A stretch of DNA of 64,000 bases from Acidimicrobiales bacterium (GCA_041394265.1 JAWKIO010000005.1:603531-667530), one strand, 5' to 3'. Positions 1 to 64,000 are shown, counted from the first letter of the stretch. Program-made: numbers and translations. Notes: generated by a model not told the origin, from the sequence alone.

Positions 1-341
1 GGCAGCGCCCAGATCACGACCACCAAGGCGATGGCACCGACCGTGACACCCGCCGAAGCGGCGTCGCGTCGCAGACGCAGCCAGGCCCGGGCCAACACGA
101 TCAGGCCGGCGTAGAAGATGACCAGAGCGACCACGACGTCGACCGACGGCCGCACGGGCACGGTCGGCACCGACCACCAGCGCCCACCGCCGAGGTGGGT
201 GGAGGCGCCCGACAGTGCACCGCCGACGACCAGGGTCAGGGTGCCGATGAATCCCAGCACCGTCGCTGGCAGAAGGGGATGCAGTCGCCGGGAGTCGATG
301 CCACGAAGTGTAGGGATCCAACCTGGCCACGCCGTGGACAC
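1..341 (-). CDS. 5' part of a membrane glycosyltransferase, probably MptB-like alpha-1,6-mannosyltransferase (runs off the window; start uncertain)
   Basis: Manual translation gives hydrophobic helices (...VLGFIGTLTLVVGGALSG...FYAGLIVLARAWLRLRR...LVVVIWALP), resembling the MptB N-terminus before the W-x-x-P motif. Not in the ORF track because it is truncated. Confidence 0.5.
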   Translation of the reverse strand, partial: MSTAWPGWIPTLRGIDSRRLHPLLPATVLGFIGTLTLVVGGALSGASTHLGGGRWWSVPTVPVRPSVDVVVALVIFYAGLIVLARAWLRLRRDAASAGVTVGAIALVVVIWAL

Positions 342-360
342 TCGACCAACACCTCGGGTT

Positions 361-410
361 GATCTTTTTTCTTGCTTTCTACGTTTATTTACGTTTAACT
401 TCTCTTCATT
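361..410. promoter_or_regulatory. AT-rich divergent promoter region with direct repeat TACGTTTA x2 (380-387, 390-397)
   Basis: 14 of 50 bases are G/C in a high-GC window. The 8-mer repeats at a 10-bp period between two divergent genes. Confidence 0.55.
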
Positions 411-456
411 CCACCGGTGGGCGACCGCTCACCTTCAACAGAAAGCGAACCCAGCC

Positions 457-951
457 ATGACCATCCTCGGTGCTCAACTCGACGACCTCAGCCGACTCAG
501 CCAGCGGCTCACCACAACGGCCGGCGACGTCGGCGGATCGCGCGACGGCGCGATTCGCACCACGACCCAGGTGGTCACTGGGGTGCAGGAGGCGGCGCAG
601 GCCGCGCTCGAACAGATCATGACCCACATGGACCAGCTCGGTCAGTCGGTGGCGGCCTCGGTCGCCGAGGCGGGCGCGACGAATTGGACCGGCAGCAACG
701 CCGATCGGTTCCGCGACGGGGCCACCACCTTCCAGCGGTCCATGCAGGCGGCGCAGAACACCACCACCGACGTGTTCAGCCAGTTCCGTGCCACCATCGC
801 CTCACTGTCGGACACCCTCGACTCCTACGCGGCCGCCCTCGGCACCCAGTTGAGCGATGCCGAGCAGTCGGTGCAGCAGATGTCGCAAGCGGTGGATCAC
901 CAGCGCTCGAACCTCGACTCGGTGATGAACACCGGGCTCGCGTTCAGCTGA
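457..951 (+). CDS. WXG100-like (ESAT-6-like) type VII secretion substrate, elongated (164 aa)
   Basis: ATG at 457. Helical A/Q/T-rich sequence with a central NWTGSNA (W-x-G at aa 77-79). Lies next to an FtsK/EccC-like ATPase gene. Confidence 0.75.
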   Translation: MTILGAQLDDLSRLSQRLTTTAGDVGGSRDGAIRTTTQVVTGVQEAAQAALEQIMTHMDQLGQSVAASVAEAGATNWTGSNADRFRDGATTFQRSMQAAQNTTTDVFSQFRATIASLSDTLDSYAAALGTQLSDAEQSVQQMSQAVDHQRSNLDSVMNTGLAFS

Positions 952-952
952 C

Positions 953-1321
953 ATGCCGAGCGCATCCGATTTCGACGCGGCGGCGACTGCCCTGACGAAG
1001 GCCGCCGCCGAGCTGACGGAGTGGATGGTCGGGACCCGAGACCGTTTCGGACCCGACACCATCTCGGGTGGTGCGCTCACGCAGGTGTGCCATCAGGCGG
1101 TCGACGAGGCGGAGCAACTCGCGACGTCGACCGCCGAGGCGCTGCGCTCCCAAGCGGCCCTCTGCCGCCAACGGGCGGCCGCCGTGCGGAGCTACGAGGC
1201 GGCGCTCGGCAGCTACCAGGCCGCGATGAACGACTGGCGGGACACCGTCAACGACCTTCCCTCCGGCGTCGCAGCACCCGCCATGCCGATCCGTCCGGCC
1301 AAACCCGGCTTCGCCCCCTGA
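953..1321 (+). CDS. Small helical protein, putative WXG100-like partner/adaptor (122 aa)
   Basis: Starts 1 bp after the WXG gene stop. Two Ala-rich helices around a TISGG turn, with a Pro-rich tail. Confidence 0.6.
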   Translation: MPSASDFDAAATALTKAAAELTEWMVGTRDRFGPDTISGGALTQVCHQAVDEAEQLATSTAEALRSQAALCRQRAAAVRSYEAALGSYQAAMNDWRDTVNDLPSGVAAPAMPIRPAKPGFAP

Positions 1322-1350
1322 CCACCCGTCTTCCCACCGAGAGGAAGCCA

Positions 1351-2331
1351 ATGACCGACTACCTGTACATCGACACGACCAGAGCACGCACCGCCGCGCA
1401 AGCGTTGCGAGCCGTCTCGGCCGCGGGCGTCGACCACGCGTCGACCATCGCCCGGGCCTGCCGACTCGCCGATCTCGCGAACGACTCGGGAGGCAGACTC
1501 ACCGACGTCGCCGAGGCGCTCGCCGAGCTGGCCACCGTGCTCGAGGAGCGTTCCGATGCCGCCGACTGCAGTGGGCTGCTCCCCTACCAATCTCGCAGCA
1601 TGGCGTTGGGTGACCTCACCATGTTGCTCTACGGCGCCACGCCGCCGACGCCCGGCGAACTGTTCCCGGTGATCGGCCCTCCGACCAATCGGCCCACCTT
1701 CGCCGGCGCCGTCGGCAACGGTTCGGGCTCCATCGGCGGCATCGAGCCCGCCCAGTCCGACCGGCGTCTGACGCCGATCATCCCCTGGTTCGACGATGTC
1801 CTGGATGATCCGTTCCTGTCACCGTCGACGTGGTCCGACATCGCCCTCGAACCGTGGAGAATGGTGGCCGATGGCGTCGCCGACGCGCTGCCATCGATCG
1901 ATCGGGATGACATCGACCTCTTCATCGAGCGAGTGCAGGCCGCCACCGACGTCGAGCGAATGATGCGAGGCGAAACACTGCCCGGCGGCATCCCGGTCAT
2001 CGCGGCCGAGGTCTTGGCCCAGTACGGCATCCTCAGCGTCGGCATCCTGGGCGGCGGGCTGTCGTACACCCGGGCGGGCGACGGCGAGCTGCGACTCGGC
2101 CTATCGGTCCCGCTGAACCCGCCTACCTCCTATCTGCCCTACGCCACGTTCACGCCGACCAACGAGGTGCCCGAAGACGGCGTGAGCCTCCAGATCATGG
2201 CGTGCGATTGGGTGTGCGGCGGCGGCAACATCGACGAGAACGGCAAGGTCAGCACGGTCATCGGCGCCGGACCGCTCGGGCTCGACGTGAGCCTCAGCGA
2301 CACCCGTTGGTGGAAGCCGTTCGGGGACTGA
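1351..2331 (+). CDS. Putative T7SS effector: helical N-terminus plus unknown Gly-rich C-terminal domain (326 aa)
   Basis: RBS gagga before ATG 1351. N-terminus YLYIDTTRARTAAQALR resembles WXG/LXG-type starts. Third gene of the operon. Confidence 0.55.
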   Translation: MTDYLYIDTTRARTAAQALRAVSAAGVDHASTIARACRLADLANDSGGRLTDVAEALAELATVLEERSDAADCSGLLPYQSRSMALGDLTMLLYGATPPTPGELFPVIGPPTNRPTFAGAVGNGSGSIGGIEPAQSDRRLTPIIPWFDDVLDDPFLSPSTWSDIALEPWRMVADGVADALPSIDRDDIDLFIERVQAATDVERMMRGETLPGGIPVIAAEVLAQYGILSVGILGGGLSYTRAGDGELRLGLSVPLNPPTSYLPYATFTPTNEVPEDGVSLQIMACDWVCGGGNIDENGKVSTVIGAGPLGLDVSLSDTRWWKPFGD

Positions 2332-2337
2332 ACGATG

Positions 2338-5300
2338 TCAGGCAACCTCGGCCATGGCAACGTGCAACACGGTGGCACGGCCCCGATCCAGCAGAATCGA
2401 GCGTCCGGTCGGGTGCTGACTCAGATCGGGAACGACGAGCCGCACCGCTTCGGCGTCGAGGCGGCTGGGGTTGAGCAGCAGCACGGTGGCGTCGGCCAGC
2501 ATCGGCGCCAACCACCCGCCGAAGGTTCGAGCTGTCGACGTCGAGGCAGCGACGACGACGGGGCGACCAGCCCGATCCGCCAACTCCAGCCGACGACGAA
2601 CCTCGTCGTCGGCAAGGCGGTCGCCGTCATCGATGACCTCGACGTCGCTCGCCGCACCGAGCCGGTCGAGACCGGCGACGAGCGTGGCCAACGTGGTGGT
2701 GCGACCGCCGCCGGGACGACCGAGCACAATGAGGCGGCGGCCGGCGGCGAGCCGGACGGTCACGGGCTCGAGATCTTCGTCGAAACCGATCGGCACCGAC
2801 CAGCCCTGCTGGTCACCGCTGCCGACAGGGAGACCATCGAGTGGCATCTGCTCGGCCAACACCCGCACCGGCTCCGGCAGCGTCGTCGGCTTCGACCAGG
2901 CGGCCAACCGGGCCAGCGCATGGTCGGAGAGATCGACGACGACACCGGGAAGGCCGGCATCGGCATCGAACACCGCCGCACCTGGGCCCGGCAAGTTCGA
3001 GTGATGGACGTCGAGCGCCAAACCCGAACTGGCGTCGCCCAGGCGATGCACGAGTCGACGGCGGATCGAGCCCAGCACCCGCGACGGCAGCTCACGATCC
3101 GATGTCACCCCGATCACGGGCACGATCGCACCATCGGCGAATGCGCGCGCCAGATGCAGCGGAGCATCCGGACCAACCACGTCGCTCAGTGTGTCGACGA
3201 CGGGACCCCAGCGGTTGACGACCACCACCAAGGCCGGCGAACCATCACTCGAGCCGCACCGCCGTCGTCGATCGATGACCACGAGGGCTCTCGACAATCG
3301 ATCCGCGTCGCGATGGTGGACCACGTCGGCGACCGACCCGAGCACACCGAGCCGGTCGACCAGACCACCGGAACCGTCGAGGATCAACACCTCGGTGTCG
3401 GGAGCGTCGAGGGCCATCGAGCCGACGATCGTGGCGATGGTGGCCGCCAGGCGGGCTGGATCGGCAGCGGCGACGACCACGCCACCATCAGCCGGCGACC
3501 AGGCGATCGGTAGTTGCAGCCGTCGATCGGCATCGTCGAGCACTCCGAGGACTGCTCGGCCGCCGGGGGTCGAGCGCTGACGATCGGACGCATCGCCGAT
3601 GACCCACAGCCGCTCGGCGGGAATCGACGGTGGCAGCGGTGGAAGCCATGGCGCTCGTGCCCGCTCGGGGTGACACCGACCAATCATGTCGATGATCTGC
3701 GAAGGCCACGATGTTGCGCCCGTCGGCCCGACCGATGGCTCGAGGGTGAACGGCCGGGCCGTCATCAGCTCGGCGCCCGCCAGATACCCGACTTGCGCCA
3801 AGCGATGCTGCTCGCCCCCGACCGTCACGATCGCCCGACCCGGCAGCGGCGGGAGGTTGGCGGCATCGGGCCGGTCGATCACATCGACGCTGTCGGCCGC
3901 CTCGCGCACTCGGAGGCAGATGCGCAGGTTCGTGTTGGCCCGGATCTCGCTCGTGACGACGCCCGCCGGGCGCTGTGTCGCGAGGACGAGGTGCACCCCG
4001 AGCGAGCGGCCCCGACGGGCCACGTCGACCAGGCCGTCGAGGAACTCGGGAAGCTCCTCGGCCAGCGCCGCAAACTCGTCTACCACGATCATCAGGCGCG
4101 GCGGCGACGTGCCGCGCTCGAGCATCGACAGATCGCTCGCACCGTGCTGGCGAAGGACCACCTCGCGATACTTCAACTCGGCTCGTAGGCTCCGAAGCGC
4201 TCGGGTGGCATGGGCAGGCTCGAGATCTGTCACGAGCGCCGCCACATGGGGCAGCGGTGCGACGACATCGAACGCACCACCGCCCTTGAAGTCGACGAGC
4301 ACGAAGGCAAGATCGTCCGGCGACTGCTGCAACGCAGCGGCGAGCACCAGGGAGCGCAACAGCTCGGACTTGCCCGAGCCGGTGGTGCCGGCCACCAGCG
4401 CGTGGGGCCCATCGCACACGACGTCGACCACCAATGGACCGTCGGAGCTCATACCGAGCGGGATCCGGAGCTGGTCGGGGCGAGCCCGGTCCCAAGAGGC
4501 CCGCAGTTCCTCCTCTCCCGTCGAACCGGTACCGAGCGGACACAGGCGAGCGAGGGGTACGGCGTCGGGCAAGGGCGCCGACCGTTCCTCGACTTCGGGG
4601 TCGGCGAACGGAGCGAGGAAGCGGGCGAAGGTCTCGGCTTCGTTCGCCGCGAGCCGCCATGTCCACCCGGCAACGGCGCCATCGAGCGAACGGACGTAGC
4701 CGTCGGCGGTCACCTCGAGCACCTGCTCGCAGACGGCGGGAACGTCGTGCACCGCACCGAGCCAGAGCACTCGGGCGGCCGCCATCTGACCGCTGAGAAG
4801 CCGGGCGAAGGCGCCGGGGCCCGATGGTGTCGGACCGTCGGCGATGACCAGTTGGGTGGCGGCTGCCTCGGCCATGCGGGCAGCGACCGCGTTGGCGCCC
4901 GCATGCTCGACTTCGACCGTGGCGAAGCCGGGCAGCCAGCGGGCCCATTCCCAGTCCGCTCGACGGTCGGGTGTCGTGATGATCGTGCACTCCAGATCGG
5001 CCGGGCCGTGGCGATAGGCAGTCTCGATGCCGATCCAGCGCGCCAGGGCGAGCACTTCGGCCCGATCGCCGGTGACGGCCAACCCGCGCTCGATGTCGAC
5101 AACGAGCGGCACGTCGTCGAGTCCGATCGCCGGACCATCGGGGATCACGAGTCCGCCCCGCCCGACAGCGACCGGGAGGCACACCCCGGTGGCCAACCGC
5201 CGAGTCCACGGCCGCAGGGTCACTGACTCGACCAGCCGATCGATCTCTCCCGGGCTGAAGACCAGGCGCTCCAACCACTCGGCGACCGCGTGACCCCACG

Positions 5301-5850
5301 CCGCTTCGTTCGCTCGACACGCCAGCTCGTACTCACGCCACTCCTCGGCGTGACGGCGCTCGGCTCGGGTCCGGGTCAGCCGCGGCCCCAGCGCCCGGAA
5401 CAGTGGGATCGCTGCCGATGCGGCACCCAGTAGCGCAAAGGTCGGCGACCACAGCGTGGCCATCAGGGCGCTGACCATCAGCATGGGGATCACCGTCGCA
5501 TACGGGATCGCCGGTAGCGGGTCCAGCGGTTGCGGATGCTCGGGCGGCGATGGCCGCTCGGGCCGAGGCGCTGCCCCGTGCGGCGGCCGGATCACCGAGA
5601 TTCGGCCCTCTCGGTCGGGGCGCCAGCCAGCTTGCAGGTGCGCGCTGGACGGCACGGCCTGCTCGGCCTCGCCGGCGAACACCATCGCTCGATGCAGCCC
5701 GATGTCGGCCAGCGAGATCGACCCGTGTGACTCGGCCACCCGGAGGCCCAGCGCCGATCGGAGATCGGCCAGGGTGTGTCGGCTCAGGTCGGTGCCCAGC
5801 TCGACACTGAACGATGCAGATCCCCGGCCGTCCTCGACGATGAACTCCAT
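2338..5850 (-). CDS. eccC: FtsK/SpoIIIE-family EccC/EssC-like type VII secretion ATPase (1170 aa)
   Basis: Two TM helices. Domain 1 has GPHALVAGTTGSGKS and IVVDEFA plus GRSLGVHLVLATQRP. Second and third ATPase domains are degenerate (GRPGGGRTT). Confidence 0.85.
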   Translation of the reverse strand: MEFIVEDGRGSASFSVELGTDLSRHTLADLRSALGLRVAESHGSISLADIGLHRAMVFAGEAEQAVPSSAHLQAGWRPDREGRISVIRPPHGAAPRPERPSPPEHPQPLDPLPAIPYATVIPMLMVSALMATLWSPTFALLGAASAAIPLFRALGPRLTRTRAERRHAEEWREYELACRANEAAWGHAVAEWLERLVFSPGEIDRLVESVTLRPWTRRLATGVCLPVAVGRGGLVIPDGPAIGLDDVPLVVDIERGLAVTGDRAEVLALARWIGIETAYRHGPADLECTIITTPDRRADWEWARWLPGFATVEVEHAGANAVAARMAEAAATQLVIADGPTPSGPGAFARLLSGQMAAARVLWLGAVHDVPAVCEQVLEVTADGYVRSLDGAVAGWTWRLAANEAETFARFLAPFADPEVEERSAPLPDAVPLARLCPLGTGSTGEEELRASWDRARPDQLRIPLGMSSDGPLVVDVVCDGPHALVAGTTGSGKSELLRSLVLAAALQQSPDDLAFVLVDFKGGGAFDVVAPLPHVAALVTDLEPAHATRALRSLRAELKYREVVLRQHGASDLSMLERGTSPPRLMIVVDEFAALAEELPEFLDGLVDVARRGRSLGVHLVLATQRPAGVVTSEIRANTNLRICLRVREAADSVDVIDRPDAANLPPLPGRAIVTVGGEQHRLAQVGYLAGAELMTARPFTLEPSVGPTGATSWPSQIIDMIGRCHPERARAPWLPPLPPSIPAERLWVIGDASDRQRSTPGGRAVLGVLDDADRRLQLPIAWSPADGGVVVAAADPARLAATIATIVGSMALDAPDTEVLILDGSGGLVDRLGVLGSVADVVHHRDADRLSRALVVIDRRRRCGSSDGSPALVVVVNRWGPVVDTLSDVVGPDAPLHLARAFADGAIVPVIGVTSDRELPSRVLGSIRRRLVHRLGDASSGLALDVHHSNLPGPGAAVFDADAGLPGVVVDLSDHALARLAAWSKPTTLPEPVRVLAEQMPLDGLPVGSGDQQGWSVPIGFDEDLEPVTVRLAAGRRLIVLGRPGGGRTTTLATLVAGLDRLGAASDVEVIDDGDRLADDEVRRRLELADRAGRPVVVAASTSTARTFGGWLAPMLADATVLLLNPSRLDAEAVRLVVPDLSQHPTGRSILLDRGRATVLHVAMAEVA

Positions 5851-5908
5851 CGCCTCGAACGTACCGACGCAAACGGCAGTGGTCGGTGGGGACCGCTCCC
5901 CACCGGTG

Positions 5909-7096
5909 TCACCAGGTGGTCATGCTCGAGACGTCGTCGACCGTTTCGGCGATTCGATCGAGGATGGTGTCGATGATCGGGATCGAGGTGGCGAAATTCA
6001 GCCGGGCGAACCCGGTGCCGTGCCGTCCGAAGTCGGGGCCCGGTGACAGTGCGACCTTGCCCCGTTCGAACAGTACGGCCGACGGATCGGGACCGAGTCC
6101 GGCCTGGCGGAAGTCGAGCCACCCGAGATACGTGGCTTCCGGAAGATGCCACGACACCCCCGGGAGATCGTTGGCGATCCGCCGGGCGACATGGTCTCGT
6201 ACGGTCGTGAGGTGCGAGCGAACCGCATCGAGATACGGCCGGCCTTCGTTCCAGACCGCCAGCGTGGCCGCCGTGCCCAAGACGTTGACGCCACCGAGGA
6301 GGTGGGTGGGAAGTGAGGCGTACGCCGCTTCGACGCCGGGGTGACCGAGGTGGGCGATGGCGCAGCGGAGACCGGCGAGATTGAACGACTTCGAGGCGCT
6401 GCCGACGGTGACGGTGCGATTGGCGGCCGTCTCGGAGATCAGCGGGAAGGCGAGATGATCCTTGCCGGGGTGGGTGAGGCCCGACCACACCTCGTCGGCG
6501 ATCACGAGGAGGTCGTGACGCTCGGCGACCTCGGCGATGGCCTCGAGCTCGCTTCGATCGAAGATCCGACCGGTCGGGTTGTGCGGGTTGCACATGAGGA
6601 TCGCCTTGGTGCCCTCGTCGATGACGGACTCGAGCCGTTCGGCGTCGAGCCGCCAACCGGAGGCCTCATCGAGGAGACAATCGACGACTCGACGGCCACC
6701 GCTCTCGATCCCGGCGATGAAGGGTGGGTAGATCGGGGTGAACAGCACCACACCGTCGCCCGGTTCGGTGTGCAGGTACAGCGTCATCTCGATCGCCTGG
6801 AGCACATTGGAGAAGATCTGCAGGCGTTCGGTGTCGGGACGCCAGCCGTGTTCGGCTTCGGTGAACGCTGCAAAGGCGTCGGCGAGCAACCCGTTGGCCC
6901 GCTGGCCGTAGCCGAAGTCGCCGACCTCGACGAGTCGGCGCACCGCATCGATGGCCACGGCGGGCGGTGTGATGTCGGTGTCGGCCACCCACGCCGGCCA
7001 GTGGTCGGCGCCGTCTCGGGCCCACTTCGTGCCCTGGAGCGAGCGCAGGCGCTCGAGGGAGATCTCGAGTTCGACCGTCGAGCCGCTGGTGTTCAT
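5909..7096 (-). CDS. MalY/PatB-family PLP-dependent C-S lyase / aminotransferase
   Basis: WVADTD, LMCNPHNPTGR, IADEVW, SASKSFNLAGLR and ARLNFATS motifs. Start overlaps the SDR stop. Confidence 0.9.
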   Translation of the reverse strand: MNTSGSTVELEISLERLRSLQGTKWARDGADHWPAWVADTDITPPAVAIDAVRRLVEVGDFGYGQRANGLLADAFAAFTEAEHGWRPDTERLQIFSNVLQAIEMTLYLHTEPGDGVVLFTPIYPPFIAGIESGGRRVVDCLLDEASGWRLDAERLESVIDEGTKAILMCNPHNPTGRIFDRSELEAIAEVAERHDLLVIADEVWSGLTHPGKDHLAFPLISETAANRTVTVGSASKSFNLAGLRCAIAHLGHPGVEAAYASLPTHLLGGVNVLGTAATLAVWNEGRPYLDAVRSHLTTVRDHVARRIANDLPGVSWHLPEATYLGWLDFRQAGLGPDPSAVLFERGKVALSPGPDFGRHGTGFARLNFATSIPIIDTILDRIAETVDDVSSMTTW

Positions 7097-7902
7097 TTCC
7101 AGGCCTGCCCGCCGCCGTGAACGTTGAGCTTCTCGCCGGTCACATAGGACGCCTTGTCGGACAGGAAGAACCGGACGGCGTTGGCGATGTCCTCGGGCTG
7201 GCACACACGCGAGAAGGGCATGGACGCATCGAGTGAGTGGATGTCGTCGATCCCGGCGGCGCCCTTGACGAGTCGGCGTCCCATGTCGGTCTCGACCAGG
7301 CCCGGTGCCACGATGTTGACGTGCACCCCGTATGGACGCTCCTCCTTGGCCAGTACCCAGGCGAGCGACTCCAGAGCGGCCTTGCCCATCGAGTACGGAG
7401 CTCCGTTGGCCGCATGGCCGAGGGTGGCGACCGACGAGATGACCACGACATCGCCTCGGCCACGGGTGGCGGCGGCCTCTCGGAGGTGAGGGACGGCGAG
7501 CGAGCAGAGGTGGTGAGGACCGAGGGCATGGGTGGCCATCACCCGCTGGAGCTCCTCGGGCGTGGTGTCGACCACGGCCAGGCCGCGGCTGGCGATCCCG
7601 CCGTTCGACACCAGGGCGTCGATGTGTCCGAACCGTTCGAGTGTGGCGGCGATGGTGTGCTCGTTGTCTTCGGTCTTCGACACGTCGGCGGCGACGGCGA
7701 GTCCCTGGCGGCCCATCGACTCGATCTCGGCGACAGCCTCATTCGCCGCGTCGGCGTCTCGACGGTAGGTGACGACGACGTCGAAACCGTCGGCTGCGAG
7801 ACCGACGGCGATACCACGGCCGATTCCTCGACCGCCCCCGGTGACGATGGCGACCGGGGCGTCGTTGCCACCTGCGGACGTCGGCTGTTCAGAATCGGAC
7901 AT
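7093..7902 (-). CDS. SDR family oxidoreductase (FabG-like)
   Basis: TGGGRGIG, YSMGK (YxxxK) and VNIVAPG motifs. Confidence 0.92.
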   Translation of the reverse strand: MSDSEQPTSAGGNDAPVAIVTGGGRGIGRGIAVGLAADGFDVVVTYRRDADAANEAVAEIESMGRQGLAVAADVSKTEDNEHTIAATLERFGHIDALVSNGGIASRGLAVVDTTPEELQRVMATHALGPHHLCSLAVPHLREAAATRGRGDVVVISSVATLGHAANGAPYSMGKAALESLAWVLAKEERPYGVHVNIVAPGLVETDMGRRLVKGAAGIDDIHSLDASMPFSRVCQPEDIANAVRFFLSDKASYVTGEKLNVHGGGQAWK

Positions 7903-7929
7903 GTGCTCGCTCCTCGGGTCGGCGCGAGG

Positions 7930-9738
7930 TCAGCTGCCCTCGCGTTCTGCAGAGAGTTCTAGCCACCGCTCCTCCTGCTCGGCCAGTTCCGATTCGATTT
8001 TGGCCAGAGCGTTGCCGATGTCGGTGAGCTTCACGTGATCGGATCCGGCGGCTGCGAGGTCGGCGTGCAGCGAGGTCTTCGAGCGCTCGAGTCGGGCCAT
8101 CGCCTTCTCGGTTTCCCGGATCAGGTGCCCCAGCGTGCTCGATGAGCGCCCGGACTTGACCTTCGTCCTCGTGTCGCCCTTGCGTGCCGGCTGGTCGTCG
8201 CTCGCCGACTGGCCCTGCCCCTTGCCGGCCGCAGCCTGCCCGGCACCGCTGGACCGGGCAGCGCCGGACTTGGCGTTCGCTCGCCGGTGTTCGTCCCAGG
8301 CGTTGTAACCCCCGGGATAGCGACCGGCGCTCCCGCTGCCGTCGATGATCAGCGCGTCGGCAACGACCCGTTCGAGGAACGCCCGATCGTGTGAGACCAC
8401 GACCACGGCGCCCGGCCAGTCCTCGAGGAAGTCCTCGAGCGCTCGCAGGGTCTCGAGATCGAGGTCGTTGGTCGGTTCGTCGAGCAGCAACACATTGGGT
8501 TTGGAGGCCAGGATCGTGAGGAGCTGGAGCCGGCGGCGTTCACCACCGGACAGCGTGTGGACCTCGGCCCACTGGGCGTCGGAGTCGAACCAGAAGCTCT
8601 CGAGCAGCCGGGCATCGGTCCAGTCGGGCTGGCGATGGGGGCCGGCGATGACTTCGCGGACCCGGGCGTTCGGGTCGAGTTCTTGATCCTGCTGGGTGTA
8701 GTAGCCGAGCTGCACCGTCGACCCCCACGTCACCGTGCCATGCTGCGGCTCGCGCCGTTTCGCCATGAAGTCGAGCATCGTGGTCTTGCCTGCGCCGTTC
8801 GGGCCGACGATGCCCAACCGCTCACGAGGATCGAGGCGCAGCTCGATGTCGTCGAACAGCGTGCGTCCATCGGGCGCAACGGCGGTGACGCCCTCGAGTT
8901 CGATGACGACGTCGCCGAGCCTCGGGGTGCCGAACTCCATGTGGAGCTGCGCCGGGCGGGCCGGGCCCTCCAGCTTCTGGCCGATGAGCTCCTTGGCCGC
9001 TTCGACCCGGTACTTGGGTTTGGACGTGCGGGCCTTCGCTCCACGGCGCAGCCATTCGAGTTCGCTGCGTGCCAGATTGCGGCGGATGGCATCGGCTGCG
9101 GCGGCGGCTTCGGCCCGGCCGGCCTTGCTGTCGAGGTAGTCGGCGTAGTTCCCCTCGTGGACGTATGACGAACCGCGGTCGAGTTCGAGCATCCGGGTCG
9201 TGACCCGATCGAGGACGTGGCGGTCGTGGGTGACGAGCAGCAGCGCACCTCGGTAAGCCGCAAGCCAGTCTTCGAGCCACTCGATGCCTTCGAGGTCGAG
9301 ATGGTTGGTCGGCTCGTCGAGGATGAGGAGGTCGCTCGGCGTCACCAGGGCCTTCGCCAGACCCACTCGCTTCACCTCACCGCCCGACAGTGCATTGGTC
9401 TGCCGATCGAAGTGGTTCCCCATGCCGAGGCGGGTGAGCACCGACTCGGCCTCCCACTGCTCGACGCCGTCGGCTGCGGTGACTGCCTCGAGCACGGTGC
9501 CGGCGGGCAGAGGTGCGTCTTGGTCGAGCATGACGACCCGGACTCCGCGGCCGAAGATCACGGTGCCACTCTCGGGTTGCTGACGGCCGGCGAGGACCCG
9601 GAGCAGCGTGGACTTGCCGGTGCCGTTGATGCCGACGATGCCGAGTCGATCCCCGGTGCGAACGGTGACCGAGACGTCTCGGAACAGGTCGCGGTCGGGA
9701 CGAGACATGGTCACGGCATCGGCGTCGATCAGAATCAC
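7930..9738 (-). CDS. ABC-F family ATP-binding protein (Uup-like)
   Basis: Two ABC cassettes (GINGTGKS/LSGGE/LDEPTNHLD and GPNGAGKT/LSGGE/LDEPTNDLD), no TM segments, C-terminal coiled coil. Confidence 0.93.
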   Translation of the reverse strand: MILIDADAVTMSRPDRDLFRDVSVTVRTGDRLGIVGINGTGKSTLLRVLAGRQQPESGTVIFGRGVRVVMLDQDAPLPAGTVLEAVTAADGVEQWEAESVLTRLGMGNHFDRQTNALSGGEVKRVGLAKALVTPSDLLILDEPTNHLDLEGIEWLEDWLAAYRGALLLVTHDRHVLDRVTTRMLELDRGSSYVHEGNYADYLDSKAGRAEAAAAADAIRRNLARSELEWLRRGAKARTSKPKYRVEAAKELIGQKLEGPARPAQLHMEFGTPRLGDVVIELEGVTAVAPDGRTLFDDIELRLDPRERLGIVGPNGAGKTTMLDFMAKRREPQHGTVTWGSTVQLGYYTQQDQELDPNARVREVIAGPHRQPDWTDARLLESFWFDSDAQWAEVHTLSGGERRRLQLLTILASKPNVLLLDEPTNDLDLETLRALEDFLEDWPGAVVVVSHDRAFLERVVADALIIDGSGSAGRYPGGYNAWDEHRRANAKSGAARSSGAGQAAAGKGQGQSASDDQPARKGDTRTKVKSGRSSSTLGHLIRETEKAMARLERSKTSLHADLAAAGSDHVKLTDIGNALAKIESELAEQEERWLELSAEREGS

Positions 9739-9742
9739 CGTG

Positions 9743-10418
9743 CAAGGCTAACGACGTCGTCACGCGTGGCCGACGAAGGAGGCACGCCCACGAACAGCCG
9801 GACCAGATCGGCGAAGCCGGGACCGGCGGACACGGTCCAAGGCCAACGACGTCGTCGCGTGGCCGACGGAAGAGGTACGCCCACGAACACCCGGACCAGA
9901 TCGGCGAAGCCGGGACCGGCGGACACGGTCCAAGGCCAACGACGTCGTCACGCGTGGCCGACGGAAGAGGTACGCCCACGAACACCCGGACCAGATCGGC
10001 GAAGCCGGGACCGGCGGACACGGTCCAAGGCCAACGACGTCGTCACGCGTGGCCGACGAAGGAGGCACGCCCACGAACACCCGGACCAGATCGGCGAAGC
10101 CGGGACCGGCAGACACGGTCCAAGGCCAACGACGTCGTCACGTGGCCGACGGAGGAGGCACGCCCACGAACACCCGGACCAGATCGGCGAAGCCGGGACC
10201 GGCGGACACGGTCCAAGGCCAACGACGTCGTCACGCGTGGCCGACGAAGGAGGCACGCCCACGCCCACGCCCACGAACCCCGGACCAGATCGGCGAAGCC
10301 GGGACCGGCAGACACGGTCCAAGGCCAACGACGTCGTCACGCGTGGCCGACGAAGGAGGCACGCCCACGAACAGCCGGACCAGATCGGCGAAGCCGGGAC
10401 CGGCGGACACGGTCCAAG
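9743..10418. repeat. Tandem array of 7 copies of a ~95-bp unit
   Basis: Units start at 9743, 9838, 9931, 10026, 10121, 10214 and 10320 (93-106 bp). Consensus caaggccaacgacgtcgtcacgcgtggccgacgaaggaggcacgcccacgaacacccggaccagatcggcgaagccgggaccggcggacacggtc. Confidence 0.95.
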
Positions 10419-10434
10419 CAATAGAGTCCAATTC

Positions 10435-11253
10435 ATGGCTGGCATTCTCGGTGACCCGCTCGACATGCACGATCCTGCTCGGCGTCGGCCATCGTGGCCG
10501 AAGCTGCCGGCCACTCGTGGGCTCGTCGTGCGGCATCGGACGACGGGCTACGTCGGCCATGTGATGCGCTACAGCCCGGATTGGATCACGCTGCGCGATC
10601 AACAGGGCCGGGAGCACGTGCTCCGCAACGATCGCGGCGCCTTCTCACACGAGGGGAAGACGGTGGTGCTGGTGGCACCGCCCAAGCCGACCAAGGCGAC
10701 CGAGTTCACTGCTTCCGGGTCGGTGGCGCTCGACAACGTGGCAGCCCGGGTGGCCCAGCCGAGTCGAATCCTCGTCGAGGGCATTCACGATGCCGAACTC
10801 GTCGAGAAGGTGTGGGGTGCCGATCTTCGGATCGAGGGTGTCGTGGTGCAACCGCTCCACGGCGCCGACGACCTGCGGGAGATCGTGAGCCGGTTCGGCC
10901 CGCGTCCCGGTCGCCGCCTCGGGGTCCTACTCGACCATCTGGTCGACGGTTCCAAGGAAACCCGCATCGCCGACACGATCGACCATCCCGACGTCCTCAT
11001 CACGGGCCACCCGTACGTCGACATCTGGCAGGCGGTCCGCCCATCGGTGCTCGGCATCGGCGCCTGGCCGACGATCCCGAAGGGCACCGATTGGAAACGA
11101 GGGATCTGCGACGAGTTCGGCTTCAAGGGTGAGCCGGGTGAGCTGTGGAAGCGAATCCTCGACCGGGTGACCGGCTACCGGGATCTCGAGCCGGGACTCG
11201 TCGGCGCCGTCGAGCAGCTGATCGACTTCGTCTCGCCTCCTCCCGTCGACTGA
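10435..11253 (+). CDS. DUF3097 family protein (actinobacterial, Toprim-like)
   Basis: SRILVEGIHDAELVEKVWGADLRIEGVVV and GHPYVDIWQAVRP match the family as recalled. ATG at 10435. Confidence 0.85.
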   Translation: MAGILGDPLDMHDPARRRPSWPKLPATRGLVVRHRTTGYVGHVMRYSPDWITLRDQQGREHVLRNDRGAFSHEGKTVVLVAPPKPTKATEFTASGSVALDNVAARVAQPSRILVEGIHDAELVEKVWGADLRIEGVVVQPLHGADDLREIVSRFGPRPGRRLGVLLDHLVDGSKETRIADTIDHPDVLITGHPYVDIWQAVRPSVLGIGAWPTIPKGTDWKRGICDEFGFKGEPGELWKRILDRVTGYRDLEPGLVGAVEQLIDFVSPPPVD

Positions 11254-11260
11254 CGGCGCC

Positions 11261-11287
11261 GACCGAGGCTGGACGGACCGAGGCTGG
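11261..11287. repeat. Short direct repeat gaccgaggctgg x2 between convergent genes
   Basis: Copies at 11261 and 11276. Confidence 0.6.
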
Positions 11288-11314
11288 GCAGACCGTACGT
11301 CCGAGCGAGCGACG

Positions 11315-12928
11315 TCAGCCCCGCCGAGCCGGGCGCGAGGAGCCGGTGTCGGCAAGCGCTCGACTCACTTCGAGCGAGGTCATGCCCGGCGTGTTCGAAA
11401 CCGTGTCGCGGGGCTTGAACCAGACCTCGGGGTCGATCACCGACGCGTCGACCGGCTTGTTGAAGAGGTAGCCCTGCATGACGTTGACGCCCAGGTCGAG
11501 CAGCTGACGAACTTGGCGCTCGTTCTCGACACCTTCGGCCACGATGTTCATGTCGAGCGCCTTGGCCATGGCGATGATGGCCTCGATGATCGCGCGATTC
11601 GACGTGCCCTGCTCCATGGAGTCGACGAAGGTCTTGTCGATCTTCAGCGTGGTCACCATGTCGAACTGCTTGACGTAGCTCAACGAGGACTGGCCCGTGC
11701 CGAAGTCATCGATCGCCAGGTTGACGCCGAGGTCGCGGATGTCGCGCAGCATCTTCAGGCCGTCGAGATGATCGACGATCACGTCCTCGATGATCTCGAG
11801 CACGAGTTGCTGGGGCGGCAGCCCACTCCAGGCCAGGATGTCGGCCACGCGTTGGGGCAGCTGGGTATCGAGGAGTTGCTGCTCGGCGATGTTGACTGCC
11901 ATGCGGATGTTGCGAGCATCGGGCGACAGGTGGTTCCACACCGCGGCCTGGGCGCACGCTTCCTTCAGCACCATCTCGCCGATACGTGCTATCATGCCGG
12001 TCTCCTCGGCAACCCCGAGGAACTCGCCGGGACCGATCAGGCCGCGAGTCGGGTGGTTCCAGCGGACCAGCGCCTCGAAGCCGTAGAGCCGCTTCTGCGG
12101 CACGTTGACGAGTGGCTGGTAGAAGACGACGAGCTGTTCCTCGTCGAGGGCTCGAACGAGGTCGCGCTCGATGTCGAGGCGGTTCATCACCTGCTGGCGC
12201 TGAGCTTCGTCGAACACGGCGTAGCCGCTGCGGCTCTTCTTGGCCCGGTACATGGCGGCGTCGGCGTCGCGAACGAGGTCTTCGGGCTTGCGGGTGTCGG
12301 CCGGCAGTGCGATGGCCACACCGATCGATGTCGAGACGACCTGGGCGGCACCGTTCAGCGAGACCGGCTGCTGGAACGACTTGAGGATCTGTTCGGCGAC
12401 GGCGAGCACGGAGCGTTCCGAGAGCAGATCTCGGCAGACGACGACGAACTCGTCGCCGCCGAAGCGGGCCACCATGTCGCTGCCGCGCACGGCACTCTTG
12501 AGTCGGGTGGCGACGATCCGCAGCAGCTCATCGCCGGCTTCGTGCCCCATCGAGTCGTTGATGACCTTGAACCGGTCGAGATCGAGGAACAGCACACCGA
12601 GGACGGTGTCGTTCTTCTTGGCGCGAGCCGAAGCCCGTTCGAGTTCGACGAACAGCGAGTTCCGGTTGGCGAGTCCGGTGAGGTTGTCGTGCTGCGCCTG
12701 GTGCTCGACTTGCGCCAACGAGTGCACGTTGTGGCGCTGGGACCAGTTCTGCCAGATGGCGCCGACGCCACCACCGATGGCACCGACGGCGCCAGAGGCT
12801 CCGGCGATGACGAGCGACGACTGTGAGAGGTCGGCAACGATGAAGAGCGCGGCAAGCCAAACAACGGCGGTGGCGATACCACAGCCGATCACGATCCCTG
12901 GTGACAGGGCTACTCGCCGGTCGTACAC
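11315..12928 (-). CDS. Membrane-anchored diguanylate cyclase / phosphodiesterase (GGDEF-EAL)
   Basis: Two TM helices, then RFGGDEF, FEALVRW and IDDFGTG. Confidence 0.93.
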   Translation of the reverse strand: MYDRRVALSPGIVIGCGIATAVVWLAALFIVADLSQSSLVIAGASGAVGAIGGGVGAIWQNWSQRHNVHSLAQVEHQAQHDNLTGLANRNSLFVELERASARAKKNDTVLGVLFLDLDRFKVINDSMGHEAGDELLRIVATRLKSAVRGSDMVARFGGDEFVVVCRDLLSERSVLAVAEQILKSFQQPVSLNGAAQVVSTSIGVAIALPADTRKPEDLVRDADAAMYRAKKSRSGYAVFDEAQRQQVMNRLDIERDLVRALDEEQLVVFYQPLVNVPQKRLYGFEALVRWNHPTRGLIGPGEFLGVAEETGMIARIGEMVLKEACAQAAVWNHLSPDARNIRMAVNIAEQQLLDTQLPQRVADILAWSGLPPQQLVLEIIEDVIVDHLDGLKMLRDIRDLGVNLAIDDFGTGQSSLSYVKQFDMVTTLKIDKTFVDSMEQGTSNRAIIEAIIAMAKALDMNIVAEGVENERQVRQLLDLGVNVMQGYLFNKPVDASVIDPEVWFKPRDTVSNTPGMTSLEVSRALADTGSSRPARRG

Positions 12929-13080
12929 CCTTCCATTAACGGCAGAAGATCGGCCGAGTTGAGCGCTCAGGTCCGCCGATTCGCTGCCGATAGTGAGACA
13001 GCACCGGGGAGGTGTCGCTCACGGGCGCCCACCCTCGTTCTCGACCACGCTCGCACCGGAAAGGGGGCTTCGGACTCTCC

Positions 13081-13857
13081 ATGACAACCGAACGTTCCCG
13101 TACCCCGAGTCTGGCGCTCAGCCGCCATGCCCAGATGGCCGAGGCCTTCGAGATCTTCGCCGCGGGCATGGGCCCCTTCATCGACGAGCGCATGACCCGC
13201 TACTTCGCCGACGACCCCTCCTGGGAGGAAGCGGCGGCGAATCGAATGGGTCGCGCCAACGAGCACGGGGCAGCCGACCCGCTGTTCCAGCTGCTGGTCA
13301 TGCGACGGTTCTGGGGCCCCGTCTTCGCCGAGTTCTTCGGCCAGGATCTCCGTGGTCTGGTTGCCCAACTCGTCGAGGCCCGGAATCTGTGGGCGCACTT
13401 CAATCTGCCCGACGACACGGCCTATCTCGACCGAATCCTCCTCGCCATCGAGCGCATCCTCGCGCCGGTCGATCCCGATCCGGTCCGTCAGCTGCGCCAG
13501 CTCCGCGGCCGGCTGAAGAATCCGACCACTGACGACACCGAAGCCTCCGATCTCGAGGCATCGATCGACATCGTCGCGCTCAGGGCCCAACTCGGCGAGA
13601 GTGAAGGCGCATTCCAAGAGGTGCAGTCGCAGCTCGACAACATGAAGAAGCAGCTGGACGTGAGCCGCAAGGCCTCGGCCGGCAAACAACTCCGCCTCAC
13701 GCAGCTCGAACAGGAACTGCTCGAACGCGAGGGGCGTGCCACGGAACTGGCAACGGCCATCGAGTTCGAGCGAATCACTCGCAATCGCGTGGAATGGCTC
13801 TTCGTCAGCTTCATCGCCGTGATGCTCGTGGTCATGGTCCTGCTCGCCCAGACCTGA
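13081..13857 (+). CDS. Swt1-like HEPN domain protein with coiled coil and C-terminal TM helix
   Basis: RNLWAH (R-x4-H) at 13381-13398 in a helical domain, a heptad-rich region, and a terminal WLFVSFIAVMLVVMVLL. Confidence 0.65.
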   Translation: MTTERSRTPSLALSRHAQMAEAFEIFAAGMGPFIDERMTRYFADDPSWEEAAANRMGRANEHGAADPLFQLLVMRRFWGPVFAEFFGQDLRGLVAQLVEARNLWAHFNLPDDTAYLDRILLAIERILAPVDPDPVRQLRQLRGRLKNPTTDDTEASDLEASIDIVALRAQLGESEGAFQEVQSQLDNMKKQLDVSRKASAGKQLRLTQLEQELLEREGRATELATAIEFERITRNRVEWLFVSFIAVMLVVMVLLAQT

Positions 13858-13918
13858 CGGTCCAGCGGTACCAGCCCGGCGTCGGTGCTAGCGTCCGAGC
13901 GACGACGGGGGGACCGAC

Positions 13919-15013
13919 GTGAACGCACTACCCACATCGAGCCAGGCCATCACGGTCGACTGGCTCAACATCGCCTTGAGCGACGAGGTACGAGATGGCG
14001 CCCGCGTCACGAAGGTCGATGCCGAGGTCATCGGCGAAGGCGTCGGCTTCATCGGCGAGGTGGCTCGGCTGACCCTGACCTACGACGCGCCGACGCCTTC
14101 ATCCACGACGTCGATGATTTCCAAGCTGCCGACGACCAATGAGGGGTTCAAGCATCTCGGACTCATGCTCGGCTTCTACGAGAAGGAGTCGGGGTTCTTC
14201 CGTGACGTCGCGCCCGAGATCCAACTCCGGATCCCAGCGTGCTTCCACAACGCAGCCCACGACAACGACTTCATCCTCCTGCTCGAGGACCTCGCGCCGA
14301 TGCGCGCCGGGAACCAGCTCGCCTCCTGCACCTTGGAGGAAGCCGGGCTGGCGCTCGAGGCGGTGGCGCTGCTTCATGCCCACTGGTGGCAGAACCCCCG
14401 TCTCGAGGAGTTCTCGTCATGGCTCCCCGGTCCGGACAGCCCCTACTTCCAGATCCTGAAGGGTGCGTATCTCGGTGGGCTCGAGCGGTTCCACACCGTC
14501 TTCGGCCACCTCGTCAGCCCGGACATCGAATTGCTCGTGAACCGAGCTGCCGAGGACTACGAGGCCATGGTCGCGGCCGGGGCAGGACGGCATCCACACA
14601 CCTTCATCCACGGTGACTTCCGACTCGACAACATGATGTTCGGGGACGGACCCGACGACCCACCGTTCGCCCTGCTCGACTGGCAACTGCCGTTCCAGGC
14701 CAACCCATTGTGGGATGTCGTCTACTTCCTCGGCGGCAACTTCGAGCCTGCGTGGCGACGCACCCACGAGGACGAGTTGCTCGTTCGATACCACCAGGTG
14801 CTGGTGGCGAATGGTGTCGAGGACTACTCGCTCGAACACTGTCGGGAGGACTATCGCGCCGCAGGACTCGTGCTGCTCGGCTACCTGGTGACCGGAGCCA
14901 ACGATGTCGACCTCGACACGTTGAACGATCGCGGCCGGGAGCTCATCGAGACGATGTTCACCCGATACTCGACCACCATCCTCGATCTCGGCTCGGCCGA
15001 CTTCCTCCCCTGA
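13919..15013 (+). CDS. Phosphotransferase (APH/EcKL/choline kinase-like)
   Basis: LLLEDL, FIHGDFRLDNMMF and LLDWQ motifs. Confidence 0.88.
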   Translation: MNALPTSSQAITVDWLNIALSDEVRDGARVTKVDAEVIGEGVGFIGEVARLTLTYDAPTPSSTTSMISKLPTTNEGFKHLGLMLGFYEKESGFFRDVAPEIQLRIPACFHNAAHDNDFILLLEDLAPMRAGNQLASCTLEEAGLALEAVALLHAHWWQNPRLEEFSSWLPGPDSPYFQILKGAYLGGLERFHTVFGHLVSPDIELLVNRAAEDYEAMVAAGAGRHPHTFIHGDFRLDNMMFGDGPDDPPFALLDWQLPFQANPLWDVVYFLGGNFEPAWRRTHEDELLVRYHQVLVANGVEDYSLEHCREDYRAAGLVLLGYLVTGANDVDLDTLNDRGRELIETMFTRYSTTILDLGSADFLP

Positions 15014-15016
15014 GGC

Positions 15017-15919
15017 TCAGTTCGGGCGGCGGGTTGCTCGCGCCATCACACGGTCGACACAGCGCCGAACGGCGTCCGCACCTTGCGGGTGCAGCAGGAG
15101 ACCGTCGTGGTCGACGCCGGGAACGATGGCGGCAGCGACGTGGGCGTGGCGACGCTCGAGTTCCAGCGGATCGCCGAGCACCACGTCATCGGCGACGACA
15201 GGCCGGGCCCACGCGGCAACGCTGAGCACCTCGACAGGGACGCCGATCCGCTCGATGGCGCTGGATTTCGCCGGGTCGAGGAGGAGTTCGCTTCCGTCGA
15301 ACCAGACGGCTGACTCGTTGGTGCGGCTACGAACCTGAGGTGGTGTCCCACCGAGGTCGTGGAGCACGGTCGCCACGAACACGTCGTCGGCCGTACCGGT
15401 CGACATCCCTCGTGCTCGGGCGGCGAGCAGTGCCGTGTCGCGATCCGGATAGACCGTCCGCAACCGTTGCAGCAGTGGGAGCAACGCTGCGTCGATCACT
15501 ACGGCGTGATCGCCGATCACGCGGATCGGAACACCGCCGTCGATCAGGACGCAACCGTGGACGCGGTCCGGGTGACGTTCGGCCATGGAGGTGGCGATCG
15601 ACGCTCCCGTGCCGTGTCCGACGAGGACGCAGGAGCCGGCTCCGGTGTGATCGAGCACGGCGATCACGTCGGCAACGTGCGCATCGATGCCGAAGGGTTC
15701 GGGGAGCTCGCCGCTCGCGGCGCGGCCGCGAAGGTCCGGCGCCAGTGCGGTCGTCGCCGGGTCGAGTCGTGAGGTCACCGAGCGCCAACTCACCGAGTTC
15801 GCTGCAAGGTCGTGAAGGAACACCACGCTGCCGTTCGAGCGCTCGGGCGACGCGCCGCTGACCTCGACCGACAGCTCCCCACCCGCGACGGGCACCGAGA
15901 TCGAGCGTCGCTGCTGCAT
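15017..15919 (-). CDS. Alpha/beta hydrolase fold protein (nucleophile elbow reads GHGTG)
   Basis: VFLHDL, PDLRGRA and LVGHGTG motifs, with a C-terminal DH. Confidence 0.8.
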   Translation of the reverse strand: MQQRRSISVPVAGGELSVEVSGASPERSNGSVVFLHDLAANSVSWRSVTSRLDPATTALAPDLRGRAASGELPEPFGIDAHVADVIAVLDHTGAGSCVLVGHGTGASIATSMAERHPDRVHGCVLIDGGVPIRVIGDHAVVIDAALLPLLQRLRTVYPDRDTALLAARARGMSTGTADDVFVATVLHDLGGTPPQVRSRTNESAVWFDGSELLLDPAKSSAIERIGVPVEVLSVAAWARPVVADDVVLGDPLELERRHAHVAAAIVPGVDHDGLLLHPQGADAVRRCVDRVMARATRRPN

Positions 15920-15961
15920 GGACGTGAACCTACCGTTGGTTCTGACCTAACGTCGGGCGCC

Positions 15962-16720
15962 ATGGACCTTCGACTCGACGACAAAGTAGCCCTCGTGACC
16001 GGTGGATCACGAGGAATCGGCAAGGCGATCGCCACCATGTACGCCGAAGCCGGTGCCCGGGTGATGATCGTGTCCCGCAAGGCCGAGTCGCTCGAGGCCG
16101 CCGCCGCCGAGATCGGCCACGGATGCCAATGGATCTCGGCCAACACCGGCGATGCCGACTCGGCTGCCATGGCCATCGACGCCACCATCGAGCGCCTGGG
16201 TGGTCTCGACATCCTCGTCAACAACGCCGCGACGAACCCCTATGCCGGACCGATGATCGACGTCGACCAGGGCCGCTGGGAGAAGACGCTCCAGGTCAAC
16301 CTCACCGCTCCCCTGCTGTGGACCCAGACGGCGTGGCAGAAGGCGATGAAGGACAACGGCGGCGTCGTCATCAACATCTCGTCGGTCGGTGGGCTCAGCA
16401 CCAGTGCCGTGCTCGGGGTCTACGACCTCACCAAGTCGGCGCTCATCCACATGACCGAGCAGCTCGGCGCGGAACTCGGCCCCAAGGTGCGGGTCAACGT
16501 GATCTGCCCCGGCCTCATCAAGACCGATTTCGCTCGCATGCTCTGGGAGGGCGAACGGGGCGCCGAGGTGGCCGAGCGCTATCCGCTGAAGCGCCTGGGT
16601 GAGCCCGAAGACATCGCTGCGGCCGCTCTCTACCTGGCGAGCGACGCCGGGAGCTGGATGACCGGCCAGAAGATCGTCCTCGACGGCGGCGGTCTCGTGG
16701 CCTTCCCTGCCTTCGACTGA
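15962..16720 (+). CDS. SDR family oxidoreductase
   Basis: TGGSRGIG, NNAA, YDLTK and RVNVICPG motifs. Confidence 0.92.
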   Translation: MDLRLDDKVALVTGGSRGIGKAIATMYAEAGARVMIVSRKAESLEAAAAEIGHGCQWISANTGDADSAAMAIDATIERLGGLDILVNNAATNPYAGPMIDVDQGRWEKTLQVNLTAPLLWTQTAWQKAMKDNGGVVINISSVGGLSTSAVLGVYDLTKSALIHMTEQLGAELGPKVRVNVICPGLIKTDFARMLWEGERGAEVAERYPLKRLGEPEDIAAAALYLASDAGSWMTGQKIVLDGGGLVAFPAFD

Positions 16721-16753
16721 CCGACCATCGGCGCTCCTCGGCGAAGGTGCACC

Positions 16754-17542
16754 TCAGGGGGCGCCGAGCACCGATCGGCAGAAGGCTTCGGTCTCGGCGT
16801 CGAGCGGAAAGAAGCTCTCGAGCCGCAGTTCGTCGAGCGTGATGTTGCTCGGCGCGTTGAAGGCCGTGATGGTGGTCATGAACGACAAGACCGCATCGCC
16901 GACCCGGAACCGGAGCGGGATCGCCGGCTCGGCGCCGGCTGCCAGGTCGGGTTGCCGCCAGTCGTCGGGCACGTCGGGGGCGTCGAGCAGATCGGCCAAG
17001 AGGTCGGCCATGGCTTCGTCGTTGGGTCGGTGGAGGACCTCGCGCTGGATACGGCGCAGGATCTCGCTCGCCGTTCGCGGCCAGTCGTCGATCAGTGGTC
17101 GAGCTGCGGGGTCGAACAGCAGCCGAGCGACGTTGCGGTGAAGATCGAGGCCGGCGAGCGACATGAATCGTGCCGCCGCCTGATTCGTCGCAGCGAGCTC
17201 GTACCAGCGATCGACCACCAGCATCGGGAAGGGCTCGTGGTGGCGCAGCATGAGTTCGAGCGTCAGTTGGAGCGGCCCGTTGAGCATGGCCTCGACCCCG
17301 GGGTCGGGATAGTGGGCGTCGAACCCGGCTGCCCGCAGGACTTCATTGCGTGATCGCAGTGGGACATCGAGCGTTTCGAGCAACAACATGACCATCTCGA
17401 CGCTCGGACGCGATCGGCCGGTCTCGAGAAAGCTCAGGTGTCGAGTCGACACGCCGGCGTTGAGGCTGAGGTCGAGCTGGCTCAGCCCCCGCTGCGATCG
17501 CCAGTAGCGAAGTAGGGCGGGAAGCGCTCGATCTGTGGACAT
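16754..17542 (-). CDS. XRE-family HTH regulator with MmyB-like ligand-binding domain
   Basis: LRYWRSQRGLSQLDL...HLSFLETGRSRPS at the N-terminus; HHEPFP and LRLESFFPLD in the C-terminal domain. Confidence 0.88.
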   Translation of the reverse strand: MSTDRALPALLRYWRSQRGLSQLDLSLNAGVSTRHLSFLETGRSRPSVEMVMLLLETLDVPLRSRNEVLRAAGFDAHYPDPGVEAMLNGPLQLTLELMLRHHEPFPMLVVDRWYELAATNQAAARFMSLAGLDLHRNVARLLFDPAARPLIDDWPRTASEILRRIQREVLHRPNDEAMADLLADLLDAPDVPDDWRQPDLAAGAEPAIPLRFRVGDAVLSFMTTITAFNAPSNITLDELRLESFFPLDAETEAFCRSVLGAP

Positions 17543-17631
17543 GAACGCGAGCGTAGGATGCTCGGGCCTCGGGCGGCAGTTACCCGTACAGGTCATGGCC
17601 CAATGAGTCGCACATCCGTAGGTTCGATCCC

Positions 17632-18483
17632 ATGACACCACGCACCCATGTCCCCATCACCAACGGTCGGCTCGGCTATCGCTGTGTCGGCGACGGCCCC
17701 GACATCGTCTTCGTCCACGGATGGCCGCTCCATCGCGAGATCTGGGCCGAGGTCGCGGCGGCCCTTCCCGGCCATCGATGCCATCTCATCGACCTCCCCG
17801 GCGCCGGGGACTCGGTCATGGACGACGCCGTCGAACTCGGCTTCGACTCGCTGTTGCGAGGTCTCGGTGAAGCGATCGATGAGCTCAGTCTCGAGCGTTT
17901 CGCCGTCGTTGCGAGCGACTCGGGCGGGATGGTGGCCCGTCGTCTGGTTGCCGATCGGGGCGAGCAGGTGACCGCGCTCGTCTTGACCGGCACCGAGATT
18001 CCCAACGAACGGCCATGGCTCCTCCGCCTCTTTCTCGCCGTGAGCCGCCTCCCGTTTGCAGCAAGCTTGCTCCGGCTCAACCTCGGGACCAGGCTGCTGC
18101 TCCATTCGCCGCTCGTGCTCGGCGGTGCCTTCGACGACCGGTCGCTCATCGACGGCGCGTTCCACCGGTCGTTCGTGGAGCCGCTGCTCACCGATCGGTC
18201 GCTGATGAAGCGGCAGCTCGAGGTGCTGCGGTCCTATCGCTGGTCCGATGTGGATGCGCTGCTCGACGTTCACGCCAGGATCAGCGCGCCCACGCTGCTG
18301 TTGTGGGGAGCGAACGACCCGGTCTTTCCGGCCGACACGGCCCGCGGGATGCTCGACCAGTTCGCAGGCCCGGCCGCGTTCGAGTCGATCGAGCGGGGCA
18401 AGCTCTTCGCATTCGCCGAGTTTCCCGACCACTTCGCTGCGCGGGCAGCTGCCTTCCTCGCCAGTTCGGTTCGTGCCGTCTGA
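17632..18483 (+). CDS. Alpha/beta hydrolase (epoxide hydrolase / dehalogenase-like, Asp nucleophile)
   Basis: FVHGWP, IDLPGAGDS, SDSGG and LLWGAND motifs. Divergent from the XRE regulator. Confidence 0.85.
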   Translation: MTPRTHVPITNGRLGYRCVGDGPDIVFVHGWPLHREIWAEVAAALPGHRCHLIDLPGAGDSVMDDAVELGFDSLLRGLGEAIDELSLERFAVVASDSGGMVARRLVADRGEQVTALVLTGTEIPNERPWLLRLFLAVSRLPFAASLLRLNLGTRLLLHSPLVLGGAFDDRSLIDGAFHRSFVEPLLTDRSLMKRQLEVLRSYRWSDVDALLDVHARISAPTLLLWGANDPVFPADTARGMLDQFAGPAAFESIERGKLFAFAEFPDHFAARAAAFLASSVRAV

Positions 18484-18566
18484 GCCTGCCGCCCCGCCCG
18501 TCATTGCCGACAAATCTGCGCCAAACTGGTGCCCGTGACCTCGACCGTTCCCAGAAGGCTGCTCCG

Positions 18567-19760
18567 TTGACCGACACCATTCGCCTGGGTCGTGTCGCCG
18601 GGATCCCGGTCGGCATCCACTGGAGTGCGCTCGTCGTCGGTATCGCCGTGACGGTCCTGTTGGCGCTGCAGATCCTGCCGGGCGCCGATCGGAGCGCCAC
18701 CTCGACCGATCTCTGGATCGCCGCCGGCGCCGGCACGCTGCTGTTCTTCGTGTCACTCCTGGCCCACGAATTCGGGCATGCCATCATGGCCCGCCGCCAC
18801 GATGTCGGCGTCGCCGGGCTCACGCTCTGGGTGCTCGGAGGCATGGCCAAGCTGACCAGGCAGGCCCCGACCCCTCGGGCAGAGTTCCAGATTGCGATCG
18901 CGGGGCCGGCTGCGAATGCGATCGGTGGCCTGCTCTTCGGCGGACTGGCCTGGCTCCTCTACGGCAACGAGTACTGGCTACTCGGCGGGGCGGTATGCGT
19001 CTGGCTCGCAGCGGTCAACGTGCTGCTGGCGGTCACCAATCTGGCGCCCGGGTCGCCGCTCGACGGCGGCCGGGTGTTGGCCGCGTTCCTGTGGCGCCGA
19101 AACGGCAATGCCGAACGATCACGCCTGATCGCCGCCCGTCTCGGACTTGCGATGGGCCTTGGCATCGTGATCCTCGGTCTGGCCGAGGCGCTGTGGGTCG
19201 GACGGATCTCGGGCTACCTCACCATCGCGATCGGCGTGTTCGTCGCAGCGGCGGCGAAGAACGACATCGCCGGCGCCGCCGTGCGGGCCCGGCTCGATGC
19301 CATGCGGCTCGACGCCCTCATGGTCCGCCATCCCGTCGCCGTGCCCGACGGATCGACCGCCAAGCAGTTCCTCGACTGGAGCAACACCCAACCGATCCGC
19401 TCTGCCAACCCCGTCGTCCGCTGGGGCAACGAACCGCTCGGCTACCTGACCTCGTCGATGGCGGCCCAAGTGCCCGAAGCCGACCGGTCGTGGACCACGG
19501 TCGGCGGCATCATGCTTCCCGCTCACCTCACGCCGCGGGCGTGGGACTTCGAGTCGGTCGCCACCGTGCTCGACCGACTCGACGTGTCCCTGCCCTCGGT
19601 CATCGTCGTCCACGACCCTCGCACCCGGCAGCCGCTGGGCACAGTGAGCGACGACCAGATCGTCGCCCTGTTCGCGCCACCCGACTGGTGGGGGCGAGAC
19701 CGCACGCCGCCGATCGCCGCATTGCCGGCAACCGCTCCGGCACTCGTCGGCTCCCGCTGA
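18567..19760 (+). CDS. Site-2 protease (peptidase M50) with degenerate CBS-like C-terminus
   Basis: AHEFGH, AIAGP and NLAPGSPLDGGR motifs. TTG start at 18567. Confidence 0.9.
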   Translation: MTDTIRLGRVAGIPVGIHWSALVVGIAVTVLLALQILPGADRSATSTDLWIAAGAGTLLFFVSLLAHEFGHAIMARRHDVGVAGLTLWVLGGMAKLTRQAPTPRAEFQIAIAGPAANAIGGLLFGGLAWLLYGNEYWLLGGAVCVWLAAVNVLLAVTNLAPGSPLDGGRVLAAFLWRRNGNAERSRLIAARLGLAMGLGIVILGLAEALWVGRISGYLTIAIGVFVAAAAKNDIAGAAVRARLDAMRLDALMVRHPVAVPDGSTAKQFLDWSNTQPIRSANPVVRWGNEPLGYLTSSMAAQVPEADRSWTTVGGIMLPAHLTPRAWDFESVATVLDRLDVSLPSVIVVHDPRTRQPLGTVSDDQIVALFAPPDWWGRDRTPPIAALPATAPALVGSR

Positions 19761-19802
19761 GTTCCACCTCGCCGCAGGCACGCGCTCGCTAGCATCATCG
19801 GC

Positions 19803-21032
19803 GTGACGAGCGTCGAAGCCCCCAGTCGCGATCGACGCCGCCCGCCACCGTGGATTCGTCGTGCCATCATCACCTGGTGGTTGACCGGACTCGTCCTGGT
19901 CCTGGTCGTCCTCCTCGTACGCGAGCTGCAGAGTCTGCTGACCCAGATCGTGATGGCGCTGTTCCTGTCGTTCGCGATCGAGCCGGTGGTGGACAAGCTC
20001 GAGCGGCGCGGTGTGCGCCGCAGCCTGGCGTCGGTCCTGACCCTGCTGGGCGTCGTCGCTGCGATCATCGTGTTCCTGGCGATGATGGGCACCCTCATCG
20101 CCGACCAGCTCAACCAACTCGTCGACGAGCTGCCGGCGTACGTCGAGAGCGCACAGGAGTGGCTCGACTCCACGGTCGGGATCCAGGTGAGTGCCGACGA
20201 TCTCCTCGCTCAGCTGCAGCCCGGAGGCGAGGCATCCAAGTTCGCGAGCAACCTTGCCGGCGATCTCCTCGGCTTCGGCTCGACCATCGCCAACGTCTTG
20301 TTCCAGGTTCTCACCGTCACGATCTTCGCCTACTACTTCTCGGCCGACGGCCCGCGGCTGCGCCAGAGCGTCTGCTCGGTCTTCCCACCCGCTCGTCAGC
20401 ACGAGATCCTTCGGGTCTGGGAGCTGGCCATCACCAAGACCGGTGGCTACATCAGCTCTCGCATGATCCTGGCCGTCATCTCCGCGACGTTCCACTGGGT
20501 CGTGTTCCGCACACTCGGGTTGCCGTCGCCCATCGCCCTGGGCCTCTGGGTCGGCATCATCTCGCAGTTCATCCCGGCAATCGGCACCTACCTGGCCGGC
20601 ATCCTCCCGGTCCTCGTCGCCGTCGGTATCGAGCCCGCCAAGGCGCTGTGGGTCATTGGTGCGATCGTCGTCTACCAGCAAATCGAGAACTACGTCCTCC
20701 AGCCACGCATCACGGCCCAGACCCTCGATATGCACCCCGCGATCGCCATTGCGGTCGTGATCGGCGGCACCTCCCTGTTCGGGATCGCCGGTGCCCTGCT
20801 GTCGCTGCCGCTCTTTGCCACGGTCACGGCGTTCTCCACCGCCTACATCGAGCGGCACGAGCTGGTCGAGAACCGACTCGTTGATCAGCGGGGGCGACCC
20901 GGCGACCCCACCGGCCGATCCGACGACGCGCCCACCAGCCTCGGCGACGTGCTCGGCGCTTCCCTCACCCCCGACGCCGGCCCCGATGGCGGTGGAACAG
21001 CGAACGACGACGAAGGGTTGGATCAGCCATGA
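19803..21032 (+). CDS. AI-2E (PerM) family transporter
   Basis: Multi-TM protein with QFIPAIG, QQIENYVLQPRI and HP motifs. Confidence 0.9.
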   Translation: MTSVEAPSRDRRRPPPWIRRAIITWWLTGLVLVLVVLLVRELQSLLTQIVMALFLSFAIEPVVDKLERRGVRRSLASVLTLLGVVAAIIVFLAMMGTLIADQLNQLVDELPAYVESAQEWLDSTVGIQVSADDLLAQLQPGGEASKFASNLAGDLLGFGSTIANVLFQVLTVTIFAYYFSADGPRLRQSVCSVFPPARQHEILRVWELAITKTGGYISSRMILAVISATFHWVVFRTLGLPSPIALGLWVGIISQFIPAIGTYLAGILPVLVAVGIEPAKALWVIGAIVVYQQIENYVLQPRITAQTLDMHPAIAIAVVIGGTSLFGIAGALLSLPLFATVTAFSTAYIERHELVENRLVDQRGRPGDPTGRSDDAPTSLGDVLGASLTPDAGPDGGGTANDDEGLDQP

Positions 21033-21304
21033 CCGCAAGCGCCGATACCCCGACCGTCGAGTTCTACTGGCGACCGGGTTGCCCGTTCTGCATGCTCCTG
21101 GAACGGTCGCTCAAGAAGAAGCGCATCCCCTTCACCAAGAAGAACATCTGGGACGACGCGGCGCATGCTGCGGTGGTCCGATCGCTCGCGAACGGGAACG
21201 AGACCGTGCCCACCGTCGTCGTCGGTAGCTGGTTCGGGGTCAATCCGTCAGCCAAGGACGTCGTTGCTGCCATCTCGACCGAGGCGCCGGAACTTCTTTG
21301 CTAA
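21029..21304 (+). CDS. Mycoredoxin / glutaredoxin-like protein
   Basis: WRPGCPFC and NGNETVPTV motifs. Confidence 0.88.
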   Translation: MTASADTPTVEFYWRPGCPFCMLLERSLKKKRIPFTKKNIWDDAAHAAVVRSLANGNETVPTVVVGSWFGVNPSAKDVVAAISTEAPELLC

Positions 21305-21481
21305 ACCTTGACGAAGCTGGTCCATCTACGGTCTGAGCTGCCCATATCGGACGAGTTCGAACGGATCCGAACGGTCACGCCCTGTACACGATTCGATTTT
21401 GCAATATGATCGGTCGACTCAACTGGCGGCTCCGGCGGCCGATGGAGTCACCACCGCAGCCCAGCACATTGGAGATTCACC

Positions 21482-21721
21482 GTGTCGCAAGACAACGGAA
21501 GAAAAGCGCTTCATGCTTACGTCAGTGATGACGCCCATGACCAGTGGCATGGCTTCGCCGCCGAGCAAGGCGTCAGTGTCAGCGCCATTCTCGAGGCGCT
21601 GGCCCCGGAACTGATCGTCGACGACGAGCCGGCCGACGGCGAGAAGCTGAGCGAACGCCTCGACACCGTGATCCGCGCCGCCCGTCGCATCGACGCCGAG
21701 CGTCGCCGCCGCCGCCGCTGA
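21482..21721 (+). CDS. Small ribbon-helix-helix-like protein with poly-Arg tail
   Basis: RBS ggag. Pattern strand ALHAYV, helix, GVSVS, helix. Paralog at 52122-52355. Confidence 0.7.
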   Translation: MSQDNGRKALHAYVSDDAHDQWHGFAAEQGVSVSAILEALAPELIVDDEPADGEKLSERLDTVIRAARRIDAERRRRRR

Positions 21722-21728
21722 CCCCAAC

Positions 21729-21754
21729 GCCTCGTATCGGTCCCGATTCGAGGC
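21729..21754 (+). terminator. Hairpin after the RHH-like gene
   Basis: gcctcg-t-atcgg...ccgat-t-cgaggc stem with one mismatch and no U-tract. Confidence 0.4.
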
Positions 21755-21947
21755 AGCACAGCCCACCGTCACTCGCCCCACGGCGAACGACCCCCACCTG
21801 GTCGGTCCGAAGCACTTCGGCCGGCCATTTTCACGTTCGACGTTCGCGCAGGCTGTGGCGCGATTGCCACGAGATGCGCCCGCAGCGGCGCTTCGGTTCG
21901 CTACCGTCTGACCCGCTGCTTGCCCGCGCAGCCGAAAGGAGACGGAC

Positions 21948-24377
<2,430 letters not shown>

Positions 24378-24392
24378 GAAAGTAGCTCGCAC

Positions 24393-26417
24393 ATGGCAAC
24401 GAAGAAGAACGACTACAACGCAACGCACATCCAGGTCCTCGAGGGCCTCGAAGCGGTGCGCAAGCGCCCCGGCATGTACATCGGTGGCACCGGGACCGAC
24501 GGCCTGCACCACCTGGTCTGGGAGATCATCGACAACGGCGTCGACGAGGCCGCCGCCGGTTTCGCGTCCCACATCGAGGTCGTGCTGCACCGCGACGGCT
24601 CCATCGAGGTGAGCGACGACGGCCGCGGTATCCCCATTGACAAGAAGCCCGACGGCCGTACCGCCCTCGAAATCGTGTTCACCGAGCTCCACGCTGGCGG
24701 CAAGTTCGGCTCCGGTGCCTACAACTCCTCCGGCGGTCTCCACGGTGTGGGCGCGTCGGTCGTCAACGCGCTGGCGTCCAAACTCGTTGCCGAGGTCGAC
24801 CGCGACGGCGCCACCTGGCGGCTGTGCTTCGAGGCCCGCGTGCCGGGCAACTACCTGAAGAACGGCACGTTCAAGGAAACGTCGACCCTCGCCAAGGTCA
24901 AGGAGATCCCCAAGAGCCGAACCGGTACCCGAGTTCGCTACTGGCCCGATCTCGACATCTTCGATCCCGACGCCGCACTCGAATACCAGCGGGTGCGCGA
25001 CCACGTGGCTCGGGTCTGCTTCCTCGTCCCCGGGTTGCACATCAAGCTCCACGACCGCCGCACTCCCGGCATCGAGCCCGAGGAGTTCATCGCCGCCGGC
25101 GGCCTCGCCGACTACGTCGACTATCTGTCGATCGGCGAGAACATCACCGACATCGTCACCGTCCACCAAGAGGCCAGCTTCGAAGAGAAGGTCCCGGTCG
25201 ACGGCAAGATGACCGACGTCATGCGGCCGTGCACGGTGGACGTCGCGATGCGCTGGGTCAAGGGCTACGACTCGACCATCGTCAGCTTCGTCAATACGAT
25301 TCCCACGTCCGAGGGCGGCACCCACGTGAAGGGGTTCGAACGGGCCCTGTCGTTCGTCGCCAACGATCTGCTGCTCGGCGATGCCAAGAAGCTGAAGAAG
25401 CTCGCCAAGGACGGCAACGACAAGGCCACGCCGTCCGACGTGCAGGAAGGTCTCGTCGCTGCCATCAAGGTGACATTCCCCGAGCCTCAGTTCAAGGGTC
25501 AGACCAAGCAGGAACTCGGTACCCCGGCCGCCCAGAAGATCGTCTACGACGCCGTGAAGGCGGGCTTCGGCGATTGGGCCAGCGGCGGCGGCAAGAAGGT
25601 CCAGGTCAACGCACTCAAGGACAAGATGACCCAGGCGGTCCTCAACCGGGTGCTGGCCAAGCAGCAGCTCGAAACCCGCCGCAAGGCCGCCAACCTCGGC
25701 AACAACGGCATGCCCGACAAGCTGGCCGACTGCCGCAACCACGGCCCCGACTCCGAACTGCTGATCGTGGAGGGCAACTCGGCGGCCGGACCGGCCAAAG
25801 CCGGGCGCGACGCCGAGATCATGGCGGTGCTCCCCTTGCGGGGCAAGGTCGTCAACGCCGGCAAAGCATCACTCAAGCAGGTGCTCGACAACGCCGAGGC
25901 GCAAGCCCTCATCACCGCCATCGGCGCCGGCAGTGGGCGCGACTTCGATCTCGCCTCGGCCCGGTACGGCCGCATCATCATCCTGTGCGACGCCGACGTC
26001 GACGGCAGCCATATCCGCTGTCTGCTGCTCACGCTGATCTACCACCACATGCGCCCGCTCCTCGAGCACGGCATGGTCTACGCGGCGCAGCCACCGCTCT
26101 TCGGTGTGAAGTGGCGGGGCGAGCAGATCTACGCCTTCGACGAGGCCGAGCGCGATCGCATCGGCGCCGAGAAGAACATCGATCCTGGCCGCTGGCAGCG
26201 ATTCAAGGGTCTCGGCGAGATGAACGTCGACGAGCTGGCGGAGACCACGCTCAACCCCGACACTCGAGTCCTCAAACGCATGGGCATGGCGCACGGTGAA
26301 GAGGCCGTTCGCGCCGCCGAGCTGTTCGACGTGCTGATGGGGTCCGATGTGTCGACCCGAAAGGACTACATCATCGGCAACTCCGACCTGATCGACAAGG
26401 ACCTGCTCGACGTCTGA
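24393..26417 (+). CDS. parE: Type IIA topoisomerase subunit B (ParE/GyrB family)
   Basis: EAVRKRPGMYIG, GGLHGVG, EGNSA, PLRGK, DADVDG and RFKGLGEM motifs. The parE label is inferred from the partner subunit. Confidence 0.9.
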   Translation: MATKKNDYNATHIQVLEGLEAVRKRPGMYIGGTGTDGLHHLVWEIIDNGVDEAAAGFASHIEVVLHRDGSIEVSDDGRGIPIDKKPDGRTALEIVFTELHAGGKFGSGAYNSSGGLHGVGASVVNALASKLVAEVDRDGATWRLCFEARVPGNYLKNGTFKETSTLAKVKEIPKSRTGTRVRYWPDLDIFDPDAALEYQRVRDHVARVCFLVPGLHIKLHDRRTPGIEPEEFIAAGGLADYVDYLSIGENITDIVTVHQEASFEEKVPVDGKMTDVMRPCTVDVAMRWVKGYDSTIVSFVNTIPTSEGGTHVKGFERALSFVANDLLLGDAKKLKKLAKDGNDKATPSDVQEGLVAAIKVTFPEPQFKGQTKQELGTPAAQKIVYDAVKAGFGDWASGGGKKVQVNALKDKMTQAVLNRVLAKQQLETRRKAANLGNNGMPDKLADCRNHGPDSELLIVEGNSAAGPAKAGRDAEIMAVLPLRGKVVNAGKASLKQVLDNAEAQALITAIGAGSGRDFDLASARYGRIIILCDADVDGSHIRCLLLTLIYHHMRPLLEHGMVYAAQPPLFGVKWRGEQIYAFDEAERDRIGAEKNIDPGRWQRFKGLGEMNVDELAETTLNPDTRVLKRMGMAHGEEAVRAAELFDVLMGSDVSTRKDYIIGNSDLIDKDLLDV

Positions 26418-26437
26418 AGTCTGACGTCTGATGTCTG
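26411..26437. repeat. 7-bp microsatellite (N-GTCTGA) x4 overlapping the subunit B stop codon
   Basis: cgtctga agtctga cgtctga tgtctg. Confidence 0.6.
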
Positions 26438-26487
26438 CGTGGCCGCCAAACGAGGCACGCACCGGGTCGTCGTGGCACACTGAGGCG

Positions 26488-26655
26488 ATGGGCTGGCTCG
26501 ACAAGATCATGTTCTGGCGGAAGCCGAACCACGAATCGATCATCGAACACGTCGAGGGTTACGAGGTCGACGGTTGCTTCACCCTCCCGGGCGCCCGGCT
26601 GCCCGATATCGAGCCGGTCGGCGGCACCAACGAGGAGCGCGACGACAACTGCTGA
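26488..26655 (+). CDS. Hypothetical small protein (55 aa)
   Basis: RBS gagg before ATG. MGWLDKIMFWRK amphipathic start; codon usage fits the genome. Confidence 0.45.
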   Translation: MGWLDKIMFWRKPNHESIIEHVEGYEVDGCFTLPGARLPDIEPVGGTNEERDDNC

Positions 26656-26676
26656 CCTGCGCCGATTGGCGCCGGC

Positions 26677-27669
26677 TCAGTGGTCGTGGTGCTCGTGCAG
26701 TTCGGTGGGTCGGATCCCGAGCTGCTTGGCTCGCTGCAGGCTGAAGACGATGGCGGCGACCAGCATCGTGGCGATGATCGCCAACGACACGTACGTGTTG
26801 AGGTGATACCAGTGCGAGATCGTCATCTTGATGCCGACGAAGATCAGGATCGCCCCGAGACCATGGGACAGGTAGTGGAACTGCTCCCGAGCGTTGGCCA
26901 AAAGGAAGTACATGGCTCGCAGGCCGAGGATCGCGAACGCATTCGAGGCGAACACGATGTATGGCTCGTGTGACACAGCGAGGATCGCAGGCACCGAGTC
27001 GACGGCGAAGATGACGTCGGTCAGCTCGATCACGACCAGCGCCGCGAGCAGCGGCGTGGCGGCCCGCTTGCCGTTGAGCGTGGTGAAGAACTTCTGGCCG
27101 TCGAGTTCGTGGCTGACGGGCATGAGCTTCTCGAGGGTGGCCATTCCTCGCACGCTCGCGTCCTCCCCCTCGTCTTCCCGGTGGCGCAGAATCTTGAAAC
27201 CGGTGAAGATCAAGAACACGCCGAAGATCAGCAGCACCCACCAGAAGGCCGAGATGAGCGCACTGCCGGCGGCGATGAAGATGCCCCGCAGGGTCAGTGC
27301 GCCGAAGATGCCCCAGAACAGGACCCGATGTTGATACTTGATCGGGATCGACATGGTGGTGAACAGCAGCGACCAGACGAAGACGTTGTCGACGCTGAGC
27401 GACTTCTCGATCAAGTAACCGCTGATGTACTCACCGAACACCTGGCCGCCGTGCACGAGGAAGAGGAAGACGCCGAACGCCACCCCGGTCATCACCCAGA
27501 CCAACGACTCGATCAGCGCTTCGCGCTGTGTCGGCGCATGGGCCTCACGGTGGCGGTACAGGTCGATGCCGAGCATCACGGCGACGACGACGGCCAGGGC
27601 GATCCAGTCGCTGGCCGGCACGTCGATCGACGCGAAGTTGGAGCGGGACGACTCGGCGGCGAGGAGCAT
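26677..27669 (-). CDS. TerC/Alx family metal homeostasis membrane protein
   Basis: EKSLSVDNVFV, FAVDSVPAI and SNAFAILGLR motifs. Confidence 0.93.
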   Translation of the reverse strand: MLLAAESSRSNFASIDVPASDWIALAVVVAVMLGIDLYRHREAHAPTQREALIESLVWVMTGVAFGVFLFLVHGGQVFGEYISGYLIEKSLSVDNVFVWSLLFTTMSIPIKYQHRVLFWGIFGALTLRGIFIAAGSALISAFWWVLLIFGVFLIFTGFKILRHREDEGEDASVRGMATLEKLMPVSHELDGQKFFTTLNGKRAATPLLAALVVIELTDVIFAVDSVPAILAVSHEPYIVFASNAFAILGLRAMYFLLANAREQFHYLSHGLGAILIFVGIKMTISHWYHLNTYVSLAIIATMLVAAIVFSLQRAKQLGIRPTELHEHHDH

Positions 27670-27698
27670 CGCGTGATTGTGGCAGCAGATTTGCGCAA

Positions 27699-29807
27699 TC
27701 AGCGATCGGGGCGCTCGTTGTTTTCGGCGGCCGCGACGAGCGAGGGCGGCAGCGGGCGCGCATGCACGATGCCCAGGTGCTGCACCGGACGGGTCATCGC
27801 CACATAGAGCCGCAACAGACCGGCGTCGAGTTCGGCGATCGCCGCCGGCTCGACGACGACGACGGCATCGAACTCGAGCCCCTTCACCGCATCCGGATCG
27901 ATCAGCGCCACCGCTGCGGCGCCCGGCAACGAGCCGCGCCCAACCCGGTCATGAGGAATCTCAGCCGACTCGAGCGCAGCGGCAACGAGTTCGAGGTCGG
28001 CGTCGACGGCGATGACCGCCAGGCTCTCGGTCTGCTCCCGCAGCACCGCAACCTCCTCGACGACGCTCGGACCGAGGTGGTCGCTCGTCGTCGACACGAT
28101 CAGCGGATCGGTACCCCCGGGCCGGATCGATCGGGTCGGGGTGATCTCGGGGGTTGCGACGGGTAGCAGCCGGTTCGCCAGGTCGAGAATGCTCGCCGGG
28201 ACGCGGTAGCCGACGGTCAGTTCGACCACTCGAGCGTTCTCGTCGCCCCGCTGTTCGCTGAGCAGCTCGATCGATCGCTCCCAGCTACGAACGGCGACGG
28301 GGCTCGTGGCCTGGGCGAGGTCGCCGAGAATGGTCATCGATCCGCGTTCGGCCCGGCGAGCGAGCAGTCGAAGGTTCATCGCCGAGTGGTCCTGCGCCTC
28401 GTCGACCACGAGGTGTCCGTAGGTGGTCGGCACCCCAACGGTACGGTCGACCACTTCATCGATCACACCGAGATCGGCTGCGGTCCACCGCTCGTCGGTT
28501 GCCTTCTTGGTCGCCGTTCGGGCCAGCTGGACGATTTCGTCAGGATCGAGGACACCCTTGGCCGCCGCAGCAAGCTTGCGCTTCGAGCTGTACATCTCAC
28601 GCACGACGACCGGGGCGGAGAACGCCGGCCAGCTCCGGTCGAAGTCCTTCTTGAACTGGGCGTCACGGTTGACCCCGGCGACGAAACCGGGCTGGCCACC
28701 CGGGTCGACACCCGGTCGCTCACTGTGCCGACGCCACGCCTCCTGGACGATCATCTGGCGGAAGATGTCACGGGCGGCGTTGAGCGGCAATCGTCGTGCC
28801 AACGCCGTCTTCTGCAGCTGCTCGATATCGACGGCATCGAAGCGGATCACCGCGACCCCTGAACGCAACTCGAACCCCTCGGCAGGCACCGAGATCTTGG
28901 CCATCAGGAAGCGATCGATGACCTCGACCATGCGACGGTCGCCCTTCACCACTGCGACGGCGTCGGGGTCGACGGCTCGCACCGGGTAGCGAGCAGCCAT
29001 GAGCCCGGGCACGGTGGCTTGCACCACCGCCGACTCGCCGAGTGAGGGCAGCACGTCGGCGATGTAGCGGAGGAAGAGCGGGTTCGGTCCGACGACGAGA
29101 ATCTTGCGCTCCTCGAGATGATGGCGATGCTGGAAGAGCAGGAAGGCCGCCCGGTGGAGACCGACGGCGGTCTTCCCCGTTCCCGGTCCGCCCTGGACCA
29201 CCAGGAGTTCGTCGAGATCGGCGCGGATGATCTCGTCCTGCTCGGCCGCGATCGTGGCGACGATGTCTCGCATCTGCCCGCTGCGAGCCCGTTCCAGTTC
29301 GGCGAGCAGCGGATCGGGCAGACCGCCGTGGCTGTCACCGTCGGGATCGGTCAGGTCCTCGTCGAACACGGCGACGAGCGTGCGATCGTCGAGGCTGAAG
29401 CGACGGCGGTTGGTGAGTCCGCAGGGATCGACACTGGTCGCTCGGTAGAACGGTGCCGACACCGGCGCTCGCCAGTCGACGACGACCGGATCGCCACCGG
29501 CGTCTTCCACGTGGCGGCGGCCGATGTACCAGTGGTCGCCGGGAGATCCGACACGCACCGGCTCCTCGTCGATCCGACCGAAGCTGAGCGGACCGGATCC
29601 CGCAGAAAGCTCGGCCTCGCGCTTGCGAAGATGCCACTGGGCGATGCGAGCGTCGGCGGTGTTCTCGTCTCGGACCGCTCGATCGGTGACTTCGCGCGCC
29701 GCACGAGCTCGCAACAACATCGCATCGAGGCAGGCGTAGGCGTGGTCGATGACGAGCTGTTCGCTGGCGATGAGTGGGTCGGGCGCGTCGGCCAAAGACT
29801 CACTCAT
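27699..29807 (-). CDS. helD: HelD-family RNA polymerase recycling ATPase (UvrD-like)
   Basis: YIGRR, VVDWRAP, MRDIVATI..EQD.IIR, QGGPGTGKT, VVDEAQD and KGLEFD motifs. Confidence 0.88.
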   Translation of the reverse strand: MSESLADAPDPLIASEQLVIDHAYACLDAMLLRARAAREVTDRAVRDENTADARIAQWHLRKREAELSAGSGPLSFGRIDEEPVRVGSPGDHWYIGRRHVEDAGGDPVVVDWRAPVSAPFYRATSVDPCGLTNRRRFSLDDRTLVAVFDEDLTDPDGDSHGGLPDPLLAELERARSGQMRDIVATIAAEQDEIIRADLDELLVVQGGPGTGKTAVGLHRAAFLLFQHRHHLEERKILVVGPNPLFLRYIADVLPSLGESAVVQATVPGLMAARYPVRAVDPDAVAVVKGDRRMVEVIDRFLMAKISVPAEGFELRSGVAVIRFDAVDIEQLQKTALARRLPLNAARDIFRQMIVQEAWRRHSERPGVDPGGQPGFVAGVNRDAQFKKDFDRSWPAFSAPVVVREMYSSKRKLAAAAKGVLDPDEIVQLARTATKKATDERWTAADLGVIDEVVDRTVGVPTTYGHLVVDEAQDHSAMNLRLLARRAERGSMTILGDLAQATSPVAVRSWERSIELLSEQRGDENARVVELTVGYRVPASILDLANRLLPVATPEITPTRSIRPGGTDPLIVSTTSDHLGPSVVEEVAVLREQTESLAVIAVDADLELVAAALESAEIPHDRVGRGSLPGAAAVALIDPDAVKGLEFDAVVVVEPAAIAELDAGLLRLYVAMTRPVQHLGIVHARPLPPSLVAAAENNERPDR

Positions 29808-30961
29808 GGCTGCGAGGCAGGCGGCGCGCCAGTCGGATCGACATCGGTGATCGACGGTTCGATGGCGCCGCCGAGATCGGCGTAGAGCAAGCCCAAGCCT
29901 CCGCCGACCAGTGCGGCAAAAGCGCCGGCAACCAGGCCGCTGATCACCTGGCCGATGCCGAAGGCTGCAGCGTTGTCGCCGACGACCTCGCCAAAATCGA
30001 TGACCCGGTCGGCCATCGTCAGCTCCGAGCCACCACCGAGCAGCGGCGCAGTGAACAGACTGGCGATGAAGATCATGGTGAAGCCGATCAGCGCCAGCAT
30101 CGCCAACCGCTTGATGACCGCACGGGTGGCACCGTTGGTGAGGGCGATGCTGCGCCCGATCCCGCCCTGGCCGACCGGCGCGATGAGCGCCATCAGCGGA
30201 GCGAACCCGATGCGGGCGAGTCCGGCAAGGAGGCCGACGAAGACCGCGACGAACGCGAAGAGGCCGAGCACCGGGATGACGGCGGCGATCACGCCGAGCG
30301 GCAGCACCACGATGAGGTACAGCACCACGAAGGCGGCGAAGAACGCCACGATCGAGCCGATGAGGCGAGGTGCTCGAACGCCCGCTTCGCGCAAGGTGTC
30401 GGACCACGACTCGGGCACGCCGGTTCGAGCGGCAAGGACGTGGCGGGCGGCGCACGCCGCCAACGCGATCTTCGCCGCCATCGACAACACCGACACCCCG
30501 AGCGCAACGGCGATCCACGACGTGGCACCATCGACGCTGACGGAGTCGTCGTCGTTGAAGGTCAGGACGAGGTCTCGTACGGCAACCCAAGTCGATCCGG
30601 CCGCGATGAGGTCGATCGCGAAGGTCAGGACCACCAGCATCGTGAACAAGTGACCGGCCTGGTCGATGACCAGCCGGAAGGTCTCCGACATCCACTGATT
30701 GATCGCCGGGAGCCGGTCGCCGGCCTGCGACGGGTCGTGCAAGTGAACGGCGTCACCGAACTGCGGTGGCGGCGGCGCGCTCGGTGACGGTGGACCGCTG
30801 CGTTGTGACGGTGCCGGAGCGCCGGGATCCCCGTCGGGGTAGGGCGCAACGTGTTCGGTCCAGCGTTGACCGTCCCAGTAGCGCAACTGGGACCCGTTGG
30901 GGTCGGGGTACCAACCGGCGACGGGCTGGTTCGGTTCGGAGGGAGGTGTCGGCGTGGTCAT
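29804..30961 (-). CDS. DUF2510 domain-containing multi-pass membrane protein
   Basis: AGWYPDP...LRYWDGQRWTEH at the N-terminus, followed by about 6 TM helices. Confidence 0.8.
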   Translation of the reverse strand: MTTPTPPSEPNQPVAGWYPDPNGSQLRYWDGQRWTEHVAPYPDGDPGAPAPSQRSGPPSPSAPPPPQFGDAVHLHDPSQAGDRLPAINQWMSETFRLVIDQAGHLFTMLVVLTFAIDLIAAGSTWVAVRDLVLTFNDDDSVSVDGATSWIAVALGVSVLSMAAKIALAACAARHVLAARTGVPESWSDTLREAGVRAPRLIGSIVAFFAAFVVLYLIVVLPLGVIAAVIPVLGLFAFVAVFVGLLAGLARIGFAPLMALIAPVGQGGIGRSIALTNGATRAVIKRLAMLALIGFTMIFIASLFTAPLLGGGSELTMADRVIDFGEVVGDNAAAFGIGQVISGLVAGAFAALVGGGLGLLYADLGGAIEPSITDVDPTGAPPASQP

Positions 30962-31950
30962 GAGGTGCGGTGCTCGTCGAACGGTGGTCGGTCGTCGAAC
31001 TCGGCGACCACGCAGGCGTGGTCCGATGCTACGACGCCGTCCACCGGTTCTGAGCCCGCGACCCAACAGGCGACCGGATTGCCGGTCGGCTTCGGTCGGG
31101 GCCAGGAGGTGAACAGGTAGTCGAGGCGGCGGCGAGGCCACTGGGCGTCGCTCGAGTGGGGATTGTCTCGGGTCCAGGTGAACCCGTCGCCGTCGCCGCA
31201 GGCCGCCCAGGCGTCGGTGAACACGCGGACGGCGTCGCCGTGGTCGCTGTACCCCGGCGCGAGGCCGACCAGTCGTCGTACCTCGTCGGAATCGGGGGTG
31301 GCGTTGAGATCGCCGCCGAAGATGAGGGGTCGGTGTTCGTCGGGTGGGGCGTCGAGCAACGCACCCAGCCCGCGATGGTGCTGGTCGAGCCAATGGACAA
31401 GATCATCGAGCTGGGCTTGTCGTAGCCGCGAGTCGTCATAGCGCCATTCGAGATGGGTCGTGGCAACGGGTTGTGGCCCGTCGGGGTGATCGAGCAGCGC
31501 CCAGAGTCCGGTGCGGTGAGCCGGTCTGCCGGATCGATCGGGGAGGTTTCGCTGATCGGCGTCGAGCACGGGCCAGCGGGAGAGAATCGCATTCCCGAAC
31601 GAAGTTCGGGACGTGTCAGAGCCGAACGAAGTTCGGGACGTGTCAGAGCCGAACGAAGTTCGGGACGTGTCAGAGCCGAACGAAGTTCGGGACGTGTCAG
31701 AGCCGAACGAAGTTCGGCCGGTGTGAGAGCCGAACGACGTTTGGGAGGTGTGGTTGGTGGTGGCGACCCAGTGCATCCCGAGGTGATCGGCCAGGTCTTC
31801 GGCCTGATCGTGATGATCGGCGGTGGGGCCGAACACCTCCTGGAGTAGTACGACGTCGGCGTCGATGTCGGCCAGCGCCGCACGAATGGCCGGTTGGCGT
31901 TCCTCCCATGGCCCGAAGCGCCACCACAGGTTCCAGGTTGCGACTCGCAT
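30958..31950 (-). CDS. Endonuclease/exonuclease/phosphatase (EEP) family protein with in-frame repeat insertion
   Basis: RVATWN, LLQEV, GNAILSRWP, GGDLNA, RLDY and SDH motifs. Confidence 0.9.
   Translation of the reverse strand: MRVATWNLWWRFGPWEERQPAIRAALADIDADVVLLQEVFGPTADHHDQAEDLADHLGMHWVATTNHTSQTSFGSHTGRTSFGSDTSRTSFGSDTSRTSFGSDTSRTSFGSDTSRTSFGNAILSRWPVLDADQRNLPDRSGRPAHRTGLWALLDHPDGPQPVATTHLEWRYDDSRLRQAQLDDLVHWLDQHHRGLGALLDAPPDEHRPLIFGGDLNATPDSDEVRRLVGLAPGYSDHGDAVRVFTDAWAACGDGDGFTWTRDNPHSSDAQWPRRRLDYLFTSWPRPKPTGNPVACWVAGSEPVDGVVASDHACVVAEFDDRPPFDEHRTS
31595..31746. repeat. 27-bp tandem repeat inside the EEP CDS (4 exact, 1 variant, 1 partial)
   Basis: ccgaacgaagttcgggacgtgtcagag at 31595, 31622, 31649 and 31676; variant at 31703; partial at 31730. 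Encodes (RTSFGSDTS)n. Confidence 0.95.
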
Positions 31951-32168
31951 GTGTCGCCTCCTCCCCTCTTCGGCGCTCGTGGCGCCGGGCCAGGCCGATG
32001 CCGAGTGACGAGGGTACCCCGAAGGCGGAATTGTTTCGCCTGCTCCTTGGTTGGTGCATCCATCGAGGGAATTCGGGCGAAAGGTGTTTCGTACAAGGTG
32101 TGACCGGAAAGGACGAGCCCGTTCCGGTAGCGCTGTCGCCACCGCCCCACCAGCAGAAAGTGACCGTC

Positions 32169-32525
32169 ATGGACACCGAGTTCACGCTTCACCCCGACAC
32201 CGACGTGGCTTGGCAGGACCTCGCCATGTGCAAGGGGGTGACCCATGTGTTCTTCGGTCCCCAGGCGGAGCGTCCCGAGCGGCGGGTCGAACGTGAGGCA
32301 CTTGCGCTCACGTACTGCTTGTCCTGCCCGGCGATCCTGCCGTGTCGGCGCAACGCCAGACTCAACCATGAACACGGCTTCTGGGGCGGCGAGAACGACG
32401 AGCAGCGGGCGGCGGCCGGCTACGCCCCCCGCTCGCCGAGCCGCCGGGCGGTCATCGAGGCTCGTGACCGGTCCAAGCGGACGGTCGAGTACTCACTCGA
32501 ACAGGCAGGTGCCACCGCCCGCTAG
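32169..32525 (+). CDS. WhiB-family Fe-S transcription regulator (WhiB3/WhiD-like spacing)
   Basis: C-x28-C-x2-C-x5-C followed by GFWGG. Confidence 0.85.
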   Translation: MDTEFTLHPDTDVAWQDLAMCKGVTHVFFGPQAERPERRVEREALALTYCLSCPAILPCRRNARLNHEHGFWGGENDEQRAAAGYAPRSPSRRAVIEARDRSKRTVEYSLEQAGATAR

Positions 32526-32534
32526 GTTGCGGAC

Positions 32535-33554
32535 GTGTTCGATGCGCTCCTGATCCTGTCGTTCGGCGGCCCGGAGGGTCCCGACGACGTGATGCCGTTC
32601 CTGCGCAATGTCACTCGGGGGCGCAACGTGCCCGATGAACGGCTGGCGGTGGTGGCCGAGCAGTACGCGCTCTTCGGCGGCGTCTCACCCATCAACGATC
32701 ACAATCGAGCGCTGATCGCTGCGCTCGAAGCGGAGTTCGAGACGCACGGCGTCGACCTTCCGATCTACTGGGGAAACCGGAACTGGCACCCCTATCTCGC
32801 CGACACGGTGGCGCAGATGGCCGACGACGGTGTGCAGCACGCGCTGGTCTTCGCCACCTCGGCCTTCAGCTCGTACTCCGGCTGTCGTCAGTACCGCGAA
32901 GACCTCGAGCGAGCGGCGGTACCGGGAGGCCCCACGCTCGACAAGCTACGGCTCTTTTACAACCACCCCGGCTTCCTCGAACCGGCGGCGGCCAATGTCG
33001 CCGAGGCGTTGGCGCAGTTCGATCCCGATCGACGGCCCCGGTTGCTCTTCACGGCGCATTCGGTGCCGACGGCGATGGCGGCGACGTCTGACTATGTGTC
33101 CCAGCTCGAAGAAGCTGCGGCGATCGTTGCCGACCTCGCCGGCTACCGCGGCGAGTGGGACCTGGTGTTCCAGTCGCGAAGTGGGCCACCGCAGGTGCCG
33201 TGGCTCGAACCCGACATCGGCGACCACCTTCGCTCCCTTGCCGCCGACGGCGTCGACGAGGTCGTGGTGTGCCCGCTGGGGTTCGTCAGCGACCACATGG
33301 AAGTGCTCTACGACCTCGACACACTCGCCGCCTCGGTCGCCGACGAGGTCGGCATCACGATGGTGCGGGCCGCCACCGTCGGCAACGCGCCGGCGTTCGT
33401 GTCGATGATCCGAGCGCTGGTCGAGGAACGCCGCAACGAGGCACCGCGCCTGTTTCTCGGAGCGTCGGGGCCGTGGCCCGACAGCTGCCCCGAGGGTCAC
33501 TGTGCGGTGCCCGAACGCCCGACAGGTCGTCCCGGTGGACGACCTTCGAGCTGA
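32535..33554 (+). CDS. hemH: Ferrochelatase (coproporphyrin ferrochelatase)
   Basis: SFGGPE, GGVSP, FTAHSVP, FQSRSGP..PWLEPD and GFVSDHMEVLYDLD motifs. Confidence 0.93.
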   Translation: MFDALLILSFGGPEGPDDVMPFLRNVTRGRNVPDERLAVVAEQYALFGGVSPINDHNRALIAALEAEFETHGVDLPIYWGNRNWHPYLADTVAQMADDGVQHALVFATSAFSSYSGCRQYREDLERAAVPGGPTLDKLRLFYNHPGFLEPAAANVAEALAQFDPDRRPRLLFTAHSVPTAMAATSDYVSQLEEAAAIVADLAGYRGEWDLVFQSRSGPPQVPWLEPDIGDHLRSLAADGVDEVVVCPLGFVSDHMEVLYDLDTLAASVADEVGITMVRAATVGNAPAFVSMIRALVEERRNEAPRLFLGASGPWPDSCPEGHCAVPERPTGRPGGRPSS

Positions 33555-33571
33555 GCGAACCGTCGGCGGGC

Positions 33572-35128
33572 TCAGCCGAGCAGGAGGTCGTCGAGCGCGG
33601 TGAAACGGGCGTCGACGATCGTCATCGAGGCACTCGACCACCCGAGATCGGGATACGCGGCAGGCACCATCGATGATCCCCACCACGGGCTGGTGGGACC
33701 AAGGAGACGGTCGCCGGCAAGTGTGCCACCGACGGCCAGGTTCACCACGAGCCGCATGGGTGCGGCACGGTGCGGGCCCTCATCGGCGGTGGCCGGCCCG
33801 GTCATCCGATCGATCTCGACGCCGTCGATCGACCAGATGAGGAGGCCGGGGCGACGGTCGATCGCAATCGTGTGGGTGCCACCATCGGCGATCGTCGGGA
33901 TGTCGTTGGCGGTCGACGCCGAACGCAGACGCTCGTCGAACCAGTGGACAGAGGTCGACACTTCGGTGTCGCCCGACGTCTCCAGGAGATCGATCTCGTG
34001 ATAGCTCGGCGTGTCGTAGCCATCACACATGCCCGGGGCGACGCAGGCCTCCGCGTCGAGAAGCCAGACCGCCGGCCACAGCCCGCCACCGACCGGGATG
34101 GTCACGTCGACCTCGAGCAGTCCCCAGCCGAAGGTCGCCTGCGAGATGACCATGCCCGAGTCGAACGGCGCTCGATCGACCCGTGGCTCGGGATGGGGAC
34201 TCGCGGTCAAGATGACGCGCTCGTCGGTCCGGGTCACCGAGGTGTCGCGGTACTGCTGCGCTTCACCATTGGTCCAGCCGACCGCACCCTCGGCCGGGGT
34301 CAGCCAGTGGGGCTCGGTCCGATCGAGCGGTCCGGTGATCCCGGCGATCCAGGCGTCGATCGGCCGGTCGGGGGTGAGCGCAAGCGAAGGATCGACGTAC
34401 GCGAGCCTCGACCCCGGTCCGGCGCAGCCCCGCTCCCCGACCAACGGCACGCGGTCGAGACAACCGTAGGTCCAGTCGGCGACCGTTGCCCGGTCGACCA
34501 CTCGATCGAGGACGACGGCGTCGGTCGATGCGCCGGCAACGATCCGAGGCTCGAGCCCAACCGATCGGGCCAGCGACATCACGGCGTCGGTGCGATCGAC
34601 GCTGAGGGTGGCGAGGCGACCATCCAGGCTGCCGCCGAGTTCGACGATGGCAGCGAGCGTCGCCACCCGCTCATCGAGCGGTGCGTCGAGCGACAACGCC
34701 GGCGCGGGCCCGGTGCCGACGATCTCGAAATCACCGACCCGCTCGACCGACTGACCGGCGGCGTAGGCACCCGCCATCGACCGTTCGATGGCGAGCGGGG
34801 TCCCGTCGTCGCTGGGGTCGAAGCTCAGCCGCCAGCCGGTGTCGGTCGCCGTGCCAATGGCCGTGTAGTAGCCCGCGAGCGTCGCGGCAGCGTGCTCATC
34901 GACCCGCTCGACGCGGTGACCGGTCTGTGACAGCAGCTCGTCGGCGGTATCGATCGCACCCGACGACAACACGGGATCGACATCGGCGAAGACCGGGAGC
35001 GTTCGGTCCGTGGTCGTCAAGGCCACGACGACGGCAAGCGCCGCCGACGCGACCGCAATCAGGAAGAAGAGCGCCGAGTGCCGAGAGGGAGTGAGCTCAC
35101 CCTGCTCGTGGGCGCGCAGAACGGTCAT
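33572..35128 (-). CDS. Membrane-anchored GH16 glycoside hydrolase with extra N-terminal domain
   Basis: N-terminal TM helix; WPAVWLL, EIDLLE (E-x-D-x-x-E) and LVVNLAVGG motifs. Start could be up to 35188. Confidence 0.8.
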   Translation of the reverse strand: MTVLRAHEQGELTPSRHSALFFLIAVASAALAVVVALTTTDRTLPVFADVDPVLSSGAIDTADELLSQTGHRVERVDEHAAATLAGYYTAIGTATDTGWRLSFDPSDDGTPLAIERSMAGAYAAGQSVERVGDFEIVGTGPAPALSLDAPLDERVATLAAIVELGGSLDGRLATLSVDRTDAVMSLARSVGLEPRIVAGASTDAVVLDRVVDRATVADWTYGCLDRVPLVGERGCAGPGSRLAYVDPSLALTPDRPIDAWIAGITGPLDRTEPHWLTPAEGAVGWTNGEAQQYRDTSVTRTDERVILTASPHPEPRVDRAPFDSGMVISQATFGWGLLEVDVTIPVGGGLWPAVWLLDAEACVAPGMCDGYDTPSYHEIDLLETSGDTEVSTSVHWFDERLRSASTANDIPTIADGGTHTIAIDRRPGLLIWSIDGVEIDRMTGPATADEGPHRAAPMRLVVNLAVGGTLAGDRLLGPTSPWWGSSMVPAAYPDLGWSSASMTIVDARFTALDDLLLG

Positions 35129-35232
35129 CCCCTCACTATCGACCGTCCGCCGACCAACCTGAGCCAGCGCATCCGTGGTGCCGGGCACCGTCCTCGACCG
35201 CCGCCCGTGGCCAGTGGTCCTAAGGTGAGGCG

Positions 35233-35610
35233 ATGCGCCAACCCATCGTCAGCCCGACAGCGAACTCGGTCGGGCCCTACAGCCACGGCATCGATGCCGA
35301 CCCGTTCGTCTACTGCTCGGGTCAGACCCCCGTCGACCCGGCCACCGGCTCACTGCTCGACGGTGACGTCGGAGCCAGGACACACCGGTGCTTCGACAAT
35401 CTGTTCTCGGTGCTCGAAGCGGCTGGACTCGGGCCGGAGCACGTGGTGAAGGTCAACGTGTATCTCACCGACATGGACGACTTCGCCGAGATGAATGCGG
35501 CCTACGCCACTCGCTTCGAGCAGCCGTTTCCCGCCCGCACCACCATCGGCGTGGCCTCGCTGCCCCTCGGCTCCAACGTCGAGATCGAACTCATCGCCCG
35601 CCGCCCCTGA
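35233..35610 (+). CDS. RidA (YjgF/YER057c/UK114) family protein
   Basis: GPYSHG, SGQ, VKVNVYL, PART and VEIE motifs. Confidence 0.92.
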   Translation: MRQPIVSPTANSVGPYSHGIDADPFVYCSGQTPVDPATGSLLDGDVGARTHRCFDNLFSVLEAAGLGPEHVVKVNVYLTDMDDFAEMNAAYATRFEQPFPARTTIGVASLPLGSNVEIELIARRP

Positions 35611-35662
35611 CACGACCGCCCCCGGCCCTGCCCCCGCCGTCCGGCCCCACCGCACCACCGCA

Positions 35663-35773
35663 CCAACCTCCGGGGCACCGTCCAAAATCATCCAACCTCC
35701 GGGGTTCTGCGCGGCTGAGCGTACGCAGCCCCGGAGCTTTGGCTGGATTGGACGTAGCCCCGGCAGTTGGATG
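35663..35773. repeat. ~110-bp imperfect palindrome (two direct and two inverted 29-bp-period units), REP/BIME-like or bidirectional terminator
   Basis: ccaacctccgggg at 35663 and 35692; inverted ccccgg...tgg copies at 35729 and 35758. Lies between convergent genes. Confidence 0.7.
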
Positions 35774-35778
35774 AGCAG

Positions 35779-37254
35779 TCAGAGGCCCACGTGGGATTCG
35801 TGGCGGCCGCGACGCCAGTGCTCGATCTCCTCGCCCATCGGGGTGGACGGTGGGGCGCCGACGAACGGCCACAGTTCCTCGGCCACGCGACGGTAGTTGA
35901 GGGTCGCCTCGAGCTGGGCGAGGATCCCGATGAGTCCGAGGGTGATGCGTTGGAGCACCACGAACGACGGCGGCACATTGAGCATCGCCATCAGCTCGCT
36001 GTGCGGCCCGGACTTGTCGAACAGGTGGTTGACCCCGCCCTCGGCGTACTCCTGGTCGATCGTGATGACGGCGTCATCCAAGACATAGCGGTAGTAGAAG
36101 CGGAAGTAGTCCTCGACCTGCTCGTCGCTGAACGGGGCGTTCGGTTTGAGCAGGCCGGCGTCTTCGACCAGCTTCCGGAAGCCGGCATCGTCGCGCTCGA
36201 GCACCATCTTGGTGATGAGGTCTTCGAACAGCTGGGTCTCCTCAGGAGTGAACCGCTTCACGAGGCCGAAGTCGAGGAAGGTGACCCGACCGCCCTTGTC
36301 GAAGAGGTAGTTCCCGGGGTGGGGATCGCCGTTGAAGGCATGGAGTCGATAGATCGAGCCGAAGGAGAACCGGAAGATCGTCTCGCCGATCAGGTTCTTC
36401 TCGTGTTGGTCCCACGTGAGGACCTCGTCGAACCGATGACCGGTGGCCAGTTCGGTGGTGAGCACCCGAGGGCCCGAGAGCTCGTCGATCACCTTCGGCA
36501 CGTGGACGCGGGGATGGCCGTCGAAGAACTCGGCGAAGTAGCGCTGGTTGGCGGCCTCGTTCTCGTAGTCGAGTTCCTCGTACAGCCGCTCCTTGAGCTC
36601 GTTGGCGATCGGACCCGATTCGAGACCGGGGAACATCGACGACATGGCCCCGAAGATCCAGTCGGCGTTGCCGAGGTCGGAGCGGACGGCGTCGGCCACG
36701 CCCGGGTACTGGATCTTCACGGCGACGGCCCGGTCGTCGAGCGTGATGGCCCGGTGGACCTGCCCGATCGATGCCGAGGCGATCGGAATGGGGTCCCACT
36801 CGGCGAACAGCTCGTCGGGTCCGGCGCCGAGCTCGGCTCGCAGGGTGGCCGCCGCCAACTCGGGACTCATCGGCGGCGCATCGTGTTGCAGCGACGCCAA
36901 GGTCTGGCGCACGTTGTCGGGCAGGCCGGTGTCGATGTAGCTCGCCATCTGCCCAATCTTCATCATGGCGCCCTTCATGTTCCCCAGCTCACGGGTCACG
37001 TCGGCGGCCGTTTGCATCTGGAACTCGAGCGCCAGCTCCTCCTTGCGTTCGGCCGAGGCGAAGGTCTGCCGAGCCTTGCTCACCGCATACCGCCGCCCAC
37101 CTCGCAGGCCCATGCGGGCCAGCCGAAGGTTGCGGGCCGCCATCCGGTTGCCGAGCACCGCCTGCTCGGTGGCGGTGGCCGAACGCCGGCGTACCGCCAC
37201 GGCGCCGATCACGGACGCAAGCCCGGCGAGTCCGAGGAACCGGCGAAAATTCAT
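35779..37254 (-). CDS. ABC1/AarF/UbiB family atypical kinase
   Basis: KGAMMKIGQ, ASASIGQVH, VAVKIQYPG, DPHPGN and LDFG motifs. Confidence 0.93.
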   Translation of the reverse strand: MNFRRFLGLAGLASVIGAVAVRRRSATATEQAVLGNRMAARNLRLARMGLRGGRRYAVSKARQTFASAERKEELALEFQMQTAADVTRELGNMKGAMMKIGQMASYIDTGLPDNVRQTLASLQHDAPPMSPELAAATLRAELGAGPDELFAEWDPIPIASASIGQVHRAITLDDRAVAVKIQYPGVADAVRSDLGNADWIFGAMSSMFPGLESGPIANELKERLYEELDYENEAANQRYFAEFFDGHPRVHVPKVIDELSGPRVLTTELATGHRFDEVLTWDQHEKNLIGETIFRFSFGSIYRLHAFNGDPHPGNYLFDKGGRVTFLDFGLVKRFTPEETQLFEDLITKMVLERDDAGFRKLVEDAGLLKPNAPFSDEQVEDYFRFYYRYVLDDAVITIDQEYAEGGVNHLFDKSGPHSELMAMLNVPPSFVVLQRITLGLIGILAQLEATLNYRRVAEELWPFVGAPPSTPMGEEIEHWRRGRHESHVGL

Positions 37255-37319
37255 CTCTCGATGCTACGAGAAGGCCGGGCGCAGGAGAACTCAGGCGGAA
37301 ACGCCTCTACCGTGAGGCC

Positions 37320-37907
37320 ATGATCTGTCTGGCGACGCCGCGATTGCTGCTGCGAACGTGGCGGGCCGAGGACCGAGCCGACCTCGATCACCTGTTGAGC
37401 GGTGCGGCGTCCTCGGTCGGCAATCTCGTCGATGGCATCGACAACGAGATCACCGACCCGGTCGGCACCCTCCAACGGGCATGGGACGACGACGGCTTCG
37501 GGGTGTTCGCGCTGGAGTCACTCGACGACGGTGGCTTCGTCGGACTCGCTGGGCTCCTTCCCGCCGAGGCCAACCACGGTCGCTCGCTCGACATGGTGTG
37601 GCGTCTTGGCAACGGCGGCGCGACCGCCGCCGAGACACCGACGGACGACCTCGCCGCCGAGGCGCTCATGGCGGTGATCGACTGGGCATTCGGTCTGCTG
37701 GATGTCGACCTCCTCGCCGCGAGCGTGAGCGCAGACGACGCAGCATCGACCGCCACCGCACGAGCGGCGGGACTCAGCAACGGTGCTCGGACGCTCGAGG
37801 CATCGACGGGCACGTGGGTGGATCGCTTCTCGATCACGCTCGAGGCATGGCGGGAGCCGGGCGAGCGCACCACGGCACAGCGGGAACCAGGCGAGGTGCG
37901 CTCGTGA
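37320..37907 (+). CDS. GNAT family N-acetyltransferase (RimJ/RimL-like, degenerate)
   Basis: LATPRLLLRTW, GFVGLAGL and EALMAVIDWAF motifs. Confidence 0.75.
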   Translation: MICLATPRLLLRTWRAEDRADLDHLLSGAASSVGNLVDGIDNEITDPVGTLQRAWDDDGFGVFALESLDDGGFVGLAGLLPAEANHGRSLDMVWRLGNGGATAAETPTDDLAAEALMAVIDWAFGLLDVDLLAASVSADDAASTATARAAGLSNGARTLEASTGTWVDRFSITLEAWREPGERTTAQREPGEVRS

Positions 37908-38314
37908 AGCCGGCGACACCACGGCTACGGCGACTCAGCGACACCGAGATTGCGTCCTATGAGCACCTCGACCCCGCACTGGCTCGCCGGGTCCGGGTCG
38001 CGAAGATCCCGCTCCTCCCGGGCCGGTATCTGGGCATGACCCTCGGCCCGCTCGTGCTGATGCAGAGCTGTGAGCCTGACGACGGCACCAGTGCACTCCT
38101 CGCGCACGAGTTGGTGCACGTCCGGCAGTGGCGGGAGCAGGGGACGGTCGGGTTCGCGGCCAACTACCTCCGCTCGTTTGCCACCGGCTGGTGGCAGTGC
38201 CGACGTTGGCACGAGGCGTATCGCAACATTCCGGCCGAGGTCGAAGCCCGGGCCGAGGCCTCGAAGTGGGCCGAGCAGCGCCGGTGCCTTCCCGACACCG
38301 ACGCCTCGACCTGA
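37904..38314 (+). CDS. Small HExxH zinc metallopeptidase-like protein (DUF4157-like)
   Basis: GMTLG...LLAHELVHVRQW...EVEA. Start overlaps the GNAT stop. Confidence 0.7.
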   Translation: MKPATPRLRRLSDTEIASYEHLDPALARRVRVAKIPLLPGRYLGMTLGPLVLMQSCEPDDGTSALLAHELVHVRQWREQGTVGFAANYLRSFATGWWQCRRWHEAYRNIPAEVEARAEASKWAEQRRCLPDTDAST

Positions 38315-38338
38315 TCTCGTCGGCGTTCGGCGAGCGAC

Positions 38339-39877
38339 TCAGCCCTTCACGTCGGCGAACCGTTCACGCAGCTCGCGCTTGAGGATCTTGTTCGAGCCGG
38401 TCTTGGGGATCTCGTCGATCAGTTCGATGATCCGGGGCACCTTGTAGCTGGCGAGCTGTTGGCGGGCGTAGCGGTCGATCTCCTCGACGTCGATGACCTT
38501 GCCGTCGGGCCCCGGCCCGTTCGGCACGACGATCGCCATGACGGTCTCGCCCCATTGTTCGGACTCGACACCGATCACGGCGACCTCGTAGATCCCTTCG
38601 TGCTTCTCGAGCGCCGCCTCGATCTCGGCGGGATAGATGTTCATCCCGCCGCTGATGATCATGTCCTTCTTGCGGTCGCAGATGAAGAGGTAGCCCTCGT
38701 CGTCGCGGTAGGCGATGTCGCCGACGGTGTGCCAGCCATCGCGATCGTCGGCGGCGTACTTTTCCTCGGCCTTGTAGTAGGTGTCGAACACCGACGATGC
38801 CCGCACGAACAACTCGCCCGGCACGTTGGGTTCGTCGATCGTGTTGCCGTCGTCGTCGAACAGGGCGACCTCGACGAATGGCGCCGGCTTGCCGCACGAT
38901 CCGGGCTTGCGCATCTGGTCTTCGGGGGCCAGGACGGTGTTGACGCCCATCTCGGTGGAGCCGTAGACCTCCCACAGCGACTCGGGCGGGAAGTCCTTGA
39001 TGTACGCCTCTTTGAGCGGGTGCGGCCAGGGCGCAGCGTTGGCGATCATGATCTTCATGCTGGACGTGTCGTACTTTGCCTTGACCTCGTCGGGGAGGTT
39101 CACCACCATCCGGATCGGGGTGGGCGCCGAGAAGGTCGATGAGGCCTTGTAGGTGTCGATGAGGCGCAGCCAGTCCTCGGGGTCGAACTTGTGCTGCAGC
39201 ACCACGGTGTTGCCGAGCGTGTGAGCGATCCCGGCGAAGCCCCCGGGACCGCTGTGATAGAGCGGGCCACAGGTGATGTAGACATCGCCGGGGCCGTAGC
39301 CGATCAGGTTCAGCAACCCGGCGCCCTGTTCGGGCGACGAGGTGGCGTGGCGCACCGCACCCTTGGGATTGCCCGTCGTGCCCGAGGTGTAGATCATCGT
39401 GCCGGCGGCGGCCTGGTCACGGTCGACCTCGGCGTCAGAACCGAAGAAGTCGTCCTGCGAGATCTGGCCTTCGAGGGGCTCCCCACCGAAGATCACGACC
39501 TGCTTCACGGCCGGGATCTCGCCGCGGATCCGGGCGAGCAACGGGGCGAACTCCACGTCGGCGAAGATCAGCTCCGAGTCGGAGTTGTTGATCACGTAGA
39601 CCGACTCGGGGTCCGAAAGGCGGTAGTTGAGCGGCACCGAGATGGTGCTCGCCTTGCGGGCGGCGTGGTAGAAGGCGAAGACCTCGAGCGAATTCTGCCC
39701 GAGCCACATCACCTTGGCGCCGGCGTCGATCCCCGCATCGACGATGCCATTCGCCAGTCGATTGGCGCAGGCGTTGAACTCGGCGAAGGTCATCTGCCGG
39801 GGCTCCTGCCCCGGTCGATCGTCGACGACGGCGACCTTGTCGGGTGTGGCCTGGGCGTGGGCGGTGAGCAGATCCAT
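38339..39877 (-). CDS. Acyl-CoA synthetase (AMP-binding, long-chain fatty acid-CoA ligase-like)
   Basis: YTSGTTGNPKG, YGSTE, TVGD, IISGGMNIYPAEIE and KILK motifs. Confidence 0.93.
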   Translation of the reverse strand: MDLLTAHAQATPDKVAVVDDRPGQEPRQMTFAEFNACANRLANGIVDAGIDAGAKVMWLGQNSLEVFAFYHAARKASTISVPLNYRLSDPESVYVINNSDSELIFADVEFAPLLARIRGEIPAVKQVVIFGGEPLEGQISQDDFFGSDAEVDRDQAAAGTMIYTSGTTGNPKGAVRHATSSPEQGAGLLNLIGYGPGDVYITCGPLYHSGPGGFAGIAHTLGNTVVLQHKFDPEDWLRLIDTYKASSTFSAPTPIRMVVNLPDEVKAKYDTSSMKIMIANAAPWPHPLKEAYIKDFPPESLWEVYGSTEMGVNTVLAPEDQMRKPGSCGKPAPFVEVALFDDDGNTIDEPNVPGELFVRASSVFDTYYKAEEKYAADDRDGWHTVGDIAYRDDEGYLFICDRKKDMIISGGMNIYPAEIEAALEKHEGIYEVAVIGVESEQWGETVMAIVVPNGPGPDGKVIDVEEIDRYARQQLASYKVPRIIELIDEIPKTGSNKILKRELRERFADVKG

Positions 39878-40025
39878 GAGTCCCCCTCGGACGCTGGGAA
39901 GCAGTGCCATCGAAACGATGTCACCGAAACGATGCCTTCGAGGTGACAGGCGTCACCACGAACCGCAGTCTGTCGCGAAGCGCCACTCGGTGCCACTTCG
40001 CCGCGGCGCACTCAGGGGTGCATGA

Positions 40026-41387
40026 TCACGCCGTCGGCTCGTGCCACGGCTCCACGGCGTTCGCCGACGCGACGGCGGCGTACCACCCCGCGCTGGCCTT
40101 CGGCCGCCGTTGCTGGGTCTCGAGGTCGACCTCGACGAGTCCGAACGTGGGCCCGTAACCCCAGGCCCATTCGAAGTTGTCGAGCAGCGACCAGGCGAAG
40201 TATCCGTCGATCGGCACGCCGCGGTCGATGGCGTCGGCCACCTGGTTGAGGTGACGAGCGAGGTAGTCGATGCGGTCAGCGTCGTCGATGCGATCGCCGA
40301 TTCGGTCGTGATCGGCCATGGCCGCCCCGTTCTCGGTGATCATGATGCGGGGGAAGCCATGACGTTCGTGCAGATCGTTCAGCAGCTTGCCGAGGGACGG
40401 CGGATGGATCTCCCACTTCATGGCGGTTTCGGCGCCCCGGCCCTGCTTCTCACCGAAGAACGCACCGATCAGTTGGCGGGTGTAGTAGTTGATACCGAGT
40501 ACGTCGATCGGCTGGGCGATCAAGTCGAGGTCGCCGTCGAGGACCTCGGCCTGGTCCCAGGCCAATCGTTCGGTGGCGAAGGCCGGGTACCCGCGGCCAC
40601 CGAGGGGGTCGGAGTACCACCGGTTGTCGTACTCGTCGATCAACTGCTGACGTTCGAGCGCCGCCGGTGAGTCACCGATGCGGGTCACCGGCGTGAAGTT
40701 GAGGACGATGCCGACGTTGGCGTCGGGCACTGCGGCGCGAACGGCCTGCATGCCGAGGCCATGCGCCAACAGGATGTGGTGACTGGCCGCCAGCGCATCG
40801 GAGAGACTCGAGCGTCCGGGCGCGTGTTCACCGGTGAGGTAGCCGAGGTTGGCGATCACCCATGGTTCGTTGATCGTCATCCAGTTCTTCACGCGATCAC
40901 CGAGTCGCTCGGCGACCGCGGACGCGTACTCGGCGAAGGCCTCGGCGGTCGCTCGGACCGGCCACCCGCCACGGTCTTCGAGGACCTGAGGAAGATCCCA
41001 GTGATAGAGGGTCGGGTGCGGCTCGATGCCGGCCTCGAGGAGCCGGTCGACCAGCCGATCGTAGAAATCGAGTCCGGCCTGGTTGATTGGACCCGTTCCG
41101 CCAGGGAGGACCCGAGGCCAGGCGATCGAGAACCGATACGCGCCCAGCCCCATGTCGGCCATCATCGCGACGTCGTGGTCGTAGCGGTGGTAGTGGTCGC
41201 ACGCCACCGTGCCGTCACTACCGTCGGCGATCACGCCAGGCTGGGTGCAGAACCGGTCCCAGATGCTCTCGCTCTTCCCGTCGACGTCGTGCGCCCCTTC
41301 GATCTGGTAGGAGGAGGTCGCCGTGCCCCATCGGAATCCTTCGGGGAATCGCCGAGGCGCGGTGTCAGGTGGGACGGGGGTGGTCAT
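40026..41387 (-). CDS. GH1 beta-glucosidase
   Basis: FRWGTATSSYQIEG, TINEP, ITENG and WSLLDNFEW motifs. Confidence 0.95.
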   Translation of the reverse strand: MTTPVPPDTAPRRFPEGFRWGTATSSYQIEGAHDVDGKSESIWDRFCTQPGVIADGSDGTVACDHYHRYDHDVAMMADMGLGAYRFSIAWPRVLPGGTGPINQAGLDFYDRLVDRLLEAGIEPHPTLYHWDLPQVLEDRGGWPVRATAEAFAEYASAVAERLGDRVKNWMTINEPWVIANLGYLTGEHAPGRSSLSDALAASHHILLAHGLGMQAVRAAVPDANVGIVLNFTPVTRIGDSPAALERQQLIDEYDNRWYSDPLGGRGYPAFATERLAWDQAEVLDGDLDLIAQPIDVLGINYYTRQLIGAFFGEKQGRGAETAMKWEIHPPSLGKLLNDLHERHGFPRIMITENGAAMADHDRIGDRIDDADRIDYLARHLNQVADAIDRGVPIDGYFAWSLLDNFEWAWGYGPTFGLVEVDLETQQRRPKASAGWYAAVASANAVEPWHEPTA

Positions 41388-42415
41388 CGAGGTGCTCCGT
41401 TCGGGTCGGGCGGGGCGGTCGAGCGGCGCTCGACCAGGGTGGTGCCGAGTTCGATCCGGCGTTGCGCTTGTGGGTCGTCGCTCGCCATCAACTCGAGCAC
41501 GAGCCTGGCTGCCGTGGCGCCGTGGTTCCTGATCGACTGATGGATGGTGGTGAGGTCCTCGACCCAGGCGATCGGGTGATCGTCGACGCCGATCAGCGAG
41601 AGATCGCGGGGGACGTCGAGACCGCGTTCACGTACGGCCCGCAGGGCGCCGAAGGCCATCTCGTCGGACATTGCGAACACCGCCGTTGGCCGGGGGTCGA
41701 GATCGAGGAGTTGATTCATGGCTTGGTAACCCCCGTAGACGGTGAAGTCGCCACGAACTTCGAGATCGGGCTGCGGCGTCACTCCTGCGGCCGCCAGCGC
41801 CTGGAGGTAGCCGCTCCGGCGATGACGCGACACGTCGAAACCCATGGGGTCCTCCGGCTGGCCACCAATCAACGCAATCGAGCGGTGACCCAGGTCGAGG
41901 AGATGCCGAGTGGCGAGCTCGCCGACTCGTACGTCGTCGATGACCACGCTCGACATCCCGTCGAACTCGAGACCGATACTGACCGCCGGCATGTCCCGGT
42001 GACCGAGCCGATCGATGTCGGACCGACGCAACGCCACATCGACCAGGACCACGCCACCAGTTCCCGGCGGAAGTGAGCTGGACATCAGCCGGTGGCGAGC
42101 CTGCTGATCACCCGTGACGTAGATGAACAGTTCGAATCCCTCGGCCGAGAGCGCCGACTCGACGCCGGCCATGACGGTGGAGAAGTACCAACTGTCGAGC
42201 GCAGGCACCACCAATGCGACGCCGGCGCTGGTCTTGCTGGCCAGACGGGCCGCCGACGCGTTCGGCCGGTAGTTGAGTTCGTTGGCGACCTGCTCGATCC
42301 GCATACGGGTCTCGTCGCTCACGTTGCTGTGCCCACGAAGCGCCCGACTCACCGTGGCGCTCGACACGCGCGCCGCACGAGCGACATCGGCAATCGTGGC
42401 GGGTTTTCGCTCCAT
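41384..42415 (-). CDS. LacI family transcriptional regulator
   Basis: TIADVARAARVSSATVSRAL HTH and a periplasmic-binding-fold C-terminus. Confidence 0.95.
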   Translation of the reverse strand: MERKPATIADVARAARVSSATVSRALRGHSNVSDETRMRIEQVANELNYRPNASAARLASKTSAGVALVVPALDSWYFSTVMAGVESALSAEGFELFIYVTGDQQARHRLMSSSLPPGTGGVVLVDVALRRSDIDRLGHRDMPAVSIGLEFDGMSSVVIDDVRVGELATRHLLDLGHRSIALIGGQPEDPMGFDVSRHRRSGYLQALAAAGVTPQPDLEVRGDFTVYGGYQAMNQLLDLDPRPTAVFAMSDEMAFGALRAVRERGLDVPRDLSLIGVDDHPIAWVEDLTTIHQSIRNHGATAARLVLELMASDDPQAQRRIELGTTLVERRSTAPPDPNGAPR

Positions 42416-42469
42416 GGTGACACCTCTCGTGCCGGCTGCGTCGAGGACTCAGCAACCAGGCGGGGAGAG

Positions 42470-42483
42470 TGTAAACGTTTGCA
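42470..42483. promoter_or_regulatory. LacI-type operator TGTAAACGTTTGCA
   Basis: Near-perfect 14-bp palindrome with central CG, typical of LacI/CcpA-family sites, 55 bp upstream of the lacI start. Confidence 0.75.
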
Positions 42484-42515
42484 GTGCCGAGCAGCACGTC
42501 GTGGTCGAGCCGACG

Positions 42516-43746
42516 ATGTCATGGCGGGCGGGAGATGTCGGGGTCGGCGGGGCTGCCCACGCGAACAAGCCGGTCGAACCCGGGTCCCAGGACTACGCCT
42601 TCGTCGGGTTGGACAACTACCAGTCGATCTTCACCAACGACGACAACTTCGACACCAGTCGCTTCGGCGACCCTGTGGGGCTCGGCCATCCTGCCCTGGG
42701 CCGGCTTCTTCATCGCCGCGGCGGTCCTGCTCGCCATCCTGCTCGGCCGCGAAACCAAGCAGGGAATGAACTTCGGCGGTGCCCCGCTGATGCCGCTGAT
42801 GATGGGCATCGGGCTCTTCAGCTTTGCGCTCTTCACCCATCTTCGGGGCACGATCATCAACAACATCTGGTGGGTCATCGCCGTCACCTCGCTGTCGACA
42901 GCGCTCGGTCTCGCCGTCGCCAAACTCGCCGACGGGGCGAAGTTCGAACCGATGGCCAAATCGTTCGTCTTCATGCCCATGGCGATCTCGTTCGTCAGTG
43001 CCTCGATCATCTGGCGATTGATGATGTATCAAGCCCGTGATGCCTCGAAGTCTCAGACCGGTTTGCTCAACTCGATCTGGGTCTGGCTGGGCAAAGTCAC
43101 CACCCAATCACCAGGCAAAGTGATCATTGGCGGCATCTTCCTGTTGGCCGCCGTGGCGCTGCTCGTCGCCACGGTCCGTGCCCTCGCCAACTCGCCTGCC
43201 GTCGCCGGGCTGTATGGAGTCCTCAGCGTCATCCCCCTGTGGGTCGCCTTCCGGACCTTCGGCGACGGCATCGGCGGATACACACCGATCGAGGGTGACG
43301 TGGTCCGAGCCAACCCGATCAACTTCGTGCAGGGCATCCCCTTCAACAACTTCTGGCTGATGATGATCCTCATCTGGATCCAGACCGGGTTCGCCATGGT
43401 GATCCTCTCGGCCGCCATCAAGGCGGTGCCCGAGGACTTCATCGAAGCGGCCAAGATCGACGGCGCAACCGATGGCCAGATCTTCTGGCGGATCACCGTG
43501 CCCCAGATCCTGCCGACGATCGGTGTGGTGGCCACCACGATCATGGTGAACGTGATGAAGGTCTTCGACATCGTGAAAGTCACGACCAACGGCCAGTTCG
43601 ACACCCAGGTGTTGGCCAATGCGATGTACAACGAAGCCTTCCAATTCGGCAACCGAGGCGTCGGTGCCGCACTGGCCATGGTGCTCTTCCTCGGCATCCT
43701 GCCCGTGATGGTCTTCAACATCTACAACCTGACGAAGGAGGACTGA
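42516..43746 (+). pseudogene. Carbohydrate ABC permease (AglF/MalF-like), frameshifted near 42669 and apparently 5'-truncated
   Basis: FVGLDNYQSIF is in one frame, while TM helices and the EAA loop (EAAKIDGA) are in another. The expected N-terminal TM helix is not visible. Confidence 0.7.
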
Positions 43747-43747
43747 C

Positions 43748-44695
43748 ATGGCTGCAGCCGTGACGACCGCCGGTGCTACGAGCACGGCCGGGAAGATCTA
43801 CACCGCCCTGAGTCGGGTGCCCATGTGGGCCATGGCCATCCTGTGGCTCCTCCCCACGTTCGGGCTCTTCGTCAACTCACTCCGTCCTCGCGACGCCCAG
43901 CGCAACAGCGGCTGGTGGACGCTGGCGAGCGACGGAGAGGGCACACGATTCACGCTCGACAACTACGACACGGTGCTCGGTGCGGGCACGGTGAACTCGA
44001 TCAAGGATTCGTTGCTCAACTCTGCGGCGATCGCCATTCCGGCGACGATCATCCCGATTGCCGTCGCGGCGTTCGCCGCGTACGGCTTCGCCTGGATCGA
44101 CTTCAAGGGTCGCAAGTGGTTGTTCATCGCCGTGGTGTCGTTCCTCGCCATCCCGCTCCAGGTCGCGCTCATTCCGCTCCTTCGCATGTATGTGGGCGGC
44201 GCCCATCTCACCCTGCCGATCATCGACAAGACGCTCACATTGGTCCCGGCATGGGGACTCAACGGCAAGGCCATCTCGGTCTGGCTCACCCACACCGGCT
44301 TCGCCATGCCGTTCGCCATCTTCTTGTTGCACAACTACATCGTGAGCCTGCCGAAGGACATCTTCGAATCGGCTCGCATCGACGGCGCCGACCACTTCAC
44401 CATCTTCTGGCGCCTGGTGCTGCCGCTCTCGGTGCCAGTGCTGGCTGCGTTCGCCATCTTCCAGTTCCTCTGGACCTGGAATGACTATCTCATTGCCGTC
44501 ACGATGCTCGGCTCCGCGGGCGGCGACGCCTTGCCGACCACCGTGGCCATCGCCAACCTTGCCGGTGACTTCGGCAAGAACGAGCACCTCCTCACCGCTG
44601 GTGCATTCGTTCAGGCGTTCTTCCCGCTCGTCGTGTTCTTCTCGCTCCAGCGCTTCTTCGTGAAGGGCCTCCTGGCCGGATCGGTCAAGGGCTGA
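43748..44695 (+). CDS. Carbohydrate ABC permease (AglG/MalG-like)
   Basis: TLDNY, AAYGFAW, ESARIDGA and FQFLWTWND motifs. Confidence 0.93.
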   Translation: MAAAVTTAGATSTAGKIYTALSRVPMWAMAILWLLPTFGLFVNSLRPRDAQRNSGWWTLASDGEGTRFTLDNYDTVLGAGTVNSIKDSLLNSAAIAIPATIIPIAVAAFAAYGFAWIDFKGRKWLFIAVVSFLAIPLQVALIPLLRMYVGGAHLTLPIIDKTLTLVPAWGLNGKAISVWLTHTGFAMPFAIFLLHNYIVSLPKDIFESARIDGADHFTIFWRLVLPLSVPVLAAFAIFQFLWTWNDYLIAVTMLGSAGGDALPTTVAIANLAGDFGKNEHLLTAGAFVQAFFPLVVFFSLQRFFVKGLLAGSVKG

Positions 44696-44721
44696 CGCTC
44701 CGAATTGGGGCGGCAGCTGCG

Positions 44722-45888
44722 TCACGCCAACGGCAATCGCACCGAGACCCGAGCCCCACCGGACTCGGCGTTCTCGGCTGCGCACGTGCCGCCGTGCAAC
44801 TCCACGATGCTGCGAGCGATCGCCATGCCGAGTCCGACCGCACCGCTGCGGTCGCCGCGCCGGAAGCGCTCGAAAACGTGGTCGATCATTCCGGGGTCGA
44901 ACCCTGGACCGTTGTCGCTGACCTCGATCGTGGCAAACGTTTCGTCGAGCCGGGTCGACAGGGTGACGACGGTGGCTCTGGCGGCTGCGTTCCTCGTGAT
45001 GTTGTCGACCACCTGGCGGATGAGGTGGTAGTCGGCGTTGACCACCGCGGCGTTGCCCGGGACGGCCGTGATGGTGACGTCGTCGACGCGGACCGACGCG
45101 GCGACCTCCTCGACCAGAAGGTCGAGACGAAGCGGCGCCAGGCGAGGCTGGGCCTGGCCGTCCTGCAACCGGGCGAACTCGAGAAGTTCGCCGACGCTCG
45201 AGCCGGCACGCTCAGCCGCATCGAGGATCTCCGACAGCGACTCCCGGTAGGCGGCGGCGTCTCGCTCGCGGGCAAGCGCATGGCCGGCCGAGGCCTGGAT
45301 GATCGACAGCGGTGTCCGCAATTCGTGAGCGGCGTCGGCGACGAAGTCGTTCCCGACGCTCGGCACGATGTGCACGGGAGCCGGTCGGCGGCCGAGCAGC
45401 CACCAGGCGACGGCAGTGAGCGCCGCGATCGCCATGAGGCCCATGGCCAGCCACCGCCAGCGAGCACTCGACCGGTCACGCTCGAACGACGACCGATCCA
45501 CCACGGTGACGAGCGATTCGTTGTTGCCGATGCCTCGTGCGTAAGCGAGCAGCGGGCCATCGATGTCGAACTCCCGCCAGTGCTCACCGTCGAGCCCCGC
45601 GTCGCCCAGGCTCTGCAGCGGAGGCTCGATCCAGGTGTCGCCGAACGTGTCCCACCACGGCCCGTCGACGTTGACGATCCATGTGTTGGCCGGGGTCGGG
45701 CCGTCTTCGAGTCGCATCGACATCGAGGCGGCGTCGACGTTGCCGGTTGCCGCTCGTTCGATCTCGGCCCTCGCCCGGTCGACTGCCCGGCTGTAGCCGA
45801 CGAGGCCGAGCGGGCCGACGATGATCGTCGCCGCCAGCGCCATCAGGGCCGTTCCCCTGATGCGATCTCGTCGCGACGGCGTGGTCAC
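44722..45888 (-). CDS. Sensor histidine kinase
   Basis: Two TM helices, AHELRTPL, DNGPG and GLGMAI motifs. Confidence 0.9.
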   Translation of the reverse strand: MTTPSRRDRIRGTALMALAATIIVGPLGLVGYSRAVDRARAEIERAATGNVDAASMSMRLEDGPTPANTWIVNVDGPWWDTFGDTWIEPPLQSLGDAGLDGEHWREFDIDGPLLAYARGIGNNESLVTVVDRSSFERDRSSARWRWLAMGLMAIAALTAVAWWLLGRRPAPVHIVPSVGNDFVADAAHELRTPLSIIQASAGHALARERDAAAYRESLSEILDAAERAGSSVGELLEFARLQDGQAQPRLAPLRLDLLVEEVAASVRVDDVTITAVPGNAAVVNADYHLIRQVVDNITRNAAARATVVTLSTRLDETFATIEVSDNGPGFDPGMIDHVFERFRRGDRSGAVGLGMAIARSIVELHGGTCAAENAESGGARVSVRLPLA

Positions 45889-46577
45889 GTGGGGACGACC
45901 ATGCGGTAGCCGACACCACGAACGGTGTCGATGGCCACGCCGTGCTCACCGGCCGCTCCCCCACCCGGGAGCTCCAGCTTGCGTCGCAGGTTGGCCACGT
46001 GCACATCGACCACGTTGGACAGACCGTCGTAGTGGGCATCCCACACGTGCTCGAGCAAGTCCTCCCGGGAGACCACGGTGCCCGGGCGCCGCAGCAGATA
46101 GTCGAGCAAGCTGAACTCCTTGGGCGTGAGCGGGATCATGATCGCTCCCCGGAAGACCGTGTGCGCCGCCGGATCGAGCCGCAGGTCGCCGAACTCGAGG
46201 ACGGGCGTCGCCGTTTCGGCCGGTCGACGGAGCAGGGCACGAACGCGAGCCGCCAACTCGGGGTACGCAAAGGGCTTCGTCAGGTAGTCGTCGGCGCCGG
46301 CATCGAGCCCGGCCACCTTGTCGGACAGACCATCGCGAGCAGTGAGCAGCAGGACCGGCGTGCGGAACCCCTCGGCGCGGAGTTGCCGGCAGAGTGACAC
46401 GCCGTCGCCATCCGGCAGTCCAACGTCGAGGACGAGGAGGTCGTAGCCGTGCACGCTGGTCGCCTCGACGGCATCGGCGATCGTGCCGACGAGATCGACG
46501 GCGTGGCCCTCCTCGACGAGCCCTCGTACGAGCACGCGGCCGAGTGACGCATCGTCTTCGACCACGAGGAGGCGCAT
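45885..46577 (-). CDS. OmpR-family response regulator
   Basis: LVVEDD, LDVGLP, GADDYLTKPF, LTPKEF and TVRGVGY motifs. Confidence 0.95.
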   Translation of the reverse strand: MRLLVVEDDASLGRVLVRGLVEEGHAVDLVGTIADAVEATSVHGYDLLVLDVGLPDGDGVSLCRQLRAEGFRTPVLLLTARDGLSDKVAGLDAGADDYLTKPFAYPELAARVRALLRRPAETATPVLEFGDLRLDPAAHTVFRGAIMIPLTPKEFSLLDYLLRRPGTVVSREDLLEHVWDAHYDGLSNVVDVHVANLRRKLELPGGGAAGEHGVAIDTVRGVGYRMVVPT

Positions 46578-46599
46578 CGCACCAGTGTCGCACGGGTTC

Positions 46600-46628
46600 G
46601 ATGAAGGAACGATGAAGGCGGCCTTCAT
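46600..46628. promoter_or_regulatory. Candidate response-regulator site: GATGAAGG x2 at 11-bp period plus inverted CCTTCAT
   Basis: Copies at 46600-46607 and 46611-46618, inverted copy at 46622-46628, in the short divergent intergenic gap. Confidence 0.55.
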
Positions 46629-46662
46629 GTTCGTTTCACCGACGACCGCGCATGATCGGACG

Positions 46663-47970
46663 ATGCTGCGCCAGCGCCGAACCCCGCCGTCACGACCGGT
46701 CGATGCAGGACGTGAGCAGGCCACCGAGCGCCGGACGGCGGCGCATGTGCTACGACGCCTCGCCCTGAGTCCGCATCCCGACCGTGTCGACGAGCTCGCC
46801 GGCCGCACATTGAGCGACACCGTTGCTGCGATGTTCGACGAGGGGACGATCCGTCGCCATCAGGCAGCCTCCGCCCCCACCGCCCCACCGTCCGATGACG
46901 ACGACGGCGACCTCGACACCGACGACATCGTGGCGTGGTGGCTCGACCAGATGGCGGCGGCCGACACGGGCATCGTCGACCGCATGGCGTGGTTCTGGCA
47001 TGGACACCTCACGACGAACGCCCAGAAGGTGGGCGACCCGCTACTGATCGCGCAGCAGCTCGACACCCTGCGTTCGGGCGGTCTCGGCAACTTCCGAACC
47101 CTTCTCCACGAGGTGATCACCGGTGGCGCCATGCTCGAGTATCTCGACGCCAACTACTCCGAGGCGTCGAACCCGAACGAGAACCTCGCCCGCGAGCTGA
47201 TGGAGCTCTTCACCGTGGGACGCGGGCACTACAGCGAGGACGATGTTCGAGCCGCCGCCCGAGCGCTCGCCGGCTGGATCGTCGAGTCGACCGACGACGG
47301 ACCGACGACGGTCACCTGGCACCGCGACCGGGCCTTCATCGCTCCGCTGCTCTTCCTCGGTGAACAGGCCAAGTGGGACACCGAGCTCGTCATCGACCGG
47401 CTGTGTGACGACCCGGCAACGGCGGCGCGCGTCGCCTCGGCGCTGTGGGACCACGTGGTGCGACGACCACTGACCGACGAGGGGCGCGAGGAACTGGGGC
47501 GTTGGTGGGCTGGTCGCGACCTCGAGATCCGCCCGCTGGTCGAGCGGATCTGTGCCGACGACGCCTTCGCCGATTCGATCGGGGCCGGGGTCCGCTCCCC
47601 GATCGAGTGGTGGGCTGCAACCACGACCGCCCTCGGGCTTGAGCGTTCGGACCCCTGGGCGATCCGCCAGCTCGGCCAGTATCCCTACGATCCCCCGAAC
47701 GTCGCGGGCTGGCCTGCCGGCGATCGGTGGCTGTCGCCGGGCTCGATGCTCGGTCGCGTGCGATTCCTCTACGGCATCGATCCCGCCGAGCTCCCCGATC
47801 TTCCGGCGGCGACCGACGCCATCCTCGAACGGTGTTCGCTGGTCGACGTCGACCCGTCGACCCGAGACGCCATCGAATCGGTTGCCTCGATCCCCGATAT
47901 CGACCCGGCGAGCCGCGTGGCGGCTCGCTGGCGACTTGCCCTCGCCTCACCGGAGTTCCAGCGCGCATGA
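46663..47970 (+). CDS. DUF1800 family protein
   Basis: RMAWFWHGHL, YLD, PNENLARELMELFTVG and PPNVAGW motifs. Confidence 0.9.
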   Translation: MLRQRRTPPSRPVDAGREQATERRTAAHVLRRLALSPHPDRVDELAGRTLSDTVAAMFDEGTIRRHQAASAPTAPPSDDDDGDLDTDDIVAWWLDQMAAADTGIVDRMAWFWHGHLTTNAQKVGDPLLIAQQLDTLRSGGLGNFRTLLHEVITGGAMLEYLDANYSEASNPNENLARELMELFTVGRGHYSEDDVRAAARALAGWIVESTDDGPTTVTWHRDRAFIAPLLFLGEQAKWDTELVIDRLCDDPATAARVASALWDHVVRRPLTDEGREELGRWWAGRDLEIRPLVERICADDAFADSIGAGVRSPIEWWAATTTALGLERSDPWAIRQLGQYPYDPPNVAGWPAGDRWLSPGSMLGRVRFLYGIDPAELPDLPAATDAILERCSLVDVDPSTRDAIESVASIPDIDPASRVAARWRLALASPEFQRA

Positions 47971-49313
47971 CCCTCACCTCTCGATCGAACCCGTCCTCGC
48001 CGCCGTCGGGCTCTCCTCGGCCTGCTACACCCCTGCCGGCCGGACGTCGGCTGTCACGCCGTGCCGTCTTGGGCGGTCTCGGCGCCTCGGCGGCGGCGCT
48101 GGCAACGACCGGCTATCTCCGATCGTCGTCCGGCCCCCGACCGTCAGGATCGCTTGGGCGACCGCTGCCGACCGGTGGCCGTTCGACCCCGACAGCGGTC
48201 CCGTCCGGCCGAGTACTCCCCGGCGCCGTCGTCGACCGAGTGCTCGTCGTGATCGACTTTCGGGGTGGCAATGACGGGCTGTCGCTGCTTGCGCCGGTGG
48301 CCGATGGCCGCTACCACGATCTGCGACCGTCGCTCGCGATCGCAGAGGAGGATGCCCTGTGGCTCGACGACGAGGTCGGGCTCCACCCGGCAATGGCTCG
48401 CCTGCGCGAGCGGCCGCTGATCACCGTCGAAGGCGTCGGCCCGGTGGCGGGTGATCTGTCGCACTTCGCCATGACCGAGCGGTGGGAACGGGGCGACGCT
48501 GCCGGCAGCTATGCCCCGCACACCGGATTCCTCGGCCGGCTCACCGACGCGCTCGACGACGGCAGCCCGCTGGTCGGCCTTTCGCTGTCGGGCTACACCA
48601 ACCACCTCACCAACACGCGAGCTGCCACCCTCGCCCTCGACGGACTCGATGACTTGTGGTTCTTCGAGCCGACCGACTGGGCCCCGGCCGCCGCCTTCCG
48701 TCAGGGCATCGAACGCTTTGTGCGAACCGACGACGCCGGACCGGTGGCCGACGCCTACGAGCGCCTCCTCGCCCTCTCGACCGAGCTCGCCAGTCGCGAT
48801 GAGGAGGAGAACAACTGGGAGGATCCGATGTTCTCCGAAGGAGGCGACCTGGGCGCGAAGCTCGCGGCCGCAGCGTCGCTGATCACGGCCGGGGTCGGAA
48901 CACGCGTGGTGTATGTCGGCTATGGCGATTTCGACACCCACGTCGGGCACCAATGGAAGCAGCAGGACAATCTGCAACGGCTCGACGCCGCACTCGACGG
49001 CTTCCTCCGGCGCATCGACGAGGCCGGCGCCTCCGATCGTGTGCTCGTCGCCACCGTCTCGGAGTTCGGGCGTCGGGTCGAAGAGCACGACGGCGGACTC
49101 GATCACGGCTCGGCTTCAACCATGCTGCTCGCCGGACCGCTTCACGCCCGGCAGGCGGGCGAGCGGCCCGACCTCGGCGATCTCGACGACGATGGCAACC
49201 TGCGCACCACCGTGCCGTTCGACCGGTATCTCGCAACCCTGGCCGAGGAATGGCTCGGGGTGGAAGCCGCCAGCGTGCTCCCGGAGTCGGCGACACCGCT
49301 CGGGATCCTCTGA
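47967..49313 (+). CDS. DUF1501 family protein with Tat signal
   Basis: SRRAVLGG, GGNDGL, GLHPAM, FDTH and SEFGRR motifs. Start overlaps the DUF1800 stop. Confidence 0.9.
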   Translation: MTLTSRSNPSSPPSGSPRPATPLPAGRRLSRRAVLGGLGASAAALATTGYLRSSSGPRPSGSLGRPLPTGGRSTPTAVPSGRVLPGAVVDRVLVVIDFRGGNDGLSLLAPVADGRYHDLRPSLAIAEEDALWLDDEVGLHPAMARLRERPLITVEGVGPVAGDLSHFAMTERWERGDAAGSYAPHTGFLGRLTDALDDGSPLVGLSLSGYTNHLTNTRAATLALDGLDDLWFFEPTDWAPAAAFRQGIERFVRTDDAGPVADAYERLLALSTELASRDEEENNWEDPMFSEGGDLGAKLAAAASLITAGVGTRVVYVGYGDFDTHVGHQWKQQDNLQRLDAALDGFLRRIDEAGASDRVLVATVSEFGRRVEEHDGGLDHGSASTMLLAGPLHARQAGERPDLGDLDDDGNLRTTVPFDRYLATLAEEWLGVEAASVLPESATPLGIL

Positions 49314-49341
49314 TCGCACCGGCCAAGCTGCCCTCGACACA

Positions 49342-49402
49342 GCGGCGAAGCCGCCGTGAGCACGCGGCGAAGCCGCCGTGAGCACGCGGCGAAGCCGCCG
49401 TG
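49342..49402. repeat. 22-bp tandem repeat of a GCGGC-GAA-GCCGC hairpin (2 full, 1 partial)
   Basis: gcggcgaagccgccgtgagcac at 49342 and 49364; partial copy at 49386. Confidence 0.9.
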
Positions 49403-49424
49403 GGTGGAGCGCTAGAGTCGCCCC

Positions 49425-50849
49425 GTGCGACGACTTCTGCTCCTCCTCGTTCTCCTGCTTCCGGGCCTCGGTCTCGCCCCGCTCGCTGCCGGCGCCCAGT
49501 CCACGGCGAGCGATGCCATCACGGCGATCGTCGACGAGCTCGAGGCCTCGGGCCGCTCGGTCGACCCGGCAGCGCTCCCGCTTGCCACTGGCGTCGATGC
49601 CGCCATCGGACGGGCCAATGCCGCCGGCATCGCCGTCGTCCTTCCCGATCCTGCGTCCGACGCGCAGAAGCTCACGTTGGCCGTCGACGAGGCGATGCGA
49701 TCGAGCGGATCGAGGTTCGACTCGGTGCTCGTGCTCACCCCCACCGTCATCGCGGCCGAGGTCGGCGACGTGAGTGAGGCCGAACTCGACGCCGCGCTCG
49801 ACGCGGCCTTCGCCACGGCAGGCGACGCCGATGCGATCGACGCGTTCGTTGCCTCGCTCACCGGTGAGAACCCGCCGGCCACGACGGCAACCACCACGGC
49901 GACCGACACCGACACCGACACCGGGAACTCGACCTCAGGAGCGACCGACACCGGCACCGGTACGGACAACACCGATTCCGGCGGCGGCTTCCCCTGGCTG
50001 TTCGTGATCCTGGTGGCAATCGCCGGATTCTTCGGGCTACGGTTCTTCACCAACCGGCGCAAGCGGCGAGCGGCCGAGCAGGCGGCCATCGAGGTCGACC
50101 GGGCCGAGATCGCCGAGCAGCTTCGAAACAACGCCGACCGCGTGATCGATCTTGGTGACCCCGTCATCGCAACGAAGGATGCGGAACTCATCGCCCTGTA
50201 CGAACAGGCGAGCGCCACCTACCAGGAAGTGTCGCTTGCCCTGCCCGACGCCACGACTGCCGCCGAGATCGATGCGCTCGACGATCGGATCGACGAGGCC
50301 GAGTGGCAGCTCGAGGTCATTGCGGCCCGTCTCGCCGGCGAGCCTGAGCCACTGTCGCCGGCTGAGCGAGAACGGGCCGCCATGCCGCCGGCACCGACGG
50401 GCCCGGCGCTCGGTCCCGATGACTCGGTCTTCGGTCCCCGCCCCAGCGGCCGAACGTCGTCGAGCCGTTTGCCACCGCCCCAGCCCCAGCCCGCACCCCG
50501 ACGCCGGTCGTCACGCGGTGGAGGGATGAGCAGCGGCATGGGCGGCATGCTCGGGAGTATCCTCGGTCAGATCCTGCTCGGTGGTGGACGCCCTCGGACC
50601 ACCAGCCGCCGTACCCAGCGCCGCACGGCGTCGTCGGGGGGCTTCGGTGGAGCGTTCGGCTCACCTCGCCGCTCCTCCAGCTCGTTCCCCGATCCCTTCG
50701 GCCGATCGAACCGGTCGTCTGGTGGCGGGTTGGGCCGATCGCGCTCGTCCCGATCGAGCGGGGCCCGCAGCAGCGGCACCCGGCGGGCCGGCGGGTCGCG
50801 GAACCGGTCGACCTCGAGCCGGCGGGCCGGCGGCTCCCGCCGCCGCTGA
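49425..50849 (+). CDS. Exported/membrane protein, TPM-domain-like, with Thr/Asp linker, TM, coiled region and Arg/Ser/Gly tail
   Basis: Signal peptide, TM FPWLFVILVAIAGFF, GGMLGSILG segment and low-complexity C-terminus. Confidence 0.6.
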   Translation: MRRLLLLLVLLLPGLGLAPLAAGAQSTASDAITAIVDELEASGRSVDPAALPLATGVDAAIGRANAAGIAVVLPDPASDAQKLTLAVDEAMRSSGSRFDSVLVLTPTVIAAEVGDVSEAELDAALDAAFATAGDADAIDAFVASLTGENPPATTATTTATDTDTDTGNSTSGATDTGTGTDNTDSGGGFPWLFVILVAIAGFFGLRFFTNRRKRRAAEQAAIEVDRAEIAEQLRNNADRVIDLGDPVIATKDAELIALYEQASATYQEVSLALPDATTAAEIDALDDRIDEAEWQLEVIAARLAGEPEPLSPAERERAAMPPAPTGPALGPDDSVFGPRPSGRTSSSRLPPPQPQPAPRRRSSRGGGMSSGMGGMLGSILGQILLGGGRPRTTSRRTQRRTASSGGFGGAFGSPRRSSSSFPDPFGRSNRSSGGGLGRSRSSRSSGARSSGTRRAGGSRNRSTSSRRAGGSRRR

Positions 50850-50908
50850 ACGGGCAGAAATCGGCGTCGATCGCCGCCATTGTCACACGGGGTTGCCATG
50901 ATGCATAC

Positions 50909-51736
50909 ATGGCCGAGCTCCCCCCGCACTTGTCACCCTCCTCGGCGGCGTCCTTCGACGGTTGCCCCCGCCGCTGGAAGTTCAAGTACGTCGACGGGCT
51001 GCGGGAACCCTCGGGTCAGTCCGCCGTCGTCGGCACGTTCGCCCATCTCGTCCTCGAACATCTCTGCCAACTCGACGCTCCGGAACGCACCCTCGACCGG
51101 GCCAAGCTGATCGCACGCGAGCGCTGGCCCGACGTCGAGCTCATGCCCGACTTCGCCGACCTCGCGCTGTCCGACGACGACGCGCGAGCCTTCCGCTGGC
51201 AGGCGTGGACCGCCATCGCCGGCCTGTGGAAGCTCGAGGATCCGGCTCGGGTCGAGGTCGTCGCCACCGAACGCAAGGTCGAGGCCACGCTGGCCGACGT
51301 TCCGTTCCTCGGCATCGTCGACCGGATCGAGCGTCTCGACGGCAAGCTCGTGATCAGCGACTACAAGTCCGGTCAGGCGCCACACGTTCGCTACCGAGAC
51401 GAAAAGATCCAACAGGTGTTGCTCTACGCGGCGGCCGTCGCCGCCGCCGATGGCGAGCTCCCGCATCGCTCCCGCCTGCTCTACCTGGGCCAGGAGACGA
51501 TCGACATCGATGTCACCGAGAGCCGGATCGGCGAGGTCACCGATCAGCTGGCGACCACCTGGTCGGCGATCACCACGGCCTGCAGTGCCGATACGTTCGA
51601 CCCGAAGCCCGGGGTGCTGTGCGGATGGTGTCCGTTTGCCGCCCAGTGCGACGAGGGCCGAGCCGAGCTCCAACGGCGTCACGCCGAGGGGATTCTGCAT
51701 GCACATGCACCCGGCGCGGCACTGATCGGGGTGTGA
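50909..51736 (+). CDS. RecB-family PD-(D/E)XK nuclease with Fe-S staple Cys
   Basis: LSPSS..CP, GIVDRI, DYKSG and CGWCPFAAQC motifs. Confidence 0.88.
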   Translation: MAELPPHLSPSSAASFDGCPRRWKFKYVDGLREPSGQSAVVGTFAHLVLEHLCQLDAPERTLDRAKLIARERWPDVELMPDFADLALSDDDARAFRWQAWTAIAGLWKLEDPARVEVVATERKVEATLADVPFLGIVDRIERLDGKLVISDYKSGQAPHVRYRDEKIQQVLLYAAAVAAADGELPHRSRLLYLGQETIDIDVTESRIGEVTDQLATTWSAITTACSADTFDPKPGVLCGWCPFAAQCDEGRAELQRRHAEGILHAHAPGAALIGV

Positions 51737-51755
51737 CCCGGGCCTGTTGTGGGCG

Positions 51756-51778
51756 AATCTGCCCAGCTTGGGCAGATT
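51756..51778. terminator. Perfect 10-bp inverted repeat AATCTGCCCA-gct-TGGGCAGATT (terminator or operator)
   Basis: Lies 20 bp after the nuclease stop and upstream of the DUF2510 mini-gene. Confidence 0.55.
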
Positions 51779-51903
51779 TCACATGGCGATTTTCTCAAGG
51801 GGCCGTACTCTCGGGCCGACAGTCCATAGAGCTCCTCCATGGACGGCGGGGACCGAGCACAGCGCGCGGTACATCACCACATCAACGGAGATGACAGGTG
51901 ACC

Positions 51904-52092
51904 ATGACAACGTTCGAGACACGACCTGGGGACGTCACGTCCACCGATCCGAGCAGTGCGGCCGATGTGACCGCCGCCGGGTGGTACAGCGACCCGTTCG
52001 GACAGCACCGCATGCGCTACTTCTCGGGGACCGAGTGGACCGACCACGTCACCCACTTCGGCCCGACGCCGTGCCAGGGCTGCTCCTGCTGA
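51904..52092 (+). CDS. Stand-alone DUF2510 mini-protein with Cys-rich tail
   Basis: AGWYSDP...RYFSGTEWTDH, ending PCQGCSC. Confidence 0.7.
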   Translation: MTTFETRPGDVTSTDPSSAADVTAAGWYSDPFGQHRMRYFSGTEWTDHVTHFGPTPCQGCSC

Positions 52093-52121
52093 TCCTGTCG
52101 GCCATCTGAGGCGGGCGGCGT

Positions 52122-52355
52122 TCACCCCGGACGTCGCCGACGGCGCTGCGCATCGATCCTGCGGGCCTCCTGCACCACCGATCGCAGCCCACCGGCCTCG
52201 CTGTCACCATCGACCACGCCGAGCACGTGGGATGCCAGGGCCTCGAGCACGGCGCTGACGCTGACACCCTGTTCCGCTGCGAAGTCGTGCCAGCGCTCGT
52301 GCGCCTCGTTGCTCACGTACGCGTGCAGCGCACGACGATCCGCCTGGGTCGTCAT
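52122..52355 (-). CDS. Small ribbon-helix-helix-like protein with poly-Arg tail (paralog of 21482-21721)
   Basis: RRALHAYVS..AH..WH.FAAEQGVSVSA.LEALA and ARRIDAQRRRRR. RBS gagagggacgac. Confidence 0.72.
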   Translation of the reverse strand: MTTQADRRALHAYVSNEAHERWHDFAAEQGVSVSAVLEALASHVLGVVDGDSEAGGLRSVVQEARRIDAQRRRRRPG

Positions 52356-52446
52356 GTCGTCCCTCTCTCCCACCAGTGCCCGGGCCGAGCGTAGGCCAAG
52401 GCGCGACCCGCCGTCGCATTTCCGGCCAGGGCTGCTCGCTCGGTCC

Positions 52447-53658
52447 TCAGTCGCAGCGGCCGCGCTGTTCGGGGTCGGCGACGACCGAGCCGTCTGCGGC
52501 GATCTGCACCCCCGATGAGTGCCCGGCAATCTGCTCGATGATGCCGGCTCGTTCGGACTCGGACGGCGGGCGGGCAACGCCGTGATCGACGCGAACCGGC
52601 TCGACTCGCAACGCGAGCTCGGGCGCACCGTCGGCAGCTTCGGTCACCGTGAACGAGAAGATAGCGCTGTTGGCCGTGATCCCTCTGGCCGACGGAAACG
52701 CAAAGTTGCCGCTCGAACGGGCCACCAACGTGTCGCCGATGATGGTGAGCCCCTGCACCACGTGGGGGTGGCCGTTCACGATCGCATCGACGCCCGCGGC
52801 CGCCCACCGCTCACTCAGTTCGACCATGAACGACGACGGGCACAGGACACCCTCCTCGCCCCCGTGGACCATCACCACGGTCACATCGGCGGCGGCGACG
52901 GTGTCACTCACCATGGCATCGGCCTGGTCGAGGAACGCCGGGCAGGCCCAGGCGACCTGCGGCCGCACGTTCTCGCCCGACGCCGACCAGTCGCACGGAA
53001 CGCGTGACAGCGAGACGACCCCCACCTTCCATCCCTCGACATCGACCACGAGGGTGCGGTAGGCATCGGCCTCGTCGACCCCGGCGCCCACCCGCGCCAA
53101 CCCCGCAGCATCGACCTCCCGCAACGTCTGCTCCAGTGCGTCGGGGCCGAAATCGAGCGTGTGGTTGTTCGCCAGGCCCACCACATCCACGCCGGCATCG
53201 ACGAGAAGCTGCAGTGACGCCGGCGGCGACTTGAACAAGAAGGGCTTGTCCACCGCAACGCGGCCGACATCGGGATCGGCGACCGACGTCTCGAGATTGA
53301 CGATCATGAGGTCGGGCGCCGACAACAACTCGGCCACTTGCCCCAGGGGATCGCGCTGGTCGAGACCGTTGGTGAACGAGGTATCGCCGGCCACGGCGAC
53401 GACGATCGGCGAACGTGGCGGCTCGGTGGTCGTTGTCGTGCTGGCGGTGGTCGTTGTCGTGCTGGCGGTGGTCGTGCTGTTGGCGGTCGAGGTCGTACTC
53501 CATGAGGTCGCCGAGGTCGTCGCCGGTGCGACCGTGGTCCCGACCTGGCTCTGGGAAACGGTCAGATCGCCGGTGCCGCCGCACGACGCCGCAGCGAGCG
53601 CAAGGCCAATGAGGCTCAGTCGACCTCGGCTGATCGGTCGGTCGTTGTTGCTTCGCAT
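52447..53658 (-). CDS. CapA/PGA_cap family metallophosphatase-like lipoprotein
   Basis: Lipobox LAAASC, Thr-rich linker, AGD, NLET, ANNHTLDFG, MVHGG and GHPHVVQ motifs. Confidence 0.88.
   Translation of the reverse strand: MRSNNDRPISRGRLSLIGLALAAASCGGTGDLTVSQSQVGTTVAPATTSATSWSTTSTANSTTTASTTTTTASTTTTTEPPRSPIVVAVAGDTSFTNGLDQRDPLGQVAELLSAPDLMIVNLETSVADPDVGRVAVDKPFLFKSPPASLQLLVDAGVDVVGLANNHTLDFGPDALEQTLREVDAAGLARVGAGVDEADAYRTLVVDVEGWKVGVVSLSRVPCDWSASGENVRPQVAWACPAFLDQADAMVSDTVAAADVTVVMVHGGEEGVLCPSSFMVELSERWAAAGVDAIVNGHPHVVQGLTIIGDTLVARSSGNFAFPSARGITANSAIFSFTVTEAADGAPELALRVEPVRVDHGVARPPSESERAGIIEQIAGHSSGVQIAADGSVVADPEQRGRCD
53424..53465. repeat. 21-bp in-frame duplication encoding the Thr-rich linker
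   Basis: cggtggtcgttgtcgtgctgg x2. Confidence 0.75.
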
Positions 53659-53915
53659 CGGCCCCCCTCCGTCGACCACGAGATCGTAGTGTGAGCCGTT
53701 TGCGTGGTTGCGGATTCACCGGGTGCGACGATGCCGACCTCGCGACCACCCAGTGTGGCCAGACGGTCGCTCCAACGCACCCACGAGGGCCGATCAGGAT
53801 GGATGACTCTGGCGAGCGCCGACGCCGAGCCGCTAGCGTGTCCGGGTACGAATCATCCCTGATGGTCCATCCGAGCAGCGTTTGCCCGCCTTCGACCGAA
53901 CTGAGCCCCCGCACC

Positions 53916-55157
53916 ATGACCGTCGACTCCCCCTCCACCCCCGAGCTCGTGATCGGACTCGATCTTGCGCGCCATCGGTCACTCTGTGTGGCCAGGATCG
54001 ATGGAGAACGATCGATCATCCCACTCGCTCCCGGGCACCGGGGGCTGATCATGCGCTGGGTCGACCGCAACGAACGCAAGCACCGGATCACCGATCGCTT
54101 GCTCGAGTTGGCCGGACCCGACCGGCCGGCCGCCGTGGCCATCGCCCGGTCGGTGGCCGAGTGTGTCTTCCCCGAGTCGCTACCCACCCGTCCCTACATC
54201 GCCATTCCGAGTGCTTTCGGGCCGGCGTGTCGCGCGGCGCTGCTCGAAGGCTTCGCCGACGCAGGTCTGCCGATCGACGACCAGCATCTGGTCGAACGCC
54301 CGGTTGCGGCCTTCGCCTCATGGCTCCATCATCGGCGCCAGCTCGGCAGTCCCGGACCGATCGGACCCATGCTGGTTCTCGACAACGACGGCGGACAGAT
54401 CTCGGCGGCGGCCATCGACGCCGATGCCCGCCGCATCGTGTTCACCACCCCGCTGTCGGCCGGTCCCGACGAACCCGCCGAGGTCATCATCGACCGGTTG
54501 CACTCGGTCGTCCGAGAGCTCGACCGGCTTCGGTCCGGTCATGGTCTGGTGCGATCCGACGAATGGTCCAACGTCTCGGCCGCCGTCAGCCAGGTCGCCG
54601 TCGCCGGCTCGATGAGCGAGCACCCCCTGTTCCTCGACCTGCTGGCCCGGGTCCTCCCGGCGGCGGCCATCGTGCGCGACCCGATCATCGCCGATCAGGG
54701 CGACGTCGTTGGTGCGGGGCTCGTGAGCCTCGCCGCACTTGCGGACTGGAGTGCCGGCTGGCCCACGCTCGACCTACGGGTCGACGATCGCTTGGCCGTC
54801 CCGGCCGGTGATCTCGACGCCGACGCGCTCGACGTCGAGATCACCGTGCCGGCCAAGGCCGCCCTCACCCTCACCCGCCCCGACGGCTCGGCCGTGCCAC
54901 TGCGAGTTGGATCGATGCTGGCCGAGGGTCTCCAGCTCCCACGAGATCTGCAAGGTGAGCTCACCCTTCGGGTGCTCGCCGACGGACGTGTCCTGGTGCT
55001 CGGCCCGGCCGGTGTTCGTCCCCTGACCTTCTCGGTGGCGTGGCCGCTGATCGCCGAAGATCAGCAACCGGCGGTCACGGTGACCGCAATCGGTCGCCGT
55101 CCGCTTCAGCTGGTCAATCCCACAACCGATCGATCACGTCGAACCACAGTCGCGTAG
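53916..55157 (+). CDS. Divergent Hsp70/actin-like ATPase-fold protein
   Basis: VIGLDL, IAIPSAF, LVERPVAA, VLDNDGG and VAGSMSEHP correspond in order to Hsp70 motifs. Start uncertain. Confidence 0.6.
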   Translation: MTVDSPSTPELVIGLDLARHRSLCVARIDGERSIIPLAPGHRGLIMRWVDRNERKHRITDRLLELAGPDRPAAVAIARSVAECVFPESLPTRPYIAIPSAFGPACRAALLEGFADAGLPIDDQHLVERPVAAFASWLHHRRQLGSPGPIGPMLVLDNDGGQISAAAIDADARRIVFTTPLSAGPDEPAEVIIDRLHSVVRELDRLRSGHGLVRSDEWSNVSAAVSQVAVAGSMSEHPLFLDLLARVLPAAAIVRDPIIADQGDVVGAGLVSLAALADWSAGWPTLDLRVDDRLAVPAGDLDADALDVEITVPAKAALTLTRPDGSAVPLRVGSMLAEGLQLPRDLQGELTLRVLADGRVLVLGPAGVRPLTFSVAWPLIAEDQQPAVTVTAIGRRPLQLVNPTTDRSRRTTVA

Positions 55158-56466
55158 TCATCTTCAGCGACTCGGTGTCGATGCGCTCGTTGTGGCCGTG
55201 GAACCGACGGAAGAACTCGCCGGCATCGATGCTCGGGCTCAGGAGGCCCGCGCCGTAGGCGATCGCGCCCCGACCGCGGAAGAACCGGCTGTCGGTTCCA
55301 CCGGTCACGATGCTCGGGATGACGTTGGCCTCGGGGTAGGCCATCTTCACGGAATCGCTCAACGCACTCCACAGCGGGTTGCCGATCGGTGACGCCGTCG
55401 ACTCGTCGTCTTGGATGACCTCGACCTCGACGTAGTCCATGGCATCGCCGAGCGCGTCACGTAGGTGTTGTTCGACGTCGTCGTGGGTCTCGCCGGGAAG
55501 GGTGCGGATGTCGACCTCGACCACCACCGAGTCGGGGATGACGTTGGTCTTCACGCCGCCTTCGACCACGTTGGGGCTGAATGTGGTGTGGCAGCAGGCG
55601 TGCAGCGTGCGCGCCATGCCGGTGGGGAGGTCGGCCAGGGTCTCGGCGATTGCTCCCGGATCGAGGAGCTTCGCCGTGGTGTCGTCGTCGAGGCCGAGCG
55701 CAAGCACCCTCGCCCCCCATAGCTCGTCGAGCTTCGGCTTCGGGTTGTAGGCCGCGAGCCGCCGCACCACCTCGGCCGCCTTCACCAGTGCGTTGTCGGT
55801 GGCGTAGGGCTGGGAGCCGTGGCCGGGCGTGCCCTTGACCGTCAGACGCCGCCAGCCGAGGCCTTTCTCGGCGGTGGTGATGAGCATCGACATGCCCTTG
55901 GGGCTGTGGAAGGGGATGCCACCGAACTCGGTCAGCACATAGTCACACTTCAGCGCGTCCCATTCGTCGCGCACGAGCACCTCGGCGCCGTGACGCCCGC
56001 CGGCCTCTTCGTCGGCAACGGCGAAGTAGATCAGATCGCCCGGAAGACGTCGGCCCGACGAGACGATGTGCTTGAACGCCACGGCCATCGAGGACGTCAG
56101 GTTGAGCATGTCGACCGCACCCCGACCCCAGACCTCGCCATCGACCAGTTCGCCACCGAACGGATCACGGTCCCAGCCGTCGGGCGACACGGGCACGACG
56201 TCGGTGTGGCCCATCAGGCACAGCGCCGGCGCCGACGGATCGGTGCCGGGATAGCGAGCGATCAGCGACGACCGCCCCGGTGTCGGCTCGTACATCTGGA
56301 GGTCGACACCGGTGCCAGCGAGTTCGTCGCGCAACAGGCGCGCCGAGACGTCTTCTTGGCCTGACTCGGGCCGCCCGTCGTTGACGCACTGGTTGCGGAT
56401 GAGGGCCTGAAGCAGCTCGACCGTCTCATTGCTGAGACGGTCGAGCGTAGATTCATCAATACTCAT
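55114..56466 (-). CDS. M20/M25/M40 family metallo-hydrolase
   Basis: [28 protein letters not shown] and HGHNER motifs. Confidence 0.93.
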
Positions 56467-56489
56467 GCCTGGACATTAGTCGCCCAGGT

Positions 56490-56545
56490 TGGGAGTTCGG
56501 AGCGCAGCGAGGAACTCCGAGGAACCCCCAAGGCGCCCCAGCGCC
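56490..56545. repeat. REP-like hairpin between M20 and etfA
   Basis: ggagttc-ggagcgcagcgag-gaactcc inverted repeat followed by gaggaacccccaagg. Confidence 0.4.
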
Positions 56546-56559
56546 GACGGGTTCCCCCG

Positions 56560-57522
56560 TCAGCGGCTGGCGAGGGCCTCGAGGAGCGCAGGCATCACCT
56601 TGTGGACGTCGCCCACGATGCCGAGATCGGCGATCCCGAAGATCGGGGCCTCGGCGTCTTTGTTGATGGCGATGATGTTCTTCGAGCCCTTCATGCCAAC
56701 GAGGTGCTGGGTGGCACCCGAGATACCGCAGGCGATGTAGACATCGGGCTTGACGACCTTGCCGGTCTGGCCGACCTGCTGGGAGTAGGGCACCCAGCCG
56801 GCGTCGACGATGGCTCGCGAGGCGCCAGCGGCACCCTTGAGCTTCTTGGCGAGATCGGCGACCATCTCGAACTTCTCGGCTTCGCCGAGACCACGACCGC
56901 CGGCCACCACGATGGCCGCCTCGTCGAGCTTGGGGCCGTCGGACTCTTCGACGAAGCGATCGGTGACGGTGGCACCACCGGCGCTCCCGAGATCGGGGAC
57001 GTCGAGTTCTTCGGTGTCGGCAGCGTCGCCGCCGCTGGCTTCGGCGGCGAACGACTTCGGGCGCACCAGGGCGAGGAACGGACCCTCACCGGTGAACTTG
57101 GTCTTGATGTCGGTCTGGCCACCGAAGATCGACGCCGTGCCGACGAGGGTGTCGTCGTCGGCCTCGAGCCCGATCAGGTTGCTGAGGACGGTGCGGTCGA
57201 GCTTGACCGACAGCCGGGCGGCGATGTCACGGGCGTCGTAGGTGGTGGCGAACAGGATGGCATCGGGACCATCACCGGCATCGACCGCGGCGGCGATGGC
57301 GGCAGCCACCGGGACGCCGACCAGCGCGTCGTCGACGTCGACGCCGTAGACGGTCTCGGCGCCGTACTCACCGAGCTTCTCGGCGACGTCGTCGGCATCA
57401 CCGGCGAACACGCACGAGACAGAGTCGGCGAGGCTGCGAGCCTTGGTGAGCAGTTCGAGGGTGGTGCTGTCGACTTCGCCGTCGATGGCTTCGGCGAAGA
57501 CCCAAATGGAATCGAGTGTCAT
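56560..57522 (-). CDS. etfA: Electron transfer flavoprotein alpha subunit
   Basis: [24 protein letters not shown] and GISGATQH motifs. Confidence 0.95.
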
Positions 57523-57530
57523 GTCTGCTC

Positions 57531-58310
57531 CTAGATGACCTTGAGGTTTTCGAGGAACGCCACGATCTTCAGGTGGGCCTCGCCGTCGTCTTCGATGATG
57601 TCGCCGGCTTCACGCACGGGCGCCTGGGCGACATCGATGATCTCCTGGCCCGACCCGGCCCAACCGACGGCGTCGGCGTCGAAACCGAGGTCGGATGCCG
57701 ACTTCTCGTCGACCGGCTTGGACTTGGCCGCCATGATGCCCTTGAAGGACGGATAGCGGGGTTCGACGACACCGGCGGTGACGCTGATGACGGCGGGCAG
57801 CGGGCACTCGACGTCGTCGTAGCCGGCGTTGGTCTGACGCTGCACCTTGATGGCGCTGCCGTCGACCTCGACGGACTTGGCGGCGGTGACCGACGGGAGG
57901 TCGAGCACCGCAGCGATCATCTCGGGCACGGTGCCGGTGTAGCCATCGGAGCTCTCGGAGCCGGCGATGACGAGATCGGGCGACTGGTCGCGGATGGCGG
58001 CAGCCAGGATCTTGGCGGTCGTGAGGGCGTCAGACCCCACGAGCTCGGGATCGCTGATGAGCGTGGCCGACGCCGCGCCCATGGCGAGCGCCGTGGCCAG
58101 GCCGGACCGCTCCCCGTTGGGAGCCATCGACACCAGCGTGACTTCGCCCTCACCGGCGGTATCGACCAGCTGCAGCGCCATTTCGACGCCGTAGCTGTCG
58201 GACTCGTCGAGGATGAGCTTCACATCCCGCTTGAGCGTTCGGGTTTCAGGATCCAGGGCGCCGGGATCGGCGGGGTCCGGGATCTGCTTGACACAGACGA
58301 CAACCTTCAT
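57531..58310 (-). CDS. etfB: Electron transfer flavoprotein beta subunit
   Basis: VVCVKQIPD, ALAMGA, GSD, EPRYPS and GIMAAK motifs. Confidence 0.95.
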   Translation of the reverse strand: MKVVVCVKQIPDPADPGALDPETRTLKRDVKLILDESDSYGVEMALQLVDTAGEGEVTLVSMAPNGERSGLATALAMGAASATLISDPELVGSDALTTAKILAAAIRDQSPDLVIAGSESSDGYTGTVPEMIAAVLDLPSVTAAKSVEVDGSAIKVQRQTNAGYDDVECPLPAVISVTAGVVEPRYPSFKGIMAAKSKPVDEKSASDLGFDADAVGWAGSGQEIIDVAQAPVREAGDIIEDDGEAHLKIVAFLENLKVI

Positions 58311-58445
58311 GCCGGGCATCGTAGGCCGCTCCTTGACCAAGCGGTCAAGCCGGATCGATGTGAACTTTGTCTGACTCGACCGGCGGAGCGAGATGGGCGA
58401 CGACGCCTGCACGTTCGGCCAGCACCGCTGGTTTAGAGTTGGCCG

Positions 58446-59384
58446 GTGCGACTGTCCCTGATCATCAATCCCGCCGCGTCGTCGGTGTCGGCCCGGAGCC
58501 GGGTGATCATCCAGAAAGGACTGTCGTCGAAGCACGAGCTCACGGTCCACGAGACCTCTCGTCAGGGTCACGCCACGCGGCTCGCCCATCGGTCGATGAA
58601 GGAGGGAGCCGACGTCGTCGTCACCCTCGGCGGCGACGGCACGGTCAACGAGGCGGTGAACGGCCTGCTCGGCACCTCGACCGCCGTCGCCCCTTTGCCC
58701 GGCGGCTCGACCAACGTCTTCGCCCGAGCCATCGGCTATCCGAACAATGCCGTCGAAGCCACGAAGGTGCTGCTGGCGAGCCTCGAGACGCCTGAGACCC
58801 GGGCGCGTTCGATCTCCCCTGGCAGCGTCGGCATCGCCAACGATCGCGCCTTCGTCTTCCACGTCGGCGCGGGCTTCGACGCCGCGGTGGTGACCCGAGT
58901 CGAGCGTCGCTCGCCGTTGAAGAAGTACGCCGGGCACCCGTGGTTCATTGCGAGCGCGATCGCCACGTTGACCTCCGAGCAGCAGCGACAGCTCTCGTTG
59001 GCCGTACGGACCGACGACGGCCGCCTCCTCACCGACGCCAAGATGGCGGTGGCCCTCAACGTGAACCCCTACACCTTCCTCGGCAACACCCCGATCAGCC
59101 TGGCGCCCGAGGCCGGGCTCGACCAGCCGCTGTCATTGGTGGCCACCACCTCGCTGGCACTGACCAAGGTCCTCCCGGGCATCAGCTCGACCCTGCGCCG
59201 CAGCACGCAAGGCCTGCCCAGCAGCGGACCGTTCGCCCACTGGCCCGGCGTGCAGGGGGCCTACATCACCTCGACGCAACCGTTCACCTACCAACTCGAC
59301 GGCGAACCCATGCCGCCGGTGACGAGTCTGCGGCTCGCCAACCGCCCGACCGCGGTCCGCTTTGTCCTCCCGCTCGCCGACTGA
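58446..59384 (+). CDS. Diacylglycerol/lipid kinase family protein
   Basis: INPAA, GGDGTVNE, PGGSTNVFAR and QLDGE motifs. Confidence 0.92.
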   Translation: MRLSLIINPAASSVSARSRVIIQKGLSSKHELTVHETSRQGHATRLAHRSMKEGADVVVTLGGDGTVNEAVNGLLGTSTAVAPLPGGSTNVFARAIGYPNNAVEATKVLLASLETPETRARSISPGSVGIANDRAFVFHVGAGFDAAVVTRVERRSPLKKYAGHPWFIASAIATLTSEQQRQLSLAVRTDDGRLLTDAKMAVALNVNPYTFLGNTPISLAPEAGLDQPLSLVATTSLALTKVLPGISSTLRRSTQGLPSSGPFAHWPGVQGAYITSTQPFTYQLDGEPMPPVTSLRLANRPTAVRFVLPLAD

Positions 59385-59424
59385 GCTGGGTCGTCGAGCC
59401 GTTGCGGGTTGTCGATCCGGCTCG

Positions 59425-60201
59425 TCAGCGACGACCCAACGCCGACAGCGCTCCTGCCGGATCGTTGGTGATGACGCCGTCGACGCCGAACCGATCGAGC
59501 TCGACGATGCGCTCGGGGTCATCGACGGTCCAGGTGTAGACATCGAGACCGGCCTCGTGGGCCCGGTCGACGAAGGCCTGATCGACGAGCAGGTCGTGCG
59601 GGTTGATCGCAGCGAGCTCGTGGGCTTGGGCCCGAGCGATGATCTGGCGGGGATCGGCCTGACCGAAGGTCAACCAGGCCAAGGGGATGGTCTCGTCGGC
59701 CTCGCGAATCCGCAGGATCGTCGCCATGTCGAATGAGGAGATCAACACTCGGTGGGCCGCCGAGAAGGCGGCGACCAAACCGGCAACGGCGATCGAGATG
59801 CCGAATTCGGCGTCGTAGTCCGGATCGGACGGGTGGTTCTTGATCTCGATGTTGATGAACTGCCCGGCATTGCGCTCGAGGGCGTCGGCGAGCAACGGAA
59901 TCGTCTCGGGGAGGTCGGCAGCCATGGTCTCGCGGACCACCCGACCGTCGGGCAGTACCGCGTCGTGCACCACGACGAGGACGTCGTCGGCGCTGCGGCG
60001 CACATCGAGTTCGAAGCCATCGGCCCCGAGCGCCGCACAAGCCGCAAACGCCTCCTGGCTGTTCTCGGCGTGGTCGCGAGAAGCTCCTCGATGGCCGAGG
60101 ACCTTCATCAGCCCCTCGGGTGACACACCCTCGGGCACCTGACTCTCGAGGTCTCGTGGTCGATCGGACTCGGCGCCAGGTTCTGGTTGCACACTCGACA
60201 T
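59425..60201 (-). CDS. Glycerophosphodiester phosphodiesterase (alternative start 60108)
   Basis: GHRG, ENS, ELDV, HD, NIEIK, WTVDD and GVITNDP motifs. Confidence 0.92.
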   Translation of the reverse strand: MSSVQPEPGAESDRPRDLESQVPEGVSPEGLMKVLGHRGASRDHAENSQEAFAACAALGADGFELDVRRSADDVLVVVHDAVLPDGRVVRETMAADLPETIPLLADALERNAGQFINIEIKNHPSDPDYDAEFGISIAVAGLVAAFSAAHRVLISSFDMATILRIREADETIPLAWLTFGQADPRQIIARAQAHELAAINPHDLLVDQAFVDRAHEAGLDVYTWTVDDPERIVELDRFGVDGVITNDPAGALSALGRR

Positions 60202-60324
60202 CTTGACCCATCGACGCCGGTGACACCAGGGCCGATGCTGTCGGTGTCAGCGGGCCGACACCACGTCGAGGGGAGCATCGGACCGCTGGCCGTTCACCGC
60301 CGGGAAATAGTCGTTAACAAACTC

Positions 60325-60353
60325 TTTACGGGGCTCTAAGTATTCGCTACGGT
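60325..60353 (+). promoter_or_regulatory. Candidate sigmaA-type promoter of whiB1
   Basis: TTTACG-N17-TACGGT in an AT-richer patch upstream of RBS ggagga. Confidence 0.4.
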
Positions 60354-60403
60354 GCGCAACGGCAGCGACGACGAGGTCGACTGCAAACGCTGGAGGAGCA
60401 GTA

Positions 60404-60754
60404 GTGGCAATCGTCGAGTCCTGGGATGCTCACACGGCCGAACTCACCATGGGTGATCGGGTCGCTCGAAAGGTCGCCGAGCGACCTGATGCCCCACTCG
60501 ACACCAGTTGGCGCGACATCGCGTCGTGCCGCGACACCGATCCCGACCTGTTTTTCCCGGTCGGAACCACCGGACTCGCCATCACGCAGATCGAAGAAGC
60601 CAAGGAAGTCTGCCTCGGTTGCGCCGCTCAGCTGCAGTGCCTCGAGTTCGCCCTCCGTAGCAATCAGGACTCCGGCGTGTGGGGAGGCACCTCCGAAGAG
60701 GAGCGTCGCCACCTCCGCCGCACCTACCTCGGGCGTCGCCGCAGCCGCCTCTGA
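60404..60754 (+). CDS. whiB1: WhiB1/WblE-type transcription regulator
   Basis: CRDTDPDLFFPVG...AK.VC..C....QCL..AL...QDSGVWGG closely follows WhiB1. Confidence 0.88.
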   Translation: MAIVESWDAHTAELTMGDRVARKVAERPDAPLDTSWRDIASCRDTDPDLFFPVGTTGLAITQIEEAKEVCLGCAAQLQCLEFALRSNQDSGVWGGTSEEERRHLRRTYLGRRRSRL

Positions 60755-60798
60755 GCAACGCAGGGAGCGAATCTCGCTCTCCACGTCGTATGGCTCAC

Positions 60799-62262
60799 TC
60801 AGAGCGTTTCACTGAGGAGCACCTTCAGCTGGGCTACTGCGCCTTTACCTCCGCCGATCGCCGGCCGGATGGTGACGTCGCCGTGGAGTTCGCCTGACGC
60901 CAGCGTGCGCACGATGGTCAGACCGAGCCCGTTCTGACGCTCGAGATCGAAGTCGGGCGCCAGACCCACCCCGTCGTCGTGCACCCGAACGACCAGCTCC
61001 TCCGAACCGGTCTCGAGCTCCACCACCACGGTGCCACCCGTCGATCCCGGCGGGTAGCCGTGCTCGACGGCGTTCTGCAGCAGTTCGGTGAGGATCACGG
61101 CGAGCGAACTCACAGTGCTCGCCGGCAGGGTCGGACCGTCACCCACCACACGGAAGGTGATCGGCCGGTCCGGGGCCACGAGGGCCTGCTCGACCATCGA
61201 CACGATCGGACGAACGACCTCGCCGAAGGCCACGTCGTCGCCGCCCTTGCGGGCGAGGATCTCGTGGACGAGCGCAATCGATCGGATGCGGCGAACCGAT
61301 TCCTCGATGGCCGCCTTCGCCTCGACCGACTCCATTCGCCGTCCCTGCAATCGCAGCAGCGACGACACGGTCTGGAGGTTGTTCTTCACCCGGTGGTGGA
61401 TCTCGCGAATCGTGGCATCCATCGAAACGAGCAACCGCTCTTGGCGCCGCAGTTCCGACACATCGCGAATCAGCACGATGGCGCCGTCGACGGCATCGTT
61501 GTCGACCAGCGGCAACACCCGGGCCACCATCGACACCGACGGACCTCGCTCGATGTCTTCGGTGACCGGCACGCGTAGGCGGTAGGCCGTCCGCAGCGCG
61601 TCGGCCTGGAACCCCACGTCTTCGAGCTCTCGACCGATGGCGTTGGCATGGAACCCGATGCGGTGCAGGGCCGATACCGCATTCGGCGACGTGAAGACGA
61701 TGGTGCCCCGCTCGTCGAGCACCATCACGCCATCGCCGACTCGGGGCGACTGCTCGGTTTCGGCGTCTTCGTAGGCGAACGGGAACGTGCCGGCCTGGAT
61801 CATGGCAACGAACTTCTGGAACACCCCGAGATAGGTGTGCTCGAGCTCGCCCGGCATTCGAGCCCCGAGGCGCGGGGTCTCGCTGGTGAGCACGGCAATC
61901 GGGCGGCCACCGAACACGACCGGCACCGCCTGCACCGCCGCTCGCCGCCCGGCCAATGGCAGGTCGATCTCGTCATCGACTCGCTGCCCATCCGCCATGG
62001 CTGCCGCCACCAGCGGCCGATGTTCGGCCGAGATGAAGCGGCCGACGAGGTCGTCGCGGTAGAGCGTCTGGGCCGTGGTCGGCCGGATCTGACCCAAGAT
62101 CACGAACCGCTCCTCGGTGCCCTCGGCAACCCCGAACAACAGCAGGTCGGCGAAGCTCAGATCGGCCAGCAGGCCCCACGACGCCACCAGCCGGCGCAGG
62201 TGGGTCCGCTCCTCGGGTCCGAGCGAGGTGTGCTGTCGGGCGAGATCGCTGAGGCTGGCCAC
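60799..62262 (-). CDS. pdtaS: PdtaS-type cytosolic histidine kinase (GAF/PAS, HisKA_2)
   Basis: LADLSFADLLL, QIRPTTAQT, SPNAVSA.HR, EIHHRVKNNLQ, ELLQNA.EHG and GLGL motifs. Confidence 0.9.
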   Translation of the reverse strand: MASLSDLARQHTSLGPEERTHLRRLVASWGLLADLSFADLLLFGVAEGTEERFVILGQIRPTTAQTLYRDDLVGRFISAEHRPLVAAAMADGQRVDDEIDLPLAGRRAAVQAVPVVFGGRPIAVLTSETPRLGARMPGELEHTYLGVFQKFVAMIQAGTFPFAYEDAETEQSPRVGDGVMVLDERGTIVFTSPNAVSALHRIGFHANAIGRELEDVGFQADALRTAYRLRVPVTEDIERGPSVSMVARVLPLVDNDAVDGAIVLIRDVSELRRQERLLVSMDATIREIHHRVKNNLQTVSSLLRLQGRRMESVEAKAAIEESVRRIRSIALVHEILARKGGDDVAFGEVVRPIVSMVEQALVAPDRPITFRVVGDGPTLPASTVSSLAVILTELLQNAVEHGYPPGSTGGTVVVELETGSEELVVRVHDDGVGLAPDFDLERQNGLGLTIVRTLASGELHGDVTIRPAIGGGKGAVAQLKVLLSETL

Positions 62263-62286
62263 GCCGTTGAGAGTACCGTCACCGGC

Positions 62287-62955
62287 GTGACCGACCCGCT
62301 GCCGACCACACGACTCCCGCTCCTCCTGGTGCACGGGGGTCTGTACGACGACATGACGGCGGTGGCGTTCTGGACGGCGACGGGTGTCACGCCCGCGCTC
62401 GATCGACACATCGTCGTCTACACCGCCGAAGATCGGCCGGACCAGCCCTCCACCTGGTCCGACGAGGCGGGCGCGCTCGCCGAGATCATCGACCGGCAAG
62501 GCTGGCGAGAGGTCGCCGTGGTGGCAGCATCCAACGGCTGTTCGGCTGCGCTGCGCCTTGCGGTCGACCGTCCCGATCTCGTGGCTCGGCTCGTCCTCGC
62601 GTGGCCGGCCACCGCCGGCGATCCGGTCAGCGACGCATTGATCGGCCACCAGATCGACGAACTCGGACCCGAGGGCGCAACCGAGTCGCTTCTCAGCGGT
62701 CAGACGATCCGAGGACTGAGCGACGCCGAAATCGCCACGATCGACGTCGACGCCGTGGTGTGGCCCACGATCCCCGAGAACCAGTTCCACCAGGGCTCGA
62801 CCGTCAGTGCGCTGGTTGGACTCCTGCGTCGCCCGCTCCTCATGGGCGGCAGCCCCGAGGCCGTACACGCCGGCTTTGCGCCGTTCCTCGACTCGTTCGT
62901 CTCGATGTTGGTCGAGGTGTCGATCCTCGACGACGACGATCAGGCCGGACGCTGA
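62287..62955 (+). CDS. Alpha/beta hydrolase fold protein
   Basis: LLVHGG, VAASNG (nucleophile elbow) and HAGF motifs. Confidence 0.65.
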   Translation: MTDPLPTTRLPLLLVHGGLYDDMTAVAFWTATGVTPALDRHIVVYTAEDRPDQPSTWSDEAGALAEIIDRQGWREVAVVAASNGCSAALRLAVDRPDLVARLVLAWPATAGDPVSDALIGHQIDELGPEGATESLLSGQTIRGLSDAEIATIDVDAVVWPTIPENQFHQGSTVSALVGLLRRPLLMGGSPEAVHAGFAPFLDSFVSMLVEVSILDDDDQAGR

Positions 62956-62956
62956 C

Positions 62957-64000
62957 TCACACCAGCGACGCGGTTGCCAGCTCGCTCGTCATCGGCGACG
63001 CCACCATCCCGGGTTCGTAGGCCGCCCAGGCAGCAGCGAGTCGCCGGACTGCCTCTTCGATCTGCGCCGGAGGGTTGGTGTACGGGAGGCGAAGGTGATC
63101 GTCGACGTAGGACGACGAGGCGAACTCGCGACTTCCGGCCACGCTCACACCGAATCTCGCCGCAAAGCGGGCGAAGTCCGACGCCGCACCTTCCGGCAAC
63201 TCGACCCACGTCACGAGTCCGCCCCGCACCGGATGCTGGCGCCAGGTCGGGAGTTGGGCCGAGAGTGCATCGGCGAGGACACGAGAGCGGTGCTCGAGTT
63301 GCGCCACCCGGTCGGCGCGGATGCGATCGAAGTTCTCGAGGACGGCAAGCGCCATGAGTTGGGACGGCAGCGGGGCGAACAGGTCCATGGCCGCCTTGCG
63401 CGCCCGCAGTTGGTGGATGGCCTGGGCGTCGGCCCGCACCCAGCCGATACGTAGCCCGGGCCACGCCACCTTGTTGATCGAATCCGCAACGAAGTTGACG
63501 CCATCGGGGCGGCAGGCGGCCAACGGCGGCGCCACGTGGTGGTCGAAGGCCAGTGATGCCACGACCCGATCTTCGAGGAGCGGTACGCCGTAGTCGGCGG
63601 CAGCATCGGCGACGAGCGGCCGACGATGGGCAGCGAGCCGCGACCCGGTCGGATTGTGATGGTGCGGGTTGAGAGCGATCAGTGTCGGACGCAGCCGATC
63701 GATCGACGCGATCAGATCGTCGACCACGATGCCGTCGTGGTCCATTGCGACCCCGTGCACCCGAGCGCCACGCGACCGGACGAGGTCGACCAGGCCCGGC
63801 CAGGTGGTCGATTCGGTCAGCACGACATCGCCCGGGCGCACCACCAAGTCGACCAGCAGGGCCACCGCCTGCTGCGCACCGTTGGTGACCACGATCTGTT
63901 CGGCCGTAGTGGGCAGACCGTTGCGGGTGAAGTGCTCGGCGATGGCCACGCGCAGCGGAGCGAGTCCGGCCGGTTCCGACGAGTCGAGAAGCTCCGGCCG
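62957..64000 (-). CDS. MocR/GntR-family PLP-dependent regulator, aminotransferase domain (5' end outside window)
   Basis: VTNGAQQA, HHNPTG, LLEDR, SINK..WPGLRIGW and LRLPY motifs. The frame is open to the window edge. Confidence 0.85.
   Translation of the reverse strand, partial: RPELLDSSEPAGLAPLRVAIAEHFTRNGLPTTAEQIVVTNGAQQAVALLVDLVVRPGDVVLTESTTWPGLVDLVRSRGARVHGVAMDHDGIVVDDLIASIDRLRPTLIALNPHHHNPTGSRLAAHRRPLVADAAADYGVPLLEDRVVASLAFDHHVAPPLAACRPDGVNFVADSINKVAWPGLRIGWVRADAQAIHQLRARKAAMDLFAPLPSQLMALAVLENFDRIRADRVAQLEHRSRVLADALSAQLPTWRQHPVRGGLVTWVELPEGAASDFARFAARFGVSVAGSREFASSSYVDDHLRLPYTNPPAQIEEAVRRLAAAWAAYEPGMVASPMTSELATASLV

Follow-up and report, generated by a model that had tools for sequence, protein, structure and literature searches.

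A putative reduced module for type VII-type protein export in uncultured Acidimicrobiales

Gene content and surroundings of the locus

We analysed a window of 64,000 nucleotides from the genome (5.7-Mb, 96.6% complete) of an uncultured soil actinobacterium of the order Acidimicrobiales. Three linked plus-strand genes had been predicted there to face an ATPase of 1170 aa, and the open reading frames coincide exactly with that prediction. The locus comprises:

342..456, plus strand: AT-rich intergenic stretch upstream of gene A, with a ribosome-binding site; candidate promoter/operator
457-951, plus strand: gene A, 164 aa
953-1321, plus strand: gene B, 122 aa
1351-2331, plus strand: gene C, 326 aa
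1351-1590, plus strand: putative helical trafficking domain of about 80 aa at the N-terminus of C (N-domain profile)
2338-5850, minus strand: gene D, 1170 aa

The start of gene A at 457, as against a longer reading frame opening at 118, is backed by 11 orthologues, all of which begin MT(I/M)LGAQL behind a Shine-Dalgarno sequence. Gene B, whose ATG lies 1 nt downstream of the TGA of gene A, is translationally coupled to it. Gene C is preceded by the ribosome-binding site GAGAGGAAG, and its stop codon is separated by 6 bp (2332-2337) from that of the convergent gene D. Upstream of gene A, the direct repeat TTTACGTTTA occurs in two copies (around 386-410) and is partly kept in four genomes of the same genus. 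A sigma-70 consensus scan of 342..456 found no match, and scans of the whole locus returned no Rfam family and no meaningful promoter. The locus is flanked by chromosomal housekeeping genes, with no mobile-element gene, kinase or giant Ig-like protein in its flanks; the four-gene module itself sits on the chromosome and passes by vertical inheritance rather than as a mobile element.

The ATPase and the three proteins facing it

The best NCBIfam models for D are EssC (TIGR03928, E 6e-88, 296 bits), EccCa (1e-77, 262 bits) and EccCb (1.5e-54), all three scores lying under the equivalog cut-offs. The closest solved ATPase is the EccC of Thermomonospora curvata (PDB 4NH0, 3.5e-69); EccC5 and YukB also match, as does the DUF domain of EccC5 (8rin) in the PDB profile search. 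By these HMM and PDB scores D groups, as originally claimed, with EccC/EssC and not with FtsK (E 1e-19, 69 bits vs a cut-off of 1566) or TraB (E 1e-5, 24 bits vs 800). The only other FtsK-family gene of the genome is the housekeeping FtsK, a separate gene at C5:3.12 Mb. D consists of two transmembrane helices, a DUF-like domain and three tandem domains of the P-loop type, with the following features:

5383..5520, minus strand: two-helix transmembrane hairpin, aa 111-156 (hydropathy scan), kept in all orthologues
3784..4485, minus strand: D1 ATPase domain, aa 456-689 (Pfam FtsK_SpoIIIE, 2.5e-35)
2341..2808, minus strand: D3 domain, aa 1015-1170 (alignment), Walker A Lys replaced by Arg (GRPGGGRTT)

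Canonical Walker motifs are kept in D1 only, where Walker A (GTTGSGKSE) and Walker B (VVDEFAAL) are intact and invariant in 16 orthologues; in the alignment D2 has no P-loop. By analogy with the EccC/EsxB work cited in PMC11217815, D3 is a candidate docking domain for the substrate signal. A YukD-like or FHA domain at the N-terminus of D was considered and dropped, neither being matched by Pfam (FHA: none at E<=1 on D) or PDB profile.

The AF2 model of A (pLDDT 88.9) is a long helical hairpin (helices 8-74 and 80-163), with the invariant W77-T-G79 (W-x-G) at its turn. The original description of A as a WXG protein fits the predicted fold and motif; the Pfam assignment is below threshold, WXG100 scoring 19.6 bits (E 1e-3) against a cut-off of 27.3, with a match in 3 of 10 orthologues and coiled-coil families scoring as high. 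A is also longer than WXG100 proteins (164 aa vs about 100). Its family comprises 62 clusters, every one of 162-167 aa, and one JGI record of the family bears the name YukE. The protein ends in a conserved tail (...NLDxVMNxG) and has no signal peptide or transmembrane segment. A Foldseek search of the PDB with the model found generic long hairpins only, such as chemoreceptors, and PDB sequence-profile searches with A, B and the N-domain of C gave coiled-coil noise only. From the model, A is a candidate extended WXG-type helical hairpin, acting as an EsxA-like core or targeting factor; it may double as such a core because it is single-copy, extremely conserved and carries the W-x-G motif.

Gene B encodes a helical protein that has a conserved loop (G-x-D...GG) and a C-terminal tail rich in Pro; it has no Pfam or PDB relative. 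The idea that A, B and the N-domain of C are WXG100 paralogues is unsupported, since hhalign detects no relationship of A to B or to the N-domain.

In C, a Pro/Gly linker leads from the N-domain into a helical middle region, in which aa 212-237 form the single hydrophobic segment, and the C-terminal domain is beta-rich and contains Gly and Cys; the AF2 model, built on a 4-sequence alignment, is too poor to use (pLDDT 37). There is no Sec signal in A, B or C. The full protein has no Pfam hit at E<=1 and its N-domain matches no Pfam model; at the same threshold neither LXG (PF04740) on C nor DUF3130 or DUF3958 on A, B or C was found. A word-index homologue search with C returned nothing; the N-domain profile recovered full-length relatives of 30-43% identity in 8 clusters. 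The host's C carries no recognisable toxin domain, and no immunity gene adjoins it. In 98 of 100 representative proteins (78-1575 aa) the N-domain is confined to the first ~115 residues, and in 97 its start falls among the first 20. In relatives it is attached to at least 36 unrelated families of C-termini (36 clusters), among them Pesticin, TNT, Endonuclease_NS_2, ADP-ribosyltransferase, peptidase C2 and LysM domains, and some of the toxin-bearing proteins have immunity-like genes downstream. In one locus (L092) the order is EssC-like ATPase, A-like, B-like, N-domain-Pesticin toxin and a small signal-peptide protein; one genome (G027) carries two effector genes in tandem, with 86% identical N-termini and a small transmembrane protein after the first. 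At family level, the constant N-domain, variable toxin C-termini and adjacent immunity genes that characterise polymorphic toxins are all present. This conserved head, joined to many unrelated C-termini, some of them known toxins, supports the prediction that C is an effector, and we regard it as a candidate one, probably a fast-evolving cargo.

Recurrence, gene order and selection

Together, A, B, cargo and an EssC-like ATPase are encoded in about 35 genomes of uncultured Acidimicrobiales. The gene arrangement takes three forms, the ATPase gene being convergent, divergent or co-directional with the others. In the genomes of 11 relatives from several genera, A, B and a variable cargo gene follow one another and converge on the ATPase gene. 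B directly follows A in 32 of 34 loci (31 by tblastn at E<=1e-4, one more by clustering); L085 carries B elsewhere in the locus, and L092, with its A-like and B-like genes, provides an additional case. Gene A was found in 26 of 61 relatives, 25 of which also have the EssC-like ATPase. When the proteins of 16 loci were clustered, only the A and ATPase families were common across arrangements, B-like proteins and N-domain cargo also recurring but split over several BLAST clusters. Two large protein families encoded beside FHA-type paralogues were rejected as machinery: one is the housekeeping HrpA helicase; the other bears the N-domain of C and is therefore cargo.

Compared with a genome of the same genus (G004), dN/dS is 0.07 for A, 0.26 for D, 0.32 for B and 0.64 for C, against 0.10-0.17 for the flanking housekeeping genes. 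Each of the four is a real gene subject to selection, and the gradient is typical of core versus cargo.

A probable reduced type VII variant and its alternatives

The original prediction had noted that EccB/D/E, mycosin and EssB/EsaA are absent from the window, and this absence extends to the whole genome, where eight known core families were sought by HMM without success. EccB, EccD, EccE, mycosin, YukD, EssB and EsaA are all undetectable. Among the T7SSa membrane components, PF05108 reached a best E of 0.31 and PF11203 of 0.03, with no match to TIGR03920; the mycosin model TIGR03921 retrieved generic subtilases only, megabases from the locus (190 bits vs a cut-off of 279); the ubiquitin-like PF08817 had no genome match above noise; and neither PF10140 nor TIGR03929 (EssB/EsaA) had any. 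Since neither another EssC/EccC nor a set of ecc/ess core genes is present elsewhere in the genome, this is not a satellite locus of an ordinary system.

In Firmicutes, an LXG toxin with Lap1-Lap2 forms the tripartite export signal of T7SSb (Klein et al., PMC9600955, PMC10801868). The Acidimicrobiales loci likewise encode two small helical proteins directly upstream of a polymorphic effector, in which a conserved N-terminal helical part precedes interchangeable toxins, often with immunity genes behind, and they encode an EssC-type ATPase, on which LXG export depends. However, at the sequence level nothing links A, B or C to LXG, DUF3130 or DUF3958, the LXG domain (about 200 aa) is longer than the N-domain of C, and the host is an actinobacterium without EssB, EsaA or EsaB, whose D carries no FHA domain. 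The logic of the module resembles that of LXG/Lap, but it is built from unrelated sequence families. With T7SSa (ESX: EccB-E, MycP, EsxAB) the module shares the phylum, an ATPase closest in sequence to EccC, DUF domain included, and, adjoining the ATPase gene, a gene for a hairpin protein that is putatively of the WXG type; it differs in the absence of EccB, EccD, EccE and mycosin from the host genome, in having one long, putative WXG protein with a non-WXG partner in place of an EsxA/EsxB pair, and in an ATPase some 200 aa shorter than EccC, with D2 degenerate and D3 Arg-substituted.

Further variants, T7SSc-j, including the actinobacterial T7SSd, were described by Garrett, Higginson & Palmer 2024 (PMC11217815) in a survey that drew on RefSeq, with Acidimicrobiales lineages known from MAGs only lying outside its coverage. 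T7SSd is likewise a non-canonical system with no ubiquitin-like protein, and its defining ATPase and WXG protein have counterparts in D and, putatively, in A, but it comprises an FHA-bearing ATPase (TsdC), a kinase (TsdD), TsdH and the giant TsdI (PMC11217815), whereas D has no FHA and neither a kinase nor a large envelope protein is encoded at the locus. Zhang et al. 2012 (PMC3482391) described T7SS polymorphic toxins headed by WXG, LXG or LDXD, together with modules of a solo WXG and a YueA-like ATPase, and thus already noted stripped-down cassettes of this kind. Those modules share with ours a helical N-terminal trafficking domain, variable toxins and sometimes a nearby FtsK/HerA-type ATPase, and the beginning of the C head, [IL]D[PT]x[DE], recalls the LDXD motif. 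They differ in that the Acidimicrobiales head matches no Pfam model, that D1, not the middle of three domains, is the predicted active one, and that our module is chromosomal and vertically inherited rather than mobile.

The usual membrane partners not being found in the genome, the locus looks like an undescribed, pared-down toxin-export variant. We consider it probable (roughly 0.7) that it encodes a reduced, lineage-specific module for type VII-type protein export in uncultured Acidimicrobiales. The ATPase grouping, the genome-wide absences and the predicted hairpin of A all favour the stripped-down or hybrid system first proposed, and the module, which is real and under selection, is probably a T7SS variant, predicted from sequence to export polymorphic effectors. 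A, B and the N-domain of C would assemble in the cytoplasm as an elongated helical bundle resembling the LXG-Lap1-Lap2, EsxAB and PE-PPE complexes, and the conserved C-terminal tail of A would dock on the ATPase. D would form a hexamer, in which ATP hydrolysis by D1 would drive the bundle through a pore lined by its transmembrane hairpins. C would be the cargo, and its beta-rich C-terminal domain would act extracellularly, its target being the membrane or envelope of neighbouring cells or the surface of the producer itself. One might speculate further that the EccC-family ATPase is the whole membrane machine, a hexamer of two-helix hairpins being the pore, and that export needs only one extended WXG protein and a helical partner, with the cargo presented through an uncatalogued N-domain of ~80 aa; we advance this tentatively, as somewhat unlikely.

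The 'minimal' label comes from homology searches, which recognise known families only, and an ordinary multi-component T7SS might have further membrane subunits, elsewhere or nearby, that are too divergent or lineage-specific to be recognised; the system would then not be minimal. All characterised T7SSs need extra membrane proteins (PMC11217815), and those studied need a ubiquitin-like component, the predicted T7SSd excepted. In some relatives A, B and cargo lie on a different contig from the ATPase, so that unlinked components are normal in the clade. In addition, every syntenic locus encodes, divergently beside A, a candidate for such a subunit, a polytopic membrane protein of 498 aa that matches no Pfam model. 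We rejected it as a core part because it is missing from the non-syntenic loci (L080, L083-L085, L088-L090 and L092); moreover, we read its sequence as resembling a glycosyltransferase of the GT-C type. As the 16-locus clustering yielded no family across arrangements beyond those named above, and the genome-wide searches were negative, we judge hidden subunits unlikely, though well worth keeping in mind.

That the locus is instead the decaying remnant of a fuller T7SS, its secretion lost, appears very improbable. Loss from D of the FHA domains found in the wider Acidimicrobiia EssC clade, the degenerate nucleotide sites of D2 and D3, and a fragmented D orthologue in two genomes (G002 and G020) would fit such decay, but D is otherwise intact, with its D1 motifs invariant among orthologues from several genera, purifying selection on A is stronger than on the neighbouring ABC-F gene, the length of A is held across its 62 clusters, and the cargo is actively diversifying. 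Least credible, to the point of being negligible, is a DNA-translocating or conjugative pump of the FtsK/TraB type with A, B and C as unrelated neighbours. Actinomycetes do conjugate using the FtsK-like TraB, and the Pfam FtsK_SpoIIIE domain matches D; against this stand the far higher EssC and EccCa scores, the three tandem domains with an EccC-type DUF domain, the housekeeping flanks free of mobile-element genes, and a linkage of D to A and B that survives rearrangements.

How T7SS substrates pass the membrane, and which subunits are essential, is still debated. A system that is conserved by vertical descent and in which neither EccB/D/E, EssB and EsaA nor a ubiquitin-like part can be detected would offer a natural test of an ATPase-only channel; were that reading true, it would be a natural minimal T7SS with a new toxin-targeting signal. 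Within the literature library searched, no paper linked Acidimicrobiales to T7SS, and the module would extend T7SS-dependent polymorphic-toxin warfare to this widespread uncultured lineage of soil, water and sludge. Three protein families outside Pfam (A, B and the cargo N-domain) could serve as queries in the search for new toxin and immunity domains.

Gene order and conservation of the locus

ORF listing and direct reading of the sequence both confirm the predicted layout, in which three plus-strand genes (164, 122 and 326 aa) converge, with 6 bp between the stop codons of C and D, on the gene of a 1170-aa ATPase.

Features of the locus (window coordinates)
1-341 and upstream (L011 10845-12341), - strand: 498-aa polytopic membrane protein, divergent from A
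457-951, + strand: gene A, predicted hairpin protein, 164 aa
953-1321, + strand: gene B, putative helical partner, 122 aa
1351-2331, + strand: gene C, candidate cargo, 326 aa
2338-5850, - strand: gene D, EccC/EssC-family ATPase, 1170 aa

One base separates the A stop from the B start, C is preceded by its own ribosome-binding site, and no terminator-like hairpin was found between the convergent C and D. The genes flanking the locus are housekeeping: on the left the 498-aa membrane protein, a membrane-anchored trypsin-like protease, NifU and FolD, and on the right a class I/II aminotransferase, an SDR and an ABC-F protein. The 498-aa protein, which has no Pfam match and by eye resembles a GT-C-type glycosyltransferase, is adjacent in every syntenic locus (46-84% identical) and missing from the non-syntenic A-B loci. 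Upstream of A, at 380-415, the actinobacterial chromosome (69% GC) turns AT-rich and carries the tandem direct repeat TTTACGTTTA-TTTACGTTTA, the core of which, TACG(T/G)TT, is kept in four same-genus genomes; the repeat is possibly an operator for some regulator. Elsewhere in the window, DUF3097 domains begin only at residue 430 of the ORF at 9217-11253, which fits a later true start.

The gene order is conserved in 11 of 12 loci of relatives, from several genera, the twelfth being a contig-end fragment with the ATPase side only. It runs ABC-F, (SDR), aminotransferase, D, and, converging on it across a variable segment of 1-4 kb, B, A and the 498-aa membrane protein. Against the window proteins, identity runs at 45-91% in A, 37-64% in D and 35-66% in B; C can be recognised only in the nearest genomes. 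A search with A of 185,579 species genomes gave 34 loci, nearly all from uncultured Acidimicrobiales, Acidimicrobiia or unclassified Actinomycetota MAGs; B directly follows A in 32 of them, and the ATPase gene is convergent, divergent, co-directional or sometimes not within 10 kb. Among 61 relatives, A is present in 26, nearly always as a single copy, and 25 of these 26 also encode an EssC-like ATPase, the one without it being a bin of 79% completeness. Locus L092 is a complete example, with a 1495-aa EssC-like ATPase and a divergent A-like gene (165 aa, HMM E 2e-18) followed by a B-like gene (137 aa, E 2e-30), a cargo protein with a Pesticin domain, and a 144-aa protein whose start resembles a signal peptide. 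Against the same-genus genome G004, dN/dS is 0.07 for A, 0.26 for D, 0.32 for B and 0.64 for C (housekeeping neighbours, 0.10-0.17); with dS near saturation the ranking alone is reliable, and it is what one would predict if A were a core component, D a motor, B an adaptor and C a cargo.

The ATPase and the search for partner components

The original prediction assigned D to the EccC/EssC family and named a conjugative or DNA-translocating FtsK, or a satellite of a full ecc set elsewhere, as alternatives. D does match the FtsK (E 1e-19) and TraB (1e-5) models, but the T7SS ATPase models fit it far better (EssC, TIGR03928, 6e-88; EccCa, 1e-77; EccCb, 1.5e-54), and the assignment holds. Of the solved structures, T. 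curvata EccC (4NH0) matches D best, in three stretches at 3.5e-69, ahead of EccC5 from mycobacteria and YukB from B. subtilis. The isolated EccC5 DUF domain (8rin) aligns with D residues 253-346, and a two-helix TM hairpin lies at 111-156. In an alignment of 16 orthologues, the first ATPase domain, D1, has Walker A GTTGSGKSE and Walker B VDEFAAL, both of them invariant, and the second, D2, is without any P-loop. The third, D3 (window 2341-2808), reads G-x-x-G-x-G-R-[ST] at D residues 1036-1044, with Arg for the Walker A Lys in 16 of 16, a substitution that is fixed and clade-wide, not random decay. The cytoplasmic N-terminus of about 110 residues is variable and gave no FHA or YukD match. Since many of the distant homologues from Acidimicrobiia, Thermoleophilia and other Actinomycetota (1350-1600 aa) have FHA domains, the D clade looks like an FHA-less derivative. 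In two bins, L039 (G002, 8127-11787) and L045 (G020), the D orthologue is in two or three frames, through either long-read frameshift error or real pseudogenisation.

A satellite locus would have its partners elsewhere in the genome. Across the 5.7 Mb (6 contigs, 96.6% complete), D and the housekeeping ftsK make up the whole FtsK family. Homology-based six-frame HMM searches of this same genome found no EccD, YukC/EssB or EsaA, nothing better than E 0.31 for EccB and 0.03 for EccE, noise alone for YukD, and for mycosin three generic subtilases below cut-off and far from the locus. They gave no credible further WXG100 protein (one stretch elsewhere, E 0.31). The lack of EccB/D/E, mycosin, EssB and EsaA, read in the original prediction for the window, extends to the whole searched genome, which also has no second EccC/EssC. 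Apart from A and the ATPase, protein clustering of 16 related loci found no family common to the differing arrangements; proteins resembling B and cargo with the N-domain recur there, split into several BLAST clusters. Large proteins beside FHA-type paralogues, considered as machinery, turned out to be cargo with the N-domain or the HrpA helicase. In L052 (G029), the stretch 12007-14432, next to an FHA-type EssC paralogue, encodes a TPR protein and an AAA+ ATPase; the ESX chaperone EccA has a TPR-AAA architecture, which this pair recalls.

A constant pair and a polymorphic cargo

In A the motif W77-T-G79-x-N-A-D-R-F is invariant. The AlphaFold2 model (34-sequence alignment, pLDDT 88.9) pairs a long helix at 8-74 with an antiparallel one, also long, at 80-163, and places the W-x-G exactly where the chain turns; as modelled, A is of WXG100 design with both helices lengthened. 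Pfam WXG100 gives A 19.6 bits, below the 27.3 cut-off, and picks up 3 of the 10 orthologues; A scores as high with generic coiled-coil families, and Foldseek returned generic hairpins only. A is a candidate WXG protein, as in the original reading, and its functional analogy to WXG100 proteins is good. The family of A counts no more than 62 clusters in 5.8 billion proteins and hardly varies in length, at 162-167 aa except for two fragmentary or mis-called entries. Each of its named records is from an Acidimicrobiales bacterium, and JGI labels one of them YukE. At L092 5629-6126, the distant A-like protein next to the Pesticin cargo has Y-V-G at the turn, so that the Trp is not universal in the wider family. 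The alignment of B reads as a helix, a conserved G-P-D...GG loop, a long helix and a conserved Pro-rich tail, with no relatives in Pfam or the PDB. No signal peptide was found in A, B or C.

The variable segment always opens with a gene whose first ~80 residues (the N-domain) align to the N-terminus of C, the rest being unrelated between genomes. The consensus is h-I-D-P-x-x-V-x-x-x-A-x-x-L-R ... E-E-L-x-x-L-A-x-I-L-x-x-R.

Cargo types behind the N-domain
326 aa: G000 and G004
276-287 aa, Gly/Ala-rich, hydrophobic: G001 and G002
about 620 aa: five genera
328-352 aa, glycine-zipper-like: G027 and G035

In G027 (L043 11750-15780) two cargo genes stand in tandem, 86% identical over the N-terminal 111 aa and unrelated at their C-termini; behind the first lies the gene of a ~176-aa TM protein, paralogues of which recur in G035. 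The tandem looks like a classic polymorphic toxin/immunity cassette array. Signal-peptide DUF4214 proteins, which may be immunity proteins, receptors or unrelated, follow the ~620-aa type in three genera (L042 7637-8761, L046 7066-8190, L041 11656-12798).

An N-domain profile searched against 1.84 billion representative proteins matched 100, of 78-1575 aa, with the domain within the first ~115 residues in 98 and C-terminal parts in 36 clusters. Pfam domains in the 66 scanned were Pesticin (2), LysM (2), TNT, Endonuclease_NS_2, ADP-ribosyltransferase and peptidase C2 (1 each); each Pesticin domain comes long after the N-domain, and the one in P0248 is near the C-terminal end. These toxin domains support, at the family level, the claim that C is an effector. 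The N-domain occurs once in the window's genome. C has one hydrophobic segment (212-237) and a C-terminal domain with 30-43% identity in eight clusters, marked by Y-G...G-x-G...Y..A-G-x-G and C-x-x-V-C-A-G; no known relative of this domain and no immunity gene after C in the window were found. C may be either an antibacterial toxin or a surface/envelope factor.

Proposed export and relation to known systems

Family assignments, predicted hairpin, linkage, cargo polymorphism, toxin domains in relatives and the lack of Sec signals agree with the original prediction of a T7SS-type locus, as does the absence of known partners across the searched genome. We put at 0.7 the probability that the locus is a functional T7SS-type export module for polymorphic cargo. 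As in PE-PPE and the TelA-LXG/LapA3/LapA4 complex (PMC10801868), A, B and the cargo head would come together in a helical bundle before secretion. Docking on the ATPase would fall to a conserved tail, for which ...Q-x-x-N-L-D-x-V-M-N-x-G of A is the likeliest candidate; the tails of EsxB and EsxA dock in this way on EccC/EssC (see the summary in PMC11217815). Hydrolysis at D1 would power export through a D oligomer. Since a single, highly conserved A serves both cargo paralogues of G027, we think that it unites an EsxA-like core role and a Lap-like targeting role. It is rather unlikely that the locus is truly minimal, with the ATPase as sole membrane component.

T7SS-trafficked polymorphic toxins with WXG, LXG or LDXD heads, occasionally with neighbouring YueA-like ATPases, were catalogued in 2012, and stand-alone WXG+ATPase cassettes in other phyla were already noted there (PMC3482391). 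The C N-domain starts [IL]-D-[PT]-x-[DE] and might correspond to the head that Zhang et al. called 'LDXD'. The types T7SSa-j were defined from RefSeq by Garrett et al. 2024 (PMC11217815); every type has further components and none corresponds to the window locus. A full-text literature search found nothing pairing type VII secretion with Acidimicrobiia or Microthrix, or WXG100 and FtsK with Acidimicrob*. As the system falls outside T7SSa, T7SSb and T7SSd and its effector is not an LXG protein, we class it as a variant: an undescribed subtype architecture with three uncatalogued protein families and, possibly, a minimal membrane apparatus.
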